Shown: positions 1-64,000 of the stretch, piece after piece
Position numbering within the stretch: the first letter of the stretch is position 1
How the letters are laid out: the number at the start of each line of letters is the position of its first letter
IMG/VR virus record: IMGVR_UViG_3300013105_000022
Coordinates: 64,001 to 128,000 of that record
Reading direction: 5' to 3' (one strand)
From: a virus
Lineage: Duplodnaviria > Caudoviricetes
Length of the DNA stretch: 64,000 nucleotides
Notes under the pieces: generated by a model
Database searches by the model: none
What the model was told of the DNA's origin: nothing
The model's input: only the letters and a program-made list of their open reading frames with translations
Translations under genes and position numbers: made by a program

Positions 1-441
1 AAAACCAATAAGAAGAATCTGGGACATCTCACCGCTCGGGTGCGGAGCCATCAGTGGAGCCTTGAAGCTGAAGTCCACGTCGTATTCGTAGGGCAAGACA
101 AGCTCATTCAGGTCCGGCTCGATAGTACGAACGGCATCCTGGCAGTCCTTGATAATGCTATCGCGGTCCTTGTCGTCCTTCCAGCGGAGTTGCTTGCCTC
201 TCTCCTCAAGCGCATCCTGCTCACGCTGAACGACAGACTCAACCATGTCCACCATGAGTCCAGGGTTGCTGTACGGGTCGTCAGCGAGCCAATCACGCAC
301 AACTCGGTCGGTGACGGTGCCAGGGAAGAACACGCGCTGGTTCTCCATCTTGGCCTTCTTGCCGGTACGCTGAAGGTAGCCCTTCTGCTTGCACTCCATG
401 TGCGTGCGTAGGCCACTCCAGCTAATCTTGATGTCAGTCAT
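1..441 (-). CDS. RecB/Cas4-like PD-(D/E)XK exonuclease, runs off the left edge
   Basis: Not in the ORF track. Open from ATG 441: MTDIKISWSGLRTHMECKQKGYL...FFPGTVTD, resembling the S-x-S..C N-terminus of RecB-like phage nucleases. Overlaps the WhiB stop. Confidence 0.65.
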   Translation of the reverse strand, partial: MTDIKISWSGLRTHMECKQKGYLQRTGKKAKMENQRVFFPGTVTDRVVRDWLADDPYSNPGLMVDMVESVVQREQDALEERGKQLRWKDDKDRDSIIKDCQDAVRTIEPDLNELVLPYEYDVDFSFKAPLMAPHPSGEMSQILLIGF

Positions 442-835
442 TCGTCCGCAATTCTTGCACTTGGTGATCCTTGACATACACTACCTGCGCCACCTTACGT
501 ACCTTGGCACGTAGGTTGAACTCCTTCTGAATCTTGCGAGCATCGTCCCTAGAGACATAACCACGCTCGAAGCGATATCCTGCCCGGATACCTTCAGCTT
601 CGTTGTCGGACAGGGCGTCACGTAGGCATAGCTCGCGCACGGGGCAGGCAAAGCAGATGTTCTTGGCGACTAGGGCCTGTGGGTCGGGAACGTAGTCGTC
701 CTCTTCCCAGGTGCCTGCGTCGATGTTGTCCCAGGCTGTAGCTAGGGACGGTTCGGCGGTGACCGCATCTCTACATGCCGCCTTCTCTCGGAAGTCATCC
801 GAGAAGTCAGTCTTCGTAGGGGTACGATGGCTCAC
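434..835 (-). CDS. whiB: WhiB family transcription factor
   Basis: AACRD...AKNICFACPVRELCL...EGIRAG: four Cys plus a G(I/V)xAG turn. Confidence 0.9.
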   Translation of the reverse strand: MSHRTPTKTDFSDDFREKAACRDAVTAEPSLATAWDNIDAGTWEEDDYVPDPQALVAKNICFACPVRELCLRDALSDNEAEGIRAGYRFERGYVSRDDARKIQKEFNLRAKVRKVAQVVYVKDHQVQELRTND

Positions 836-1881
836 GGGGCTACCTCTTCCAGAAGTTCAATGCTCACAGCTTTTACAGGCTCTTCAATATCCATACGCCT
901 GACATGCTCGATGATCGAACCGGTGGAAGAGATGTCCAGTGTTGCTGACCCTACTTCATCTAGGAAGCTGTCCAAATCCATCTTGACTTCCTTCTTCTCC
1001 TGTGCCTCGACCAGCTTGAATACCTCACTGGCGGGCTTGTGGGGGATGTCTACGGGCACGAAACCGTACTCGGGTGTCCATAGAGCTACCTGAATCTTTC
1101 GGGCCAGGTTGTACTCGTGGAGCGATCCACGCGAGATGGCACCCATGTTGGCGTACTCGACGCCATCGACCTCGAACTTGTAGTGCGGCTCGTGGATGTG
1201 ACCGTAGTACAGGTATCCTGTGTTGCCCATTGCTTCACTGACCTCTGGGAGAGGCAGAAGCTCGAACATCACGTTGTCAGCGACGGTCGGCGGGTAGATG
1301 GGCGCGTGAGTGACAGCAAGAGGCTTCAATCCGGAGTAATCTTCTACTCCCTCAAATACTCGATCACGGTAGGATGCGAAAGCCTCCTCAATGGTGCCTG
1401 GAGAGAGCCAACGCTGTTGCCAGGGAATTCCACAGATAGGTAGAGTCGGATGCCACCCAAAAAGCTCCTGAAGTACACCGGCCTCATAGAGAACACCCAA
1501 GGGTTGCTTCTCCAGGGAGTCTAGGCGGTCACTGGTGATGTCATGGTTGCCCGTAACCACCAGAGGCGGTCGCTGGTACTGCTGAGCCACTTTCATGAGC
1601 TTCAGGACCGTGCTGTGGCTTGTACGTGAAGGCTGTTTGTGGTGGAACACGTCTCCGGCCCACGTCACAGCGTCAGCGTTCAGAGCCTTCTCTAGCTTGG
1701 CTACGAAGCTCAGCATGTCGAGGATGTCATCCGTGTACGTGTCGTAGCACGAGGACGGCGGACGGTCGCTTAGGTGGATGTCTCCCACGCAGATGATGCG
1801 TACGGAGGAGTTGGCGATGATGTCCTTCAGTTCCTGAACCGTAGCTCCGGGGTGCTGAGGGACGTTAGTGCTTCCAGACAA
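832..1881 (-). CDS. SbcD/Mre11-like metallophosphoesterase nuclease
   Basis: GDIH, GDVF, GNHD and GHIH motifs. Start moved to TTG 1881 behind AGGAG. Confidence 0.85.
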   Translation of the reverse strand: MSGSTNVPQHPGATVQELKDIIANSSVRIICVGDIHLSDRPPSSCYDTYTDDILDMLSFVAKLEKALNADAVTWAGDVFHHKQPSRTSHSTVLKLMKVAQQYQRPPLVVTGNHDITSDRLDSLEKQPLGVLYEAGVLQELFGWHPTLPICGIPWQQRWLSPGTIEEAFASYRDRVFEGVEDYSGLKPLAVTHAPIYPPTVADNVMFELLPLPEVSEAMGNTGYLYYGHIHEPHYKFEVDGVEYANMGAISRGSLHEYNLARKIQVALWTPEYGFVPVDIPHKPASEVFKLVEAQEKKEVKMDLDSFLDEVGSATLDISSTGSIIEHVRRMDIEEPVKAVSIELLEEVAP

Positions 1882-1885
1882 GGAA

Positions 1886-2251
1886 TTACTCCTGGGTAGG
1901 GATCGGCAAAGTGATCGTGCCGGTGTGAGTCGAGTGGTGGCCGTGTGCGCCACGGGTACGGTACTGACGTACCTCAGAAATCAGATCAAGAAGATGAGCC
2001 TCGGCTACCTTCCAGTCTCGCTCTTCCGTAGAATTGGAGAGCTTAGGAGAAGCCTGAGCTTCCTTCATGGTCTGTCCCCACGTCTCCAGCATGAGGATAA
2101 TCTCATCTGCGACGGCTGTTTGGACATTGCCCATAATGTAGTCAAGAAGAGAGCCACCGTAGCTCGCCAGGACGTGGTTGGGGAACCTCTGGGAGAATTT
2201 CTCCTCAAAGTTTCCGATGGCGTCCTCGAACGCTGGGTCTCTATTTGTCAA
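1886..2251 (-). CDS. hypothetical protein
   Basis: Fits the operon; GAGGT RBS before TTG. Confidence 0.7.
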   Translation of the reverse strand: MTNRDPAFEDAIGNFEEKFSQRFPNHVLASYGGSLLDYIMGNVQTAVADEIILMLETWGQTMKEAQASPKLSNSTEERDWKVAEAHLLDLISEVRQYRTRGAHGHHSTHTGTITLPIPTQE

Positions 2252-2273
2252 TTTGTACCTCAGTACCTATGAT

Positions 2274-2310
2274 ACTCCCAAGGGTGGCATATCTTACCAC
2301 CCTTGGGAGT
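2274..2310. terminator. 14-bp perfect intergenic hairpin (terminator or regulatory)
   Basis: ACTCCCAAGGGTGG / CCACCCTTGGGAGT; the minus-strand loop reads TGGTAAGAT (extended -10-like). Confidence 0.6.
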
Positions 2311-2315
2311 TGTTA

Positions 2316-2819
2316 TTACGGGGAAACCTCGTAGAGGTTCGTGGTCACAGAACCCTTTGGAACGTGGAACTCGTACCAAGTGGCAGTCTGAACGTTCCAC
2401 GGAACCCAGAAGTCGGCGTACCAGTCCCAAGTCTGCTTGAGAAGGTAAGGCTGGTCCTGCTCATCCTCGTAGATGTCGGCCCGGTCACTACCGACACGAT
2501 CCGCGTGAAACCCTCCGTCTTCGTACTCAACGATGTAGGAGAGAGTAGAGCGATCTGACACGTACCCGGAGACTACGAAGATGCCTCCATGCGTCACGCC
2601 CTGAATTCCTTCCTTCGATGCGACAGCGGCGAGGTTGAACTTCTCCTCAGCGACCATGACACCGCGCTCAGCGTTGAAGAGTCCGATGCCGCACACGACC
2701 ACCAAGGCGATGACTCCGACGATGCCCGTTCCCACAGCCGTGAATTCCGGGTCCTCACTGAAGATGATCGTCAGAACGAAAGCTACGATGACAAGAACGA
2801 GAACGATCCAGAAGATCAT
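2316..2819 (-). CDS. membrane protein with two N-terminal TM helices
   Basis: Two hydrophobic stretches; 4-bp overlap with the upstream gene. Confidence 0.75.
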   Translation of the reverse strand: MIFWIVLVLVIVAFVLTIIFSEDPEFTAVGTGIVGVIALVVVCGIGLFNAERGVMVAEEKFNLAAVASKEGIQGVTHGGIFVVSGYVSDRSTLSYIVEYEDGGFHADRVGSDRADIYEDEQDQPYLLKQTWDWYADFWVPWNVQTATWYEFHVPKGSVTTNLYEVSP

Positions 2820-3367
2820 GCATTCACCACCGAGGGAAGTTCGGCATCGAACATCGCCTCAGCCAGCTTCTTGGAGCGAGCCTTGAACTTCTTCGAGACA
2901 TCGAAGCCATTGACATTGCGCTTGACAGTGAAGGAGCGCTCACGACCCGGAGCACCAAGTTCGTCGCAGAGCTTGTCGTACTCGACGCAGTGACGTGCCT
3001 TGGTGGCTACCCGAGCGGCATCCTCCCAAATCCAGGCGATGCGAGGGTCATCGATGTCGATGCCACCCTCAGGGGTCTCACCGATCTGACGCGGGCGAGG
3101 AGCGTTCGGGTCCAGAATCTCGAAGATGGACTCGACGGCATCGGAGTTCTTAGGGTCCAGGTACACTGGAACGGTGACGGTCTGGGGGTATCCGTAGATC
3201 GTGGCCTCACCGCGAACCCACACGGAAGCGGTTCCGACCTTGCGGATTTCTACTTCTGTGTCTGCGGGAATGGTTGCGGCAGTGCCGTAGCTACCGATGT
3301 AGCGTCCTCGCTGATCGATACGCAACTTCAGCCGAGTACCTACTTCGAGTTCAGATGTGGTGGTCAT
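2816..3367 (-). CDS. hypothetical protein
   Basis: AGGAG RBS and ATGA overlap. Confidence 0.75.
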   Translation of the reverse strand: MTTTSELEVGTRLKLRIDQRGRYIGSYGTAATIPADTEVEIRKVGTASVWVRGEATIYGYPQTVTVPVYLDPKNSDAVESIFEILDPNAPRPRQIGETPEGGIDIDDPRIAWIWEDAARVATKARHCVEYDKLCDELGAPGRERSFTVKRNVNGFDVSKKFKARSKKLAEAMFDAELPSVVNA

Positions 3368-3588
3368 GCTTGCTCCTTTGGTGTGACAATGATGAAGTCG
3401 CTACCGACGTTCACTACGTATCCTTCCAGATCGTAGTCACCCTTGTCAAGGCTCTGGAGCAAGTTTCTTTCGAGAACTTCAGCATCCCGACGATACTTCT
3501 CCGCAAGATCACGCGCGACCGCGAGACTGTGGATGCCCTTGGTGGCCACGTGCCGGTGCTTGAGTGAGGGAAAATCTGCGAGTGTCAT
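3364..3588 (-). CDS. hypothetical protein (leaderless)
   Basis: ATG 15 nt from the GCGTATA motif. Confidence 0.7.
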   Translation of the reverse strand: MTLADFPSLKHRHVATKGIHSLAVARDLAEKYRRDAEVLERNLLQSLDKGDYDLEGYVVNVGSDFIIVTPKEQA

Positions 3589-3593
3589 GATCT

Positions 3594-3623
3594 AGTTATA
3601 CGCTTACGTGCGCTTCATGTCAA
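3594..3623 (-). promoter_or_regulatory. GCGTATA-class promoter, TTGACA-N17-TATAAC
   Basis: Minus strand: TTGACAtgaagcgcacgtaaGCGTATAACTagatcATG. Confidence 0.8.
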
Positions 3624-3644
3624 ATCGTGTGCTACACTGGGTAC

Positions 3645-3690
3645 TGTCCCCAGAGCAATTGGTCCCCGCCTTAGCTCTGGGGACATTTTT
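3645..3690 (+). ncRNA. candidate ~45-nt hairpin small RNA, or a terminator
   Basis: TGcTACACT extended -10 at 3630-3638; 12-bp perfect stem 3645-3656/3674-3685; 17-nt loop; T5 tail. Confidence 0.5.
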
Positions 3691-3736
3691 GTGCCGGTTG
3701 GGGCCGTGACCTCGAATCGGGGTGTATGATCGATCT

Positions 3737-3995
3737 TGCCGTAAGGCGGGGGCTGTCGTAAACCGACTCCAATCACTCCATAGTTGATGCCTCTCGAAAA
3801 ATGAAGTTGAGCTAGTAACCCTCCTTCATCCGAGTTGAGACTGTGATGGTGCCTCCCTAACTCCTGAAGAGTTGGATGACAATGGTGTCTCCTGCTCAAC
3901 GCTTCGTGCGTGGGGGGTAGGGGGGCATTATCCAATATCCAGTCTCAACATCGAAAATGAAGAATAAGCTAGTACTTCTAGCGTGCGCGAGGCAC
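3737..3995 (+). ncRNA. candidate long rod-like structured RNA
   Basis: TATGAT at 3725-3730; nested stems 3788-93/3989-94, 3811-15/3978-82, 3824-29/3957-62, 3834-43/3940-49, 3845-59/3918-32, several with G-U pairs. Confidence 0.6.
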
Positions 3996-4011
3996 GGGTG
4001 TGTCCGCGTGC

Positions 4012-4041
4012 TTGTCCACTCCACGCCTCAGGCGTATACAT
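4012..4041 (+). promoter_or_regulatory. GCGTATA-class promoter
   Basis: TTGTCC-N17-TATACA; GCGTATA at 4032, ATG at 4047. Confidence 0.75.
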
Positions 4042-4046
4042 GGACT

Positions 4047-4277
4047 ATGAGCGACAACGAACTTGACCACAACAACAAGGTCTACCCGTCTATTGAGGGT
4101 CTTGTCCACCAGATCGTGGATGCCCTTGAGACGAGCAGTGACTTCGTATGGTACTCCTTCAAACGTCCTATCTTTGGGCCAGGAGAGAACGAGGTTCTTC
4201 TCGAAGCCATCTCGTATGACGAGGACGGCGAGGAAGAGAAGTTCTACCACGTGAAGATCAACGTGGAGGCTATCTGA
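4047..4277 (+). CDS. hypothetical acidic protein (leaderless start)
   Basis: Start moved from 3957 to ATG 4047 on promoter spacing. Confidence 0.7.
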   Translation: MSDNELDHNNKVYPSIEGLVHQIVDALETSSDFVWYSFKRPIFGPGENEVLLEAISYDEDGEEEKFYHVKINVEAI

Positions 4278-4666
4278 TGACGAATCTAGACTACGATTAT
4301 GTAGAAAACTACCCGGACTACCTTCAGTGGGTGCCGGTGGACATCACCGAAGACATCTTCAAGGTGACTCTGGAGAAGAACCTCCAGCTTCCCATCTTCG
4401 AGGCAGAGGACGGTGAAGGTCTCTACGGATATGGTGCTATCGAGCCAGAGCTTTTTTTGATGTACGCAAACCTCTACGACTACCAGACCACAGGCGAGCT
4501 TATGCCTTACGGTGGGGTATCCGCTGTGAAGACAGGATGGTTCCGTACCGTCCGTCGTGAGGACATGCTGGAAGACCCAGAGTTCCGCTTCGTGCCCTTG
4601 GAAGTCAATCTGGGGGACACTACTCCTGAGACCGGCAAGATCATGATGACTTGGATCGACAGATGA
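4277..4666 (+). CDS. hypothetical protein
   Basis: GGAGG RBS and TGATG coupling. Confidence 0.75.
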   Translation: MTNLDYDYVENYPDYLQWVPVDITEDIFKVTLEKNLQLPIFEAEDGEGLYGYGAIEPELFLMYANLYDYQTTGELMPYGGVSAVKTGWFRTVRREDMLEDPEFRFVPLEVNLGDTTPETGKIMMTWIDR

Positions 4667-4794
4667 ACCTCGAAGGCCTCTACAGTTTCGCGCTTTACGT
4701 CTTCCTCTTCGCAGGCTTCCTGAGGTATGGCATGTGGAGGACATCTAAGGGTTCCTACCCTGGGTACGAGGGCATCATGGGGTACCATGATTGA
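4663..4794 (+). CDS. 43-aa small membrane peptide
   Basis: MNLEGLYSFALYVFLFAGFLRYG...; fills the gap with overlaps at both ends. Confidence 0.5.
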   Translation: MNLEGLYSFALYVFLFAGFLRYGMWRTSKGSYPGYEGIMGYHD

Positions 4795-5437
4795 TCTGAC
4801 GACCCTGGAGAGGCGTGTCGCTACCAAGACCCGAGAGCTTCAAGAGCTTGAGGTCGAGGCACGTATGACCCTCACACGAGCCAAGGAAGTCAAGGAGCAG
4901 ATTGACTCCCTCCAGAAGGAGATTACCCACCTGGACAAGGCAGGACTGGTCCTGAACTCCATCGGTGAGGAACGTCAACTGAAGGCACAGGACACCATCG
5001 AGCAGTTGGTCACCCGTGGACTCCAGCAAATCTTCGATGACTCCCTCAGCTTCCACATCATCCAGTCCGTCAAGGCGAAGGCCGCGAACGTCGATTTCGT
5101 CGTCCGTACCACTTTCGCTGATGGCGGTATCGTGGACACGCCGGTGATGGACGCTCGTGGTGGAGGTCTGGCCGCTACCATCGGATTCCTTCTTCGAGTG
5201 GTCATCCTTCTGCTGAAGAACGGCAAGGACAAGGACAATATCTTGATCCTGGATGAGACGTTCGCTCACGTGTCCGACGAGTACCTGGAGGGCGTGGGAG
5301 AGTTCCTACGTGAGCTTGTAGACAAGACCGGAATCCAGATCGTGATGGTGACTCACCAGCCCGTGTTCGGAGAGTACGCAGATGCCGTGTATCGCTTCAC
5401 AGCGGTGAATGGCAAGACGAAGGTAGAGACACTATGA
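4787..5437 (+). CDS. SbcC/Rad50-like ATPase, C-terminal half
   Basis: Coiled coil, RGGG signature, LILDETFAHVS Walker B/D-loop, VTHQ H-loop; no Walker A. Confidence 0.85.
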   Translation: MIDLTTLERRVATKTRELQELEVEARMTLTRAKEVKEQIDSLQKEITHLDKAGLVLNSIGEERQLKAQDTIEQLVTRGLQQIFDDSLSFHIIQSVKAKAANVDFVVRTTFADGGIVDTPVMDARGGGLAATIGFLLRVVILLLKNGKDKDNILILDETFAHVSDEYLEGVGEFLRELVDKTGIQIVMVTHQPVFGEYADAVYRFTAVNGKTKVETL

Positions 5438-5598
5438 AGTTCACAAAGAGAACCTACAAGAGGGCCAGGGATCGCATGATCCGCGAGCTTTCAGAGTACG
5501 GACCCGTCGAGGTCTACAACGGAGTGTTCCGCAAGAAGTTTGACTTCGGCGTAAGACTTGTCAACCGCGCACGCCGCGAGAAGGGTCTGTGGAACTGA
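5434..5598 (+). CDS. 54-aa basic protein
   Basis: MKFTKRTYKRARDRMIRELSEY...; coupled to both neighbours. Confidence 0.6.
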   Translation: MKFTKRTYKRARDRMIRELSEYGPVEVYNGVFRKKFDFGVRLVNRARREKGLWN

Positions 5599-5912
5599 TG
5601 GACTTCGATGATGACGATGTAACCACCATGCCTTTTGTGCTCACTCAGAAGCACGGCGGGGAGTACGACGACGAGGCATTCGGAGCAGGCTGGCATCTAG
5701 GCATCCTAGACGCAAGGCTGACGCTATCCGATATGGCCGGGTTGATTGTTCCGCCTCTCATCCTCCGAGACAAGTGGAAGCAGCAGGCAGACCTCATCGC
5801 AATGTCTCGTGGCATGATCGTGAAGGTCACTCCTCTGGAAGAACAGCCTGGATACTCGGTGTACATGTTCGCACCGGCAGACGCTTTCGAGTCTGACGAC
5901 GAAGACCTCTGA
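5598..5912 (+). CDS. hypothetical protein
   Basis: TGATG coupling. Confidence 0.7.
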   Translation: MDFDDDDVTTMPFVLTQKHGGEYDDEAFGAGWHLGILDARLTLSDMAGLIVPPLILRDKWKQQADLIAMSRGMIVKVTPLEEQPGYSVYMFAPADAFESDDEDL

Positions 5913-5913
5913 G

Positions 5914-5923
5914 GCGTATACAT
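5914..5923 (+). promoter_or_regulatory. GCGTATA-class promoter
   Basis: GCGTATACATagaacATG(5929). Confidence 0.75.
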
Positions 5924-5928
5924 AGAAC

Positions 5929-6159
5929 ATGAGCACTACTACCCAAGTAACCCAGAACACTCCCCGCAAAGTGATCGAGCGAGCGCTACATCTGGGGGCG
6001 CACCTAATTTGCGTAGAGTCCGACCAGCGTGGAGCTTGCGCTGAATGCTCGATCATCATGCACGAGGTCTTCGACCACTTCTACGGTCATGCGATGAGCG
6101 CTGAAGCGGCACTAGACCTGATCCTAATTGACATCCTGAACGACCGAGAGAGTGAATAG
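5929..6159 (+). CDS. hypothetical protein with possible Zn ligands (H-x2-C...C-x2-C)
   Basis: Leaderless ORF behind the promoter motif. Confidence 0.65.
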   Translation: MSTTTQVTQNTPRKVIERALHLGAHLICVESDQRGACAECSIIMHEVFDHFYGHAMSAEAALDLILIDILNDRESE

Positions 6160-6165
6160 AAGAAA

Positions 6166-7251
6166 ATGACTGAAGTCCTAGCCCTCAAGTACCGTCCACA
6201 GACGTTTGCTGAGGTCATCGGACAGCGCATCACTGCCGTCGTCCTGGACAGGATGGTGACCGCTGGTAGCGTACCTTCAGGTCTTCTCTTCACCGGCCCA
6301 AGGGGAAGCGGTAAGACTAGTACGGCTCGAATCCTGGCCAACGCCCTGGATGCAGGAGACCCTATCGAGGTTGATGCCGCTTCCCACGGTCTCGTAGCTG
6401 ACGTACGGGCCATGATCGACTCCCTTCGCTACTCTAGCGGTGGCACCTACCGTGTGGTGATCTACGACGAAGCTCACAGCATGTCCAAGGAGGCCTTCAA
6501 TGCCCTCCTGAAGACCCTGGAGGATGGTCTAGAGGCGACAATCTTCATCCTGGTCACCACGGAGCCTGAAAAGATTCCGGAGAACGTGAAGAGCCGCCTG
6601 ATGGAATTCACCTTCCGCAAGATCAGCCCGAAGGAAATCTTCGACAGGCTGACGTACATCCAGAGCGTCGAAGGCATCCTTGCTGACATCGAGCTTCTGA
6701 ACTACATCTCACACCGAGCCGATGGCTCAGCCCGCGATGCGATCATGATGCTGGATCAGTGTTGGAGGGCGGGCATCTCCGACAAGGAGACCTTCTTGGA
6801 GATGTCGGGAGAGGTAGAGGTTGCCCCAGACCTTGTTCTCGCTCTCCTGTCTGGGGACCACTCCTACGTCTTCAAGGTCACCGACGAACTCTCCGAGCGT
6901 GTGCCAGACCCTTCTAGGCTCGCAGGCATGCTGACGACAGTTCTCAAGGATGTGCTGATCCTGAAGTCCGGTGGCGGATCGACCCATAAGGAAGAGACCA
7001 CGGCCAAGCTGAAGACCATCGCACTGCACCTGGAGTCTGAGCGCATCGTCGCCGGTATGAAGATGCTGTGGGACCTTCGAACACGTGTGCGTGCATCGAG
7101 TGATCCACGTGGTAACCTTGATCTAGCTCTTGTCCTCATCACGGACATCTTCACTCAGGGTCGCCAGCTTGTCCCGCCTGTAACAAAGCAGGCCTCAGTT
7201 GTGGCACTTGCACCTGAAGAAGGGCGTAAACTTACTCTGGCAGAACTCTAG
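6166..7251 (+). CDS. dnaX: DNA polymerase III gamma/tau-like clamp loader ATPase
   Basis: KYRPQTFAEVIGQ, GPRGSGKTS, DEAH, AFNALLKTLE, SR finger. Confidence 0.95.
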   Translation: MTEVLALKYRPQTFAEVIGQRITAVVLDRMVTAGSVPSGLLFTGPRGSGKTSTARILANALDAGDPIEVDAASHGLVADVRAMIDSLRYSSGGTYRVVIYDEAHSMSKEAFNALLKTLEDGLEATIFILVTTEPEKIPENVKSRLMEFTFRKISPKEIFDRLTYIQSVEGILADIELLNYISHRADGSARDAIMMLDQCWRAGISDKETFLEMSGEVEVAPDLVLALLSGDHSYVFKVTDELSERVPDPSRLAGMLTTVLKDVLILKSGGGSTHKEETTAKLKTIALHLESERIVAGMKMLWDLRTRVRASSDPRGNLDLALVLITDIFTQGRQLVPPVTKQASVVALAPEEGRKLTLAEL

Positions 7252-7260
7252 GAGAGACAG

Positions 7261-8244
7261 ATGGCTAAGAAGATTCTCGTGACCGGAGGCTCAGGCTTCA
7301 TCGGTGGTCACATCATTACCGAGCTACTAGCTAACGGATACAAGGTGATGGTGTTCGACCACTCCCTACCCGGACAGGTGATGGACCCTCTAGGCCCTCG
7401 CGCTGTGGAGTACTTCCACGGGGACATTCGAGACGCCACGGCAGTAACGGAAGCGGCGGCACACGTGGATGGCATCATTCACCTAGCCGCCGTTCTCGGT
7501 ACCCAGGAGACGATCACGAATCCGCGTCCAGCCGCCGAGACGAACATCATCGGTGGTCTGAACGTCTTCGAGGCCGCGACCCAGTACAAGATTCCTGTCG
7601 TGTATGCCGGTGTGGGCAACCACTGGATGCGTACAGAGGGTGGCGGCACGTACACGATCACCAAGACGGCAGTCGAAGACTTCGCCAAAATGTACATCAA
7701 GAATCGCGGCGCAAAGATCAACGTCGTGCGACCGGTGAACGCCTATGGCCCCGGACAGAGTGTAGCCTATCCGTTCGGCTCCTCCAAGGTCCGCAAGATC
7801 ATGCCGAGCTTCGTCATGCGCGCCATCACTGGAATGGAGATTGAGGTTTACGGCGGCGGTACACAGATCAGTGACTGCGTACACGTGCGCGACGTAGCCA
7901 AGGTCTTTGTAGCCGCACTGAAGTACACCGATGAGCATGGCGCTCTGTGGAACCCCCGAGAGCCATCTTACAATTCTGACTCTTTCGAGGTAGGTCCTCC
8001 GAATGATAAGTACACCGTCAAGGACATTGCAGAACTGGTCATCAAGGTGGCCGAGTCTGAGTCTAAGATTGTCGATCTGAAGATGCGTCCAGGTGAAGTC
8101 GAAGGTGCTGTCGTCAAGGCAAATCTCAAAACCTTGAAGCATCTCAAGGAGTACGGAATCGACCCCGACGAGTTTATCAAGCTGGAGGACGGTATTCGAG
8201 AAACAGTCGAATACTACCGCGAGTGGGATAGACTACAGTCATGA
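7261..8244 (+). CDS. NAD-dependent nucleotide-sugar epimerase/dehydratase
   Basis: TGGSGFIG, HLAA, YTITK (YxxxK), NAYGPG. Confidence 0.95.
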   Translation: MAKKILVTGGSGFIGGHIITELLANGYKVMVFDHSLPGQVMDPLGPRAVEYFHGDIRDATAVTEAAAHVDGIIHLAAVLGTQETITNPRPAAETNIIGGLNVFEAATQYKIPVVYAGVGNHWMRTEGGGTYTITKTAVEDFAKMYIKNRGAKINVVRPVNAYGPGQSVAYPFGSSKVRKIMPSFVMRAITGMEIEVYGGGTQISDCVHVRDVAKVFVAALKYTDEHGALWNPREPSYNSDSFEVGPPNDKYTVKDIAELVIKVAESESKIVDLKMRPGEVEGAVVKANLKTLKHLKEYGIDPDEFIKLEDGIRETVEYYREWDRLQS

Positions 8245-8939
8245 GTCAAAAGAGGATCATCCATAGGTATTGGTCCGGGCCTAACGAAATGCCCGAGGCC
8301 TACAAAGAGTACGGTCAGAAATGGGAAGACCTCAATCCCGGATGGGTGGTCCTAGATCATGGTGAAGAAATCATTCAATTGTGGCCCGACCTCGCAGATG
8401 TGTTCAATCACCTATACGAGCGAGACGCCGGAAACGACTCCATCGAACTCCACGTTCAAGTTGCAGATGTTGTTGGATACGCACTCATCCGCGAGTTCGG
8501 TGGAGTCTACGTAAACTGTGACATGGAGCCTGTCTCTCCCATTGAAGGCAGGCTTCCAGAAGCCCCGTGGGCGAGCTACGAGAACGAAGAGGACTGGCGC
8601 ATCGTCAACGCCGCTATCGGCGCTCCACAGCCTCAGGATAGCTTCTGGGTAGACCTTTTGACTGGACTACCTGCTCGCTACTTCTCTCGACCCTACGATG
8701 AGATGGTGATGTCTACCGGTCCTGGGTATCTCACCGATTTCTACCATGCGGACGCCAACAACCCACGTCTCTTGATCTTCCCGAAGAGCACATTCAACTC
8801 CGTACACTGGAAGCAGATTGAGACCGGTGGAGATGCCACTGGATTCGAGTATCCAGAAAATGCCATCGCCGTCCACCACTGGGGTCACAAGAAGGACGGT
8901 CGTACCAACCTGATTGAGGGCAACACTCACCATGCGTAA
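8241..8939 (+). CDS. glycosyltransferase, GT32/OCH1-like
   Basis: IIHRYW, EFGGVYVNCD (DxD position reads NCD), TGPG, AVHHW. Confidence 0.85.
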   Translation: MSQKRIIHRYWSGPNEMPEAYKEYGQKWEDLNPGWVVLDHGEEIIQLWPDLADVFNHLYERDAGNDSIELHVQVADVVGYALIREFGGVYVNCDMEPVSPIEGRLPEAPWASYENEEDWRIVNAAIGAPQPQDSFWVDLLTGLPARYFSRPYDEMVMSTGPGYLTDFYHADANNPRLLIFPKSTFNSVHWKQIETGGDATGFEYPENAIAVHHWGHKKDGRTNLIEGNTHHA

Positions 8940-9642
8940 GACTCTGTTCATCACAGCCGCTAACCGTCCGGGCTATTTCAGAGAAGTGATGAACTCCTGG
9001 CGTATGGTGCGTGGCTTCTACGACTGGAAGGTAGTCATCCGCCTAGAGCCGAGCGACTACGTTCCCGAGCACCTAGCCATCATCGAAGAGCTAGAGCATG
9101 AGCACATCCAGGTCATCGTCAACCCTCAGGTCTACGGTGTTCTTCATCACCCCTGGGTGGGGTTCAACGATCTTTTCCAGTTCTCCGAGTTCGTCGTCCG
9201 TGCTGAGGACGATCTGCTCGTGACAGACGACATCCTAGAGTACTTCGAGTGGGCCGCAGAGCAATACCGAGACGATCAGGACGTGGCCGCTGTCATTGGC
9301 TTCACACCGGCCAACCTTGTAGGCGGCGCAAGAGACATCGAGCGCACCCAGTCGTTCTCGCCGTGGGTGTGGGGAACCTGGCAGGATCGCTGGGACGAGT
9401 ACATTCGCGACACATGGGACCACGACTACTCGACGTTCAACGAAGCTCCAGGATTCCAGGCCGGATGGGATTGGAACCTAGACACTCGTGTCCTTCCGCG
9501 CCTGGGTAAGTCCTGTGTGCGACCGTACCTCTCCCGCGTCCAGAACATCGGTGTGCACGGCGTTCACGGCACCCCAGAGAACTTCGTACAGGCTGTAAGG
9601 TGGCTTCCTCACCTAGACTCCGTAGAGTACCAAGAGCGATAG
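8932..9642 (+). CDS. GT-A fold glycosyltransferase
   Basis: ANRP, AEDDL, WVWGTWQDRW, SRVQNIG. Confidence 0.8.
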   Translation: MRKTLFITAANRPGYFREVMNSWRMVRGFYDWKVVIRLEPSDYVPEHLAIIEELEHEHIQVIVNPQVYGVLHHPWVGFNDLFQFSEFVVRAEDDLLVTDDILEYFEWAAEQYRDDQDVAAVIGFTPANLVGGARDIERTQSFSPWVWGTWQDRWDEYIRDTWDHDYSTFNEAPGFQAGWDWNLDTRVLPRLGKSCVRPYLSRVQNIGVHGVHGTPENFVQAVRWLPHLDSVEYQER

Positions 9643-9644
9643 TA
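9636..9644 (+). promoter_or_regulatory. late promoter motif GCGATAGTA
   Basis: 15 nt before leaderless ATG 9651. Confidence 0.8.
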
Positions 9645-9650
9645 GTAGAT

Positions 9651-10115
9651 ATGAGTGAAGAGACTGACGCCCTACGAGACCTAGACGCCGCCCCAGCGAA
9701 TCCGCTAGACGGCATCTTCGTCCTGCCTGGACACATTGCCGCAGACCCGCTCATCCAGGGTTGGTATGACGAGATGGTAAGGCAACTCCGTAGGGAGGCT
9801 GAGGGTATCCCTATGAAGGCCGCTCAGTTCACGCTAATGGAGCGAATCGCTTACTTCTACGCCAACATGCGCTACCAGGAACTGAACGATCCTGACATGT
9901 CTGATCGTCAGCGCCAGGCCAACATTTCTACATGGCAGACGATGCTTGACCAGTTCAACCGTCTCCTGGAGAAGCACAACGACAAGCTAATGAACGAGAT
10001 GGTCCTGAAGGTTCAGGAGATTCTAAAGAATCGTCTCGCGCTCATCTCCGACCCTTCTGAGAGGGCCGCACTCCGCCGCGCATACGCGGAGGACTTCGCA
10101 AACCTCGACCTCTAA
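9651..10115 (+). CDS. putative terminase small subunit
   Basis: Helical protein just upstream of TerL; function inferred from position only. Confidence 0.45.
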   Translation: MSEETDALRDLDAAPANPLDGIFVLPGHIAADPLIQGWYDEMVRQLRREAEGIPMKAAQFTLMERIAYFYANMRYQELNDPDMSDRQRQANISTWQTMLDQFNRLLEKHNDKLMNEMVLKVQEILKNRLALISDPSERAALRRAYAEDFANLDL

Positions 10116-10124
10116 GGAGAGACC

Positions 10125-10283
10125 ATGTGTGACGGTAAGTGTGATTGTGAGACAGGACCCCAGGAGGCTCAGCGCCTTCAGCGTGACGCTACGAAGTCTC
10201 GCGCCGATGGACCACTGGGACCTGTAGTAGACCCTGAGGATAACGACAAGCCTCAGCCAGGAACAGAGGATGTGCCAGTATGA
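10125..10283 (+). CDS. 52-aa hypothetical protein
   Basis: AAGGAG RBS; MCDGKCDCETG... Confidence 0.6.
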   Translation: MCDGKCDCETGPQEAQRLQRDATKSRADGPLGPVVDPEDNDKPQPGTEDVPV

Positions 10284-10576
10284 GCGGCATGATGGAACAC
10301 GAAGACTTCTACTTCGCTATCAAGCTTTCTAGCTCAGCTTCTCTGGATGAATCACCTAAGCACAACTGGGTTGAGGATGCCGGTGGGCTTCCTCCCTATG
10401 TTCGAGAACTCGCCCGAGGCATCATGAAGAGCGGAAAGAGTAAGTCGCAGGCAATTGCTATTGCCATCAGCCGCATCAAGAAGTGGGCCTCGGGCGGGGA
10501 TGGCGTTGATCCGGATACTCGTGCAAAGGCCGCGAAGGCTCTGGCACAGTGGGAAGCACTAAAGGCCAAGAAGTAG
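10280..10576 (+). CDS. small basic, probably capsid-associated protein
   Basis: Acidic leader ending AIKLSS, then a basic helical domain. Confidence 0.6.
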   Translation: MSGMMEHEDFYFAIKLSSSASLDESPKHNWVEDAGGLPPYVRELARGIMKSGKSKSQAIAIAISRIKKWASGGDGVDPDTRAKAAKALAQWEALKAKK

Positions 10577-10610
10577 AACATTTGGGCGAATGTACTGCTA
10601 AGATGGTAGT

Positions 10611-12506
10611 ATGTCCAAATTCATGACCATGCATGAGTTCTTCAGCGAGCCTGAAGAAACTCTACAAGAGGGAAGTCTAAGCTCTATCTTTGCCGAGGAG
10701 CCGGTAGACCTTCGTACCTTTATCCGAGACCCCAAATTCCTCGGACAGACGAACGTCGAGCTATCTCCAGAACAGGCGCGTGCCATTCAGGTAATTGAGC
10801 GTGTCTACTACCCAGACCTATATCCGCGCATGGCGGAAGAGTTCGAATTCGGTGAGTACTGGGGTCAGGACATCCCTAGCGCTAACCTCATCACTCTCCA
10901 GTGGGGTAAGGGTTCTGGTAAGGACGCCATTTGCCGTTGGGCCTCGCTCCGTGTGGCATATCTACTTCTCTGCCTCAAGTCTCCGCAGTTGTACTTCGAC
11001 ATGCCTGAGACTGACTCCATTCACCTTCTGAACATTGCCGCTAACGCTCCTCAGGCTAACCGAGCGTTCTTCAAGCCTATGACCACTGCCGTCAAGCAGG
11101 GATGGTTCAAGGGCAAGGCAATCATCCGTCAGGGTGAAATCGAGTACGACAAGAACATCTTCGCCGTGTCTGGTCACTCTGACGCTGAAGGTCAAGAAGG
11201 TCTGAACATCATGCTTGGTGTTGCTGACGAGATTGACGCCTTCAAGGCCAAGGATGAGATGGTCGGAACGGGTAAGAAGCTCCGTGAGGCTTCCACATCC
11301 GCTGAGTCGATTCTAGAAATGCTGAAGACCTCCGCATCTACTCGATTCCCGAAGACCTACAAGCGCGTAGCCATTTCCTACCCTCGCTACCTTGGATCGA
11401 CTATCCAGCAGTTGACCACAGAAGGTCGTGAGTCGAACGAGAAGTACGGCGCGCGCTCTATTCACTACGTCTCCGGACCCCTAGCTACTTGGGATGTCAA
11501 CCCCCGTATCTCTGGTAAGGAAGACTTCTTCGAGGACTATGAGAAGGACCCTGTAGGTTCTGCCGCCAAGTACGAGTGCAAGCCTTCCCGAGCTATCGAC
11601 CCGTTCTTCCGCAACATGGACATCTTCAAGCTGGCCGTGGATAACGATGTCATGCCTCTCACCATCGACTACAAGCCGGTGAACTACTACTCCCCTCACT
11701 ACCACCGCAATGTGCGTGGCTGGGAGCCGATCTTCCACTTCTCTCCTGACTTCAAGCCGATCCAGGGTGCTCGCTACGCACTCCACGGTGACCTTGCTAT
11801 CAAGGGTGACCGTGCCGGTATCGCTATGAGCCACGTCGAGAAGTGGGAACACTTCGACGCCACTCTGGTGGACAATGAGGGAGCGAACTATCAGAAGGAG
11901 ATTGTTCGTCCTCTGATTCGCAATGACTTCACCATCTCGTTCGAGGCTAAGGCTGAGGCACGAGACACCAATGGTGACCCACTTCCCCGCGAAATCCAGA
12001 TTCGATGGGTACGAATGCTGGCTGAAGAACTCCAGAACCGTGGATTCCCTATCAGCCTATTCACTTTCGACAGCTTCCAGTCTGCGGACACTATTCAGAT
12101 TTTCACGTCCCAGGGCGTGGAGTCAAACAAGGTATCTACCGACCGTGATCCATCCCTATGGTCGTCCCTCAAGGACGTAGCATCTGAGGGTCGTCTACGC
12201 ATGCCATTCGATCAGCTACTTATGAATGAGCTTGAGGCACTTTCTAGAATTGACAACGGAAAGGTAGATCATCCGCCGAACGGCTCTAAGGACTTGGCGG
12301 ACGCATTCTGTTGCTCAATCGCTGGTGCCATTGTCGTAGGTGGAGAGGAATCCCCCGATGGCGCGATAGTAGATGTCGGAGGCGCATACTTCATGACGGG
12401 TCCTGCGCTTAGCCCGCTAGAGGGCATGGACGACGTATCGCAGACGTTGGGCGATCCGATGGGTATGCCACTAGGATTCCCGGATAGAGGAACATATGGC
12501 TGGTAA
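10611..12506 (+). CDS. terminase large subunit
   Basis: GKGSGKD Walker A, VADEID Walker B, HGDLA and VDHPPNGSKDLAD nuclease motifs. Confidence 0.92.
   Translation: MSKFMTMHEFFSEPEETLQEGSLSSIFAEEPVDLRTFIRDPKFLGQTNVELSPEQARAIQVIERVYYPDLYPRMAEEFEFGEYWGQDIPSANLITLQWGKGSGKDAICRWASLRVAYLLLCLKSPQLYFDMPETDSIHLLNIAANAPQANRAFFKPMTTAVKQGWFKGKAIIRQGEIEYDKNIFAVSGHSDAEGQEGLNIMLGVADEIDAFKAKDEMVGTGKKLREASTSAESILEMLKTSASTRFPKTYKRVAISYPRYLGSTIQQLTTEGRESNEKYGARSIHYVSGPLATWDVNPRISGKEDFFEDYEKDPVGSAAKYECKPSRAIDPFFRNMDIFKLAVDNDVMPLTIDYKPVNYYSPHYHRNVRGWEPIFHFSPDFKPIQGARYALHGDLAIKGDRAGIAMSHVEKWEHFDATLVDNEGANYQKEIVRPLIRNDFTISFEAKAEARDTNGDPLPREIQIRWVRMLAEELQNRGFPISLFTFDSFQSADTIQIFTSQGVESNKVSTDRDPSLWSSLKDVASEGRLRMPFDQLLMNELEALSRIDNGKVDHPPNGSKDLADAFCCSIAGAIVVGGEESPDGAIVDVGGAYFMTGPALSPLEGMDDVSQTLGDPMGMPLGFPDRGTYGW
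12363..12371 (+). promoter_or_regulatory. late promoter motif within the terL 3' end, serving portal
   Basis: GCGATAGTA 133 nt before the portal start. Confidence 0.65.
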
Positions 12507-14394
12507 GGACGACGAAGACAACAAGCTTGAGGCAGGCGAGGTCGCGGCTAACAACCCGAACGCCTTCCCAAAGCCGAAGGACAGTGAGCTTGGCATCGAA
12601 CTCGGTGTGGAGCAAAACCTGCCCTTTGCTGTACCCTTCAGCGACGGCCTTGGAAAGAAGGCACGCCAGGACAAGGAGCTACGAGAGCTTCTTCGTGACG
12701 AGTCCGAAGAGCAGGGTCCTTCTGTATCCCAGCTAATCGCTATGCGCCGTCTGGATGGTCAGGCTCGTGCTCTGTATCGTCTACTCACGCTCCCTCTGCG
12801 TGCCGCTCTCTCCAAGAGCACCTTCATCCCCGCCGATGGGGGAGAAGAAGAAGCAGAGTTCATCGATCACCAGTTCAACCTCCCACCGGCATCCGGTGGT
12901 ATGACTGTGACCTTCCACAGGTTCATGGCTCAGCTTCTCCAGGCTCTGTTCGACGGGTTCTCTCCTTTCGAGATGGTCTACGACTACTCTACGTACGGTC
13001 CTATGAAGGGCAAGTACTACCTGAAGAAGATGGCCTACCGCCAGCCAAACACCATCACCGTTATCGAGGACGAGGATGGCCACTTCGCTGGCTTCCGTCA
13101 GCGCGCCTACGCTAACGGCAAGGCTTACGATGTCGTGATCCCTCGCGAGCGTGCGTTCTACTTCGCCGCTCAAGAGGAAGAGCGCAAGTACTACGGTGTG
13201 AGCTTCTTCCAGAGTGCGTTCTACCACTACGACAAGAAGATCAAGATGTACTACATCGCCCACCTGGCCGCTCAGCGTGCCGCCGTGGGTACTCGTGTGG
13301 GTAAGTTCCCGACCAACATGTCTGAGATTCAGAAGCGCCAGTTCGCTCAGAACCTCTCCAACCTGGCCGTGGCACAGTGGATGCTCGTTCCGATGGACGC
13401 TGAGGTTGAAATCCTCAAGGACAGCGGTTCCTTCGCGTTCCTGGACTACATCAACCACCACAACCACATGATGGCTCAGTCCATCCTTGCGGGCTTCTTC
13501 GACTCTGACACAGGTACAGGCGAGAGTGACAACACTCTCGTCAAGTTCGGCACGCCTGGCGACACCATGTTCTTCCTGATGCTTCAGGCCATCATGGACG
13601 ACATCGCCAACTCGATCAACCACTACATCATCCCGCCGCTCATCGACTGGAACTTCTCGGGTGGAAAGTACCCGACATTCCAGTGGTCTGAGATTACGGC
13701 TGAGCAGAAGTCTCTCATCTACGAGACCTTCAAGACGCTCGCCAACGCCGAGACTGTATCCCCTGAGTTCACCCGTGAACTAGAAATCAAGATGGCCGAT
13801 GACATGGGCCTTGAGATTGACTGGGATGAGGTCGAAGCTCGCGAGGCCATTGAGAAGGAATCCGAGAACATGGTCAACGGTCTCGACGCAGACGGTAAGC
13901 CTCTGCCGAAGGACGCTATGGGCAACCCGATCCTCCCAGGTCAGGACAACCCGGATGCCGCCCTCCAGGCTTTCGAGACTCAGGCCGCTGGCGCTGGTGC
14001 CATTCCAGAGGCTACAGATGAAGAGAAGAAGGCTGTCAAGCTCTCTGCCGACGAGAGCCTACTAGACATGGCTTCTGACCTTCTGAAGCTCGCCCGTCCT
14101 ACCTCCGGCTCGTACCGAACGGTACGTACTCAGGAGGGTGCAGAGCGCTTCGACGTATCCATTGGTCAGCAGATTCCTGCTGGCGCTGGACGAGACGAAG
14201 AGGGCGGCAAGCGCAAGGTAACTGTCGAGCGTCTGATGTCTCTCCGTTCCCAGTTCGATGAGGCTAAGCGCGCCGGTAACCAGGCCGTTGCCGACAAGGC
14301 TATGGAAGCCCTGAAGAAGGCAGTCTACGACTACACAGGTTCCTGGTCTCCTTCCATGTTCATCCAGACGATGAAGAAGCTCCCGACTAAGTAA
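12496..14394 (+). CDS. portal protein (Mu gp29/DUF935-like) with C-terminal extension
   Basis: Follows TerL; GFSPFEMVY and IIPPLIDWNF patterns. Confidence 0.85.
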   Translation: MAGKDDEDNKLEAGEVAANNPNAFPKPKDSELGIELGVEQNLPFAVPFSDGLGKKARQDKELRELLRDESEEQGPSVSQLIAMRRLDGQARALYRLLTLPLRAALSKSTFIPADGGEEEAEFIDHQFNLPPASGGMTVTFHRFMAQLLQALFDGFSPFEMVYDYSTYGPMKGKYYLKKMAYRQPNTITVIEDEDGHFAGFRQRAYANGKAYDVVIPRERAFYFAAQEEERKYYGVSFFQSAFYHYDKKIKMYYIAHLAAQRAAVGTRVGKFPTNMSEIQKRQFAQNLSNLAVAQWMLVPMDAEVEILKDSGSFAFLDYINHHNHMMAQSILAGFFDSDTGTGESDNTLVKFGTPGDTMFFLMLQAIMDDIANSINHYIIPPLIDWNFSGGKYPTFQWSEITAEQKSLIYETFKTLANAETVSPEFTRELEIKMADDMGLEIDWDEVEAREAIEKESENMVNGLDADGKPLPKDAMGNPILPGQDNPDAALQAFETQAAGAGAIPEATDEEKKAVKLSADESLLDMASDLLKLARPTSGSYRTVRTQEGAERFDVSIGQQIPAGAGRDEEGGKRKVTVERLMSLRSQFDEAKRAGNQAVADKAMEALKKAVYDYTGSWSPSMFIQTMKKLPTK

Positions 14395-14402
14395 GGGGCG
14401 CT

Positions 14403-15188
14403 ATGACCTCCTTCAAGGAGCAGATGCGAGTACACGAGGCCTCCAGGGAAGCAACCTCTGCCCTGGAGGCTGTGTCTCGTAGCGCCATCGAGCGTATCTT
14501 CTCCGAGTGGGAGTCAGACATTCATGATGCCCGTAGCGTGCGCTGGGAGCTAGAACGAGTAATTCGTAACGCCTACCGATCCAGCGCTAACGTAGCTCGT
14601 AACGTGGCCTCTGAATCCTCTGGCCTGCCTGACTGGTCATCTGCCGAAGTCTTCAACTCTTCCTACCTCCAGTCGCTGATCCTGGACGTTCGTCGCAACC
14701 TCCGTGACTACAAGAGCGGCAACCTCTCCAGGGAAGGTGCAGTCTCTCGAATCCAGCACTCTGCCGGTGTAGCCGCACAGCGTGGATACACGGATCAGAC
14801 CATCGCTTCCTACACAGAGCTTGAGGACTTCGGCCTGGAGCTACGCAAGTACTGGGTGGCCAACTTCGTCAACAACACCCCGTGCCCTGCATGCACGCGC
14901 CTACACGGCACGGCTGTGGGATTGCATGAGATGTTCCGCACGGAGACAGGCGAGCCTGGAGTCTACCGTGACCTCATTGGTCCTCCCCGCCATCCGAACT
15001 GCAAGTGCCGCCTCTACATCTTCGTGGTCTCGCTGGAGAACGCCTTTGAGTCTCCCAACTTCGAGAAGCCTCAGGAAGCTCCTCAGATGATGAGCACTGA
15101 CGACGTGAAGAAGATGCCGCTGTCTATCTTTGGAGCCGTCAGAGCGAGCCTGAGCGCCATTCTGAGCTTCCTACGAAAGGGACGCTGA
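14403..15188 (+). CDS. MuF-like minor head protein
   Basis: CPACTRLHG...PPRHPNCKC. Confidence 0.85.
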   Translation: MTSFKEQMRVHEASREATSALEAVSRSAIERIFSEWESDIHDARSVRWELERVIRNAYRSSANVARNVASESSGLPDWSSAEVFNSSYLQSLILDVRRNLRDYKSGNLSREGAVSRIQHSAGVAAQRGYTDQTIASYTELEDFGLELRKYWVANFVNNTPCPACTRLHGTAVGLHEMFRTETGEPGVYRDLIGPPRHPNCKCRLYIFVVSLENAFESPNFEKPQEAPQMMSTDDVKKMPLSIFGAVRASLSAILSFLRKGR

Positions 15189-15409
15189 TGCACTTCCAAT
15201 CCTCCCGTATCATGTTCGACTCCCTGGACGCCGCAGTGGAGGGACTACTGGTTGTGCTCGAAGACGCACGCGAGACAGTCTTCAAGTACAGCTTCGGTTC
15301 CCTATCCGCAGAACAGGTCTACGCCTCTGGTCTCATGCTCATCGGAGAGATTGAGGAAGTCACCCACAAGCTGGAGCAGATCGCGGGCACTACCCGGTAC
15401 GACGACTGA
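15188..15409 (+). CDS. hypothetical protein
   Basis: TGATG coupling. Confidence 0.65.
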   Translation: MHFQSSRIMFDSLDAAVEGLLVVLEDARETVFKYSFGSLSAEQVYASGLMLIGEIEEVTHKLEQIAGTTRYDD

Positions 15410-15411
15410 GC

Positions 15412-15420
15412 GCGATAGTA
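15412..15420 (+). promoter_or_regulatory. late promoter motif
   Basis: GCGATAGTA upstream of the giant ORF; TGGTATGAT also at 15466-15474. Confidence 0.75.
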
Positions 15421-15507
15421 ACGGTAAATCTTCTTTCCCCGCTAGAGAATTCTTCTTCAATCTTCTGGTATGATGGAGAGGTACGTCCAGAGACTTTAGG
15501 AGTCTGC

Positions 15508-18500
15508 GTGAGCACCGAACTAGAACTTGAGTTCATCGAACTAGCCGTAGGTAAGGGCCGTCGAGTCCAGACCGCTGAAGGTGCTAGGTTCTACGGTCAG
15601 CCTATTGGCACGCTCATCACGCCGGACATGATTAAGAAGGCGCGCTCTGCCGCCAAGGCAAAGGGCATCACCCCGCCCAAGGGTGGCCTCTCTCCGAAGA
15701 AGGCACCCCAGGTATCTGTAGGTGCTGGCAAGGCGTCTCCCGCTGGCAACTTCAATGCTGATCCATCCGCTGGAGCACCTGTAGGCGCTGACACTTCCGG
15801 CAAATTCCAGGTGAAGCCCTCCTCTATCAAGGGTCCTCAAGGATTCAAGGTCGGCGCTACTCAGTACTCCGCTCCTTCCGGCTCTAAGCTCATTCGTCCG
15901 AAGAATCAGGAAGAGTTCGCGTACGTCGTAACTCCGGATGGTTCTGTTCACGCCTTCACCGCCGCCGGTGAGCTAGACGTACCCGACTACCTAGAGCCTG
16001 TCCTTACGAAGAAGTTCAAGGACCTCAAGGGTGATGACACCCTCTACAAGGTAGACACCTTCGATGCCCCGTCCTCCTTGGCTGAGCAGAAGCCAGGCTC
16101 TACGCTGTCCAAGAACGGCAAGCCTCTGTTCAAGAAGCAGGCCAACGGCGTGTGGATGAACGAGGACATCGGTGCTGAGCTTACTGACGATGACCTACAG
16201 CGCCTCTACGATGGTGGTAGCTTCGATCTGGAGCCTGCCAACACTGTCGAGGACATCGACTTCTCAAAGCTGACTACTGACGAGCTTCAGGCCGCTCTTG
16301 AGGCTATGCCTGACGGCAAGCAGATGAAGTTCTCCAAGACTGTCGTAACCAAGAAGAACGGCAAGTGGAACTCCTCCGCCACAGGAAAGAACACTTCCTC
16401 TGAGGACCTGGCATACATGTCAGCAGGTACCGGCTCTATCACAGACAAGCTCGACAACCCTGAGGTAGCCCCAGAGCCTGGTAAGGCTGACAAGGCCGCT
16501 AAGGAGAAGGAAGCTTCTGACCCGCTTCGTAATCCAGAAAATGAGCTAAATGAGACAAATGCTCAGAAGAAGAAGGCGACAGAAGCCAAGGCTACGGGCG
16601 CGGAAATTCTAAAGTCCGAAGTCGGAGCAGTGGTATACCATGACGTTGCCGGTGCCCTCACCAAGCAGGACAATTCCACCTGGGAGAACACTGACGGAGC
16701 CTCCTTCGCAGAAGTAAATATTGTTGACTCTGCCAACATGGGTTACATCTCTAATGAGCCTTGGACTCCAGAGCAGAAGGATGCTAAGGAGAAGTTCGAC
16801 GCCGAGAACACCCTGACGGTTGGGGGCAAGGAGCTATCCACCGTAGGTAAGTTCGGTGAGAACGACCGCTCCGAGGCCATCAAGGCAGATGGCGGATCGA
16901 CACCGAACGTCTTCGAGCTAGAAGCTACTCCAGAGAACGTTAAGACGTTCCGTGACGCCATGCAGAAGTCGCTTGAGGGAAACCCTTACTCTGCATCCGT
17001 GTACGTCTACGACGAGTCCGACTACGCGGGTATGCGCCTCTTCCTGTCCGACGATGGAAAGAGCGGTATCGCCCTGCACGACGGAGACGAGATTGTCTCC
17101 GTCTTCAGCGACCCCAAGAGCAAGAACAAGAAGGTAGCTCGCCACCTAATCTCCGTAGCTGTGGAGAACGGTGGAAAGCGCCTAGACGCCTTCGACACAG
17201 TGCTACCGGGAATCTACGCTAAGGAGGGCTTCATTGTCAAGTCTCGCCTGAAGTGGGATGACGACTTCGCCCCGGAGAACTGGAACAAGGAAACCTTCAA
17301 GAAGTTCAACAACGGCGAGCCGGATGTTGTCTTCATGCAGTACGAGAAGGGCATGGAAGACCTCGACTACGAGCCGGGTTCCGGAGACTACGTAGATGAC
17401 TACGACAAGGGCCTAGCATCCACCGGCGGTAAGGCACAGGACGAGAACGACTATCGTCCTGAGATTGGCGACCCTGATAACGAAGAGAACAGCGTAGAGA
17501 CCACCAAGAGCGGCTACGTTGTCAACGATGAGGTCAAGTCTTCCCTAGCTGAGGGTAAGAAGATCAACGCCATCCTCAACCTGAAGAACTCCAACAAGGG
17601 GATGTCTCTGGCTGAGGCCAAGAAGGAAATCGACGCGATGGTTCTCGAAGGGTACCAGCCCGGAGACACCGTAAGTGGAAACATGCTCTGGGAGCTTCCA
17701 GAGGGTGCCAAGATCAAGACCGCTTCAGGTGGAGAGTTCACCAAGAACGAGAATGGCAACTGGGTCACCAAGAACGGTGGTGTCTTCTCTTCGAGCGATA
17801 TGTACGATGACGGTATGGATGCTGAGATTGTAAGCAACCCTGCCGCCAAGCAGAAGAAGATCGAAGCACCGAAGGTTGAAGAGCCTGAGGTTGATCCTGA
17901 TGAGGAGTTCCACAGCCTTCTCGAAGCGAATGAAGTCACAGTCGAGAAGCTGATTGACCTCAAGGCCGGAGACATCATCTCCAACGGTGAGTTTGAGTTC
18001 ACCAAGGATGAGAACGACAAGTTCGTCAACGACCAGTTCCTATACGAGTTCGACGCTGACGACTTCTCCCAGGACATCGACAATGGCAAGATTTCCATTG
18101 TCGAGCAGACCGGCTCTGACGATGAAGAAGCCGTAGATGCAGACACCGCAACTGTAGACGACCTCAAGGCTATGAAGCCGGGTGACTCCGTGAACATCGC
18201 GGATTTCAAGTACGTCATGAATGATGATGGGAAGCTGGTTTCGGACACGAGCGGGTGGCTGTTTGACCCGCAGGAATTCGAGCAGGACCTAAAGACGTGG
18301 GGTTCTAAGAAGAGTGACATCACTCCGTCTCAGACTGTCGAAAAGTACGGCGAGAACGGCAACGAGTTCCTTCCAGAGGCTCAGGCTAAGCAGGCCATCG
18401 AGTCCCTGGAAGCACACTCTGGTTTCCAGATCAAGTACGGACTGAAGTCTCTGCCTGAGGATCACCCGCTCAAGAACCAGGAGTACCTTGACGGGTACCT

Positions 18501-21500
18501 CGCTGACGCCAAGCAGAACTTCTCCGACCTTTCCCCTAAGGCCGCTCTGCTCGCTCAACTGAAGCTGGATGCCAAGGTAGAGAAGCTGGACGAATGGGAG
18601 AAGGAGCTTCTTGCAGAGGGAAGCACTGACAAGATTCAGATCGGCTCTCGTACCCCGAAGACAAACGCTACCGGTGTAACCGGAGGACAGTTCAACAAGG
18701 GCGACGTTCAGAGTGCCATCGACATCCTGGAGAACTACAACGGCAAGCTGTTCAAGAGCGAACTGAACAAGAAGGGCAACCCTCTCGGTAAGCTGTCCCC
18801 GAACGACATCGTAGGCTTCGATAAGGACAAGACCCTTACCAAGCAGAAGTTCATTGATCTTCTGAAGAAGAAGGTTGCTCCGAAGGAAGCTCCTGTAGAA
18901 GAGGCTATGAACAAGCAGTTCGACATCTCTCAGGAGCCTGAAGAGGGTAAGGTTGTCGCCGCTGATCCGGACATGAGCGCTCTCAAGAATGCCCCGGTGG
19001 GTACCATTGTGAGCAGGCCCACTCCTCCTTACATGGGTACGCCTAACGGTCTTCAGAAGTACCAGAAGAACGAGGACGGCACTTGGTCTAACATTGAGGG
19101 AACTACTCCACCAAAGCAGTCTGATAGCGTCTTCTTCTACAACACAGCCATGAGTGGTGGGCTGAAGTGGAGCGCTCCGGATGTTCCAGAGAGGGAAGAC
19201 AACGGCCAGTACGCTGACGGTGACCTGATCCAGTCATTCGAGAACTTCAAGAATCTGCCGGTCGGTTCTGAAGTTAGCTTCCAGTCTAAGTACGGTGGAG
19301 ACCCCTCTACCTATGTAAAGACGCGCCCCGACACCTGGGTAGTATCCGATGACCCAGACCTCAAGCTGAAGGATCAGAACTTCAAGAACTCCGTCGAGGG
19401 TGGATCACTCAGCTACAAGAAGACAGAGCCTACCGCTCCTGATGCCGACGACTCCCTGGATGCTACGCTCGACGCGCACTTCCAGATCATGGCCGAGCTT
19501 GACAAGGCTGTTTCCGTTCTGCCCGCTGAAGAGCGCGGCGAGAACGGTGATGGCTATGTCATCGTGCACACGGAGAAGGGTCCAAAGATCACGTGGGGTA
19601 AGTTCGGTGGTGGAGGTATCGCTACCGTAGCCACGGACGAGAACGGTGTGAAGAAGGTCCTCATCGGTAAGCGTGGAGACCGCGATGAGTGGTACCTGCC
19701 GGGTGGAGCTATCGATGAGAACGAGAGCCACCTTCAGGGTTCGCTCCGTGAGTTCACCGAAGAAGTAGAAGATGGTGACGCCATTCTGGACAGCATCCAG
19801 ATCACGCAGGCGTACCAGGCTGTCATCGGAAAGATCGAAGGAACGGACAAGGACTGGAAGTACGTCACGTCTGTTGCTACACTGCCTTCCATGATCGATG
19901 TCAAAGCACCGGATAGCATCGAGGATTGGGAACTCAAGGAGTACCAGTGGTTTAGTGCTGAAGAGCTTAATGTGCTCGATGCTGAGGGTAAGCTTCACCC
20001 TGCCCTGGGAGGAGGAAACCTTGCCAAGATGGTAGGTTTCTACGACACGGAAGTTGACGACCTCCACGCAGACATCCTCTCCCTCATGAACGAGCCGGAC
20101 AACCTCAACGAGGATCGATACGACATCTCCAACTGGAAGAAGGTCGATGGAGGTCAGGGCGGATCGAACCCTGGCGGCGTGTACGAAGACCCTCTGGGCA
20201 ACAAGTACTACGTCAAGGAGTCCAACGGCGGCGAAGCACCGATGCATAACGAGGTCATCGGTGGCGCACTCTACAAGGCCGCTGGTGTCAACAGCAACGA
20301 AGTCTTCTTCGTTACTAAGGGCGATCAGCGTCTTCTGGCGACCCCGTGGATCGAGAACAACGGGCAGAAGATGCTTGACGTTCTCGACGGCAACGAAAAT
20401 GAGTTCAGGAAGAAGGCCCAGGCTGACTTCGCTATCGATGCCTGGCTGGACAACTACGATGTCGTCGGTATCGGCCCGTGGAACCTTGTGGCTGACGAGA
20501 ACGGTGATCCTCTACGACTTGATCCAGGCGGCTCGATGATGTTCCGTGCTACTGGAGCAGAAAAGTCGTGGTGGAGCGACGAGCCTACCGCTATCGATGA
20601 CATGCGCTTCGGTTCCAGCAACTCCAGTGCCTACACTTACCTCCCGAATGTCTTCGGTGATATGACGGGCGATCAAGTGAAGGAATCTGCGAAGAAGCTC
20701 CTCGCGGTGACCCCCGAGAAGATCAGCACTATCGTCAACTCTTCCGGGCTTGACGAGGATACTAAGGCCAAGCTGTACTCGACTCTGGTGATCCGCCGTG
20801 AGAAGATTCTGGACCGCTTCGGTCTGACTCCTGAGGGAACGACGATTGACGTGCCCGAAGCCGTTTCTGGTACCCCTGCATTCACTAAGGGTACGACAGT
20901 CAAGCTGAAGGGTACCGGTCAGCAGTTCCAGGTTGAGCTTTCTAACAATGAGGCTACAGCCGGTCTCGTAGACGGCAAGTTCCTGGTCTTCCTGAACGAC
21001 GAGCTTACGGGCGATCTGGAAGCTAACTTTAGTGCTCAGCACGCCTTCACATCGAACGGTGAGAACTTCAAGCAGGCTGAGGCCGTTGAGGTCATCGACC
21101 CGAAGAACCCCGGACAGAAGATTCCAGGATTCGTCATGAAGGCCGACTGGTCAAGTGGTCTCGTACAGGTCATGACAGGCGCTGAGGGTGGAGAAACAAC
21201 CAGCATCGAGGTAGACAAGTCTCACATCACGAAGATGCCTCAGCAGGCTCCACAGCGCGTCGAGCTTCCAGAGGGCTACGCTAAGGTACCTGAGGGCCAG
21301 AAGGCATTCGGCAAGTACCCGAACCTGGGTTACTACGTCACCGTGGACGAGAGCGACGAGACTCACGTCTATGGAATCGATGGCAGTTCTTGGGCAGGAG
21401 GACCTAAGGCCGCTTACGAGCAGGCATTCAAGAACCCTGAAAGCTCCTGGGAAGCTTGGAGCGGAGATGGTTCCGCTCCAGAGCCGCAGGCTACCCCAGA

Positions 21501-23376
21501 GGTCGAGACTCCTGCCGATGGCCCGAAGGACAGCGCGGGTCAGGTGGTCGCTATGGGCGACAACGTGACTATCGTCAAGTACAACAAGGGCGGACTCTCC
21601 AACAAGGCCACCATCGTCTCGATCAACTCCGAGAAGGGAACCGCAAAGGTTCGCCGTCTGGATGAGAACGGTGTGCCTATGGTGGGCGAGAACGGCAAGC
21701 CTCTGTACGCTACGATGTCGCTGTCCAGCCTCCGCAAGGACAACCAGACCGTGAACGAGAGTGGTCTGCCTACAGGCATCACCATGTCTGGTGGAGACAA
21801 GAACAGCCCTCTGTATGGACAGCCTGAGCCTGTCGCACCGGCGGCTACTCCACAGACCGAATCTGATGCCCCAATCGTCTCTGACGAGTGGATCAGCAAG
21901 GCCACAGAGGCTTACAAGGCCTACCGCTCCAAGAAGGGCCTCCCTGAGAAGGACCTGAAGCTGTCTACCACGGCTTGGGGTCCTATCGAGAGAGCCATGA
22001 AGGGTGACGAGTCTGCGCTGACCGCTATCAAGACCAAGGGTTACCTGGACGAAGACCCGGCCCTGTATGAAGAAATTCAGCAGGCCATCGACGCACAGAA
22101 GCTCAAGTACGCTGACATCATCGCTCAGCACGAGCAGGCTGTAACCGAATACCAGAAGCAGAAGTCCGAATGGATGACTGCCAATGGTGTTGCCTCCTAC
22201 ACGCCGATCAAGCACGAGCAGACTCTTCAGATGAACGAGAACGAGTCCAAGGACTGGGCACTCAAGAAGTACACCAACATCTTGAGCAAGCTGACCTCGA
22301 AGGCTAAGCAGGGTCTCCAGAGTCAGAAGGTCTCGTCGGACTGGCAGACGGTCATTCGCAAGCTTCCAGCCATCCTGGGTCTTCGTCGTGAGGACGTAGC
22401 TAGCGCGCCTGGAGTGCATGAAGCGAACATGCAGACGTGGGACAACATCAAGGAAGCCACAGACCAAGCAGGGCCTGTAGGAGAGGCCTTCCGCGCCGTA
22501 CGTACCATCTCATTCGACCGACTGGTTGGCCCGGACGGTAACCCTCTGACCTCTGATAGTGACCTGACCAAGATCATCGGTTCCATTCAGAAGGATCACG
22601 GAGCTATGGAGATTGTTCCAGGTTCCGTCGATCACGGTGGTAAGATCGCTGACTTCTACCCTGTCATCATGGACCTCGCGGTTCCTGCCGACGCCAAGGG
22701 AATGTACACGGGCTTCGAAGAGTTCTCTTACAACGAAGAGCACGGAATCATCATGGAGCCTGGACTGGCCATGTACATCTGGGGTGCCGAGCAGAAGAAG
22801 ATTCCTCAGTTGGGTGGACTTACGAAGTGGGTCGTCAAGGCCTCTATCATCCCGCGCGATGTTCTGCCGTACATGAACAACTTCCAGGGTGATCCGATGA
22901 GTCACAACATCCTGATCCCTGGTAAGGACACCACGACCGGTATCACTTCATCTCCGTTCTCGGAAGAGAACTGGGGAAAGAGCACTCTCGCGGAGATTAA
23001 GAAGGCCAAGATCGATGACGCCGTTGTGGACTTCGATGGCAAGCAGTGGAAGAAGATCAACGACATCTCAACGGGAACGAAGATTTGGTGGCAGAACGGT
23101 ACAGGTAAGAAGGCCTCTGACCAGTTCCTCTTCGACAACTTCATGGGCGAGAAGCCCGCTCCGGAAGTCTTCGAGACCGTACAGCCTAAGGGATACAGGT
23201 GGACTGAATCCAAGCTGGACAATCTGAGCATCGGAGATAACGTCGTAGACAGTGACGGAGATATCTGGCAAAAGATTTCTGGCGGTGAATGGAAGCTGAT
23301 CCAGAAGAATGGCCCTAGCAACTACCTCGAAGTGGGCGAAGTTCGCTCCAGCTATGCCGTCGCATCCTACATGTAA
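15508..23376 (+). CDS. 2622-aa polyvalent head-module protein (GNAT-like, L7/L12-CTD-like, NUDIX, PI-kinase/HipA-like, VIP2 ART-like, repeated small modules)
   Basis: NUDIX box GGAIDENESHLQGSLREFTEEV; kinase-like YYVK..NE..DAWLDNYDVVG..NLV..LDPGG; lies between MuF and the protease. Confidence 0.8.
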   Translation: MSTELELEFIELAVGKGRRVQTAEGARFYGQPIGTLITPDMIKKARSAAKAKGITPPKGGLSPKKAPQVSVGAGKASPAGNFNADPSAGAPVGADTSGKFQVKPSSIKGPQGFKVGATQYSAPSGSKLIRPKNQEEFAYVVTPDGSVHAFTAAGELDVPDYLEPVLTKKFKDLKGDDTLYKVDTFDAPSSLAEQKPGSTLSKNGKPLFKKQANGVWMNEDIGAELTDDDLQRLYDGGSFDLEPANTVEDIDFSKLTTDELQAALEAMPDGKQMKFSKTVVTKKNGKWNSSATGKNTSSEDLAYMSAGTGSITDKLDNPEVAPEPGKADKAAKEKEASDPLRNPENELNETNAQKKKATEAKATGAEILKSEVGAVVYHDVAGALTKQDNSTWENTDGASFAEVNIVDSANMGYISNEPWTPEQKDAKEKFDAENTLTVGGKELSTVGKFGENDRSEAIKADGGSTPNVFELEATPENVKTFRDAMQKSLEGNPYSASVYVYDESDYAGMRLFLSDDGKSGIALHDGDEIVSVFSDPKSKNKKVARHLISVAVENGGKRLDAFDTVLPGIYAKEGFIVKSRLKWDDDFAPENWNKETFKKFNNGEPDVVFMQYEKGMEDLDYEPGSGDYVDDYDKGLASTGGKAQDENDYRPEIGDPDNEENSVETTKSGYVVNDEVKSSLAEGKKINAILNLKNSNKGMSLAEAKKEIDAMVLEGYQPGDTVSGNMLWELPEGAKIKTASGGEFTKNENGNWVTKNGGVFSSSDMYDDGMDAEIVSNPAAKQKKIEAPKVEEPEVDPDEEFHSLLEANEVTVEKLIDLKAGDIISNGEFEFTKDENDKFVNDQFLYEFDADDFSQDIDNGKISIVEQTGSDDEEAVDADTATVDDLKAMKPGDSVNIADFKYVMNDDGKLVSDTSGWLFDPQEFEQDLKTWGSKKSDITPSQTVEKYGENGNEFLPEAQAKQAIESLEAHSGFQIKYGLKSLPEDHPLKNQEYLDGYLADAKQNFSDLSPKAALLAQLKLDAKVEKLDEWEKELLAEGSTDKIQIGSRTPKTNATGVTGGQFNKGDVQSAIDILENYNGKLFKSELNKKGNPLGKLSPNDIVGFDKDKTLTKQKFIDLLKKKVAPKEAPVEEAMNKQFDISQEPEEGKVVAADPDMSALKNAPVGTIVSRPTPPYMGTPNGLQKYQKNEDGTWSNIEGTTPPKQSDSVFFYNTAMSGGLKWSAPDVPEREDNGQYADGDLIQSFENFKNLPVGSEVSFQSKYGGDPSTYVKTRPDTWVVSDDPDLKLKDQNFKNSVEGGSLSYKKTEPTAPDADDSLDATLDAHFQIMAELDKAVSVLPAEERGENGDGYVIVHTEKGPKITWGKFGGGGIATVATDENGVKKVLIGKRGDRDEWYLPGGAIDENESHLQGSLREFTEEVEDGDAILDSIQITQAYQAVIGKIEGTDKDWKYVTSVATLPSMIDVKAPDSIEDWELKEYQWFSAEELNVLDAEGKLHPALGGGNLAKMVGFYDTEVDDLHADILSLMNEPDNLNEDRYDISNWKKVDGGQGGSNPGGVYEDPLGNKYYVKESNGGEAPMHNEVIGGALYKAAGVNSNEVFFVTKGDQRLLATPWIENNGQKMLDVLDGNENEFRKKAQADFAIDAWLDNYDVVGIGPWNLVADENGDPLRLDPGGSMMFRATGAEKSWWSDEPTAIDDMRFGSSNSSAYTYLPNVFGDMTGDQVKESAKKLLAVTPEKISTIVNSSGLDEDTKAKLYSTLVIRREKILDRFGLTPEGTTIDVPEAVSGTPAFTKGTTVKLKGTGQQFQVELSNNEATAGLVDGKFLVFLNDELTGDLEANFSAQHAFTSNGENFKQAEAVEVIDPKNPGQKIPGFVMKADWSSGLVQVMTGAEGGETTSIEVDKSHITKMPQQAPQRVELPEGYAKVPEGQKAFGKYPNLGYYVTVDESDETHVYGIDGSSWAGGPKAAYEQAFKNPESSWEAWSGDGSAPEPQATPEVETPADGPKDSAGQVVAMGDNVTIVKYNKGGLSNKATIVSINSEKGTAKVRRLDENGVPMVGENGKPLYATMSLSSLRKDNQTVNESGLPTGITMSGGDKNSPLYGQPEPVAPAATPQTESDAPIVSDEWISKATEAYKAYRSKKGLPEKDLKLSTTAWGPIERAMKGDESALTAIKTKGYLDEDPALYEEIQQAIDAQKLKYADIIAQHEQAVTEYQKQKSEWMTANGVASYTPIKHEQTLQMNENESKDWALKKYTNILSKLTSKAKQGLQSQKVSSDWQTVIRKLPAILGLRREDVASAPGVHEANMQTWDNIKEATDQAGPVGEAFRAVRTISFDRLVGPDGNPLTSDSDLTKIIGSIQKDHGAMEIVPGSVDHGGKIADFYPVIMDLAVPADAKGMYTGFEEFSYNEEHGIIMEPGLAMYIWGAEQKKIPQLGGLTKWVVKASIIPRDVLPYMNNFQGDPMSHNILIPGKDTTTGITSSPFSEENWGKSTLAEIKKAKIDDAVVDFDGKQWKKINDISTGTKIWWQNGTGKKASDQFLFDNFMGEKPAPEVFETVQPKGYRWTESKLDNLSIGDNVVDSDGDIWQKISGGEWKLIQKNGPSNYLEVGEVRSSYAVASYM

Positions 23377-23387
23377 GGAACTAGAAA

Positions 23388-23816
23388 ATGGCAAATGAAA
23401 TCCTAGTCATCAGCCCTGAACTGAAGAAGCTGATCGATTCTGTTCCTGTAGAACTTCTACGCAGGGGGCCAGAGCGTTACGACTCTCTGCGCCCCTCTGC
23501 GCGAGGCTCCTGGAAGACTGTCCTATACGACGGCCTACCCATCGCTGTGGCGTGGACGGACTGGAAGGAAGGCTTCGGGATTATCAACCTGAAGACCGAA
23601 GAACCCACAGACCGTCTAGAGAATTACGTCATCACAGCTAAAGCGCTTGACATCCCCGCCGGTTGGGCGTATACTTCACTTGAGACAGTTGTATCTAAGT
23701 ACGAGTTTGACCGAGAGGTAACCCTATCCGGTCAGACGGACGGCAAGCTGAGCAAGCTCACACAGGACGAGGAGACAGAAGTCGATACGGAAGAGGATGA
23801 CGATGACACTGAATAA
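23388..23816 (+). CDS. hypothetical protein
   Basis: AAGGA RBS; acidic tail. Confidence 0.75.
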   Translation: MANEILVISPELKKLIDSVPVELLRRGPERYDSLRPSARGSWKTVLYDGLPIAVAWTDWKEGFGIINLKTEEPTDRLENYVITAKALDIPAGWAYTSLETVVSKYEFDREVTLSGQTDGKLSKLTQDEETEVDTEEDDDDTE

Positions 23817-24129
23817 GAAGCTTGAGGGCGACATCACACAGGTTGAGGGGTACTACCTCGCCGTAGCTCGTGGTGCCGATTCGGGTGAGTTCATCGGCTT
23901 CTATGGCTTCACTCCTGACGGAACCTACATCCGCAACGCGGGTAACTGGATCACCGCCACAGGCCCTGCCCTGAACAAGCTCAACGGTGCTCAATTGGTC
24001 GAGATGAAGAACACATTCATCCTCCGCTTTGACGCATTGGACAAGAAGGGACTCCTCCCTCCCGGAGATGATGTCCTGGAAGAGAAGAGCACAAAGGGCA
24101 ATCCAGGCTCCTGGGATTCACAGAACTGA
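23803..24129 (+). CDS. hypothetical protein
   Basis: AAGAGG RBS; overlaps the previous gene. Confidence 0.7.
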   Translation: MTLNKKLEGDITQVEGYYLAVARGADSGEFIGFYGFTPDGTYIRNAGNWITATGPALNKLNGAQLVEMKNTFILRFDALDKKGLLPPGDDVLEEKSTKGNPGSWDSQN

Positions 24130-24160
24130 AATAAAGGATCGTCGTTCATACCGACATAGT

Positions 24161-24169
24161 GCGATAGTA
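24161..24169 (+). promoter_or_regulatory. late promoter motif
   Basis: 15 nt before leaderless ATG 24176. Confidence 0.8.
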
Positions 24170-24175
24170 CTAGGT

Positions 24176-25288
24176 ATGGACGACGATCTTGTTTATGTAC
24201 CCGACGAAGGCAACTCCTTCGTTGAGCTTTCGCGCACCCCTTCGGGTAAGCTGTACCGCAAGCACATCCTTACCAAGGGTCCTCTTTACTACCCTGGCGT
24301 AAAGGGCGGAAAGATTGACGTAGACGACAAGTTCCTTGATACGGTTGTCAAGAACTTCAACGATCACGTCGTATCTCACGTACAGGCACCGGTGGTCGAT
24401 GGAAACAATTCCCACACCGAAGACCCGTTCCGTAACATTGGTGAAGTTATCAAGGTTGAGCGTGAGGGTGATAAGCTATACTCGTACATTGACGTACGTG
24501 ACGAAAAGGCTGTCCCTCTTGTAGGTAAGACTCTTCTTGGTGCTTCTGCTATGTTCTCCCTCGACTGGAAGAACAACAAGACCAACATGCGTGTTGGACC
24601 GGCCCTGATTCACACGGCCATTACCAACAACGCTCATGTCAACGACCTCGAAGATTTTGAGGAAGTGCGACTCTCCAATGGAGTGAGCGATAGTAATACA
24701 CGACAGAAGGCAGTGGTACTTTCCGCTAGCCCAGACGACAACACTAAGGATGGTTCCGCAATGGACCTAGACGAACTGATTGCAGTCCTTAAGGACGAGC
24801 ACGGTATCGACGTTCCTGAGCTTCAGAAGGCGGCTGGCAAGGCTGACAAGTTCGCCAAGCTTTCTGCTGAGCTTCAGGAGAAGCTTGCTACGGGCGAGGA
24901 TGCAGTCCTCAAGCTGAGCAACACCGATGACGAGGCTTCTGCCGAGGACATCGTTGCCGCAGTTGCTGACCTCGTACAGTCCCGCGTAGAGCTTTCCTCC
25001 AAGGTCGATGGCCTTGTCAAGGATGCCGCTACCGCTAAGGCTGAGGCTCGCATCGAAGAGCTTGTTGCCGGTGGCTTCATCGCCCCTGCCAAGCGCGCCG
25101 AGAACCTGGAGCTTCTGCTCTCCAACGCCGAGCTATTCGAGCGTATGGTTCCTGAGAAGCCGCTCGTCAAGCTCTCTGCTGAGGACGGCCAGGAGCACAA
25201 GGATGACTCGCACGACGAGACTGTCGCAAGTGAGGTCGCCCGTCTTTCCGCCGATGCCAAGGCCAACGGCCTTCTCATCGAGGCCTAA
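24176..25288 (+). CDS. capsid maturation protease-scaffold fusion
   Basis: Herpes/HK97-type pattern (NSHTED, GASAMF, AITNNA) followed by a coiled-coil scaffold. Confidence 0.8.
   Translation: MDDDLVYVPDEGNSFVELSRTPSGKLYRKHILTKGPLYYPGVKGGKIDVDDKFLDTVVKNFNDHVVSHVQAPVVDGNNSHTEDPFRNIGEVIKVEREGDKLYSYIDVRDEKAVPLVGKTLLGASAMFSLDWKNNKTNMRVGPALIHTAITNNAHVNDLEDFEEVRLSNGVSDSNTRQKAVVLSASPDDNTKDGSAMDLDELIAVLKDEHGIDVPELQKAAGKADKFAKLSAELQEKLATGEDAVLKLSNTDDEASAEDIVAAVADLVQSRVELSSKVDGLVKDAATAKAEARIEELVAGGFIAPAKRAENLELLLSNAELFERMVPEKPLVKLSAEDGQEHKDDSHDETVASEVARLSADAKANGLLIEA
24687..24695 (+). promoter_or_regulatory. internal late promoter motif
   Basis: GCGATAGTA inside the protease gene, before in-frame ATG 24761. 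Confidence 0.7.
24761..25288 (+). CDS. nested in-frame scaffolding protein
   Basis: Own promoter motif, AAGGA RBS, MDLDELIAVLK. Confidence 0.65.
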   Translation: MDLDELIAVLKDEHGIDVPELQKAAGKADKFAKLSAELQEKLATGEDAVLKLSNTDDEASAEDIVAAVADLVQSRVELSSKVDGLVKDAATAKAEARIEELVAGGFIAPAKRAENLELLLSNAELFERMVPEKPLVKLSAEDGQEHKDDSHDETVASEVARLSADAKANGLLIEA

Positions 25289-25318
25289 GCCCCTACTACC
25301 AGCCCCTAGGAGAACATA

Positions 25319-25729
25319 ATGGTAGAATACGCAGGTAACGCGATTCCAGCCGCTGGCATTACGCGCGGTCAGAACGTACCCGACGACGAGATTCTGTACT
25401 CGACTGTCGGATTCACACAGAAGGGTGTCACTCTAGCCGCTGGCCAGGGTACGCTCCTTGCAGGTACCGCCCTTGCACGTAAGACTTCCACGAAGGAATA
25501 CGTCAAGTTCGCTTCCGGTGGTGGAGATGGTACGGGCACTCCGCTCGGTATCCTCCGCAAGACGGTTGCAACCGGTTCCGACGCAAACGGTCAGAAGTAC
25601 ATGGGTAACATCGTTATCGCTGGTATCCTCAAGCTTCAGAAGGTTTCTTCGGCTAACGGCGGTGTCTCGAACATCACGACTCCTCTTGGAGCAGTCGCTA
25701 ACGACGTACTCCAGACGTTCAAGTTTTAA
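25319..25729 (+). CDS. head decoration protein (lambda gpD-like)
   Basis: VTLAAGQGTLLAGTALAR...DGTGTPLGIL; precedes the capsid gene. Confidence 0.8.
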   Translation: MVEYAGNAIPAAGITRGQNVPDDEILYSTVGFTQKGVTLAAGQGTLLAGTALARKTSTKEYVKFASGGGDGTGTPLGILRKTVATGSDANGQKYMGNIVIAGILKLQKVSSANGGVSNITTPLGAVANDVLQTFKF

Positions 25730-25733
25730 CCCA

Positions 25734-25871
25734 TCCCTCGCCCCGAGCGGGGGTACTGAAAGCAGATGGTCGGCTATTTGGTCGTCTATCTGGGGGGCTG
25801 AAACATAAAACAGCGGGACGCTGAGGGTGTGACTCAGAATTACATATTCTGAGTCCATCCCTGAGTAGCCC
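25734..25871 (+). other. multi-hairpin intergenic structured element
   Basis: Stems 25763-69/25786-92, 25797-800/25811-14, and a perfect 25831-40/25846-55. Confidence 0.5.
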
Positions 25872-25876
25872 AATGT

Positions 25877-25885
25877 GCGATAGTA
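25877..25885 (+). promoter_or_regulatory. late promoter motif for the major capsid gene
   Basis: GCGATAGTA; the leader carries two C(UUCG)G hairpins. Confidence 0.8.
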
Positions 25886-26005
25886 TCAATCAGAAGTAAA
25901 AACTCAAACTTAGATCAACCAAGTGACATCTTCGGATGTGGTGCAGATCGGGCCTTCGGGTCGCTGATTCCCTGTAGATAGGCATTTCTACCTTAGGAGA
26001 TTCCA

Positions 26006-27034
26006 GTGCCTGATATTTCACTCTTCCAGCCAACGGTGCTGATGGGTGTCGTTGAGAAGTTCACGGCACCTGAGAATCTTACAATGCTCAACCGCATTGA
26101 CAAGACTCCGCACCCGTTCCCGACTGCACAGTGGGACGTTATCCGTGGTTCGCGCGCTATTGCTCGCCCGAACGTTCCGAACTCTGAAGCCCACATCGTA
26201 CCTCGCCTCGGTCGCGAGCAGATGGCCGCTAGCTTCATCTACCTTCGTGAGAAGAAGGTATTCGAGCCGACGACTCTGTACTGGCTACGTACCCCTGGTG
26301 AAATCGCCAAGGTAAACGCCGAGCGTGCAGTTCTCCGTGAAATCACGGACCTGAACCGTCGTTTCGACAACTTCGCTGAGTACGCCATTTGGCAGATGTT
26401 CACGGGTCAGTTCAACCTTCCCGAGGACGGCGATGCTCCTGCTATCAACGTTGACTACAAGCTCCCAGCTTCGCACAAGGTCAACGCCGGTACTTCTTGG
26501 GCAACCGCTACTCCGAAGCAGATCATCGCTGATGTTCGCGCTTGGAAGCGTCTCGTCAACCGTGACGGTCAGGTAGTTGCTAACGAGGCTTACGCTTCCG
26601 AGAACTCCATCACCGCCATCTTCGACTCCTTCGCTTCGGCTGGTACCACTCCCGCGTACCTCCTGTCCGACCGCATGAAGGACCAGTACTACCGTGAGGG
26701 TCTGCTTCCAGGCTTCCTCGGTATCAACTGGAAGATTCAGGATGCCGTCTTCGACGCCACGGGTGCCTCGTACACCGAGAACCCGACCGATCCTGGTGCA
26801 GAGAAGCCGTTCCTGGCCGACAACCGCATCATCTTCGGTAACTTCACCGAGGGTCGTCCGTTCGAGATGATCGTTGGACCGACCGCTGACCTTGAGGCTC
26901 CTCAGGGCTACACGGGCAAGTTCGCCAAGACCTGGCAGGACAAGGACCCGTCCGGTCGTCAGTACCTCCTAGAGTGGAACTTCCTGCCGGTTCTGAACCG
27001 TCCTGAGCAGTTCGTTTACGCCAACGTCGCGTAA
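26006..27034 (+). CDS. major capsid protein (lambda gpE-like)
   Basis: 342 aa after the decoration gene; strong RBS; C-terminal DPSG..LPVL; terminator follows. Confidence 0.9.
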   Translation: MPDISLFQPTVLMGVVEKFTAPENLTMLNRIDKTPHPFPTAQWDVIRGSRAIARPNVPNSEAHIVPRLGREQMAASFIYLREKKVFEPTTLYWLRTPGEIAKVNAERAVLREITDLNRRFDNFAEYAIWQMFTGQFNLPEDGDAPAINVDYKLPASHKVNAGTSWATATPKQIIADVRAWKRLVNRDGQVVANEAYASENSITAIFDSFASAGTTPAYLLSDRMKDQYYREGLLPGFLGINWKIQDAVFDATGASYTENPTDPGAEKPFLADNRIIFGNFTEGRPFEMIVGPTADLEAPQGYTGKFAKTWQDKDPSGRQYLLEWNFLPVLNRPEQFVYANVA

Positions 27035-27047
27035 GCTCTAACAGGCT

Positions 27048-27078
27048 AGCCCCCATCTTCGGGTGGGGGCTTTTCTGT
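27048..27078 (+). terminator. rho-independent terminator
   Basis: AGCCCCCATC-TTCG-GGTGGGGGCT followed by a T-rich tail. Confidence 0.9.
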
Positions 27079-27119
27079 TCCCTTTTGCGGTAAGATAGAA
27101 GTTCCGAAGCTCCTCTGGA

Positions 27120-27128
27120 GCGATAGTA
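27120..27128 (+). promoter_or_regulatory. late promoter motif
   Basis: GCGATAGTA directly after the terminator. Confidence 0.8.
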
Positions 27129-27149
27129 GATAGAGACCCAGGAGTCCTA

Positions 27150-27833
27150 ATGCCCCGAACAGCAAACACCACACCTAAGACCACAGCGGCAAAGAAGCCA
27201 GCCGCATCTAAGGTCGTCACCGACCCCAAGGAAGTTCTCGATGGCGGACCCAGCGCTCCTGCCGTAGGAGATGACGACCAGGAGCAGACGACCGAAGAGC
27301 ACGACAACGGTCAGAACGACAGCGCTCCTACCATCGAGCAGATCGAGCTAGAAGAGCTTCGTGCACAGCTAGCCGAGTACAAGGCCCGTGAAGAGGCAGA
27401 GGCCGCTCAGGGCCGCGCTCAGGCTACCCACTACGAGCCTGTGGATGAGTCCACCCTGTCTCCGGAGCAACTTCAGATTCGCTCCCTCCAGGACCAGCTT
27501 GCAAAGGCCAAGGGCAAGGAAATCGACAAGGCTGAAGAGGTCTACGAGGAGAACGTCGAAGGCGGCATTCTCGTGCACTTCCTAGAAGATGGACTGTCCT
27601 CCAACGGACGCAACTTCTACCGTGGCCAGGAGGTCACCTTTGGCCCTGAGGCCTATGAGGAGACTCTGGATCGATTCGGAGATTCCTGGATCAACATGAA
27701 CGACGATGAGCAGTACGCACGTTGGGGAGAGGTCAAGTTCCGTAAGGGACCGTGGCCGGGTCGTCGCACCTATGAGGAAGACGCCCTCAAGAACAAGTCC
27801 ATCTCCGAGCAGGCACCGCTCGTCCGTATCTAA
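27150..27833 (+). CDS. hypothetical head-region protein
   Basis: AGGAG RBS; low-complexity N-terminus and coiled coil. Confidence 0.75.
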   Translation: MPRTANTTPKTTAAKKPAASKVVTDPKEVLDGGPSAPAVGDDDQEQTTEEHDNGQNDSAPTIEQIELEELRAQLAEYKAREEAEAAQGRAQATHYEPVDESTLSPEQLQIRSLQDQLAKAKGKEIDKAEEVYEENVEGGILVHFLEDGLSSNGRNFYRGQEVTFGPEAYEETLDRFGDSWINMNDDEQYARWGEVKFRKGPWPGRRTYEEDALKNKSISEQAPLVRI

Positions 27834-27841
27834 GGAACCCA

Positions 27842-28378
27842 ATGGCCGCTTTTCCTGAATTTGACGTAGACGACCTTGCCGCTTTCTCCGGTAGGATCAC
27901 TTCGGAGTACACGAACACGGCCTACGTTCCGTCAGCTATCGCTCAGGCAACCCTTCTGTTCAAGCTGGGCACATGTCTGGGCGATAGCTGGCCAGATGAC
28001 CCTACACTCGCACAGCTAGCGCAGATGGCCATTCTGTCTATGGCAGAGGCTATCTACGCTGTACAGCCCTTCCAGACCGTTCTAGCGAACCCGTTCTCTT
28101 CTGAGACCATCGGTAGCTATTCCTACTCTAAGGTCTCTGGTGCCGTCATGGGAGGTCTCCCAACAGGCATTACGTGGTTCGACCTAGCCCTGTCTAAGCT
28201 GAGCGTGTGCGACCTCACTTCTGGAATCATGGGTGGAGGCATCGAGGTCTTCGAGTTCGATGGTGCATTCGGTCCCGGATACCTTGACGGCAACGTTCGT
28301 TTCCTCAGCCCTGTAGACCTAGATCGACACGAGCGTTGGATGCACGACCCGTCTGAAGGATACCCCTACTCTGCATAA
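27842..28378 (+). CDS. head-to-tail adaptor
   Basis: SETIGSYSYS motif and position. Confidence 0.75.
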   Translation: MAAFPEFDVDDLAAFSGRITSEYTNTAYVPSAIAQATLLFKLGTCLGDSWPDDPTLAQLAQMAILSMAEAIYAVQPFQTVLANPFSSETIGSYSYSKVSGAVMGGLPTGITWFDLALSKLSVCDLTSGIMGGGIEVFEFDGAFGPGYLDGNVRFLSPVDLDRHERWMHDPSEGYPYSA

Positions 28379-28452
28379 GCTTTAGGACCCCCGCGCAAGC
28401 GGGTCATTAGGAAGCCTTGGAGCTTATATCAGTAACAACAAGGAGATGGCGT

Positions 28453-28725
28453 ATGCCTGAAATTGAAATCGACAAGCCGACCATCTTCTCCCAGCCAGGT
28501 TGCGTGCAGTGTTCCGCTGTCAAGCGCAAGCTCAAGGAGAAGAACGTCGAATTCCAGGAAATTGACGCCTCACAGGTGCCAGAAGCATTTGCTCTAGTCA
28601 AGGATGAGTGGGGATACCAGCGTGTGCCGGTTACCTACTTCCAAGGAAAGCATTTCGGCGGATACAACCCGTCCGAGGTAGATGCTCTGGTTGAAAGCTA
28701 CCACTCCGTGTCGGTAGCCGCCTAA
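28453..28725 (+). CDS. nrdH: NrdH-like glutaredoxin
   Basis: CVQC, VPV, FGGYNP. Confidence 0.9.
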   Translation: MPEIEIDKPTIFSQPGCVQCSAVKRKLKEKNVEFQEIDASQVPEAFALVKDEWGYQRVPVTYFQGKHFGGYNPSEVDALVESYHSVSVAA

Positions 28726-28734
28726 GCGATAGTA
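28726..28734 (+). promoter_or_regulatory. late promoter motif
   Basis: GCGATAGTA followed by an AGGAG RBS. Confidence 0.8.
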
Positions 28735-28751
28735 GTAGCGAGGAGCTAATC

Positions 28752-29138
28752 ATGGATCATCTATTCGCAAGCGTAGTGAAGGTACAACGCCTTACTCGTA
28801 CGCGCACCGATGGAGTGACCAAGATGGAATGGCTGGATCAGCCTGCTCCTCTCAACGCTATCAGGTGTCGCCTGGATTTGAACTTCCTTCGCCCTGGTAA
28901 GGACGTACCTCCGGCCTATGAAGCCGGAACCGCTCCTGACCGCGTAGGAGTCATGTTCTGTCGCGCAAACAACGCCCTCAGGGCCGGGGATCGCATTGTG
29001 ACGGTCTCCGGTCCTGTGAGCGGCGTATTCGATCTGAAGGTCATCCCCGACATCGCTGTTGACTTCTCCAGCGCTCACCACATTGAAGTACAGGTCATCG
29101 AGTCCGTTCAGAACCTGGATGGGAAGTGGCCGGAGTGA
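28752..29138 (+). CDS. head-to-tail stopper
   Basis: LRAGDRIV, HHIEV; synteny. Confidence 0.7.
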   Translation: MDHLFASVVKVQRLTRTRTDGVTKMEWLDQPAPLNAIRCRLDLNFLRPGKDVPPAYEAGTAPDRVGVMFCRANNALRAGDRIVTVSGPVSGVFDLKVIPDIAVDFSSAHHIEVQVIESVQNLDGKWPE

Positions 29139-29497
29139 CCATTCAGATCAAGTCGAACTGGAGAGCAGTCGAGCGTGAGCTTGACCGTCTAGAGCACTCT
29201 CCTGAAATCGCCGCAGTGTATCTGGATGCTGTACTGAATACCGGCTTCAAGGCCACCCAAGGTGCCGTCCACATCCTTACCGGATCGCTCAAATCGTCTG
29301 GTAAGAAGTCCTCCTCATTCGATGGTGACACCTGGACGGGAGAAATCGTCTACGGTGGTGTCAGCCTGGGAGTGAACAACCCTGTAACATACGCCATCTA
29401 CGAAAAGGCAAGAGATGGCGACCACGACTTCTTTACGCCTCTGAAGGCGCTAGACTCGATGTATGTAAGAGCAATCCTGAAGGCCCTAAGCAAATGA
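29135..29497 (+). CDS. HK97 gp10-like neck protein
   Basis: HILTGSLKSS...YAIYE. Confidence 0.7.
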   Translation: MTIQIKSNWRAVERELDRLEHSPEIAAVYLDAVLNTGFKATQGAVHILTGSLKSSGKKSSSFDGDTWTGEIVYGGVSLGVNNPVTYAIYEKARDGDHDFFTPLKALDSMYVRAILKALSK

Positions 29498-29994
29498 CTC
29501 AACTCGCCTACGCCGCGCGCAATCTGCTTGCACAGTTCCCATCTGTGACAAGCCTACTTGGCGTGGACGAGCTAGATGATCCGATGCTGTACCCGAACCG
29601 CCCTGAGGCTACAGTGGAGAACACCGGCAAGTGCCTGGTGGTCATCCGTGTCGATGGTGGATGGGGAGCTAACCAACACAACACCGCCCGCTTCCCTACT
29701 CTTGTCGTAGACATCTGGGCGGACCCTACTCGCAACTCCGATGGCTCTGTACAGATGCAGGACGCCTCCCTCAAGGCTGAGGCAGTGTTCAAGGCCATCG
29801 ACAAGATTCTGCATCAGGTGAACAACTCCCTTCCAGGTGGCGGTGCCATCTACTGGGGAACTCTCACGCAGATCACGAACAAGACCGGAGTCAGGATCAC
29901 ATCCTCCTCCCGCACAAACGATCCGGACGAACGACCAGCCTTTGACGACCAAGGAGCCGTCATCTGGCAAGTCCGATACAACGTATCGATCTGA
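29494..29994 (+). CDS. tail terminator
   Basis: Synteny; LVVDIWA. Confidence 0.65.
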   Translation: MTQLAYAARNLLAQFPSVTSLLGVDELDDPMLYPNRPEATVENTGKCLVVIRVDGGWGANQHNTARFPTLVVDIWADPTRNSDGSVQMQDASLKAEAVFKAIDKILHQVNNSLPGGGAIYWGTLTQITNKTGVRITSSSRTNDPDERPAFDDQGAVIWQVRYNVSI

Positions 29995-30022
29995 ACTAGA
30001 AAATGAAGCCCTGGAGGCTCTT

Positions 30023-31144
30023 GTGAAGGTACTACTCAACATCCCCCTATCGCCGTTCAGCGGCTACGGAAACGACGGCATTGGTCTAGCTCGTGCCTTC
30101 ATGCGCTGGGGCGCTGACGTGTACCTCCAGCCCTCTGTAGTGCAGTCTCCTCTCCCGGAGGACGTAGCTCATCTGCTCACGAAGAAGCTCGAAGCTCCCT
30201 TCGATCTGATTATCAACCACCACGACCCTGCCGCCCTGGTCTCCTCAGAGGAGCAGAAGCGTGCGGGCCATGTCGTCGTCGCATGGACAATGTGGGAGTA
30301 CTCCAACTTCGGCAACCTTCCGGGGCGCTCGAAGATGAAGAAGAATCTGAAGTACTTCGATGCTCTTGTAGGCTACGATCCTGTGTCCTCTGACTGTCTT
30401 CGTGAGTACTCCCGCAAGGGACAGCCGGTGCTCACCGTACAGGGAGGCTTCTGGCCGGAGGACTGGCCTAAGAGCGAGGAGCGTGACTGGTACAGCGAGC
30501 GCTTCGGATTCTGCATGGTGGGCCAGCTTCACATGCGCAAGGACCCGTTCGTGGCCATCCAGGCGTTCCAGGAACTGAAGAACGACCCCGACATTGAGTT
30601 CGAAGGTGCAGAGCTTCACCTGAAGACCAACCTGCCCGGACTACACAGTTCGATGGAACAGGTCATCCCCAAGCTTCGCATCCACTACGCTGTGTGGCAG
30701 AACGAACTCCTGTACAAGTTCTACGAGTCTCAGCACGTCCTCCTGGCACCTTCCCGTGGCGAGGGAAAGAACATGCCCGCCCTGGAGATGCAGGCCACTG
30801 GCGGTACAGTCATCGCGACGAACTGGGGAGGTCACCAACAGTGGCTCAACAAGGAGTACAACTACCCTCTGGACTACACGCTAGCTCCAGTAGACAGTGA
30901 CTCTCCGAACACCCTCAATGCACGTGCTGACATCGATCACCTGAAGGAACTCATGCTTGAGGCCTACCAGAACCGCGACGAGGCTCGACGCAAGGGTGAC
31001 CTCGCGGCACAGATCATTCCCAAGCTATCCTCTTGGGACTCCGTAGTAGAGCGTCTTCTGCTACAACTCAAGGACTCCACTGAGAATGGGGAGCGACTAT
31101 GGGCGGCGGCTCAGGCATGCCGTAAGGGAAGGCCAGAACTATGA
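30023..31144 (+). CDS. GT4-like (GT-B) glycosyltransferase inside the neck/tail module
   Basis: SGYG, RKD, PSRGEGKNMPALEMQATG (E-x7-E). Start moved to GTG 30023 behind GGAGG. Confidence 0.9.
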   Translation: MKVLLNIPLSPFSGYGNDGIGLARAFMRWGADVYLQPSVVQSPLPEDVAHLLTKKLEAPFDLIINHHDPAALVSSEEQKRAGHVVVAWTMWEYSNFGNLPGRSKMKKNLKYFDALVGYDPVSSDCLREYSRKGQPVLTVQGGFWPEDWPKSEERDWYSERFGFCMVGQLHMRKDPFVAIQAFQELKNDPDIEFEGAELHLKTNLPGLHSSMEQVIPKLRIHYAVWQNELLYKFYESQHVLLAPSRGEGKNMPALEMQATGGTVIATNWGGHQQWLNKEYNYPLDYTLAPVDSDSPNTLNARADIDHLKELMLEAYQNRDEARRKGDLAAQIIPKLSSWDSVVERLLLQLKDSTENGERLWAAAQACRKGRPEL

Positions 31145-31365
31145 CCTCAAGATCAATCGAAGTCAGGTGCCCATACGGCCCCCAAAGGCTTTTTATGAAA
31201 TTGAAGCTTGCCGGTGAATCCCCCACAATCACGGACGACAACTACATGGAATTCTCCTGCTCTGACTGCAAGAGAAACCTCCGTCGTCAGGGGTTCGAAG
31301 TGGATAGGGTCATTCACCAATACGACTTCCTAGGCAATTGGGTAGACACCTTCTTGGAGTACTGA
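31141..31365 (+). CDS. small Cys-containing protein
   Basis: EVRCP...CSDC. Confidence 0.6.
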   Translation: MTSRSIEVRCPYGPQRLFMKLKLAGESPTITDDNYMEFSCSDCKRNLRRQGFEVDRVIHQYDFLGNWVDTFLEY

Positions 31366-31384
31366 CCATAGGTTCGTACAACGC

Positions 31385-31422
31385 GCGATAGTAGTAGCTA
31401 GAGTAATCCCACTCTAGCTACT
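31385..31422 (+). promoter_or_regulatory. late promoter motif overlapping a 12-bp hairpin
   Basis: GCGATAGTA 31385-93; AGTAGCTAGAGT/ACTCTAGCTACT. Confidence 0.75.
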
Positions 31423-31442
31423 TCTATTTCTAGGAGGCCCAA

Positions 31443-32024
31443 GTGGCAACCCCAATCGTTGAAGGTTTCAGCCTTTCACACGCCGCGATTCTGGACGGTA
31501 CCACAGGTGCCGAGGCAGTAAACGGTGACATTTACGGTATCCGTTCCGGTTCCATTGAACTGGACACGGACTCGTACGACAACACTGGAGACGACGCTGT
31601 TCTCTCCACGTGGTACTGGTTCAACAAGGCTACGCTAACCGTTCAGTCTGGTTACGTTCCTTTCAACACCATTGCCCTTCTGTCCGGTTCTAAGGTTACC
31701 TCTTCGGGTGCCGCACCGAACGACTTCTACACCCTTCCTCTGTGGGAAGAGCGTCAGCAGAACACGACTCCGCGTCCTGTTCTGATTCGCGTTCCTTCCA
31801 AGGACAAGGACGGTGTTATCCGTACCCTGGACTTCGTTCTCTACAAGGTACAGTTCCAGCCGATTTCGTTCGACGGTCCTACCTACAAGGACGGCCTCCT
31901 ACTGAACTACACGGGTACCGCTCTTATGTCCGACAAGGACGAAAAGGGTAACCCTGTTCTGGACTCGCAGACCGGTCTTCCGACCAGGGCAATTGGACGA
32001 CTGGTAAGCCGTCCTCAGGTCTAA
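31443..32024 (+). CDS. major tail protein
   Basis: 193 aa before the chaperones; AGGAGG RBS. Confidence 0.85.
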   Translation: MATPIVEGFSLSHAAILDGTTGAEAVNGDIYGIRSGSIELDTDSYDNTGDDAVLSTWYWFNKATLTVQSGYVPFNTIALLSGSKVTSSGAAPNDFYTLPLWEERQQNTTPRPVLIRVPSKDKDGVIRTLDFVLYKVQFQPISFDGPTYKDGLLLNYTGTALMSDKDEKGNPVLDSQTGLPTRAIGRLVSRPQV

Positions 32025-32074
32025 GTCTGATAAGCTAGATACAACTTCAAATTAGTCTGATCCCTGGAGGACAA

Positions 32075-32572
32075 ATGACAACCGAGTCCAACGACGTTGA
32101 GGCTCTAGCGCCAAGCTCCGATACTCTTACCCTAGAGTCGGGGCTTGTCGTACGTGTAGAGCGACTTCGCACCCGAGGCATGTTCAAGCTCCTGAAGGTC
32201 GTCACCCGTGGTGGTGGACCGATCCTAATGCAGATTGACCTTGACTTCGAGAATACCGAAGCCTTCGTACAGCAGTTCCTTGCAGTAGTCATGATGGCTG
32301 TTCCGGAAGCGGAGCAGGAAGCCGTCGAGTTCATCCAGTCTATGGTGACTCCCGCTGACTACGACGAGAACGCTAAGACCAAGGCGGCTCATCAGAAGAA
32401 CCAGGAACTCATCGATAGGCTTGTTGCCGAACTCGATGACCCTGCCATTGGTGACACGCTTGAAATCATCATGAAGATCGTTCAGAACGAGGCTTCAGAC
32501 ATTGCGGCACTGGGAAAACGCCTAGCGGCGACGTTGAAGATTCAGACGGCTTCACTGGAAGCCAAGAACTGA
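32075..32572 (+). CDS. tail assembly chaperone (G)
   Basis: Synteny; slippery site near the 3' end. Confidence 0.85.
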   Translation: MTTESNDVEALAPSSDTLTLESGLVVRVERLRTRGMFKLLKVVTRGGGPILMQIDLDFENTEAFVQQFLAVVMMAVPEAEQEAVEFIQSMVTPADYDENAKTKAAHQKNQELIDRLVAELDDPAIGDTLEIIMKIVQNEASDIAALGKRLAATLKIQTASLEAKN

Positions 32573-33057
32573 TTCTCAGTGAGGTCCAGGAAATTGATCC
32601 GGACGGTCTCCTAGGAGGCTATAGCATCTCATTCGATCTAGTGTCGAAAGAGTATGGCTGGACAGACGATCAAATCCTGGACCTCACCGTACGCCGCTTC
32701 AGACAGATTGTTGCCGCTATTCGCAGGCGACAGCTTTTTGAGCGCCGCGAGCGCATCACGTTGAATTCGTGGATGACTCGCCAGCTAGCCACGTTCATTG
32801 CCGGTGGGTACATGGTCGATGGTAAGCACGGTAACCCCGCCCTGGATCAAGCACGCAATCTCGCCTTTGACGATATTGAAAAGCTCCAGCTAGAGGAATC
32901 CGACCTCCGCAACAACCGTGGCGGAAACCTTATCTATGGTAAGGACGAACACGGTAGGGAAGTTGTCACGGAGATTGTCACCGACCTCTCCAATGTCAAG
33001 TCCGATGCATCCGTTATGGCCGCGTTTGGTGATCCTAGTAAGTGGCGTGCGCGATAG
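32512..33057 (+). CDS. -1 frameshift extension of the tail chaperone (GT)
   Basis: GGGAAAA at 32512-32518; the -1 frame is open to 33057. Confidence 0.85.
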   Translation, partial: GKTPSGDVEDSDGFTGSQELILSEVQEIDPDGLLGGYSISFDLVSKEYGWTDDQILDLTVRRFRQIVAAIRRRQLFERRERITLNSWMTRQLATFIAGGYMVDGKHGNPALDQARNLAFDDIEKLQLEESDLRNNRGGNLIYGKDEHGREVVTEIVTDLSNVKSDASVMAAFGDPSKWRAR

Positions 33058-33059
33058 TA
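33051..33059 (+). promoter_or_regulatory. late promoter motif
   Basis: GCGATAGTA before the tape measure RBS. Confidence 0.8.
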
Positions 33060-33086
33060 GATAATACGGGAGCCTGAGGAGGCGAG

Positions 33087-36000
33087 ATGGCGGAGGCAAA
33101 CGAGACCAGAGCCTTTTACAAGGTTGTCTCAGACTTCAACAACCTCCGACGCGACCTCACACGCACCCGTCAGGAACTAGCCAAGACTCAGGCCGCTGAA
33201 AAGGCATTCAACGCCGCCTCTGTCAAGGATCGCGCCGCCTCTACTAAGGCCGCGACTACTCGCGCCAAGGCACTGGCATCTGAGAACGTCAGCCTCAAGG
33301 CAGTACTCTCCAACCTCACGAAGTACCGTGAGCGTCAGCGCTCCCTACTGGCCCCGGTTGTCGCGGCAACCAAGGCTATCAACGCGCAGAACCGCGCACT
33401 GAAGTCCAACGCTACGAATCTCTCAGCGGCGGCTATCGCGGCAAAGGCATACGCCGATGCACAGAAGTCAATCAGCCGCTCTACGGGCGTGTCTTCTGAT
33501 GCTCTTCGCACTCAGAAGGAGTTCGCTAAGGCTCAGCGTAAGGTCAAGTTCGACACGGACGACACTACCGAGTCGATCAAGAAGCAGAACGTCGCTATCG
33601 ATGCGGCACACAAGCTTCGCAACCGATTCAAGGGCACAGGAAAGCTCGACAACTTCCTAGACTCTCGCTCCCTGGTACGCTTCCGCGAAGAGGGCAACAA
33701 GCTCGCTCCGGTCTTCCGTCAGATCGAGATGGGTGGTAAGAGGGCTTTCGATAGCCTTCAGAAGTTCGGTAACTGGCGTCCACGTCTGGTACCGCCATTC
33801 GTCGCGCTCATCCCGATCATCGGTGCCGTTATCGCGGCTCTGAACCCTCTCGTATCCCTCCTGGGTGCTGTGGGTGGAGCCGCTATCGGTCTCTCTGGGC
33901 AGATCGGATCGCTCGCAGGTGCCTTCCTAGCTCTCCCAGGTATCCTTAGCGCAGTAGCCGCCGGTATCGGTGGTGTCATCGCTTCTATGGGTGGTGTCGG
34001 TAACGTCTTCAAGACGTACGGCGCTATGCAGAAGGCTCTGGGTAAGAGTCCTGGTAGCGGAGGCGGTCAGACTCAGGAAGAGCGAGCAGAGGCTCTAGCC
34101 GATGCAGAGCGCAACCTGGCCAAGGCACAGCGCAACGTACAGAAGGCTCAGGAGAACCTAAACAAGGCCCGCGAGGAGGCCCTGAAGGACCTGATTGACC
34201 TTCGTCAAGAGGTCGGACGCGCTTCGCTTACTGAAGAGCGCGCCATTGCCGACCTCCGACTGGCTCAGGAAGCCTACTGGAACGTAATGGCCGACCCTGG
34301 CTCTACGCTGGGTGACAAGCTCGACGCCGCCGCCAAGATCAAGGAAGCCGAGGCGGACCTTCAGGATGTTCGAAAGAAGAACATCAAGAATCAGAAGGAC
34401 CTTGTTGACGCCGAGAAGAAGGGCATCAACCAGTCCGATAAGGTACTGGATGCTCAGGAGAGCCTAGCTGATGCCTATGACGCACAGCGTAAGGCTCAGC
34501 GTGCCCTCAAGACGGAATCCGCCGGTGGTAGCTCTGCCGTACAGGCACTGAACGACTACAACGCCGCTCTGAATGAGCTTTCTCCCTCTGCTCGCAGGTT
34601 CGTGCTTGCCATCATTGGTATGCAGGACCAGTGGAAGGCATTCCGCAAGGACCTTCAGGAAGAATTCTTCGGTCGCTTCGTAGATGACCTAGACCTTCTT
34701 CCTCAGGCTCTACGTAACCTCTCTGCCTTCCTGAAGCCTGCCGTAGGAGCGATGGGTGACCTTGCCGGTGCCTTCCTCCGTATGTTCACGTCCCCCGAGT
34801 GGTCACGTGACATGGCCACCATTGGTGAGCAGAACGGTGATGTCATCCGAAACCTGGGAGACGCCGCACTGTCGCTCTCCACGGCTCTGAAGGACATCGT
34901 AATCGCCGCTGGTCCGTTCACGGATTGGCTGACGGGTAAGTTCGCTGAGGGTGCCGCCAACTTCTCTGACTTCGTAGCTGATGCTCGTGAGACGGGTTCC
35001 CTGGCCGGATGGCTTGACAACGTAGCTGACCGCCTTGAGCGTTGGTGGACGATTGTCAAGAACATCGGTAGGACTGTCTTCAACTTCTCCTCTGCCGCTT
35101 CCGAGTTCGGTGACTGGATCACTGACGGTCTTCTAGAAATGACCGAGAACTGGGTCAAGTTCAGCGAAGAGCAGACCAAGCCTAACTCGCCGTTCAAGAA
35201 GTGGCTAGAGGACATCAAGCCTCTTCTCCAGGCTGTCGATGACCTACTCGGTGCTTTCTTCTCGTGGTTCGCGGAAGAGGCCGCAGACCCGGAGAATATC
35301 CAGTCTGCTATCGACCTTCTGAAGATTCTGACGGATGACGTAGGCCCTGCCCTAGCGCGCCTGATGGACACTCTGGCAGATACAGACATCGATGAGGCCT
35401 TCCTGAAGGCTCTGACTTCGATCATCGAGTCCATCGACACCATCATGGAGAACGGCGGTAGCGCCGCTTTCGAGACCTTCTTCGACATCGTAACGGGATT
35501 CTTCGAAGGTGTGGCTGAGTTCACATCTCAGATTCCGAAGCCTGTTCTTGAGGGTCTACTTAGCCTGCTCGGATTCCTTGCCGGTGTGACCTTCGTCGGT
35601 AAGTTCACGGGTCTGACGAGCCTCCTAGGTGCAATCCTTGGATTCTCCGGAAAGACGACACTCTTCGCCGCCATCTCCACGATGGTGAAGGACTTCGGCA
35701 AGCTCGATAAGATGAAGTTCAGCGCCCTTCTGGGTAAGGCCGGACTTCTTGCGGGTATTGCATCTCTCATCGTCGTAACCTGGAACCAGAACCAAAACAC
35801 ACAGCCTTTCCAGGACTCTCTCGGTAACGCTCTTACGGACCCAACCAAGGAAAACGTCAAGAATGCCCGTGACGAGGGTATCAAGGACGGAAACGGACTT
35901 AAGTGGCTTACCGGTCCAACTAGCCCACTGAACATTCTCACGGGTGGTCAGAGCCTAGTGAACCTGGGTGCCATCAGTGAGATTCTGCACTTCATTGACG

Positions 36001-37721
36001 ACCTTATGGGTACCAACCTGGCCGGGGAATTCGATAATTTCCTCCAGGACATCATGCAGGGCCTCAACGACTTCTCCACAGACGTGGGGAAGTGGATCGA
36101 TTCGACGTTCCTTCCTATGTGGAATGGATTCTGGGGAGGAATCGGTACCGGATTTGGTACAACCTGGAATGTCGTTACAGCTAACTGGAACAAGTTCACT
36201 CAAACTCTGAGTGCTAACTGGAACAAGTTCAGCGCTCAGTTCAAGATCGGATGGGACTCTTACTGGGGCGGAATCCGCAACGGATGGAACTCCTTCTGGG
36301 GTGGCGTAGGAGCAACCTTCCAGGGCGCAGTAAACAACCTAGCCAACGTGTGGTCCGGAATTCAGGAAAAGTTCCGTGGACCGGCCAACTGGGTTATTTC
36401 CAACGTATGGAATAAGGGAATCCTTACGTTCTGGAACAACGTAGCGGGAAGGCTCGGTCTTGCTAAGATCGCCGCCGCTCCGCTGATTGGTGGTGCTCCG
36501 AAGTCACAGGGTACCTCTCTTGGAAAGAGTGTTGGGTCTAAGGCGGCGTCTCGATACGCTAAGGGTGGCGTCTACGGGGATCAGGGTGTCCTTCCTGGAT
36601 ACACACCTGGCCGCGACGTGCACACCTTCCACTCCAACACAGGTGGAACTCTCAAGCTCAGTGGTGGCGAGGCCATCATGCGTCCGGAGTTCACCAAGCT
36701 CGTGGGCGGAATCGCTGGAGTCAACGCGCTCAACAGCAAGGCTCGTAAGGGTCAGCTAGCGTTCGCCACCGGTGGTGTCTACCAGAAGAGCATGGGTAGC
36801 TCTATCGGAAAGAAGGCCGGAACTACTCTTCAGAAGAAGGCTGACAAGGGAGGCGACCTGGATTCTCTAGGTCGCATCTTCACCGACCCTGTAGGATTCG
36901 TAGGTGACGGCCTGAAGAAGGTCGCCAGCACTCTTCTATCCGGCATGAGCAACGATGGATGGTCGGGCGTAGTAAAGAACATCCCAAGTAAGCTCATCGA
37001 CGGAATGGTTGGCAATGTAAAGTCCTGGTTCAGCGCCAACCCTTCCGGAGGCGGAGCGGGCGCGAACAATCTCGGATGGCAGAGGCAGTGGGCCATCATT
37101 CAGAAGCAGTTCCCTAGTGCTCGACTGACATCTGCATACCGTAGCCCCGGTGGTAACGCCGCCGTGGGTGGAGTGAAGGGTTCCTACCACACCCAGGGAC
37201 GAGCCATTGACGTTACGCCGTCTATGGAAATCTTCAACTGGATTCGTAAGAACTTCCCGAACTCCCGAGAGCTTATCTACTCCCCTGCCGGAGGTCGTCA
37301 GCTTCAGAACGGACAGAACAAGCTCTGGGGAGAGCCTGTACGTAGTAACCACTGGGATCACGTTCACTGGGCCATGAAGAATGGTGGCGTCATCCCAGGT
37401 CTATACGACAATGGTGGATGGCTACCTCATGGTGGTCTTGCGGTCAACAAGTCTGGCAAGCCAGAGGCTGTTCTTGATCCTCAGGAGAGTCGCGCACTGA
37501 AGGCACTCCTTGGTGGATCGGGACTCATGGGACGTAGCACCTTGGGTTCATCTCCGGCTTCCGTGCTCTCTCAGGGTGCACCTAAGATCACGGATAACTC
37601 GATCAACATTGATAAGGTCATCATGAACAACCCTGTTCCTGAGAAGCCTTCCACTTCCCTGCCGAAGGCCATTAGGAACATTGCATACATGAGTCTGGCC
37701 CGCACCGGCTCAGATTCCTGA
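33087..37721 (+). CDS. tape measure protein with C-terminal M15-like peptidase
   Basis: Long helical protein with TM segments and W-periodic repeats; TSAYRS..SYHTQGRAID..HWDHVH. Confidence 0.92.
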   Translation: MAEANETRAFYKVVSDFNNLRRDLTRTRQELAKTQAAEKAFNAASVKDRAASTKAATTRAKALASENVSLKAVLSNLTKYRERQRSLLAPVVAATKAINAQNRALKSNATNLSAAAIAAKAYADAQKSISRSTGVSSDALRTQKEFAKAQRKVKFDTDDTTESIKKQNVAIDAAHKLRNRFKGTGKLDNFLDSRSLVRFREEGNKLAPVFRQIEMGGKRAFDSLQKFGNWRPRLVPPFVALIPIIGAVIAALNPLVSLLGAVGGAAIGLSGQIGSLAGAFLALPGILSAVAAGIGGVIASMGGVGNVFKTYGAMQKALGKSPGSGGGQTQEERAEALADAERNLAKAQRNVQKAQENLNKAREEALKDLIDLRQEVGRASLTEERAIADLRLAQEAYWNVMADPGSTLGDKLDAAAKIKEAEADLQDVRKKNIKNQKDLVDAEKKGINQSDKVLDAQESLADAYDAQRKAQRALKTESAGGSSAVQALNDYNAALNELSPSARRFVLAIIGMQDQWKAFRKDLQEEFFGRFVDDLDLLPQALRNLSAFLKPAVGAMGDLAGAFLRMFTSPEWSRDMATIGEQNGDVIRNLGDAALSLSTALKDIVIAAGPFTDWLTGKFAEGAANFSDFVADARETGSLAGWLDNVADRLERWWTIVKNIGRTVFNFSSAASEFGDWITDGLLEMTENWVKFSEEQTKPNSPFKKWLEDIKPLLQAVDDLLGAFFSWFAEEAADPENIQSAIDLLKILTDDVGPALARLMDTLADTDIDEAFLKALTSIIESIDTIMENGGSAAFETFFDIVTGFFEGVAEFTSQIPKPVLEGLLSLLGFLAGVTFVGKFTGLTSLLGAILGFSGKTTLFAAISTMVKDFGKLDKMKFSALLGKAGLLAGIASLIVVTWNQNQNTQPFQDSLGNALTDPTKENVKNARDEGIKDGNGLKWLTGPTSPLNILTGGQSLVNLGAISEILHFIDDLMGTNLAGEFDNFLQDIMQGLNDFSTDVGKWIDSTFLPMWNGFWGGIGTGFGTTWNVVTANWNKFTQTLSANWNKFSAQFKIGWDSYWGGIRNGWNSFWGGVGATFQGAVNNLANVWSGIQEKFRGPANWVISNVWNKGILTFWNNVAGRLGLAKIAAAPLIGGAPKSQGTSLGKSVGSKAASRYAKGGVYGDQGVLPGYTPGRDVHTFHSNTGGTLKLSGGEAIMRPEFTKLVGGIAGVNALNSKARKGQLAFATGGVYQKSMGSSIGKKAGTTLQKKADKGGDLDSLGRIFTDPVGFVGDGLKKVASTLLSGMSNDGWSGVVKNIPSKLIDGMVGNVKSWFSANPSGGGAGANNLGWQRQWAIIQKQFPSARLTSAYRSPGGNAAVGGVKGSYHTQGRAIDVTPSMEIFNWIRKNFPNSRELIYSPAGGRQLQNGQNKLWGEPVRSNHWDHVHWAMKNGGVIPGLYDNGGWLPHGGLAVNKSGKPEAVLDPQESRALKALLGGSGLMGRSTLGSSPASVLSQGAPKITDNSINIDKVIMNNPVPEKPSTSLPKAIRNIAYMSLARTGSDS

Positions 37722-37749
37722 TAAGATATATGTAGGAGGCTAGAAGCCT

Positions 37750-38592
37750 ATGGCACTAAGCACAGATACGTACTGGGACATCAACGGTGTTCCACTTCAG
37801 ACGTATGCCTACAACGTAACCACGTGGGGTGGAGACCTACAAACTCCTCCACCCCTTCGTGGTGAGGATTTGACCATTCCATATCGTCCCGGAACGGTGT
37901 TTCAGACACGTCGCCCTGACGGTAGATCAATGAGCTTCAATATGTGGGTTCAGGGTTCAGATTCCGATGGAAATGTACCTGCCAACAAGACAATGCGCGC
38001 TGAGTTCGAGAAGAACTTTATGATGCTACGCAACCTGTTCTGGAATCAGGGTAAGCAGGTAACAATCACCAAGCGTTGGCGAGACTACACTACGGGTAAC
38101 ATGCGTTCTGCGTCTGCCCGAGCAGTATTCGCAGGAGGCATCGCACCATCCATGCATGGTAATGCTCACGCTAGTTTCTCTGTCGAGATGTACCTATCTG
38201 ATCCCTTCTTCTACGGTGCGGAAGTTACCGCCAACTTTTCCGCCGTGGCTACATCTACGCTAGCTCTGGATGTTCCCGGAGATTACGAGACCACTGATAT
38301 CCTGATCGACTTCCAAGGTGCCCGTAACAACTTCCGTCTCACCAATGTGAGTGAAGCTGTATACGTGAACGTCAATCAGAATCTTGCCAGTGGTCAGCTT
38401 ATCCGTCTCGATGTGAACAACTTCCGAGCGTCCAAGAACCCAACTACATCACCTTCTAACGTGATTGGGTCTGTGACCAACTTTGGTCACCCCTTCTGGT
38501 TCGTCCTACGTCCAGGAGTTCAAAATCTTACTCTATCGTCTTCTTCCGGTACCGGTGCAGGAACACTGAAGTACCGCCCTAGGTGGTTGTAA
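37750..38592 (+). CDS. distal tail (Dit-like) protein
   Basis: Follows TMP; DPFFYG, LRPG, YRPRWL end. Confidence 0.8.
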   Translation: MALSTDTYWDINGVPLQTYAYNVTTWGGDLQTPPPLRGEDLTIPYRPGTVFQTRRPDGRSMSFNMWVQGSDSDGNVPANKTMRAEFEKNFMMLRNLFWNQGKQVTITKRWRDYTTGNMRSASARAVFAGGIAPSMHGNAHASFSVEMYLSDPFFYGAEVTANFSAVATSTLALDVPGDYETTDILIDFQGARNNFRLTNVSEAVYVNVNQNLASGQLIRLDVNNFRASKNPTTSPSNVIGSVTNFGHPFWFVLRPGVQNLTLSSSSGTGAGTLKYRPRWL

Positions 38593-41500
38593 TGGCAGAT
38601 ACTTGGATTGATCTGTGGTCCGGAATTTGGGACAACGTGTGGGGCGTCCTTTACGTCCCTGTGGATGCTGAAGACAGTGAGTACTTCAACACCCAAATTG
38701 AAATCTACGCTGACACCAATACAAATGTCATGCTGGACATTATCAACGCTCGTGTGGAGCCTACCTGCCTCACTGAGCTTCGTGCTCACGGTGCAGGTAG
38801 CTTTAAGGTGTCTAAGAACGATAGCAAGATTCTAGAAAATCCTAGCCTTCTTGACTACCGCAAGTACGTCAAGGTGCGCCTGAATGGCACGGTCGTGGGT
38901 GGGTTCATCATCCAGACAAAGAAGACCGTCATCGTCGGTGAGGGCGAAGAAGCAGACGAGTCCTGGGAGATTTCTGGAGAAGGACAGCGTTCTGCATCTC
39001 GTGACGCCGCTGTGTACCCTGCCCTAGGTCTGAAGGCTACGAGTGCAGACACTCGATACTTCAACTTCGCCACTGAGCAAGGGTCCTGGTACAAGCCTAG
39101 TGAGTGGGCTAACGCAACCACCAACTGGACGATTCGTAACAAGGGAAACCCTTGGGGAACCGCTCCTGCCGAGTGGCCAGACGCCCCACTGGCGTACTGG
39201 ATTTGGGATCGTTGGCCTGCCCCTATGCCTCAGGGATATGTGTACTTCCGCAAGGAGTTCACTGTAGCTACCGCCGCTTCTCACTCCCTGTTCATCGCCG
39301 TCGATGATAGAGCCGAAATCTACGTGGACGGTGAGCTTCTTCTGACGACCGCCGAGAAGGGTTGGCAGACCACCAACCGTATCGACATGGAGCTAGAAGC
39401 GGGTCCCCACGTCATCGGGGTCAAGGCCTACAACATCGCCAGCGGTGCCGCTAGCATGGTCGCATCATTCTTCAAGTTTGGCGACCCTCTAGTTCCTTCG
39501 AGCGCTCAGCTTCTGTTCGTGTCGAACAACACGTGGAAGGTTCGTGGATATCCGGCAGTGGAGCCAGGATGGACCATTGGCGATATTCTGCTGACCCTTC
39601 TAAACGAGGCAAAGGCACGAGGAGTACGCTTCGCAAACAACTGGACACCCACATTTACAGCACTGAATGACAGTGCGGGTCAGCCCTGGGGAGAGCCTAT
39701 TCAGTTCTCTCTCTCGGTAGGTGCTACCTACGAAGATGCAATTTCCGCTCTGGAAGAGATGGGTTGCGACATCTTCGTAGACCCTGATACTCTAGCTGTT
39801 AGCGCCTGGAAGAAGCGCGGATCGGATAAGTCTCTAGGCCCTGGTCCTGTCTACAATCCAGATGCCATTATCTTCTCTCCAGGTCACAACCTTCGAAGCG
39901 CAGAAGAGACGGGTCAGGCTGAGATTGCCAACACCCTCATGCTTCACTCTAAGGAGGGTTGGAAGGAGTCTGCCTACACGGACACGACTTCCATTACTCG
40001 TTACGGTCGCGTGGAGACTCAGCTTTCTACTGACCTCTCCGCCGCCGGTGCCGCACCTATCGTTCAGGAGCTTTTCCGTACCAAGGCCCTGCCTGAAAAG
40101 AGTGCCACCTTCGACATCGTGTCAGTGGATGACATGATTCCGTTCCTCAACTTCAACGTAGGAGATATCGTCTCTGCACCTGGCGAGGTCCCAGGTCTCA
40201 TGGAGTCTCGCAGGATCATGTCTATCTCCTTTTCCGAGGACTCGGGAACAGGAAGGCCTGAGTTTTCCCTGGAGTTCGACACGATCTTCAAGGATCGTCA
40301 GACGGAGCTTGAGAAGTGGGTATCTCGCATCTCTAACTCTTCTGCTATCGGAGGAGGATTCACCAACTCCTCCTCGCTTCCTCCGACCTCTCAGGTGGGT
40401 CAGCCTGGTACACCGGTTGGAAACGTACCAGACGCGCCTACGGGCCTCGTTGTGTCCTCTTTGGGTAAGTTCTCCGCAGACGGAACAAGCTCCTCCGACT
40501 TCGGACTTACTTGGAACCCCGTTGTCACCGGCTCGGGTTTCGGTACCATCACCATTACGCAGTACGAGGTTTGGGGAAGACTAGCGACGGAGACCGAGTT
40601 CTCCCTTCTCGGTATCGTTTTCGATTCCTTTGCCTACCTAACGGGGTTCCGTACCGGAGACTCATGGGTCTTCAAGGTGCGCGCAGTTTCTAGTTCTGGA
40701 GGTCCCGGAGATTTCTCAGAGGAGGTAGCCCTGACCGCCGCTAACCCGGCCATCGTCCTGGGCAAGCCAACAGCACCTTCTCTATCCTCCAGCATGGGTA
40801 CAGTTACCATCCGCTGGGATGGTCTGATTGCAGGAACTCCAGCACCAGGATATGTACGATACGTTCGAGTAGAGCGCACGCGGCAAGGTAGCACGGGTAC
40901 TTGGGAAGAGAAGCGTCGTAACGTGTTCGCTAACCCTTACGCCAAGTCCTCCCTGTCCAGGTTCTCAAGCTCGGGCGGTACTGACGTATCTCTCAGTCTT
41001 CGTACTGACATGACAGCGCCGACGACAACGGCAGTGCGTTCTACCCGAAATAGCACAGCATCTAGCGTCCGCCTGGTGGACTTCATTGCGGGCACGGAGA
41101 TGCTGGCCTCTACCTCATATCGAACCCGTGTCAGGGTACGCTCCTCTCACGAACTGACTGGTGTCATTGTGGCATACAGGCCTGCCGTTGGCACGTCTGG
41201 AGTATCAGTAGTAGCCGACACCGTGGACATCCCCGTAGGAGTCTCCTACGTGGACGTTATCGGATTGACGCACGTGAACGCTCCTACAGCTACGGCAGGA
41301 GTGTCCTTCATTCACTCAGGCGGCACTATCGGTGCGACCCTAGATGTCACGGACATCTCCATCGAGAAGATGCCAAGTGACGGTACTATGGTGGCTGGAG
41401 ACCTCACTTCTTCCGACCCCACAAAGAGGTACCGCTGGCTGGGAACTGCTGACAACTCGGTATCCGTCTACGAAGAGCTTGACGCTTGGGTTGCGGTAGG

Positions 41501-42677
41501 AACGTTGGTACGTGGATCGACTGTTGACGCCTCTGTGCTCACTGGCAAGAGCTACGACTACCGACTGGTAGCGATTGACACATACGGCGGCGAAAGCCTG
41601 GCGTCTGACAAGTCCACCATCATTGTCAAGGGTGTTCAGTCCGGAGACATCACAGGAGGACTGGCTTCTCAGAACCTCGTGGCTAATGGTTCCTTCGAGG
41701 ACGACCTTGCCAACTGGGTTGTCAAGTCCATCTACCCCAACGGTGGTTCATCCGCTGTTGTGGTAACTGGAGGTATTGCCGGGTTCAAGTATCTGCGACT
41801 GACACGTGGCGTCGAGATTCCGGGAGCCGAGACCGAGCTAATTGTTGCTCAAGACTCTGCCAGCCTGGTTCCTATCTCCTCCGTGGGAGCATCCGGATAC
41901 TTTGTATCTGCTAAGGTTGCCTCCTCCACCGCAGAAGCAGAGGGCTTCTCGATGCGAGTCTACTGGTACACTGGCGATAAGGTGACTCCAGCGAGCACCG
42001 CCGTGTCTACAGTAGTGGACGAGCAGAACGTATCTACCACCGCTCAGTACTTCGTGGGTCAGGTATTCCCACCTGACGACGCTAGATTCATGCAGGTAGC
42101 TGTCGTATCTGCTCGCCAAGACAGCATTCTGTTCGTGGATGACGTTGTTGCCCGAGAGGTTATCTCTGAGGGCATGATCGGTCAGGGTGCTGTTACTGCT
42201 CCTCACCTATCCGCAGGTTCGGTAACAGCTAACGCTCTACAGGCCGGATCAGTAACTGCTGATGCACTTGCGGCTGGGTCTGTAGTGGCGGACAAGATCG
42301 GTGCCGGAGAGATTCAGACCAACCACCTTTCTTCGGATGTGGGTGCTTCTCTTGACATTTCTTCGAACGCATCTGTGAACATTCTGATTAACAGGACTGA
42401 TACACTTGAGGGTGACCTTGAGAGTACTCAAGGTGCAATTACGGACCTTCAGACCTATTACTCTTTCACTTCCGAGGGTGCCGTGATCGGTAAGACCGAC
42501 AGCGCATTCAAGCTCTTCCTGAAGAACGACAGGATCGAAATTCTAGAAAACAACGTAGTTGTTTCCTACTGGGACTCAGGACAGATGGTTGTAAAGCGCT
42601 TCGTCGGAGAGGAAGTTGTTCTCGCTAATCACAAGATCGAGAAGTACACCACAGGAACGATTGTGAAGAAGCTCTAA
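38592..42677 (+). CDS. minor tail / central fibre protein with FN3 and carbohydrate-binding-like domains
   Basis: PDAPTGL..W..Y..VRAV FN3; NLVANGSFE; AGSVTA repeats. Confidence 0.85.
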   Translation: MADTWIDLWSGIWDNVWGVLYVPVDAEDSEYFNTQIEIYADTNTNVMLDIINARVEPTCLTELRAHGAGSFKVSKNDSKILENPSLLDYRKYVKVRLNGTVVGGFIIQTKKTVIVGEGEEADESWEISGEGQRSASRDAAVYPALGLKATSADTRYFNFATEQGSWYKPSEWANATTNWTIRNKGNPWGTAPAEWPDAPLAYWIWDRWPAPMPQGYVYFRKEFTVATAASHSLFIAVDDRAEIYVDGELLLTTAEKGWQTTNRIDMELEAGPHVIGVKAYNIASGAASMVASFFKFGDPLVPSSAQLLFVSNNTWKVRGYPAVEPGWTIGDILLTLLNEAKARGVRFANNWTPTFTALNDSAGQPWGEPIQFSLSVGATYEDAISALEEMGCDIFVDPDTLAVSAWKKRGSDKSLGPGPVYNPDAIIFSPGHNLRSAEETGQAEIANTLMLHSKEGWKESAYTDTTSITRYGRVETQLSTDLSAAGAAPIVQELFRTKALPEKSATFDIVSVDDMIPFLNFNVGDIVSAPGEVPGLMESRRIMSISFSEDSGTGRPEFSLEFDTIFKDRQTELEKWVSRISNSSAIGGGFTNSSSLPPTSQVGQPGTPVGNVPDAPTGLVVSSLGKFSADGTSSSDFGLTWNPVVTGSGFGTITITQYEVWGRLATETEFSLLGIVFDSFAYLTGFRTGDSWVFKVRAVSSSGGPGDFSEEVALTAANPAIVLGKPTAPSLSSSMGTVTIRWDGLIAGTPAPGYVRYVRVERTRQGSTGTWEEKRRNVFANPYAKSSLSRFSSSGGTDVSLSLRTDMTAPTTTAVRSTRNSTASSVRLVDFIAGTEMLASTSYRTRVRVRSSHELTGVIVAYRPAVGTSGVSVVADTVDIPVGVSYVDVIGLTHVNAPTATAGVSFIHSGGTIGATLDVTDISIEKMPSDGTMVAGDLTSSDPTKRYRWLGTADNSVSVYEELDAWVAVGTLVRGSTVDASVLTGKSYDYRLVAIDTYGGESLASDKSTIIVKGVQSGDITGGLASQNLVANGSFEDDLANWVVKSIYPNGGSSAVVVTGGIAGFKYLRLTRGVEIPGAETELIVAQDSASLVPISSVGASGYFVSAKVASSTAEAEGFSMRVYWYTGDKVTPASTAVSTVVDEQNVSTTAQYFVGQVFPPDDARFMQVAVVSARQDSILFVDDVVAREVISEGMIGQGAVTAPHLSAGSVTANALQAGSVTADALAAGSVVADKIGAGEIQTNHLSSDVGASLDISSNASVNILINRTDTLEGDLESTQGAITDLQTYYSFTSEGAVIGKTDSAFKLFLKNDRIEILENNVVVSYWDSGQMVVKRFVGEEVVLANHKIEKYTTGTIVKKL

Positions 42678-44758
42678 TGGCAGTAGTTCAAGGAACATTC
42701 AACGGTCGTACGCAGTACTCACTGCAACTGACCGTTACTCAGGGTTCCCAAAGCGTGACCAACAATACATCCGTGGTGTCCGTTTCTCTGAGGATCAACG
42801 AATCCCCTAACTGGGGTTCATGGACCAATGAAGACCTCACATGGTCCTGGAATGTTGCGGGTCAATCTCGATCCGGTTCTACGAGCTACGACTTCCGAAA
42901 CTACGACACTCTCCTTCTATGGTCTGGGTCTATTTCAGTAGCTCACAGGGCAGACGGTACGCAGTCTATTTCCTTCTCTGCCAGCGCCGGTGGTGGAACT
43001 ATTATTGGTTCTGCTAGCTGTAGCGGTTCTATGTCTTTGACGACGATTCCTCGTGCGTCTCAGTCTACGTTTGCGGCGAGCGGTCCTAAGTATCCTGGTG
43101 TTTCTTACGTTATCAACACCAATCGAGCTTCCACAGGATTTACTCACACCCTTCAGTACAACTTCGGTTCTAGTGGATGGGTGACTATTGCCACGGGCGT
43201 CGGAGGTTCCACTTCGTGGACCCCACCAATGTCACTGTTGAACGAGTTCCCAAGCTCCCCTACAGGTGCCGGAGTCATCCGTACGACTACCTACAGTGGT
43301 GGTACCAATATCGGTAGCAAGGACTCCAACTTCACGCTCACCGTCCCCGACGACGTTGTTCCCACTTGGACCTCTGTATCAGTGTCCGAGAATAACTCTG
43401 CTGTCGCGTCCGCCGTGGGTGCCTATGTTCAAAGTGTGTCGAGACTTGAATACGCTATCAACGGAGCCGCTGGTGCTTACGGCTCTACCATCTCTCTGAG
43501 AAGGTTCACCGCCGCAGGACAGACCGTAGACGGTGCTACTGGCGTTACTCCTCTGCCTATCTCCTCTTCGGGAACCGTTCCCGTAACCTGGATGATTCAG
43601 GACTCCCGAGGAAAGCAGAAGACTCAGACTCAGAACATTACGGTTCTCTCCTACGCTACGCCTAAGATCAACTCTGCCACGGTAGTTCGAGCACTCAGCG
43701 ACGGAACACCCGATCCAGACGAAGGAACCTATCTTCGTTTGAGCTTGAATGCTGTTGTGCAGTCTCTGATGAACGTAACCGAGAGGAACATTCTTCAGAT
43801 CAAGGTTCGTGCGCGACTATTCGGAAGCGCTACGCCGTGGACGGATGCTTCGACGCTGAAGGCAACAGTGAACCCGTCAGGAGTCACCTACAACTCGAAT
43901 ATCACGGTGGCGGGACCGTTCGGTGTGGATGATTCCTATGAGATTCGTATTGAGGTACTTGACCGATTCAACACATCTGCATTCCAGACCTCTATCGCTG
44001 TTGGTGCTGTATTTATGCACTGGGGAGACGGTCTAGGTGTAGGAAAGTACCATGAGAACGGAATCCTGGATGTCAATGGTGATATCTACCAGAAGAGCAA
44101 GAAGGTATACTCTCTACAGCAGACTCTCTACTACACGACTAGCGGTACCTTTACGAAGGCAACTTACCCCTGGCTAGCTCAAGTACGAGTGAGGCTCGTG
44201 GGTGGTGGCGGTGCTGGTGGAGGCGCTTTTGCCGGTGGCAGTGGTCACTCATCAGGCGGTGGTGGCGGTGGTGGCGGATATGCCGAGCGTGTAATTCCCG
44301 CCTCTGATCTTGCCTCTAGTGTTACAGTTACAGTGGGTGCCGGTGGTACAGGTTCTTCAGCCGCTTCAGGTGGAGACGGAGGAGCATCTTCCTTCGGCAC
44401 AACAGTTGTAGCTACCGGAGGTCTAGGTGGTGGAACTTTCGCGGCTAACACTCTCATGATCGGCGCACTCTCAGGTGCCGGTGGTGAAGGAACCTCAGGA
44501 TCATTCATTTCCGCCGGTAATCCAGGAACTATGGGAAGTGGTAACGCAACCTTGGCACACAGTGGTAACGGCGGTGGTTCGATGTTCGGTGGCGGTGGCC
44601 AGGGATCATATACGGGCGCTGGTGGTGGTTCCTCTGATGGAGTTGCTGGAGGTAGGTTTGGCGGTGGCGGGGCTGGAGCTAGATCGAACCAGAGCGGAGC
44701 CGCACAAAAGGGTGGAGACGGATACTCCGGACTAGTGATTGTCGAGCTATTCGCGTGA
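42677..44758 (+). CDS. minor tail protein with glycine-rich C-terminus
   Basis: HRADGT, LTTIPRAS, GGGGAGG tracts. Confidence 0.8.
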   Translation: MAVVQGTFNGRTQYSLQLTVTQGSQSVTNNTSVVSVSLRINESPNWGSWTNEDLTWSWNVAGQSRSGSTSYDFRNYDTLLLWSGSISVAHRADGTQSISFSASAGGGTIIGSASCSGSMSLTTIPRASQSTFAASGPKYPGVSYVINTNRASTGFTHTLQYNFGSSGWVTIATGVGGSTSWTPPMSLLNEFPSSPTGAGVIRTTTYSGGTNIGSKDSNFTLTVPDDVVPTWTSVSVSENNSAVASAVGAYVQSVSRLEYAINGAAGAYGSTISLRRFTAAGQTVDGATGVTPLPISSSGTVPVTWMIQDSRGKQKTQTQNITVLSYATPKINSATVVRALSDGTPDPDEGTYLRLSLNAVVQSLMNVTERNILQIKVRARLFGSATPWTDASTLKATVNPSGVTYNSNITVAGPFGVDDSYEIRIEVLDRFNTSAFQTSIAVGAVFMHWGDGLGVGKYHENGILDVNGDIYQKSKKVYSLQQTLYYTTSGTFTKATYPWLAQVRVRLVGGGGAGGGAFAGGSGHSSGGGGGGGGYAERVIPASDLASSVTVTVGAGGTGSSAASGGDGGASSFGTTVVATGGLGGGTFAANTLMIGALSGAGGEGTSGSFISAGNPGTMGSGNATLAHSGNGGGSMFGGGGQGSYTGAGGGSSDGVAGGRFGGGGAGARSNQSGAAQKGGDGYSGLVIVELFA

Positions 44759-45048
44759 GATATGCAATTGTAAAAAATGGCGAGGTCATCAACATCATCG
44801 AGTGGGATGGCTTGGCCGAGTACCTGCCTGCCGAGAACTGTGATGTCTATGACGTAGTTCCTGAGGTATCTATTGGCTGGACTTTTGTCAATGAGGAATT
44901 CGTTGCCCCGGACCCTCCTATCCTTCCGGAGGAGCCTACAGAGGACCCAGCTATTACAGAGGCCAAAGAAGCGGCGTCACAGGAACTGATGGCTTTGGGT
45001 ATCTCAGAAGCAAATGCTCGCATCATTGTCGGTCTTCCTCCTCTCTGA
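44755..45048 (+). CDS. tail fibre-associated small protein
   Basis: MRYAIVKNGEVINIIEW..VSIGW. Confidence 0.65.
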   Translation: MRYAIVKNGEVINIIEWDGLAEYLPAENCDVYDVVPEVSIGWTFVNEEFVAPDPPILPEEPTEDPAITEAKEAASQELMALGISEANARIIVGLPPL

Positions 45049-45071
45049 GAAGCTATCGATACCTCTACGGC

Positions 45072-45080
45072 GCGATAGTA
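45072..45080 (+). promoter_or_regulatory. late promoter motif
   Basis: GCGATAGTA before a GGAGG RBS. Confidence 0.8.
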
Positions 45081-45096
45081 GTAAGCGGAGGTTCTT

Positions 45097-45690
45097 ATGC
45101 TAGAAAACATTCGCAACTGGTTCACGCCAGCTACTCGTGAGAAGGTCTACACGGCTATCGCCGCGCTGGCCCCTATTTTCGTGGCCGCAGGACTCATCAC
45201 TCCCGGAAGTGTTGAGCCGTGGCTTGTCATCGTCGGTGCTGGACTACAGGCTCTTGCCGGTCTTCTGGCTCTTGCTAACCTAAAGCCTACAGACGCCGCA
45301 CGTTGGTTCGGTACAGTAGGCCGTGGTCTCATCTACGGTGGAGCTACTGCCGTAGCTGGTGCCGTCGTTACACTCGGGTTCATCACGCAGGACTGGGCTA
45401 CAGGAGCGCTTACTTACGTGTCCCTGGGTCTGACTGCTCTCCAGGCTGTCCTTGCTGTCGTTACTCCGAAGGAAGTAGCGTTCGCACCTGAGGACATTCC
45501 TGTTGTCGTCAAGGCCGTCGTCACCAAGGATGACGCCGTTGTTGCACCTGTCGTAGAGACGGGCACTGTTGTTGCTACCTCTGTAGAAGAGGGCACTGTT
45601 GTTGCTACCTCTGTTGAAGAGGGCACCATCCCAGCCCCCGTCGTCCTTGAGGAGAACGTTGAGCCTCAGGCTGACGGTCGCGACCTTTAA
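45097..45690 (+). CDS. putative holin (4 TM, internally duplicated)
   Basis: WF..R..Y..TM-TM unit present twice; acidic tail. Confidence 0.65.
   Translation: MLENIRNWFTPATREKVYTAIAALAPIFVAAGLITPGSVEPWLVIVGAGLQALAGLLALANLKPTDAARWFGTVGRGLIYGGATAVAGAVVTLGFITQDWATGALTYVSLGLTALQAVLAVVTPKEVAFAPEDIPVVVKAVVTKDDAVVAPVVETGTVVATSVEEGTVVATSVEEGTIPAPVVLEENVEPQADGRDL
45561..45626 (+). repeat. 30-bp in-frame tandem repeat x2.2
   Basis: GGGCACTGTTGTTGCTACCTCTGT(A/T)GAAGA. Confidence 0.9.
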
Positions 45691-45728
45691 GTAGAAGTAC
45701 CAAGCGGGCCTAGCGCCCTGGAGCTACC

Positions 45729-46799
45729 ATGCCTGTATACTCATTCCCCACAAACATCCAGCCGGGAGACACCGGTCAAACGTCGTGGGCAAATTCTATC
45801 GGCACGGCTCTGAATGCGCTAGGCCCGCTTGTTGACACCAAGGCGGATGATTCTGCCGTCGTCAAGCTCACTGGAGCACAGACGGTTGCCGGAATCAAGA
45901 CCTTCTCATCCGCACCTGTAGTACCCGATGCCTCCTTCGCTCTAGCTAAGGTATCGGGACTTGTCTCTGCCCTCGCAGGCAAGGCAAGCACCACAGACCT
46001 CGATAACGTCTTCGGTATCGCAACCGCCGCCGTGCCTCAGTCCAGAACTGTGGCTGGTAAGGCCCTGACAGCCGATGTAACGCTCGCAAAGGCCGATGTG
46101 GGCCTGGGTAGTGTAGACAACACTTCGGACGCTAGCAAGCCTGTATCGAGCGCACAGCAGACGGCTCTCAATCTGAAGGCCAACCTAGCTAGTCCTACCT
46201 TCACGGGAACCGTATCGGGTATTACTAAGGCTATGGTGGGACTGGCCAACGTAGACAACACAGCCGATAGCGCCAAGCCTGTTTCTACCGCTCAGCAGTC
46301 TGCACTCGATCTGAAGGCCCCTCTAGCTTCGCCTACCTTCACCGGCACAGTTTCCGGCATCACGAAGGCTATGGTTGGTCTAGGTAGTGTAGACAACACC
46401 GCAGACTCTGCTAAGCCTGTATCGACTGCTCAGCAGTCTGCACTCGATCTGAAGGCCCCTCTAGCTAGTCCTGCCCTCACCGGTACTCCTACGGCACCTA
46501 CAGCCGCTGGTGGTACCAACACGACACAGGTTGCTACGACTGCATTCGTTACGACGGCAGTTGCGGGAGCAGGAGGTTCGACTCCTGACGCATCGACTAC
46601 TGTCAAGGGTAAGATCGAGATTGCTACTGATGCCGAAATGCAGACGGGCACAGACAGCACTCTTGCTCTTGTCGCGTCTCAGGTAGTTAACGCTCAGAAC
46701 GAGACCATGCTTGCCAAGGTACAGTTCATCCCATTCGGTGGCACAGTCACCGGATCACCTGGCCCATACGCTATCATCATTGAGGCGGCTTCTGCCTAA
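45729..46799 (+). CDS. fibre-like protein with three 46-aa repeats
   Basis: KAxVGLxxVDNTxDxxKPVSxAQQxALxLKAxLASP x3. Confidence 0.8.
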   Translation: MPVYSFPTNIQPGDTGQTSWANSIGTALNALGPLVDTKADDSAVVKLTGAQTVAGIKTFSSAPVVPDASFALAKVSGLVSALAGKASTTDLDNVFGIATAAVPQSRTVAGKALTADVTLAKADVGLGSVDNTSDASKPVSSAQQTALNLKANLASPTFTGTVSGITKAMVGLANVDNTADSAKPVSTAQQSALDLKAPLASPTFTGTVSGITKAMVGLGSVDNTADSAKPVSTAQQSALDLKAPLASPALTGTPTAPTAAGGTNTTQVATTAFVTTAVAGAGGSTPDASTTVKGKIEIATDAEMQTGTDSTLALVASQVVNAQNETMLAKVQFIPFGGTVTGSPGPYAIIIEAASA

Positions 46800-48376
46800 T
46801 GACCACAGTTCCAGCCCGCGTAGGATACGCGACAGTCACAGCTAACGGAACTAATGCTTGCAGTATCGACATCAGTTCCGTACCTACTGGTGCCTGGATT
46901 ATCGTTCTTCTGACGACAGACACCACGGGTATCTCTGCCCTGCCTTCCTCTCCCTCTACAGGGTGGCGTAATCTCCTTCAGGCGGGAAACTTCCAGCAGG
47001 CGACAGGTTCGCGTAGAACTGGTATTGCCACCAGGATCAAGGCCTCCGGAGAGAACACCCTAGTGTGGTCCTCTACCGGCTCCTCCAACAAGCGTATGAC
47101 CGCTTTCTGGGGAACAGGATCGAAGCCTGTAGCGGATTTTATCATGGGTACCATCGGCGTTCGTAATGCCGCTGACATCGTTTCTGGACAGTCCGTTCAG
47201 GCCGGTACCTCGACTACGACTATTGCTCCATCAGTGACAGTAGGCGAAGCAAACTCTCTAGTTCTCTCTGTGTTCATGGAAGCTTCTACTTCTACGGGAG
47301 CGGCCTCCATCACAGCCGGTGGCGCTACTCTCTGGTTCAATGCCGGAGACGAAGCCACATACATCGAACAGCACTCGACTGCTTACCTTGCGCCCTCTAC
47401 AGGTGCCACGTCCGCCGTTACGGCTACATACTCACAAACTCAAGCTTCCAACAGCTTTGGTTTCCAGATCGTCATTCCTCCGTCCCCAGACGCAGTGGTT
47501 ACTCCTATTGGTCTACCCATCAAGGTAGGTAGTGGCTCTACGTCTTACCTCTCCTTCGTCAACGGATCGAGTACCCGAGTAGCACCTAATAGCATCAGGA
47601 CATGGCTACCCGGATTCTCGAATGTCGCGGAAGTTCCCGCCAAGCCCGGAGTTACTTCCGCGCACCGTGGGGGGTCGCTGAACTGGCCTGAGTATTCTGA
47701 AATTGCATATGACCGCTCTGTGTTCCGAGGCTTCGGTGTACTCGAATTCTCATGCGGATGGACTTCGGACAACGTTCCCTTTGGACTCGGAGACGAGACC
47801 CTGGATCGTGCCGCTGGAGTAGCTGGAACCATCTATCCCACGTCAATGACATGGGCTACTTTGTCTAGCACATACCAGAACAAGCTACGTCCTGTATCTC
47901 CGGGCGTATACCAGCCTTTCTATCGCTTGGATCAGTTTCTAGCCAAGTACACACCTACGCACATTTGCCTTGTAGACCCTAAGTTCGGTTGGTCTACTCC
48001 CGCTAAGCTTTCAGCAATGCTGGACATCTGCGATGCAAATGGCGGTCCTAGTAGAATCGTTATCAAGTTCGACTTCCCACTCACTGATCCGGCAATTGTC
48101 AATGCGGCTCATGCTCGTGGGTACACAACTATGAACTATTGGGGCACCAACCAAGCCGCACTCACGACCGCTTACCATACAGATAAGTGGGACTGGATTG
48201 GGGTTGCATACAATGCCGACCAGGCCATGTACGACGCGGCACTGGCTATCGGTAAGCCCGTTTGGGCCGCAGTCATCCCGGATCAAGCCGGGTACAGCAC
48301 AGCAGTGAGCCGTGGAGCAAATATCTTCATGTGCTCTAACGTCGCAGGCATTACGCCCGTATCGAAGTGGAACTAA
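46799..48376 (+). CDS. beta-rich domain plus glycerophosphodiester phosphodiesterase
   Basis: SAHRGGS..PEYS..LEFS..TSDNVP..DETLDR. Confidence 0.8.
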   Translation: MTTVPARVGYATVTANGTNACSIDISSVPTGAWIIVLLTTDTTGISALPSSPSTGWRNLLQAGNFQQATGSRRTGIATRIKASGENTLVWSSTGSSNKRMTAFWGTGSKPVADFIMGTIGVRNAADIVSGQSVQAGTSTTTIAPSVTVGEANSLVLSVFMEASTSTGAASITAGGATLWFNAGDEATYIEQHSTAYLAPSTGATSAVTATYSQTQASNSFGFQIVIPPSPDAVVTPIGLPIKVGSGSTSYLSFVNGSSTRVAPNSIRTWLPGFSNVAEVPAKPGVTSAHRGGSLNWPEYSEIAYDRSVFRGFGVLEFSCGWTSDNVPFGLGDETLDRAAGVAGTIYPTSMTWATLSSTYQNKLRPVSPGVYQPFYRLDQFLAKYTPTHICLVDPKFGWSTPAKLSAMLDICDANGGPSRIVIKFDFPLTDPAIVNAAHARGYTTMNYWGTNQAALTTAYHTDKWDWIGVAYNADQAMYDAALAIGKPVWAAVIPDQAGYSTAVSRGANIFMCSNVAGITPVSKWN

Positions 48377-48377
48377 A

Positions 48378-49670
48378 ATGGGACTTTTTGAGCAACTAGC
48401 TACAGAGACAGAAGAATTCATTGGCAAGGTAGTCGATGAGAAGATTGATGCTCTCCCCACCCCTGCCCCAGGCAAGGACGGGGAAGATGGAACCGATGGG
48501 GAAGACGGACTGGACGGTGATAGCGCCTACCAGATTTGGCTGAAGCTCGGAAACCAAGGATCAGAGGCTGACTTTATTGCTAGCCTCAAGGGCAAGGACG
48601 GTAAGGACGGCCTTCCTGGGACAAGCACCGGAACTTCTCGCCCCTACGGCATGATCCTGATGGATTCCTACCCTGGCACCGACGACGAGAAGCTGGATGC
48701 GGCGATTGCAGACGCACGTAGCCGTGCTCAGATTCCCGCCATCGCTCTTCCAGATAATCGAATCCCCACCTTCACGAAGTCTGGACGTGAACTGTTCAGC
48801 GGACTGAAGATCGTCGGCTCTCCCCAAGGACACCACAATCCTGAGCAGGGAACAAAGCTACAGACCACGATGGTAAACTTCCGCTTCGGCACCGCCGCCG
48901 ACCCACAGCCGTGGTTCCGAGGCTCCGGCAACGTCTTCAACGTCTACTTTGCTGATTTTGCTGTAAATGGAACCGCAGGTACCTACTTCATCGATCAGCC
49001 TAGCGGCTCTCTGTACTCGTGTGAATTCCACTCTCTCGCGTTCAACCTTTGCCGTGCAGTATTCGGACTCCCCGGACGCCCCGCTCTGATGACTCAGGTG
49101 ACCTTCTCGGGGCACTGGACCGCTAACAACGCCCGTGGTCAGCAGTTCACTCTCGGAGGTTCGGACAACGACTTCTGGATGGATTCTCAGATCAACATTG
49201 GTACCGGACAGTCCCCCGAACTTACGGGTAACGGTGACCAGTACTACATTCACCTAGCTTCTGTCTCCAAGTCTCGAATCGGATTCATCTACGCATCCGG
49301 CCTAAACGGCTGGAACTGCATGCGTGTAACCGGATCGGCCACCAGTGGATACGGCAATGATTTTTACGGTGGAGTTTACGAGGGCTTCAAGGACGGCGCG
49401 AATTCTGCTTTGGCTAACCCTGGAAACGTCATTCGTCTCGAAGGCGGTCAGGGTACATTCCACGGCGGTAACTTCGGACAGGGAATGTCGAAGCCTCTCA
49501 GCAACCATCTGGGCCTCATTCACATCACAGGTGGCGACTGGGTATTTATCGCGCCTAAGTTCTACGGAAACTACGGTGCCGCACACATGCATCAGGCCGG
49601 TGGAAGGCTCGAAGTCATCGCTCCGCGTGTCAATAGTGGTATCTCACCAGTTATCACTAAGGCCTCCTGA
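48378..49670 (+). CDS. collagen-like repeats plus putative beta-helix (depolymerase-like) protein
   Basis: GxD triplets, SAYQIW..GSEADFIASLKG, GTDDEKLDAAI. Confidence 0.6.
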   Translation: MGLFEQLATETEEFIGKVVDEKIDALPTPAPGKDGEDGTDGEDGLDGDSAYQIWLKLGNQGSEADFIASLKGKDGKDGLPGTSTGTSRPYGMILMDSYPGTDDEKLDAAIADARSRAQIPAIALPDNRIPTFTKSGRELFSGLKIVGSPQGHHNPEQGTKLQTTMVNFRFGTAADPQPWFRGSGNVFNVYFADFAVNGTAGTYFIDQPSGSLYSCEFHSLAFNLCRAVFGLPGRPALMTQVTFSGHWTANNARGQQFTLGGSDNDFWMDSQINIGTGQSPELTGNGDQYYIHLASVSKSRIGFIYASGLNGWNCMRVTGSATSGYGNDFYGGVYEGFKDGANSALANPGNVIRLEGGQGTFHGGNFGQGMSKPLSNHLGLIHITGGDWVFIAPKFYGNYGAAHMHQAGGRLEVIAPRVNSGISPVITKAS

Positions 49671-49683
49671 AACCTCTCCCCGA

Positions 49684-49692
49684 GCGATAGTA
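49684..49692 (+). promoter_or_regulatory. late promoter motif inside an RBS-occluding hairpin
   Basis: CCTCTCCCC 49673-81 pairs with GGGGAGAGG 49725-33. Confidence 0.75.
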
Positions 49693-49734
49693 GTACGTGA
49701 GGCAAACGTCTCTCGTATGTGCTAGGGGAGAGGC

Positions 49735-50184
49735 ATGAATTACATCAAGAACTTGAAGGTCAGGCACGTAGCCTGGGCTTTCGTATTGGGCATTGTATCG
49801 GTCTGGTGGCCGTCCTTTGTCATCGCGACTCCTCCTGACTTCCTTCAGGAGAACATCGATCCCGTCGTGCTGATTGTCTGCATGGTCGTGGCCCTTATCG
49901 GTGGTATCGTCAAGATTTTCGGGTACCTCGCTTCCCAAATGCCAGGGAAGGTGGGGACGCTTGGTGTATCCGTTGAGCTTGTAGGACTTATCCTAGCCGC
50001 AGTAGGTCCGCTAAGCTACATCGCTGTGTCTCTGTATGGGTTCTGGGAGCCTGGTGTAGATGTGAACTTCTCCTCCGCTTTCATCCTTGCGTGTGGTGTC
50101 GCCGCGATCTTCCTATACAGGGCAATCATCATTGTGCCTAGGTTCATCTTCGAGGCGCACGATCCCGCAAAGGATGATGCCTGA
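49735..50184 (+). CDS. 4-TM membrane protein (lysis-associated?)
   Basis: Hydrophobicity. Confidence 0.75.
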   Translation: MNYIKNLKVRHVAWAFVLGIVSVWWPSFVIATPPDFLQENIDPVVLIVCMVVALIGGIVKIFGYLASQMPGKVGTLGVSVELVGLILAAVGPLSYIAVSLYGFWEPGVDVNFSSAFILACGVAAIFLYRAIIIVPRFIFEAHDPAKDDA

Positions 50185-50582
50185 TGGACCTACTTAGCAT
50201 TCTCCTGGGTGGAGGAGTTGGTGTCGCTGTTGTCGCCGCCGCATCCATCATCACCCAAGTAATCCTCAACAAGAAGCTTCGAAGCCCTGCCGACCGCACC
50301 GCTGAAGTCACCGCGATCCTCACCTTCTTCAAGGAGGGCATCGCTGATAGTCGTGCCGACCGCACGGCTCTGGAAGAGACCACTAAGGACCTCCGCGAGT
50401 ACGTAGCTCAGCTTGAGAAGGACAACCGAGAGAACTACGCTCTCCGTGTCAAGCTCGAAGACCGCATCACCGATCTTGAGCGTCGTATCCGTGAGAAGGA
50501 TGAGCGAATCGCTTACCTCGAAGAGGAGCTTCAGAAGTATGCCGGGTACCACGCCGACATCGCTGAAGGGGCCGTGGATTAA
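50184..50582 (+). CDS. single-TM coiled-coil protein (lysis-associated?)
   Basis: N-terminal TM plus heptad repeats. Confidence 0.75.
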   Translation: MDLLSILLGGGVGVAVVAAASIITQVILNKKLRSPADRTAEVTAILTFFKEGIADSRADRTALEETTKDLREYVAQLEKDNRENYALRVKLEDRITDLERRIREKDERIAYLEEELQKYAGYHADIAEGAVD

Positions 50583-50605
50583 GAGAAACTTGCTACACTA
50601 GAGGT

Positions 50606-50776
50606 ATGCCTAAAGCCTTTAGTGTGGAACGTTTCTCCGAATTGGTCAAGGAGGGCCGTAGAGCCTTCCTGACCGATTCCGCGTACGCCATTGCCATCGC
50701 CCGTCCTGCCGGTGCACTAGCCGCCCGCCGTCGAGAGAAGGAAGCTACTGTAGACGTAGCAACCTCAGGCGTATAG
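50606..50776 (+). CDS. 56-aa hypothetical protein (leaderless)
   Basis: TGcTACACT extended -10 just before ATG; MPKAFSVERFSELVKEG... Confidence 0.55.
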   Translation: MPKAFSVERFSELVKEGRRAFLTDSAYAIAIARPAGALAARRREKEATVDVATSGV

Positions 50777-50778
50777 AT
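50769..50778 (+). promoter_or_regulatory. GCGTATA-class promoter
   Basis: GCGTATAGATagaggGTG(50784). Confidence 0.75.
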
Positions 50779-50783
50779 AGAGG

Positions 50784-52460
50784 GTGACATTGCTACCCTT
50801 TGACGTACGACGCTTCTCCGACTCCTCCCGAGAGAGCATGGCTTGGCGCGTCCACAACGAGCAGGACTTCGCCCTACCCAAGCTAGATGTCTGGAACTAC
50901 TCCCCTTGCCGTAAGCATGCAAACGGATGGGTAGAGGAGTTCTGGGATGAAGAGCGCCAGGAAGATCGACACCGCACGGTCTACGACCGACCAAAGCCCG
51001 GATGCCGCTACTGTGGAATCCTCTTCCGTCAGCACCAGCGTGTAGGCATCGCTTGGCTGTACCTGAAGAAGCGAGGACTCCTAGCTGACACGATGGGTAC
51101 GGGTAAGACCGTGCACGCCGCTGGACTCCTGGCCATGCTCCACCAGACCGGCGAGCTAGAGTCGGTAGGACGATCTATCATCATCCCTCGCGCTCCTGCC
51201 CTCTCCCAGTGGCAACACGAGCTACAGCGTATGATCCCCGGACTGAACCTCATCATGGCTCAGGGTGATCCGGCCAAGCGTCGAGAGCTATACGCCTCTG
51301 ACTGGTCTACGCTTCTCATCTCTCCGCAGACGTTCAACAACGACAGCGACATCTTCCGCAACCACTTCGATCTGTCTCTTCTCCTGACAGACGACATCGA
51401 CGCGCTCCGAAACCGAGACACGGACACAGCCAAGAACATCAAGGCAGTGGCCCGCCAGAGTGATCGCTTCATCGTCATGACGGGTACCCCGATCCAGAAG
51501 CATCTCCGCGAGATGTGGAGCACCCTGGAAGAGGTTGGCGGTCGCGAGGCTTTCGGCACTCAGGAAGCGTTCGAGGCACGTCACGTCACCACGGCTACAG
51601 TTCGAGAATATGACGAGCGCACCGGCCTACAGACGAAGGTACGAACCGTGCCCGCCTACAGGAACATGACTGAGGTTAAGGAGAAGATGGCCCCGATGGT
51701 TCTTCGCCGCAAGGTGGAAGACCTGAAGGATGTGAACCTTCCCGAGGTCAACGTCAACGACGTATTCCTGGACCTGTATCCAGCACAGCGAAACAAGTAC
51801 GACGAGCTACGTGGAAACGTCCTTCGCATTATGAAGGAAGAGGGTTCTGAAGTCAAGCACATCACGGCCCTCACCAAGATTCACTACGGTGCCCAAATCT
51901 GTGGCGGTCTGGCAACTCTGGGCGAGTCCGATGGCCCCAACACGTCTGTTAAGATGGACTGGATTCTGGAGACTCTTCAGGGTGACCTAGACGGGGAGAA
52001 GGTCGTCCTCTTCGCCAACTACAAGAACTCGGTGCGTGCTCTGCAAGAGCGCTTCCGCACAGCCGGTATCGGCTTCGAGACCGTGTGGGGTGAAGAGCCG
52101 AACAGGGATGCTCGCAAGCGCTCGCAGGATCGCTTCTGGGACGATCCCAACTGCCGTGTGCTCATCGGTACCCAGGCTATTGAGCAGTCTCTGAACCTTC
52201 AGATCGCTCGCCATCTTGTCAACATGGACATGATTATGAATCCGAGCCGTATGGCTCAACTTGCAGGTAGAATTAGACGTGATGGCAGTGCACACAAGCA
52301 CGTCTTCGTGCACAACCTACTGACCGTCAACACACAAGAAGAGCGCTACCTCCCACTCTTGGAGCGTGAGCAGGCGGTAGCAGATTTCATCTGGGATGAA
52401 AACAACGAACTATTTGCTCAGTTGAATCCCATGACTCTACTGCAACTAATCTCTGGATGA
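50784..52460 (+). CDS. SNF2-family helicase/ATPase
   Basis: LLADTMGTGKT, MTGTPIQ, SLNLQ, QLAGRIRRDG. Confidence 0.92.
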   Translation: MTLLPFDVRRFSDSSRESMAWRVHNEQDFALPKLDVWNYSPCRKHANGWVEEFWDEERQEDRHRTVYDRPKPGCRYCGILFRQHQRVGIAWLYLKKRGLLADTMGTGKTVHAAGLLAMLHQTGELESVGRSIIIPRAPALSQWQHELQRMIPGLNLIMAQGDPAKRRELYASDWSTLLISPQTFNNDSDIFRNHFDLSLLLTDDIDALRNRDTDTAKNIKAVARQSDRFIVMTGTPIQKHLREMWSTLEEVGGREAFGTQEAFEARHVTTATVREYDERTGLQTKVRTVPAYRNMTEVKEKMAPMVLRRKVEDLKDVNLPEVNVNDVFLDLYPAQRNKYDELRGNVLRIMKEEGSEVKHITALTKIHYGAQICGGLATLGESDGPNTSVKMDWILETLQGDLDGEKVVLFANYKNSVRALQERFRTAGIGFETVWGEEPNRDARKRSQDRFWDDPNCRVLIGTQAIEQSLNLQIARHLVNMDMIMNPSRMAQLAGRIRRDGSAHKHVFVHNLLTVNTQEERYLPLLEREQAVADFIWDENNELFAQLNPMTLLQLISG

Positions 52461-52463
52461 TTG

Positions 52464-52874
52464 ATGGATAACTCTAAATGGACTGTAGTCGAATCGGGGT
52501 GCTGGGAATGGAACGGTACCCGATTTGAGAACGGAGGGTATGGTAGGATCGGAGAGAGAAGAGCCACCCGTGTACTCATGGAAGAGCTTTTGGGGAGACC
52601 TCTTGAGAAGTTTGAGTGGGTTCTTCATTCTTGCGATAATCCTCCATGTGTAAATCCTTCACATCTACGTCTAGGCTCTCCCGCAGAGAACTCTCAGGAT
52701 CGAGAGAAGAAGGGACGCGGGGGACGCTCAAACTATACAGTTTGTGTCAACGGGCACGACCTGACCAAGCCTGAAAATACCTACCCACGTGCTGATCGTA
52801 AGAAGCCGCGATGCCGAGAATGCTCTAAAGCTGTTTCTAGAGCGAGGTATCAGCGCAAGAAGGAACTCACATGA
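52464..52874 (+). CDS. HNH endonuclease
   Basis: CWEW..GYG..HSCDNPPCVNPSHL..EN, plus CVNGH..CREC. Confidence 0.9.
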   Translation: MDNSKWTVVESGCWEWNGTRFENGGYGRIGERRATRVLMEELLGRPLEKFEWVLHSCDNPPCVNPSHLRLGSPAENSQDREKKGRGGRSNYTVCVNGHDLTKPENTYPRADRKKPRCRECSKAVSRARYQRKKELT

Positions 52875-53620
52875 CGAAGAAGGACGAACCCCTCACACCG
52901 GAGGAGCATGGACTAGTCAAGAACAATCTTGCCCTAGCTCAGTATCTCTTCCACCGATTCCGCGCGAACATGCAGAGACGAGCAGATTATGGCATCGATC
53001 AGGATGAGTTGCTGTCTCAGGCATACTTCGGGCTGATCCGAGCGGCTAAGCGCTACCGTAAGTACGGCGAGAAGCATGAATACTCCGAGGAGTCCATCGC
53101 CTCAGGTCAGTTCTTCAGCGTCTTCGCCCGCCGTTTTATCAACGGACAGATGCTCGACTACCTCCGCAACCTGGATCACGTGCACTCCATCGTGCGTAAG
53201 GATTACAAGTCCCTGGTGGAGCACGGGTACGGCACCGAGAAGACGAATCAAGAAGTTGCGACCAGCGCCGACCTCACCCTAGAGCGGGCCGAGAAGGTAA
53301 TCAAGCTCGTACACTCCAAGCCCGTGTACCTAGATGACTCCCTCAGCGGCGCTGAGACCACCGTAGGCGAGGGATTGGCCGATGCACGTACCGTCGAGTC
53401 ATCCGCTCTAGAATCGTCTCTCAGGGAGGCTCTGGTCGATTGCATCGATTCCCTGGATGATGAGACCCAAGTCATCATCTACCTGAAGTACTACGTGGGT
53501 ATGGAGCTACCTGAGATTGCCGAAGAGGTTGAGGATACCCTAACCTCCGTTCGCAGGCTTCACACAGAGGCACTGTCCCGAATCCACGGATCGCTTGTCT
53601 CTCGCGTCCTTGGGGCGTAA
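52871..53620 (+). CDS. sigma-70 family factor, FliA/WhiG-like
   Basis: ELLSQAYFGLIRAA, FARRFINGQMLDYLR, region 4 HTH. Confidence 0.9.
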   Translation: MTKKDEPLTPEEHGLVKNNLALAQYLFHRFRANMQRRADYGIDQDELLSQAYFGLIRAAKRYRKYGEKHEYSEESIASGQFFSVFARRFINGQMLDYLRNLDHVHSIVRKDYKSLVEHGYGTEKTNQEVATSADLTLERAEKVIKLVHSKPVYLDDSLSGAETTVGEGLADARTVESSALESSLREALVDCIDSLDDETQVIIYLKYYVGMELPEIAEEVEDTLTSVRRLHTEALSRIHGSLVSRVLGA

Positions 53621-53629
53621 ACATGAGTC

Positions 53630-54082
53630 ATGACACATTCTCTAGAAGAACTAATCGAGACCTCCGGCCAGAACGCTGAGGACAAGGGCTTCCACGATGA
53701 CGGAAACCTACTGCGTGCCGTCCTGGATCACCTGGAGCACACAACGTCTGATCCCGTTCTGAGCATCAAGACTCCATACGGTGACGTGCAGATGACGCTT
53801 TCTCACACCTTCTGGACTCGACTCTATGCGGCCTACAAGGGCAACCGACAGTTCCTGATTGTCAGCGAGGTCGTAGAGGCTCTGGATGAAGTTCGCAACG
53901 GCAAGCCGAGCATCTATGAGGTAGACGGCAAGCCTGAGGGTTCCGCAGTCGAACTTGGTGACGCTGTGATCCGTATTGCGGACTACGCCTTCGAGTTCAA
54001 CGAGCCGGTCGTTGAGGCTATCGACACCAAGGCCGCATACAACAAGACCCGTGAGAAGATGCACGGTGGAAAGCTGAGCTAA
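53630..54082 (+). CDS. MazG-like nucleotide pyrophosphohydrolase
   Basis: SEVVEALDE..ELGDAVIRIAD..N.TR..HGGK. Confidence 0.8.
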   Translation: MTHSLEELIETSGQNAEDKGFHDDGNLLRAVLDHLEHTTSDPVLSIKTPYGDVQMTLSHTFWTRLYAAYKGNRQFLIVSEVVEALDEVRNGKPSIYEVDGKPEGSAVELGDAVIRIADYAFEFNEPVVEAIDTKAAYNKTREKMHGGKLS

Positions 54083-54330
54083 TGGGACTACCCAAGCCAT
54101 TTCAACGCCCTTCTATCAATCTAGGTGGCGGTCCTAAGAAGGACTGGCAAGAGGTAGAGGCACAGCGCGTCTCCGCAGGCGACATCGTTCGTGGTTGGGG
54201 TCTGGTGACAGACATCCGTCCAGCAGAAGACAGCACTACAGATCGCTTCCTTGACATCTACTTCAAGAGCGACGAACACCCAGTCACCTTCGTGAAGACC
54301 GAAACAGTTACCGCCTTCACAGCAGTCTAG
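54082..54330 (+). CDS. hypothetical protein
   Basis: TAATG coupling. Confidence 0.65.
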   Translation: MGLPKPFQRPSINLGGGPKKDWQEVEAQRVSAGDIVRGWGLVTDIRPAEDSTTDRFLDIYFKSDEHPVTFVKTETVTAFTAV

Positions 54331-54337
54331 GAGTCAC

Positions 54338-55810
54338 ATGACCACGGCCAAGGAACACGGTCGTATCGTTCTGTCCGGCATCATTCCGGCACGACTCGAT
54401 CTACTCCAGCAGGTTCTCAAGGAACTCTCGCCGGAGCACTTCGTGGACTCTGTGCAAGGTCACATCTTCCGCTTCCTGGATGCCTACTTCCAGAAGACGG
54501 GCGGTATCCTCACCACAGGCGCTCTGGGGGACATGCTCTCTCGGAGCGCCTGGGATGCAGGCCGCAAGGCTCTGTATGAGGAGACCTACGAAGACTTCAA
54601 GCTCAACAAGGTCGATGACGCAGACTTCCTGTGGTCTGTGCACGAGCTACGCGAGGAGCTAGCTGAGACCAAGATCAAGGAAATGCTCGTAGAGGGCATG
54701 GAGATTGTGGTCAACGGCAAGGAACTCAAGGACGGCGAAATCCTGAAGGGTCAGGAAGCCGCCCGAGAGTTCATCGTGGATAAGATGTCCGACCTTGAAT
54801 CCATTGCCGGTGAGCAGGACGTACCTCACGGTGACCTCAGGGATGAAGGAACGACGATCCTTCAGGAGTACACCCAGACGAAGCAGATGCGCGAGCAGGG
54901 TCACGTCTCCGGTATCCAGTTCGGTATCCCCGAGTTGGATGATAAGGTAGGTGGACTCCAGCGAGGAGACCTAGTACTCTCTGCCGCCTACACGAACGAC
55001 GGTAAGACCACACTCTGTGTCCAGCTAGCCTGGAGCGCGGCTGTGGAGCAGGGCAAGAATGTCCTCTTTCTCTCGACAGAGACAGTCAACACCGTCGTCC
55101 GTCGTAAGATCGTGTCCCGTCACTCGAAGCACCCGAAGTTCCTGGATCAGGGCCTACCTGAAGGTCTGAACTCCAAGGATCTGAAGCTCGGTACTCTCAA
55201 CCCGCACGAAGAAGAATTCATGCAGGAGGTCGTCACTGACCTCACCACGAATCCTGAGTACGGACACATCTACATCCATCAGGTTCCTCGTTTCGCGACG
55301 ATGGATCAGGTGGAGCGGATCATGTACGAGGTCCAGAAGAAGTTCGACATCGACCTTGTGGTCTGTGACTACCTTCAGCTTCTGAGGCCTCAGGGAAACA
55401 GGAACACCGACCGAGAGAGCCTATCTGGAGTTCTGAAGAACGCCAAGCAGGTAGCGGTTTCCTTCAACAAGGGACGCGGAGTTCCGTTCGTATCGCCGTG
55501 GCAGGTAAGCCGAGACGCTAAGACTCAGGCTGACCAGTTTGGTCGCTACACATCCAAGGCCCTTGCAGAGACGGCAGAGGCTACCAACACCCCAGACATC
55601 ATCGTGTCTATCTTGGCCCCCATCGAGAACACGGACAGATATGCCAGTCTAGCGGCTCAGGTGCTGAAGCACCGAGACGGGGAGACGGCAGATGGAATCC
55701 AACTCACGGTAGACTATGCTACTAGCCACTTCTCCGGAAGAGGAACAATGGACTCCTTCTCGAACGCCGCATTCACCACTGGTGGCGGCGGTCTGGACGA
55801 TCTGATTTGA
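54338..55810 (+). CDS. dnaB: DnaB-like replicative helicase
   Basis: GGLQRGDL, DGKTT, LSTE, DYLQLL, QVSR, KHRDG. Confidence 0.92.
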   Translation: MTTAKEHGRIVLSGIIPARLDLLQQVLKELSPEHFVDSVQGHIFRFLDAYFQKTGGILTTGALGDMLSRSAWDAGRKALYEETYEDFKLNKVDDADFLWSVHELREELAETKIKEMLVEGMEIVVNGKELKDGEILKGQEAAREFIVDKMSDLESIAGEQDVPHGDLRDEGTTILQEYTQTKQMREQGHVSGIQFGIPELDDKVGGLQRGDLVLSAAYTNDGKTTLCVQLAWSAAVEQGKNVLFLSTETVNTVVRRKIVSRHSKHPKFLDQGLPEGLNSKDLKLGTLNPHEEEFMQEVVTDLTTNPEYGHIYIHQVPRFATMDQVERIMYEVQKKFDIDLVVCDYLQLLRPQGNRNTDRESLSGVLKNAKQVAVSFNKGRGVPFVSPWQVSRDAKTQADQFGRYTSKALAETAEATNTPDIIVSILAPIENTDRYASLAAQVLKHRDGETADGIQLTVDYATSHFSGRGTMDSFSNAAFTTGGGGLDDLI

Positions 55811-55817
55811 GGTCAGC

Positions 55818-56048
55818 ATGTTCGAAGACGTAATTCAACTAATCATCTGGGCAGTCATTGGACTGTTCATCACCTGGGGAATCTTCTACGCCTACGTGGG
55901 ATTCCGTATGGTGTCCGCACAGAGACAAAGCAAGGTTGCCAGGGTGGCCGCATTCAGCGCCCTCACCATCGGCATCTTCTGGATCACTCTGTGGGTGTCC
56001 GCCGTCGTATGGAACGTACTACAGATCATCGGAGTAATTGAGACATGA
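55818..56048 (+). CDS. 2-TM membrane protein
   Basis: Hydrophobicity; GAGG RBS. Confidence 0.7.
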
Positions 56049-56848
56049 CCATCCCTACCCCCTATGAAGACCTTCTCAGGGACGTTCTAGAAAATGGCCA
56101 GCACAAGGAAGACAGGACCGGCACCGGAACTACGAGCGTCTTCGGCAGGCAGATTAGATTCGACCTGTCAGAGGGCTTCCCGCTCATCACCACCAAGAAG
56201 GTGCACTTCCCTTCCATCGCTCATGAACTCCTATGGTTCCTTCAGGGTGAGTCGAACATCGCCTACCTGAAGGAGCACGGCGTGAAGATTTGGGACGCAT
56301 GGGCAGACGAGAATGGAGACCTGGGACCTGTCTATGGAGTCCAGTGGCGAGCATGGCCGACTCTTGACGGTGGCACCATCGACCAGATCGCGAAGGTGGT
56401 AGAGTCTATCCGCAACAACCCGGACTCCCGTCGCCACATCGTGACGGCTTGGAACCCTGCCGAGGTTGACGACATGGCTCTCCCGCCCTGCCATGCACTG
56501 TTCCAGTTCTACGTGGTAGACGGCAAGCTCTCTTGCCAGCTTTATCAGCGTTCCGCAGACCTCTTCCTGGGTGTCCCCTTCAATATCGCTTCCTACGCCA
56601 TGCTGACGATGATGATTGCTCAGCAGACAGGACTTGAGCTTGGAGAGTTCATCTGGACAGGTGGTGACTGTCACATCTACGACAATCACCAGGAGCAGGT
56701 TCGTGAGCAACTGAGCCGGGAGCCATACCCTTACCCCACTCTTAGTCTCGGTCCCGCTCCGGAATCGATCTTCGAGTACAAGTACGAGAACCTTTCACTT
56801 CTCGACTACAACTATCACCCCGCCATCCGAGGTTCGGTAGCGGTCTAA
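56045..56848 (+). CDS. thyA: thymidylate synthase
   Basis: [28 protein letters not shown]. Confidence 0.98.
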
Positions 56849-56866
56849 CAGTCCCTGGAGGACGAA

Positions 56867-57514
56867 ATGACAGATGAAAAGTACACTCACATTGCGGTCA
56901 TCGCTGACCGCTCCGGTTCTATGTCCACCATCGCGAAGGACATGAACGGTGGTCTAGAGGAGTTCCTGAAGGAGCAGGCCGAGTTTGACGGCACACTTCT
57001 AGTGGACATCACCACATTCGATGGATCGGTAGAGACCGTAGCTAAGGGAGTCAAGGCTTCTGAAGTCTCTCACCCGATTATCGTCCCTCGCGGCATGACT
57101 GCACTCAACGATGCCATCGGCATCACTGTCGCCAACCTTGGTGAGCGCTTTGCCAAGCTGGAGGAGAGTCAGCGTCCAGGCAAGGTCATCGTCATGGTGG
57201 TCACTGACGGAGGAGAGAACTCTTCTAGCGAGTACACCACAGAAAAGGTCAAGGAACTTGTCACCCGTCAGCAGGACGAGTGGAAGTGGGAATTCCTGTT
57301 CCTGGGAGCCAACATCGACAGCTTCAACGTTGCCGGTGGATACGGTATCCTCAGGGGTTCCACGATCAACTACGAGGCAAGCGCCGCAGGAGCCAACTCC
57401 GTGATTGCCACGGCTAGTGCTTACGTCACGCGCACCCGCTCCGGTCTGGAAGCAGACTTCACCGAGGAAGAGCGCGCCGCCACGATGGGAAACCTCAAGG
57501 CGGACACGAAGTAA
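56867..57514 (+). CDS. von Willebrand A domain protein
   Basis: DRSGSM MIDAS, TALNDAIG, VTDGGEN. Confidence 0.9.
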   Translation: MTDEKYTHIAVIADRSGSMSTIAKDMNGGLEEFLKEQAEFDGTLLVDITTFDGSVETVAKGVKASEVSHPIIVPRGMTALNDAIGITVANLGERFAKLEESQRPGKVIVMVVTDGGENSSSEYTTEKVKELVTRQQDEWKWEFLFLGANIDSFNVAGGYGILRGSTINYEASAAGANSVIATASAYVTRTRSGLEADFTEEERAATMGNLKADTK

Positions 57515-57518
57515 GTAG

Positions 57519-57573
57519 TTGACATCTGTCTCCTGAGGGCGTATACATAGAGATACCGACCCTCAGGAGGCAG
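57519..57573 (+). promoter_or_regulatory. GCGTATA-class promoter in the loop of a 14-bp RBS-occluding hairpin
   Basis: TTGACA 57519-24; GCGTATACAT 57539-48; stem 57526-39/57560-73. Confidence 0.8.
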
Positions 57574-57577
57574 TTTC

Positions 57578-57700
57578 ATGTATCAGGATGTTCACGAAAA
57601 GGACTACGGCTCGTTCGCCGTCATTGGTATCCTTGTGGGCATCATTGAGATGATCGTAGGACTTGCAAGACTTGCCGTATGGGCCTGGAGAAACCGTTGA
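57578..57700 (+). CDS. 40-aa single-TM peptide
   Basis: AGGAGG RBS; MYQDVHEKDYGSFAVIGILVGII... Confidence 0.65.
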   Translation: MYQDVHEKDYGSFAVIGILVGIIEMIVGLARLAVWAWRNR

Positions 57701-58779
57701 ACTACCTAGAAATCGCACTAGCAAACGCACGCCGAGGATACCCGCAGTTCCCCGCTCAGCGAGAGAACAAGCGCCCCAAGCCGGGGTTCACCGACTGGGA
57801 GAACAACGCCACGACTGACCTAGATCAGATTCGTGCTTGGTGGGACGAGGGAGACTGGCTTCCAGCTATCCCGCCCGGACGTGTAGGCAAGGCTGTCATC
57901 GACGTAGACCGTCACCCTGGACAGCCTGACGGGTTCGAGGTTCTAGACGCCGAGGGTGTGGTCCTGAAGTCCCAGGTCTTCGGCACATCCCTATCCGGCA
58001 ACGGTACCCACTTCTGGCACCACCATGACGTAGGATCGCTCAACGGTGTCCTGACCTCTGTAGACCGCAAGGCCCGAGGCGGATACGTTGTTGTCCCCTA
58101 CCTTCTTCCCGACCTCTCCGAGATTACCGAGCCTCTTCCCGAGAAGCTTGCTGGCGGTATCGCCTCAGCAGATGTTGAGCGCGTTGCCATGTCCAACCGA
58201 CAGTTGAACCTATGGCTCAAGGACATCGGTGCCGGTGAGCCTGACGACGCCATGTGGGAAATCGTAGACAGGTTCCTCCCACGAGGCAACCAGCAGATGT
58301 CTGTGCTCGTAGCCAAGGCTGTCTCTCTGGCCGCTCAAGGTCACCCAGGAGCCAACATGGCATTGGATCGCATGGAGGAAATCTGGCTGAGCGGCATCCA
58401 CAACTCCGGAGACCCAGAAGAAGAATTTTACGCCAACGTCAAGAGTGCCATCGAGAAGTTCGGTGAGCCGGTCCCCGACACATCAGCCGAGGACAAGATG
58501 AAGGCACTGGCCAACCCTCCGGCCCCTCTCGTAGATGCTGTAGCACTGCGAGACTCCCTGCTACAGCACTGCATCAACTACCGCTCTGACTTCCTACACC
58601 TACTGGGTACGAACCAGAGAGTGCATGATGCCTTCGTGCAGTGTGACAACATCGCCAAGACAATCAAGCCTGAAGAGAACGAGAAGGCCGAGAAGTGGCG
58701 CATCGCCGCCACAGCGGCCATGAGGAGAGTATTGGATCGTGAGCAAGAAACTGACACAGCGGGAAATCCCAGAGCTTGA
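57697..58779 (+). CDS. bifunctional primase-polymerase (prim-pol)
   Basis: KRP..W..ATTD..I..WW, VIDVD, GNGTHFW, GGYVV; start probably TTG 57697. Confidence 0.85.
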   Translation: MNYLEIALANARRGYPQFPAQRENKRPKPGFTDWENNATTDLDQIRAWWDEGDWLPAIPPGRVGKAVIDVDRHPGQPDGFEVLDAEGVVLKSQVFGTSLSGNGTHFWHHHDVGSLNGVLTSVDRKARGGYVVVPYLLPDLSEITEPLPEKLAGGIASADVERVAMSNRQLNLWLKDIGAGEPDDAMWEIVDRFLPRGNQQMSVLVAKAVSLAAQGHPGANMALDRMEEIWLSGIHNSGDPEEEFYANVKSAIEKFGEPVPDTSAEDKMKALANPPAPLVDAVALRDSLLQHCINYRSDFLHLLGTNQRVHDAFVQCDNIAKTIKPEENEKAEKWRIAATAAMRRVLDREQETDTAGNPRA

Positions 58780-58969
58780 GGGGTGGCTGACTATCCCAGA
58801 CGCGGCTAAGGCTCTGGAACTGTCGAGGCAGTACGTACACCGCCTTGCCGCATCCGGGACCTTCACATCCCTGCATAGGGTAGGATCGACGTTCATTGTC
58901 TCCTCATGGGAGGTCGAAGACCTCAAGGGGAACTACGAGCGGGTTGACACCGAGGAAGCTATCAGCTAG
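58739..58969 (+). CDS. excisionase-like HTH DNA-binding protein
   Basis: LTIPDAAKALELSRQYVHRL. Confidence 0.8.
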   Translation: MSKKLTQREIPELEGWLTIPDAAKALELSRQYVHRLAASGTFTSLHRVGSTFIVSSWEVEDLKGNYERVDTEEAIS

Positions 58970-59006
58970 GCTCTTACTACACTGCCAACAGAACGAAACG
59001 AGTGAC

Positions 59007-59573
59007 ATGACTATTGCACAGGTGCCGACGAGTGACGCCGAGGTTTTCCAGGATTACTTCGCACTCATCAAGTGGCACGTTGTGAAGGCCAAGATCAGTG
59101 ACGGCGCAGTGGAAGACTACGCCATGACTCTCATGGAGCGCTTCATTCAGCACGGTCTTCTGGCTCAGTACGATCCATCCAAGGCCAACTTCCGTACGTT
59201 TCTCTCGGGGTTCGTCACGAGCTACCTCCGCCACTTCAAGGCGCAGGACCTGAAGCAGATCGAGCGTTCCTACCTGTCCACCGACTTCACCGTGGGTGAC
59301 AAGGACGACACTCTCATCCTGGACCTGAAGGGCTACTGTGCTCCCGACCAGATCGAGGATGCAGAGACGAAGGTCTCTCTGGAGCGCATCCGCGCCAAGC
59401 TGGTCAGCGAAGAAGAGCCGAAGCTTCTGCTCTTCTTCGACATCCTCATGCTTCAGATCGAGGAGCACGGTCAGTTGGACATCTCGGAACTGAAGGAGTT
59501 GTTCGACGTGTCCTCCCAGACGATCTACAACTGGAAGAAGCGTCTGCGTCCGTACTTCGAGGAGCTTGCGTGA
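59007..59573 (+). CDS. second sigma-like factor (ECF-sized)
   Basis: AVED..YDPSKANFRTFL (region 2) and ISELKELFDVSSQTIYNW (HTH). Confidence 0.7.
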   Translation: MTIAQVPTSDAEVFQDYFALIKWHVVKAKISDGAVEDYAMTLMERFIQHGLLAQYDPSKANFRTFLSGFVTSYLRHFKAQDLKQIERSYLSTDFTVGDKDDTLILDLKGYCAPDQIEDAETKVSLERIRAKLVSEEEPKLLLFFDILMLQIEEHGQLDISELKELFDVSSQTIYNWKKRLRPYFEELA

Positions 59574-60364
59574 AGCCATACTTCGGGCACGAGAAGAACG
59601 TGAGGGCGGTGCACATGCATCTGCCCTCCGTTCTCCTCTTCCTGGGTCCAGAGTCCGTGGGTAAGTGGGAGCTTGCAGAGCATATCCGCGTGAAGTGGAA
59701 GTTCAAGAAGGCTGACACGCTCCGGATCAAGCGACTGACTCAGGAGAACGCACGCTTCGCCGCCAAGTTCGCCTCAGAGCGCCCCAGAGGCTGGCGGAAG
59801 CTCATCATCGTACGGTTGGACAAGAAGGCTACAGTAGGCGCTCAGAACGCCCTTCTGAAGTCTATGGAGGAGGCTCAGGACGCGACGTACATCATCGTTG
59901 CAGAAGAACCTCCCATCACGACCGTGATGAGCCGCGCGGTGACCTATCCGTTCGGACTTCTGACCCAGAAGAACATCTACGACATCCTGACCCAGCGGCT
60001 CAACTTCTCGGAGGATCGGGCTGACACGCTCTCCAAGATCGCCGGAGGTAGAGTCAAGAAGGCTCTGTCCTTCAAGGAGGATCAGGAGAGTAAGATGGTG
60101 GTGTCGAAAGCACTCGACGCCGTGAACCGCAAGGACAACAAGGCTCTGGAAGCTGTAGCTCCGCTGTGGCAACAAGAGCACACCGAGCTTCTGATTCAGT
60201 GGTGCTACGAGACCCTGACCAAGAAGTGGAAGCTCTTCGTCCCCGGAGAGATTAGCATTCAGGGAACGAAGGTGCCTCTGCGTATCCTCATCGCCCTCAG
60301 AGAAGACCTGAGGCCCCGCCTGGTCGTAAGAGCGGCCCTGGCCTCCGTACTGCAAGGAACATGA
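59570..60364 (+). CDS. holB: DNA Pol III delta-prime-like clamp loader subunit
   Basis: GHE, LFLGPESVGK, AQNALLKSMEE, TVMSR. Confidence 0.8.
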   Translation: MKPYFGHEKNVRAVHMHLPSVLLFLGPESVGKWELAEHIRVKWKFKKADTLRIKRLTQENARFAAKFASERPRGWRKLIIVRLDKKATVGAQNALLKSMEEAQDATYIIVAEEPPITTVMSRAVTYPFGLLTQKNIYDILTQRLNFSEDRADTLSKIAGGRVKKALSFKEDQESKMVVSKALDAVNRKDNKALEAVAPLWQQEHTELLIQWCYETLTKKWKLFVPGEISIQGTKVPLRILIALREDLRPRLVVRAALASVLQGT

Positions 60365-60579
60365 AAATGGATGACGAAGACCTCATTCCCGACCACGAGT
60401 ATGAAATCACAGCTACCTTCCGCTCGCAGTTTGCGGGAGACTGTACGCTGAATCAGACTCACCGCATTCGCAAGCAGGATTGGGTGAGCAAGCTTCGACG
60501 TGCCGACAACCCACTCATCAGCATCCCCGGCGTAGCATGCTCCGTATGCGCGCTGGACATCCCGAGAGCGAAGGCCTGA
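60361..60579 (+). CDS. small Zn-binding-like protein
   Basis: C..H..CxxC. Confidence 0.6.
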   Translation: MKMDDEDLIPDHEYEITATFRSQFAGDCTLNQTHRIRKQDWVSKLRRADNPLISIPGVACSVCALDIPRAKA

Positions 60580-60642
60580 AATGGAATGGCTTGTCCTTAT
60601 CCCCGGCATCTGGCTCTTGGTCTCGTGGTTGGCGGGAGACGA

Positions 60643-61614
60643 TTGAGCACGTTCAGTCAGTGGTGGCTCTCCTTCAAGAAGAATCCAGTCGCCAAGCAGA
60701 TCACATGGGTGTGTGGGTCCGAACCTGTCCTAGTAGATGAGGTTGTGGACCTTCTGAAGGGTGCCATCACGGTAGACCCGATCAACCTTGTGTACCTGGA
60801 TGCGAGAGACGACAGCCCGAGGCACATCTGGAACGAGCTTCGACAGTACCCGTTCGGCAATAATGCCACGAGGCTTACCATCGTACGCGGTGCTGAGGAA
60901 CTTCCACTCGATGAGAACTTCACTCAGTACGTCAAGGATCGCAGTGCTCTACCGAGGAACTACGTCATTTTCATCTCGACCGAGGATCAGCTTCGGAAGA
61001 AGGAAGAGACCCGCTCCCTGGCGGATGCTCTCGACTACCTGAAGGGTAGAGGATCAGTCATTGAGTGCCGACCATTCACCGTATCGACAGCCAAGCACGC
61101 CGTCACATGGGTGAAGGAGAAGGCAGACCTCCGAGGTCGTGTGGCTGAGTACGTCCTGAACCGAGCTACAGGAGACCTACGACTGGTGCGAGACACGCTG
61201 AACAAGCTCTCTGTGATCGATGGAGAGGTCAGCATGCGCCTGGTGGATGAGATGTTCGAGGCTCGCCCCGACGACACCTTCCTGGGTGCTCTCTTCGCTC
61301 TGGACCGCAAGACAGCCCTCGCGTCTCTCAGGGAGATGCCCAAGAGCGAGTACAGCCGAACCATCGGCCTGGTAGATGCTCGACTTGACCTCGCCGGTCT
61401 CGTGCATGACCTGATGATTGAGCAGAAGACTTCGGGAGAGATTGCCCGAGCGGCAGGCAACAAGGGATTTCTTGTTCCTGACATGCTCCCTCACGCCAAG
61501 CACTACGACAAGAAGCGCAGGCTCCGTATCCGCAAGTACCTCGCCACCGTGGACGGCTACTCCGAGTATGGAGTTCCAGACGGTGCCCTAGAGGGATTGG
61601 TAGCTATCTGGTGA
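60643..61614 (+). CDS. holA: DNA Pol III delta-like clamp loader subunit
   Basis: CGSEPVLVD, PFG, GDLRLVRDTLNKL; start probably TTG 60643. Confidence 0.75.
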   Translation: MSTFSQWWLSFKKNPVAKQITWVCGSEPVLVDEVVDLLKGAITVDPINLVYLDARDDSPRHIWNELRQYPFGNNATRLTIVRGAEELPLDENFTQYVKDRSALPRNYVIFISTEDQLRKKEETRSLADALDYLKGRGSVIECRPFTVSTAKHAVTWVKEKADLRGRVAEYVLNRATGDLRLVRDTLNKLSVIDGEVSMRLVDEMFEARPDDTFLGALFALDRKTALASLREMPKSEYSRTIGLVDARLDLAGLVHDLMIEQKTSGEIARAAGNKGFLVPDMLPHAKHYDKKRRLRIRKYLATVDGYSEYGVPDGALEGLVAIW

Positions 61615-61620
61615 CGAGAG

Positions 61621-61630
61621 GCGTATAGAT
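61621..61630 (+). promoter_or_regulatory. GCGTATA-class promoter
   Basis: GCGTATAGATagaacATG(61636). Confidence 0.75.
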
Positions 61631-61635
61631 AGAAC

Positions 61636-61794
61636 ATGGATTGGCTAATCTTCTGGACCATCCTAGCTCAGCTAGGCATCGCGTCCGTCGCGGGTATCGT
61701 TTTCTCTTTCATCATCCGACTCTGGACTATCTGGTGGCCTAGCTCATCAGACAACGATCACAACATCTTCTCTGGGGGAAACAATGACTACTGA
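61636..61794 (+). CDS. 52-aa membrane peptide (leaderless)
   Basis: MDWLIFWTILAQLGIASVAGIVFSFII... Confidence 0.6.
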   Translation: MDWLIFWTILAQLGIASVAGIVFSFIIRLWTIWWPSSSDNDHNIFSGGNNDY

Positions 61795-64000
61795 GAAAGA
61801 CTATGGTGCCATCCTCACTGTAGAGGAGCTAGGCGCGGAAGTCAAGCGCATCCGAGACAGCGGACAGCCCTTTGCCTTCGACATCGAGACCGGATACGAC
61901 GGTCCCGACCAGAAGGGTGTCGCCAAGATGCCCTTCCATCCAAACTTCAAGGTCGTGGGCATCAGCTTCAGCGACAACCCGGACTGGGCACGCTACGTAC
62001 CGTTCGATCATGACGAGGGTCCGAACGTATCCAAGCTCGCTGTAGCACGCCTCTTCTGGAACCTACTGAACACCGGCATGGGTGTGCCTCACAACGCCAT
62101 GTTCGAGCTTCAGGGTATGAGCCGTTTCTTCCGCGAGAACCTATGGGACGACACCTTCTTCGGTAAGGCTGTGCGTGCGTCTCAGGGTCTGTACCCTGTT
62201 CGCTCTGACACGATGATCGAAGCCAACATGATGCAGTGCTACCAGCCTCTCAACGCTGGGCAGGGTGTAGGTGTGGGTCTGAAGGGTCTCACCAAGCACA
62301 TCTTCGGTCACCAGATGACCGAGTTCATGGACCTCTTCCCAGAAGAAGAATCCGAGCTTGGCCCTGGTACCCCCAAGAGCAAGCGCACCACTGTACGATT
62401 CAACACCCGTCGAGTGTGCCCACAGGTTATCGAGTACGGCTGTGAAGACTCCGCGTGGACGTTCGCACTGCACCTGAAGCACTACTCAGAGGTCGCAGAG
62501 ACCCTGATGTTCCGCACCGAAATCCTCCTGCTTCCCGTGCTATGTGAGATGGAGCTAGAGGGTCTGGCACTGGACTGGGACGAATACGAGCGCCAGGAAG
62601 CCATCGTGTCTGCTTTCAAGGATGCCCTTAATGAAGAAATTCAGGCAGAGCTATCCGAGCGCATGGGCGAGCTTGTCAAGGTCAACTTCAACTCACCGGC
62701 ACAGGTACAGGTACTTCTCTACGAGAAGATGGGCCTTCCTGTTCAGATGAACAAGAAGACCAAGAAGCCGACCACCGACGAGAAGGCAATGACCAAGCTG
62801 GCCAAGGAGACGGACGACCCCGCACTGCTCAAGATTCTTGAGTGGCGAGGAGTGGCTAAGCTTCTCTCCTCCTACATCACGAAGTACCTCAAGGAACTCC
62901 GCTACGATCCTTCCGGACGCGCCCGCCCGAGCCACAACCAGCTTGGAGCAGGTACCGGTCGCTTCTCTGTGGATGGTGTCTCCTACCAGCAGTGGCCAAA
63001 GCCGTACCACTTCGAACTGAAGAACGGCCAGGAGATGGACCTGAACTACAGGAACTTCTTGGTGGCTCCAGATGAGTACCGCATCATCGGCTTCGACTTC
63101 TCGCAGGTTGAGCTTCGAATCCTTGCTGGCATGACCAACGAGACTGACATGCTCCACGCCTTCGCGAGCGGCATCGACATTCACAAGGCCACGGCTTCGG
63201 CCATGCTCAAGATTCCGCTGGAAGAACTGACGGTGAAGGACCGTGCTAAGGGTAAGACCCTGAACTTCGGTATCGTCTACGGTCTTGGCGCTGACTCCCT
63301 GGCTGAGACGCTGGGTATCTCTCTCGATGAGGCTAACGAGCTTCTAGAGAAGTACTACGAGGGATTCCCCAAGCTTCGCGCCTGGATGGATGACCGTGTG
63401 CTAGAAGGTGCCGCTAAGTGGGAAGTCTCTACTCTCTTCGGTCGCCGCTTCCACATCTGGGAGTACGACAAGGCTGAGTGGCTATCTCAGAAGGCTTCTC
63501 GCGAGGAAGGTGACGAGCGTAGGAAGACTCTGAACTGGATGCGTAACGAGCGCTCCAAGGCCGACCGCATGTGTGTCAACGCTCCCGTGCAGGGTGGTGC
63601 CGCCGACTACATCAAGCTCGGTATGGTGCGCGCCTCGCGCAAGATCAAGGAACTGGGATGGCAGGGCAAGGTGAACATGGTCATGACCATTCACGACGCC
63701 ATCGAGTTCTACGTTCACGAGTCGATCAGCACTCAGGATGTCATCACGGAACTGAACCCGATGTTCTCCTTCCCCGTACAGGGACTGCCTGAGATTCTTG
63801 CCGAGTGGCACGAGGGCAAGCGCTGGGGTGAGGTTGTCGAAATCAAGCTCGACGCCAACAAGATTATCACCGGCTACGAGTACACCACGAAGATCGACGG
63901 CGTGGAACTGCACGGCGAGTTCTCTTCGATGGAAGAGGCCTACGCTTGGCAGGAGAACCCACCGATCCCAGAGAAGGCCCCAGAGCCGGAGACCGAGACC
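61784..64000 (+). CDS. polA: family A DNA polymerase with 3'-5' exonuclease, runs off the right edge
   Basis: Not in the ORF track. FDIETG (ExoI), DFSQVELRILA (A), RAKGKTLNFGIVYG (B), TIHDAIEF (C). Confidence 0.95.
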   Translation, partial: MTTEKDYGAILTVEELGAEVKRIRDSGQPFAFDIETGYDGPDQKGVAKMPFHPNFKVVGISFSDNPDWARYVPFDHDEGPNVSKLAVARLFWNLLNTGMGVPHNAMFELQGMSRFFRENLWDDTFFGKAVRASQGLYPVRSDTMIEANMMQCYQPLNAGQGVGVGLKGLTKHIFGHQMTEFMDLFPEEESELGPGTPKSKRTTVRFNTRRVCPQVIEYGCEDSAWTFALHLKHYSEVAETLMFRTEILLLPVLCEMELEGLALDWDEYERQEAIVSAFKDALNEEIQAELSERMGELVKVNFNSPAQVQVLLYEKMGLPVQMNKKTKKPTTDEKAMTKLAKETDDPALLKILEWRGVAKLLSSYITKYLKELRYDPSGRARPSHNQLGAGTGRFSVDGVSYQQWPKPYHFELKNGQEMDLNYRNFLVAPDEYRIIGFDFSQVELRILAGMTNETDMLHAFASGIDIHKATASAMLKIPLEELTVKDRAKGKTLNFGIVYGLGADSLAETLGISLDEANELLEKYYEGFPKLRAWMDDRVLEGAAKWEVSTLFGRRFHIWEYDKAEWLSQKASREEGDERRKTLNWMRNERSKADRMCVNAPVQGGAADYIKLGMVRASRKIKELGWQGKVNMVMTIHDAIEFYVHESISTQDVITELNPMFSFPVQGLPEILAEWHEGKRWGEVVEIKLDANKIITGYEYTTKIDGVELHGEFSSMEEAYAWQENPPIPEKAPEPETET

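Follow-up and report, generated by a model that had tools for sequence, protein, structure and literature searches.

Genomic setting of the hairpin locus

The sequence analysed here, referred to as the window, is a stretch of 64,000 nt taken from an IMG/VR virus record of 136.5 kb (bases 64001-128000). It has a G+C content of approximately 55% and carries genes for WhiB, SbcCD-like and clamp-loader proteins. Among named phages, Microbacterium phage Magritte is the nearest relative, the SbcC-like ATPases of the two being 57% identical. The hairpin and its proposed target are situated within a 460-bp divergent intergenic region, with genes running leftward from position 3588 and rightward from position 4047, and this divergent control region adjoins genes for replication and recombination. 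The intergenic region as a whole gave a folding z-score of -7.25 against shuffled sequence. GC skew and ORF strand counts, examined over the entire genome, were uninformative with regard to an origin. The features identified in the region are as follows.

3595-3623, - strand: predicted leftward promoter, with TTGACA (3623-3618), a 17-nt spacer, TATAAC (3600-3595), 6 nt and ATG 3588; a consensus match only
3630-3638, + strand: P_hp, predicted extended -10 promoter TGcTACACT (TGCTACACT), with its start at about 3644-3646, the base of hairpin P1
3645-3685, + strand: hairpin P1, a perfect 12-bp stem (3645-3656/3674-3685) with a 17-nt loop (3657-3673)
3660-3673, + strand: pairing segment of the P1 loop, TGGTCCCCGCCTTA, complementary to the target
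3686-3693, + strand: U-tract TTTTTGTG, the predicted 3' end of an RNA of approximately 46-49 nt
3725-3730, + strand: P_core, second predicted promoter; -10 box TATGAT, with its predicted start at about 3736-3738
3738-3747, + strand: P2, GNRA hairpin GCC-GTAA-GGC at the 5' terminus of the core RNA (predicted fold)
3742-3755, + strand: target of the P1 loop, extending from the 3' half of P2 across an invariant G-run (3748-3752) to the first base of P3
3755-3770, + strand: P3, hairpin GUCG-UAAAC-CGAC followed by an invariant UCC (RNAalifold and folds)
3834-3949, + strand: rod domain of the core RNA, including conserved block B
4035-4049, + strand: third predicted promoter, gcgTATACAt, and ATG 4047 of the first rightward gene; leaderless, with equal spacing in the homologous locus L004

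The predicted leftward promoter is back-to-back with P_hp and its gene is predicted to be leaderless, a layout that is also present in L004. On the other side of the region, gcgTATACAt sits 6 nt upstream of ATG 4047. The ORF listed from 3957 is probably an artefact, the first rightward gene being instead leaderless from this ATG. Four copies of the P_hp sequence TGCTACACT are present genome-wide, all of them on the + strand and none on the - strand. The three besides P_hp itself (window positions 19875 and 50591, being genome positions 83875 and 114591, and genome position 17811) are found 6-7 nt ahead of an ATG, which is the spacing expected of promoters for leaderless mRNAs. The copy at 19875 lies inside a single ORF of 2622 aa (15508-23376), where it could be an internal promoter or a chance occurrence.

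A coding function for the region was rejected, as the ORFs at 3615-3935 (- strand) and 3957-4277 (+ strand) are without protein-level relatives in the homologous loci. Small ORFs beginning at an ATGAAG repeat were discarded likewise, with neither their sequence nor their frame being kept, and a type I toxin-antitoxin module was rejected because the ORFs there are not conserved. Searches against Rfam 15, whose families include 6C, 6S, riboswitches and GOLLD/ROOL, gave no matches at the gathering score in the 64-kb window; relaxing the cut-off to E ≤ 5 returned noise alone, both for 3560-4080 and for the Magritte intergenic region. A blastn search of 3300-4300 against GenBank phages matched nothing, and the Magritte intergenic region matched itself only. 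A literature search found no paper describing the hairpin RNA or the core RNA.

Hairpin P1 and its terminator-like structure

The sequence-only reading of this locus had proposed a transcript made up of one hairpin, consisting of an extended -10 element, a perfect 12-bp stem, a 17-nt loop and TTTTT, and each of these elements was located at the positions it had given. Its statement that the stem follows the -10 element immediately holds for the predicted transcription start, which falls at the base of the stem, but six bases (3639-3644) intervene between the two. The 12-nt arms of P1 are 100% complementary and the hairpin has a folding energy of -31.4 kcal/mol (z = -5.9), a value equalled by none of 200 shuffled sequences. 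Directly after the stem lies TTTTT (3686-3690), and this arrangement of a stable GC-rich hairpin followed by a U-rich tract is that of an intrinsic terminator. A study of actinobacterial RNA polymerase describes the U-tract as required for termination (PMC3993855).

P1 is built in the manner of the gene-end terminators of the same genome, which have perfect stems of 9-14 bp, loops of 9-20 nt, T-rich tails and promoters downstream. The loops of these gene-end terminators have no downstream complement, the runs being no longer than 4-6 nt. Terminator hairpins in which long perfect stems carry loops of up to 20 nt were observed at genome positions 18121, 19076, 23760 and 133616 and at window positions 31393-31422. 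Each of the four outside the window is directly followed by a promoter of the TTGACA or GCGTATACAT type, and terminator-promoter modules of this kind punctuate the long rightward operon.

Homologous loci and conservation of the hairpin unit

A set of 18 distinct homologous intergenic regions, the window among them, was gathered. Alignment of the ATPase with its Magritte homolog led to 21 IMG/VR loci, and profile searches with two conserved blocks identified the core RNA in L004, L005, L006, L008, L010, L020 and Magritte (L003). L110 was among the matches listed from a motif scan of metagenomes, while a scan of GTDB gave L170, a MAG contig. Protein database and contig look-ups (12 of 636 ATPase homologs) added L172-L180, which represent eight loci, L176 being a duplicate of L174. 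Motif scans of IMG/VR returned just the loci already in the set, along with chance matches such as L171, and a search for related loci by two flanking proteins found none. The core RNA was absent from the fetched flanks of 15 further ATPase-bearing loci (L007, L009, L011-L019, L021-L024). In L007 an array of tRNA genes (2740-3520) lies upstream of the ATPase gene, in a position equivalent to that of the RNA locus of the window.

Directly upstream of P_core, 14 of the 18 loci have a -10 box separated by 6-9 nt from a perfect 9-14 bp stem, which encloses a 13-33 nt loop and is followed by a T-rich tail. The stems are unrelated in sequence between lineages, and a compensatory change in the P1 stem distinguishes L174 from L175. 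The -10 boxes of the unit read TACACT, TAGACT, TACAGT, TAAAGT, TAATGT or TATCGT. A TAnnnT box 6-9 nt before the stem occurs in 13 of the 14 hairpin-bearing loci, the remaining one (L005) having TTGACT-17-CAAAAT instead; against a background of 0.03 per site, its presence in six of the first seven loci corresponds to P = 6e-9. The tail TTTTTCGTG is found in L172, L179 and L180, and TTTTT(C)GTG is kept in the clade of the window after stems which are otherwise unrelated. Of the first 8 nt of the tail, about 59% are T across the 14 loci, compared with a base composition of about 22%. The U-tracts of L008 and L170 are poor, and the T-rich tail and the P_core -35 box overlap in L005, L008 and L110, so that termination may be weak in these four loci.

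The promoter and the hairpin are both missing from the remaining four loci, namely Magritte, L020, L010 and L173. The last of these, from a close relative (80% identity in the ATPase), is a deletion in which hairpin and promoter are both gone and a remnant, GTCCCCGCTCATTTT (L173:1430-1500), is left. P1 and its promoter are thus gained or lost together, and the unit behaves as one accessory module.

The core RNA

Downstream of the hairpin unit is a conserved structured RNA of approximately 200-330 nt, here called the core RNA, which is common to the 18 phage loci and extends in the window over 3736-3950 and possibly on to about 4010. A P_core box, a 5' domain, a variable middle region and a long rod were identified in all 18. 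In homologs P_core is found about 85 nt downstream of the hairpin promoter, with 25-58 nt between P1 and the core -10 box. The P_core position is occupied by a TAnnnT box in every locus (L010 has TGcTACACT there), and in seven of them a -35 box (TTGCAT, TTGCGA, TTGCAA or CTGCAT) is present 17-18 nt upstream. With this second promoter lying between the hairpin and the target, a separate RNA is predicted to start at about 3737, with the target at its extreme 5' end.

The 5' domain consists of the P2 hairpin (lacking in L177), an invariant GGGG, the P3 hairpin and (C)UCC, with both hairpins showing co-variation. Most homologs have a hairpin at the P2 position, its stem varying between GCAC/GUGU, UGCC/GGCA, CUCUC/GAGAG, ACUC/GAGU and CCGC/GCGG, while three of the four pairs of the P3 stem show compensatory changes (RNAalifold). 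Block B (3902-3948, GGGGTAGGGGGG..TATCCAATATCC) forms the 3' strand of the basal helix of the rod. This helix co-varies, being CCAAC/GUUGG as compared with CCAGC/GCUG in L008, and the 3' strand of the rod is nearly invariant (GGGGUA(A/G)GGGG..UAUCC). Pairing of the G-run with the 3' end, as suggested by RNAalifold, was rejected as an alignment artefact, since the 3' segment pairs and co-varies with the 5' strand of the rod. The core RNA is non-coding, with no conserved ORF and with its conserved blocks falling in different frames. Its locus is unannotated in the GenBank record of Magritte (132683-133228).

Complementarity and co-variation of loop and target

As the sequence-only reading had noted, loop bases 3660-3673 can pair with 3742-3755 through 10 consecutive Watson-Crick pairs, or 14 when G-U pairs are counted. 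The uninterrupted part of the loop, 3664-3673 (CCCCGCCTTA), is the exact complement of 3742-3751. The overlap of the target with a GNRA hairpin was also borne out, its GCC at 3738-40 and GGC at 3745-47 enclosing GTAA. Neither the observed duplex energy nor the 10-nt run was reached by shuffled loops in 1000 trials. With its own complement excepted, the best target for the loop on either strand of the 136.5-kb genome is the site at 3741, by a small margin (-25.3 as against -23.0 kcal/mol for the next site), and other genomic sites are within 2-3 kcal/mol of the proposed target. The target is itself structured, and after the costs of opening P2 and P3 the net interaction energies are modest, at -10 to +2.5 kcal/mol, which favours pairing that is co-transcriptional or intramolecular. 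A YUNR U-turn motif is not claimed for the loop; UUGG occurs in that of the window and is absent by eye from those of L004, L005 and L006.

For the comparison between phages, the loop of each hairpin-bearing locus was scored against the 5' domain of every locus, and the cognate pairings were set against permuted ones. Column-wise counts of co-variation were dropped in favour of such permutation tests, as loops of 13-33 nt cannot be aligned by MAFFT and the pairing register slides. The longest Watson-Crick runs of the cognate pairs are 7-13 nt, with a sum of 125, compared with a mean of 81.5 and a maximum of 114 over 200,000 permutations, while the summed duplex energy is -383.8 compared with a permuted mean of -291 and minimum of -363.7. 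Thus, in none of the 200,000 permutations was either cognate value reached. Independent variation of loop and target among homologs had been named beforehand as the result that would count against an interaction; the opposite was found, with the two co-varying in the 14 loci. Individually, 12 of the 14 loci do better than shuffled loops at p < 0.05; the advantage is absent in L170 and marginal in L004 and L174. The control regions (the linker, the 42 nt after the 5' domain and the upstream sequence) gave p = 0.16-0.6, with block B weakly above chance (p = 0.015).

In all hairpin-bearing loci the paired segment is located 10-27 nt past the core -10 box, corresponding to about +3 to +20 of the core RNA, and this agrees with the earlier description of the target as the 5' end of the rod RNA. 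The register of pairing differs between phages. It covers the 3' arm of P2 and the G-run in the window, L174, L175, L179, L180 and L110, the G-run and P3 in L172, L177, L005 and L178, and P2 alone in L008. A compensatory change is apparent between close relatives, the window having GGC|GGGG in the target and CCCC|GCC in the loop where L179 and L180 have GGU|GGGGG and CCCCC|ACC. G-U pairs lengthen the helix of the + strand in 10 of the 14 loci (26 pairs), whereas on the - strand the equivalent was seen in 2 of 14 (2 pairs). The excess of the cognate pairs, the negative control regions and this restriction of G-U extension to one strand together argue for a selected RNA-RNA interaction of + strand transcripts. 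On this comparative evidence the loop-target complementarity is judged to be a selected RNA-RNA contact, and neither a DNA repeat nor a product of chance.

Possible modes of action

The co-variation supports the two alternatives originally offered, these being an sRNA/target pair and a pseudoknot in a read-through transcript. We rate the chances of the former as about even, the proposal being that a separate self-terminating hairpin RNA pairs in trans with the core RNA. P_hp and the hairpin with its U-tract (3645-3693) would constitute a separate self-terminating unit yielding a single-hairpin RNA of about 46-49 nt. The C-rich loop (3660-3673) would then pair in trans with approximately +5 to +19 of the core RNA, itself predicted to start at about 3737 from its own promoter, P_core. 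Such pairing would open the 5'-terminal P2 and sequester the invariant G-run where P3 begins, leaving the 5' domain remodelled or masked. The hairpin RNA would act as an antisense regulator whose gene shares the strand of its target and lies directly upstream of it. What we infer in this model is that both promoters are active, that P1 is an efficient terminator, that the pairing joins two molecules and that the core RNA is affected. As P_core is present in 18 of 18 loci, four of them without P1, the core RNA would be made and be functional in the absence of the hairpin. What the regulatory outcome for the core RNA might be is conjecture.

It is also possible, if less probable, that the contact is made in cis. 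P1 would then be leaky, transcripts from P_hp would read through it, and the loop would form a pseudoknot with P2 and the G-run some 70-100 nt downstream, giving a 5'-extended isoform of the core RNA with its 5' domain masked alongside the P_core form in which this domain is free. Co-variation of loop and target fits pairing within a molecule as well as pairing between two, and intramolecular pairing is kinetically easier and would overcome the modest net energies. The loop-to-target distance is also kept in a narrow range, as is evident from the 25-58 nt that separate P1 from the core -10 box, and some of the tails are the poor U-tracts (L008, L170) or overlap the P_core -35 box (L005, L008, L110). 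Against this, TTTTT(C)GTG is conserved right after unrelated stems in the clade of the window, P1 has the shape of the genuine terminators of the genome, and the linker is without conservation or complementarity outside the promoter elements. A strong terminator 35 nt before P_core would also seem ill-suited to a promoter whose purpose was a 5'-extended isoform. Moreover, the conservation of P_core in every locus means that the target should exist as a separate molecule too. A free hairpin RNA is therefore favoured by the terminator-like form of P1, the lack of a complement to the loops of other terminators, the need for a U-tract and the universal presence of P_core.

Explanations in which the complementarity has no role at the level of RNA are, taken jointly, unlikely. 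In one of these, which by itself is quite improbable, P1 is an ordinary terminator or insulator that merely stops transcription before P_core, and its complementarity to the core RNA is functionless or a by-product of a C-rich loop facing a G-run. Terminator-then-promoter modules with large loops are common in the window phage, the unit lies just behind the end of a + strand gene in L005, L008, L110 and L170, and C-rich loops do pair to some extent with any G-run, as is seen in the off-diagonal runs of 4-8 nt and in the p = 0.015 obtained for block B. The cognate pairs are, however, far above the non-cognate ones, and the loops of other terminators are without such a complement. Pairing also reaches into the lineage-specific P2 and P3, amounting to 13 nt without the G-run in L008 and to 15 pairs in L005. 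The window and L004 have no upstream + strand gene to be terminated, yet have a conserved promoter 6-9 nt before the stem. In the other, which is the most improbable of all, the complementary 10-13 bp segments are inverted repeats in the DNA for a DNA-binding protein or recombinase, for example bounding an invertible promoter segment containing P_core or forming an origin structure; the repeats do flank P_core at a spacing of 68 bp, in a divergent control region beside replication and recombination genes, but G-U extension of the helix and the GNRA and UUCG tetraloops of the core RNA are confined to the + strand, the register of the repeats slides against the conserved core between phages, one repeat is within the loop of a larger palindrome, and a segment of 68-90 bp is very short for recombinase-mediated inversion.

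Comparison with known antisense RNAs

The free hairpin RNA proposed here is closest in mode of action to the C4 and CI RNAs. From the work of Citron and Schuster and of Forti et al., these are reportedly encoded upstream of their targets, on the strand shared with them, and act through loop pairing. A hairpin RNA that is upstream of its target, on the same strand and pairs through its loop is shared with them, and C4 (phages P1 and P7) and CI (satellite phage P4) are described as small hairpin-like phage antisense RNAs (PMC8546580, PMC5499578). Whereas C4 and CI are released by RNase P from a longer operon transcript and target an mRNA, with the blocking of a ribosome site or premature termination as the result, the hairpin RNA has its own predicted promoter and terminator, consists of one hairpin and would target a structured, non-coding RNA at its extreme 5' end. 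It shares no similarity with C4 or CI in sequence or in Rfam.

With ColE1 the likeness is in the target. RNA I of this plasmid has small stem-loops which pair with the 5' end of the long structured RNA II, altering its folding. RNA I is encoded on the opposite strand, is fully complementary to its target, has three loops and is assisted by the protein Rom, and the target is a replication primer. The complementarity of the hairpin RNA, in contrast, is limited to 7-15 nt and both RNAs are from the same strand. A cis-encoded antisense RNA of the RNA I, CopA or Sok type was ruled out on similar grounds, the two elements being on the same strand, 68 nt apart and complementary over 10-14 nt.

The 6C RNA (RF01066) comes from the same phylum as the actinobacterial host and likewise has C-rich hairpin loops which pair with G-rich targets. 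It differs in having two hairpins instead of one, and the hairpin RNA has no Rfam match at E ≤ 5, is phage-encoded and would act on the adjacent RNA. P1 resembles an intrinsic terminator in its GC-rich perfect stem with a U-tract directly after, but unlike the usual terminator it is at the very start of its predicted transcript and has a loop that is under selection for complementarity to a nearby RNA. The co-variation of regulator and target such that complementarity is kept, as is typical of trans-acting base-pairing sRNAs, was observed here.

Actinobacteriophage genomes have few annotated RNA genes besides tRNAs. To our knowledge, antisense control in phages is limited to a few enterobacterial cases (oop, sar, C4 and CI), and we know of nothing comparable described for actinobacteriophages despite their thousands of sequenced genomes. 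The sequence comparisons presented here point to the hairpin and the core RNA being a new phage RNA-RNA control pair, the target RNA of which is undescribed. Its four elements, namely the hairpin promoter, the terminator hairpin, P_core and the structured target, would fit into approximately 130 nt as a compact circuit backed by co-variation. The core RNA is absent from Rfam, and the region that holds it is the main divergent control region in a group of phages of 120-140 kb. The loci that naturally lack the hairpin (Magritte, L020, L010 and L173, the last a deletion) provide ready controls.

A broader proposal, which we regard as rather doubtful, is that the rightward operon of about 60 kb in Magritte-like actinophages is headed by a large structured phage RNA of a new class, to which the hairpin RNA would be a dedicated antagonist. 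The core RNA could, speculatively, be a processive antitermination RNA allowing passage of the terminator-promoter modules, or a G-rich R-loop or primer RNA at an origin. Were the proposal true, the pair would amount to a ColE1-like timing or dosage circuit made of RNA only in a virulent phage.

Other sequence elements of the intergenic region

A direct repeat, TCGAAAA(A)TGAAG..AGCTAGTA, is found on either side of the rod at 3794-3817 and 3951-3974. The sequence CTTCAT at 3824-29 can pair with either copy of ATGAAG, forming a local hairpin as in L177 and L178 or a longer rod, and these alternatives could constitute a bistable switch. L004 and L174 have different repeats of their own flanking the rod. 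Between the rod and the promoter of the first gene is a GC-rich block, GCG(A/T)GCGCGAGG (3985-3995), also present in L003, L008, L020, L170 and L172. It occurs in different frames across the phages and is thus non-coding, and it may be an operator or a 3' hairpin of the core RNA. Magritte, which is without P1, has a 9-bp palindrome, GTACACACA..TGTGTGTAC, across the -35 box of its leftward promoter (L003:5729-5770), and this may be an operator. Clusters of GATC (GATCGATC; GATCaaaGATC) were also observed, being at 3727-3734 and 3589-3592 in the window and 3' of block B in L003, L005 and L110.

Follow-up and report, generated by a model that had tools for sequence, protein, structure and literature searches.

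The region from position 3725 to approximately 3995 (+ strand), which lies between two divergent phage operons, is shown here to be a predicted gene for a conserved structured non-coding RNA of approximately 250-300 nt that falls outside the Rfam families. It resides in a window of 64,000 nucleotides of DNA corresponding to bases 64001-128000 of a 136.5-kb virus record, and the rod-shaped element is single-copy there. The earlier note had described an unannotated structured RNA on the + strand at this site, and that description is upheld, as the rod, its -10 element and two 5' hairpins are all kept with compensatory changes in approximately 18 homologues. From the sequence we conclude with high confidence that the element is a + strand structured RNA. 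Searches of Rfam detected no family in the window region (6S RNA included, at E ≤ 10), in 11 homologous loci (at the gathering score) or in four host and MAG loci (E ≤ 1) and, as far as can be judged from sequence, the rod RNA fits no described RNA family and is a new one. To our knowledge, finds of large structured non-coding RNAs backed by covariation are rare, and we know of almost none from actinobacteriophages.

The segment 3737-3995 (+) has an MFE of -104.7 kcal/mol, compared to a mean of -76.7 ± 4.8 kcal/mol for its dinucleotide shuffles (z = -5.81). All 200 shuffles fold less well, a favorable outcome for a check that the earlier note had suggested. The same segment folds worse on the - strand (-92.1 kcal/mol, z = -4.35). 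The nested long-range pairings that had been read by eye, 3788-93 with 3989-94, 3824-29 with 3957-62, 3834-43 with 3940-49 (a perfect 10 bp) and 3845-59 with 3918-32 (15 bp including G-U pairs), are all present in the MFE fold, where they make up the closing rod (3788-3994, +), and an equivalent rod forms in every homologue despite unrelated primary sequence. The perfect 10-bp arms were recovered independently by a repeat finder, as was the direct repeat that had been pointed out at 3794-3817 (5' copy) and 3951-3974 (3' copy; both +, repeat family D1). The idea that this repeat gives the 5' strand of the rod two possible partners gains from its recurrence in the closest relatives, similar flanking repeats being found in L004 and L097. 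A fifth proposed pairing, GCTAG at 3811-15 with 3978-82, holds in part, in that the MFE fold uses 3811-16 with 3968-73 and both partners are possible. Likewise, the apical loop that had been placed near 3882-85 does exist and caps a hairpin at 3869-3897, but a second hairpin follows at 3899-3911, which makes the rod tip a three-way junction in place of a single loop. The equivalents of these apical hairpins (3869-3911, +) in the relatives are backed by covariation (helices 3, 4, 6, and 7).

On the left of the rod are leftward genes (a 74-aa ORF, a 183-aa ORF, a PHROG of unknown function and a metallophosphoesterase) and on the right are rightward genes (small ORFs, an SbcC-like ATPase, a clamp loader and nucleotide-sugar enzymes), and single-protein searches with the immediate neighbors of the rod found no relatives. 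Both operons have promoters of one type, a GCGTATA-containing motif a few bases 5' of a leaderless ATG. The predicted rightward promoter, recognized by motif recurrence, spans 4012-4049 (+) with a -35-like element at 4012-4017, GCGTATA at 4032-4038 and the ATG at 4047, and the leftward one spans 3586-3623 (-) with TTGACA at 3623-3618, GCGTATA at 3603-3597 and the ATG at 3588; the two form the arms of inverted repeat I2 according to the repeat finder. Across the 136.5-kb genome there are 23 occurrences of the motif, most of them with an ATG 5-9 nt further on. Examples in the window of GCGTATA, approximately 9-11 nt and then ATG are at 3597-3603 (-), 4032-4038 (+), 5914 (+), 57539 (+) and 61621 (+). 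The recurrent arrangement implies that leaderless mRNAs would be widespread in this genome, and the presence of copies with and without a TTGACA -35 element suggests two temporal classes. The same type of motif sits 3' of the RNA in the homologues, and in at least nine phages the operon's own leaderless promoter is located 40-150 nt past the RNA. Since the rod lies upstream of the -35 element of the rightward promoter, and since that promoter is the operon's own and recurrent, the rod RNA is not the leader of the rightward leaderless mRNA. Two further features were observed nearby. The 7-mer CGTGCGC is found at 3607-3613 and 3982-3988 (+), adjoining both divergent promoters, with similar GC-rich boxes 3' of the RNA in most homologues, and it may be an operator or a piece of a 3' hairpin. 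A DNA pattern built on a GC-rich box retrieved only chance matches. Three DnaA-box-like 9-mers (≤1 mismatch to TTGTCCACA) lie within 100 bp just 3' of the RNA at 4012-4020, 4063-4071 and 4102-4110 (+); such 9-mers number 30 genome-wide, approximately the chance expectation, and the cluster at 4012-4110 is absent from the homologues.

A BLASTN search of cultured phages with the region and two of its homologues gave no match, and the relatives were reached through the clamp loader, which is 47% identical to that of Microbacterium phage Magritte. The Magritte record opens with the homologous operon and closes with a leftward gene, and the divergent gap of 546 bp between them folds into a rod of approximately 160 nt (z = -5.4 on the + strand and -4.9 on the - strand) while having only short patches of sequence in common with the window. 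When the two clamp loaders were aligned and used as a query, 12 viral contigs came up, and seven of these carry, on the + strand only and 1.5-2.9 kb upstream of the clamp loader, a motif consisting of a G-run, TA and a second G-run, and all seven fold into a similar rod. A pattern search with the 3' strand added one more viral contig and four true metagenome copies. The pattern gave 119 metagenome and 92 genome matches, which were mostly chance matches in GC-rich DNA and were filtered with nhmmer. Full copies of the RNA were also found in two contigs that are binned into unrelated MAGs, L231 (126 kb, in a Cellvibrionaceae bin) and L217 (in a Holophagaceae bin), and these are probably phage contigs that were mis-binned. 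A phage-type leaderless promoter was observed 3' of the RNA in L231. Copies are also present in two Microbacterium genomes (G001 and G002) and probably in a short Arthrobacter MAG contig, giving in total 16 Magritte-like actinophage or metagenome contigs and two to three bacterial islands of the Microbacterium type. Besides Magritte, the homologous rods thus come from 14 viral, metagenome or mis-binned contigs. The phages that keep the RNA are approximately 40-70% identical in the clamp-loader protein. The phage genes that directly flank the RNA are not conserved, and what is conserved lies further downstream, namely an exonuclease/ATPase, a 76-aa protein and the clamp loader, with the RNA always oriented toward this module.

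All of the copies have a common anatomy. In the 5' to 3' direction, a TAnnnT hexamer is followed by hairpin H1, whose 3' strand ends in a G-run, by hairpin H2, by a CU-rich single strand and by a variable spacer, sometimes with an extra hairpin. The long closing rod comes next, with the junction and its two apical hairpins, and the 3' part contains an invariant G-rich motif and then a conserved 3' strand. In the window, H1 (3734-3751, +) has a GUAA loop and its 3' strand enters the conserved G-run at 3745-3753; across the alignment this helix is 75-76% paired, with many C-G/U-G alternations. For H2 (3755-3767, +), three of the four pairs are changed on both sides and 91.5% of the cells are paired in the fitted 18-row alignment. 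The CU-rich single strand (3768-3779, +) forms a conserved block in the alignments and has the 3' motif at 3930-3940 as its paralogue. The G-run, TA, G-run motif and the conserved 3' strand, ending in CCAATATCC, occupy 3912-3940 (+) and form invariant alignment columns. Two architectural subtypes can be distinguished. In the TAA subtype (Magritte, L006, L008, L041 and others) the two G-runs enter different helices, the first closing the second apical hairpin and the second making up helix P2, and in the TA subtype (the window, L004, L097, L009, L011 and the host copies) the entire G-rich strand pairs with the CU-rich 5' strand and thereby lengthens the rod. The existence of two subtypes accounts for the weak match of the window to the subtype-II core model (17 bits, E = 0.25). 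In both L004 (3008-3034 and 3155-3180) and the window (3768-3817 and 3930-3974), the CU-rich 5' strand with its repeat resembles the 3' strand with its repeat. The RNA thus seems to contain an internal duplication, which could represent two binding sites for one factor.

The conservation of this structure was assessed separately for the 5' module and the core. Sequence-only MAFFT alignments of the whole RNA and of the subtype-I core placed the 5' strands out of register, and for this reason the modules were tested individually and the fold of each sequence was projected onto the well-aligned 3' strand. In an unfitted MAFFT alignment of the 5' module, the two hairpins are 80% paired, compared to 37-48% when the partners are slid, and the covariation score is 0.385 compared to 0.07-0.14, a value that none of 500 shuffles reaches. 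Realignment of 18 sequences, including the host copies, to a model increased these values to 82.5% paired and a score of 0.44. The core model was built from eight sequences with a hand-specified structure and was used to realign ten. The core helices are paired in 86% of the cells compared to 36-52% with slid partners, and 33 of the 50 pairs are changed on both sides where 17 are expected, with none of 500 shuffles as good, although the shuffle counts overstate the significance for the core because the alignment was fitted to the model and the sequences are related. Conservation of the pairing in homologous intergenic regions, the further check named in the earlier note, is thus seen, and taken over both modules the compensatory changes keep helices over approximately 60 pairs. 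The partners that each sequence selects for the 3' strand in its own unfitted MFE fold also agree across the sequences. At the A/G position of the CCARYATCC strand, A pairs with U and G pairs with C (once with U), and this R/Y covariation favors the long-range helix. RNAalifold proposed a local hairpin inside the invariant 3' motif, and this was rejected as the main fold on the same grounds.

The RNA is predicted to start near position 3737, downstream of the -10 element TATGAT at 3725-3730 (+) that the earlier note had already identified. The second base (A) and the last T of this hexamer are invariant in all 14 of the aligned homologues while its other positions vary, and the distance from the hexamer to the structure is fixed at 6-7 nt. 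A sigma-70 scan that demands a -35 element called no promoter at 3725-3730. Several properties assign the structure to the + strand: it is more stable there than on the - strand in 13 of 14 homologues, the paired columns contain 55 G-U cells compared to 13 A-C cells, and the loops of H1 and H2, which are frequently GNRA or UNCG, take these forms only when the + strand is read (UUCG, UACG, GUAA or GCGA for H2 among the homologues, and GNRA for H1 in several). The ORFs that cross the element have no protein-level relative in the homologous loci, and a coding function was dropped from consideration for that reason. The 3' boundary is less sharp. In the window, the 3' hairpin (3968-3982) and the GC-rich segment that together span 3968-4011 (+) contain no hairpin followed by a U-tract, and only two of the 18 homologues, Magritte and L014, have a canonical terminator (hairpin plus U-tract) after the rod. 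Since the rod lacks a defined 3' end, while a much smaller hairpin upstream of it mostly has a terminator, read-through into the operon is plausible.

This tiny hairpin (3645-3691, +; inverted repeats I3 and I5) consists of a perfect 12-bp stem with a 17-nt loop, then T5, and is preceded by an extended -10-like sequence, TGnTAnnnT, that we read at 3630-3638 (+). It is a candidate RNA of approximately 45 nt or a terminator. Ten nucleotides of its loop (3664-3673) are perfectly complementary to 3742-3751, that is, to the 3' strand of H1 and the G-run. At least nine phage homologues have an equivalent hairpin with a C-rich loop and a TAnnnT hexamer located 4-9 nt before it, mostly followed by a U-rich tail, and in each of these the loop matches its own RNA around the G-run over 7-16 nt. 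The complementarity averages 7.7 nt for cognate pairs and 6.3 nt for non-cognate pairs (permutation p of approximately 1.5e-4), and the modest size of the difference is explained by the C-run and G-run that are common to all pairs.

Copies of the rod RNA also exist outside of phages. The host copies are located at L229:1589-1830 (-), equivalent to approximately 1369589-1369830 of G001:C1, and at L238:6924-7166 (-). The copy in G001 is downstream of T2SSE/T2SSF (tad) genes, and on its other side are two resolvase-family genes, a cation-efflux gene and a kinase gene at distances of 2.5-10 kb, with the resolvases at 2.5-3.5 kb and 8-10 kb. The copy in G002 has the same tad neighborhood and different DNA downstream of the RNA. 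The host copies are closely related to the phage RNA, with a 3' motif identical to that of phage contig L011, and together with their place near tad and resolvase genes this suggests transfer either from phage to island or from island to phage. Within the genus Microbacterium, BLAST found the RNA in one of 151 sampled genomes and the 5' model gave one true match in 101 genomes (a second fell in coding DNA), from which it follows that the rod is not a core Microbacterium RNA. Two metagenome copies, in L124 and L062, adjoin DUF3800, DUF4209 and transposase genes. The L124 copy lies between a DUF3800 gene and a DUF4209/DUF7380 gene (10512-13790, 13869-14261) with an IS3-type transposase near, a neighborhood that looks like an island or a defense region. 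Given that the neighboring phage genes are not conserved and that copies are found beside unrelated island genes, the RNA travels as its own unit. In L229, a sub-threshold match to the actinobacterial 6C RNA (34.4 bits, where the gathering score is 47) was observed at 4484-4560 (-), approximately 2.7 kb from the rod copy.

We propose, with a probability of roughly 0.4, that the element encodes a stable, trans-acting, protein-binding RNA that is modulated by the tiny RNA. The host-type -10 element would start the RNA near 3737, and the RNA would be made early by the unmodified host RNA polymerase. It would then accumulate as a stable rod, perhaps after being trimmed out of a longer transcript. 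We infer that it would act in trans by binding a protein through two paralogous modules, each of which is a G-run followed by a UCCAAC-AUCC-like strand, while the loop of the tiny hairpin RNA would pair with the 5' G-run and so modulate the folding or the activity of the rod. The leading candidate for the partner protein would be the host RNA polymerase (RNAP), which we hold to be an unlikely target in absolute terms. The phage encodes at least one weak match to sigma-70 region 2, which makes polymerase takeover a plausible theme. An extended and similarly improbable version of this proposal is that the tiny hairpin RNA and the rod RNA of approximately 260 nt constitute an autonomous two-gene module, carried by large actinophages and some actinobacterial islands, in which the junction-tipped rod would capture the host RNAP or another core factor during takeover and the tiny RNA would titrate the rod.

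The rod RNA could instead function in cis as a structured leader, a possibility that we regard as real if somewhat doubtful. Polymerase from the -10 element at 3725 would read through the rod into the replication and structural operon, and the rod would serve as an attenuator or switch set by the tiny RNA, in the style of P4 CI and P1 c4, or as a put-like anti-terminator element. A leader would agree with the constant direction of the RNA toward the exonuclease/clamp-loader module, and with the lack of a canonical terminator after the rod in 16 of 18 copies when the tiny RNA has one in most phage copies. The flanking direct repeats give the 5' strand of the outer rod two alternative partners, and the small upstream hairpin on the same strand with its complementary loop fits the P4/P1 design. 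Yet the operon has its own leaderless promoter past the RNA in at least nine phages, and the first genes downstream of the RNA are not conserved. Moreover, the island copies precede unrelated DNA, with the downstream sequence differing between the two Microbacterium genomes, and invariance of primary sequence over a strand of 30 nt is unusual for a pure attenuator.

A replication function was also considered, in which the rod RNA would be a ColE1-like primer or origin RNA whose G-rich transcript would hybridize persistently to the C-rich template beside the replication genes, and the tiny RNA would correspond to RNA I. The RNA adjoins the clamp-loader/exonuclease module in all phage copies, its invariant G-run is on the non-template strand, a small RNA is complementary to its 5' region, and the annotators of Magritte set base 1 of the permuted genome at the rod site, all of which speak for a primer. 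We nevertheless consider a primer very unlikely, as chromosomal-island copies are not accompanied by replication genes, there is no skew switch at the rod site and every fold has the G-run base-paired within the rod. The origin structure that the earlier note had entertained finds little support, the DnaA-box-like cluster being unconserved and copies of the RNA being present in chromosomal islands, and an origin built on DnaA boxes was rejected. Least probable is that the element works at the level of DNA, as a cruciform, operator set or packaging signal. Its location between divergent promoters and the short palindromes within the direct repeats, which could be operators, would suit such a role, but only one strand tolerates G-T pairs, the tetraloops are of the RNA type, the -10 element is conserved at a fixed distance and compensatory changes extend across approximately 60 pairs.

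The existence of a cultured member of the family, Microbacterium phage Magritte, which grows on M. foliorum, makes direct experiments feasible. If the trans-acting RNA does bind RNAP, these phages would be copying the strategy of Ms1 and 6S RNA, and if the rod and the tiny RNA do form the module described above, it would be the first phage-encoded functional analogue of Ms1/6S, equipped with its own RNA antidote. Should the rod prove to be a primer or a leader under antisense control, the early control region of a group of phages not yet studied would thereby be defined.

Comparisons with known systems place these proposals in context. In plasmid ColE1, RNA II and RNA I offer the parallel of a long structured RNA with a G-run, a small complementary regulator and adjoining replication functions, although the regulator described here is not antisense-encoded, no evidence for an origin was found at the rod and copies occur outside of replicons. 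P4 CI and P1/P7 c4 are small phage RNAs that are encoded upstream of, and on the same strand as, their targets. The tiny hairpin, a predicted RNA, likewise is small, sits upstream on the strand of the rod RNA and has a loop that complements it, and here the complementarity co-varies. It differs in that the target is the 5' G-run of a large structured RNA rather than the ribosome-binding site of an antirepressor gene, and the rod locus in these phages contains no immunity region. The put element of phage HK022 is a cis-acting antiterminator RNA of approximately 70 nt with two stem-loops. The rod and junction are much larger (approximately 260 nt) and the operon is served by its own second promoter, but the rod RNA is, like put, promoter-proximal and ahead of a very long operon, and it could contact the transcribing polymerase. 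Mimicry of helix 11 of 16S rRNA was considered and discarded, as local alignments to Microbacterium 16S rRNA were no better than those to shuffles.

The remaining comparison is with the RNAs that bind RNAP, which the earlier note had invoked in suggesting a decoy of the 6S/Ms1 type. 6S RNA binds the sigma-70/sigma-A holoenzyme by means of a bubble that mimics an open promoter, and it templates pRNA. Membership of the element in the 6S family (RF00013) is not supported, as there is no covariance-model match, its MFE and consensus structures have only small internal loops and its tip is a three-way junction; a central bubble resembling an open promoter is not evident in either structure. It is also longer than typical 6S RNA. 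It resembles 6S in being a rod-shaped RNA of the abundant type and, like the E. coli 6S RNA, it may have no terminator of its own and be processed out of a longer precursor. Ms1 is an RNA of approximately 300 nt that is transcribed by sigma-A; its fold is a long hairpin interrupted by a central bubble, and two short hairpins lie near the ends (PMC4191392). It binds the sigma-free RNAP core (PMC4191392, PMC9130861), and its gene is syntenic with those of a HAD hydrolase and related proteins, with CpaE-type neighbors in some genera (PMC9130861). Identity of the rod RNA with the host Ms1 was rejected on sequence: by inspection, the Ms1 of S. coelicolor (PMC9130861 supplement) contains neither the G-run, TA, G-run motif nor the CU-rich block. 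In the host genomes the copies adjoin T2SSE/T2SSF (tad) genes, and every match to PF12710 (HAD) falls at least 80 kb away from the RNA (G001) or on separate contigs (G002). With no Rfam match, a junction in place of a bubble and an S. coelicolor Ms1 that lacks the invariant motifs, the decoy reading is not supported by these comparisons. Ms1 is also widespread, whereas the host copies of the rod RNA are confined to one or two of the approximately 100-150 Microbacterium genomes sampled, and the two RNAs differ in that the tip of the rod is a three-way junction with no evident central bubble along its length. What they have in common is an actinobacterial setting, a length of approximately 250-300 nt, a promoter of the sigma-A type, a long hairpin closed at its ends and small hairpins near those ends, and a functional analogy of the phage RNA with 6S RNA and Ms1 is possible.
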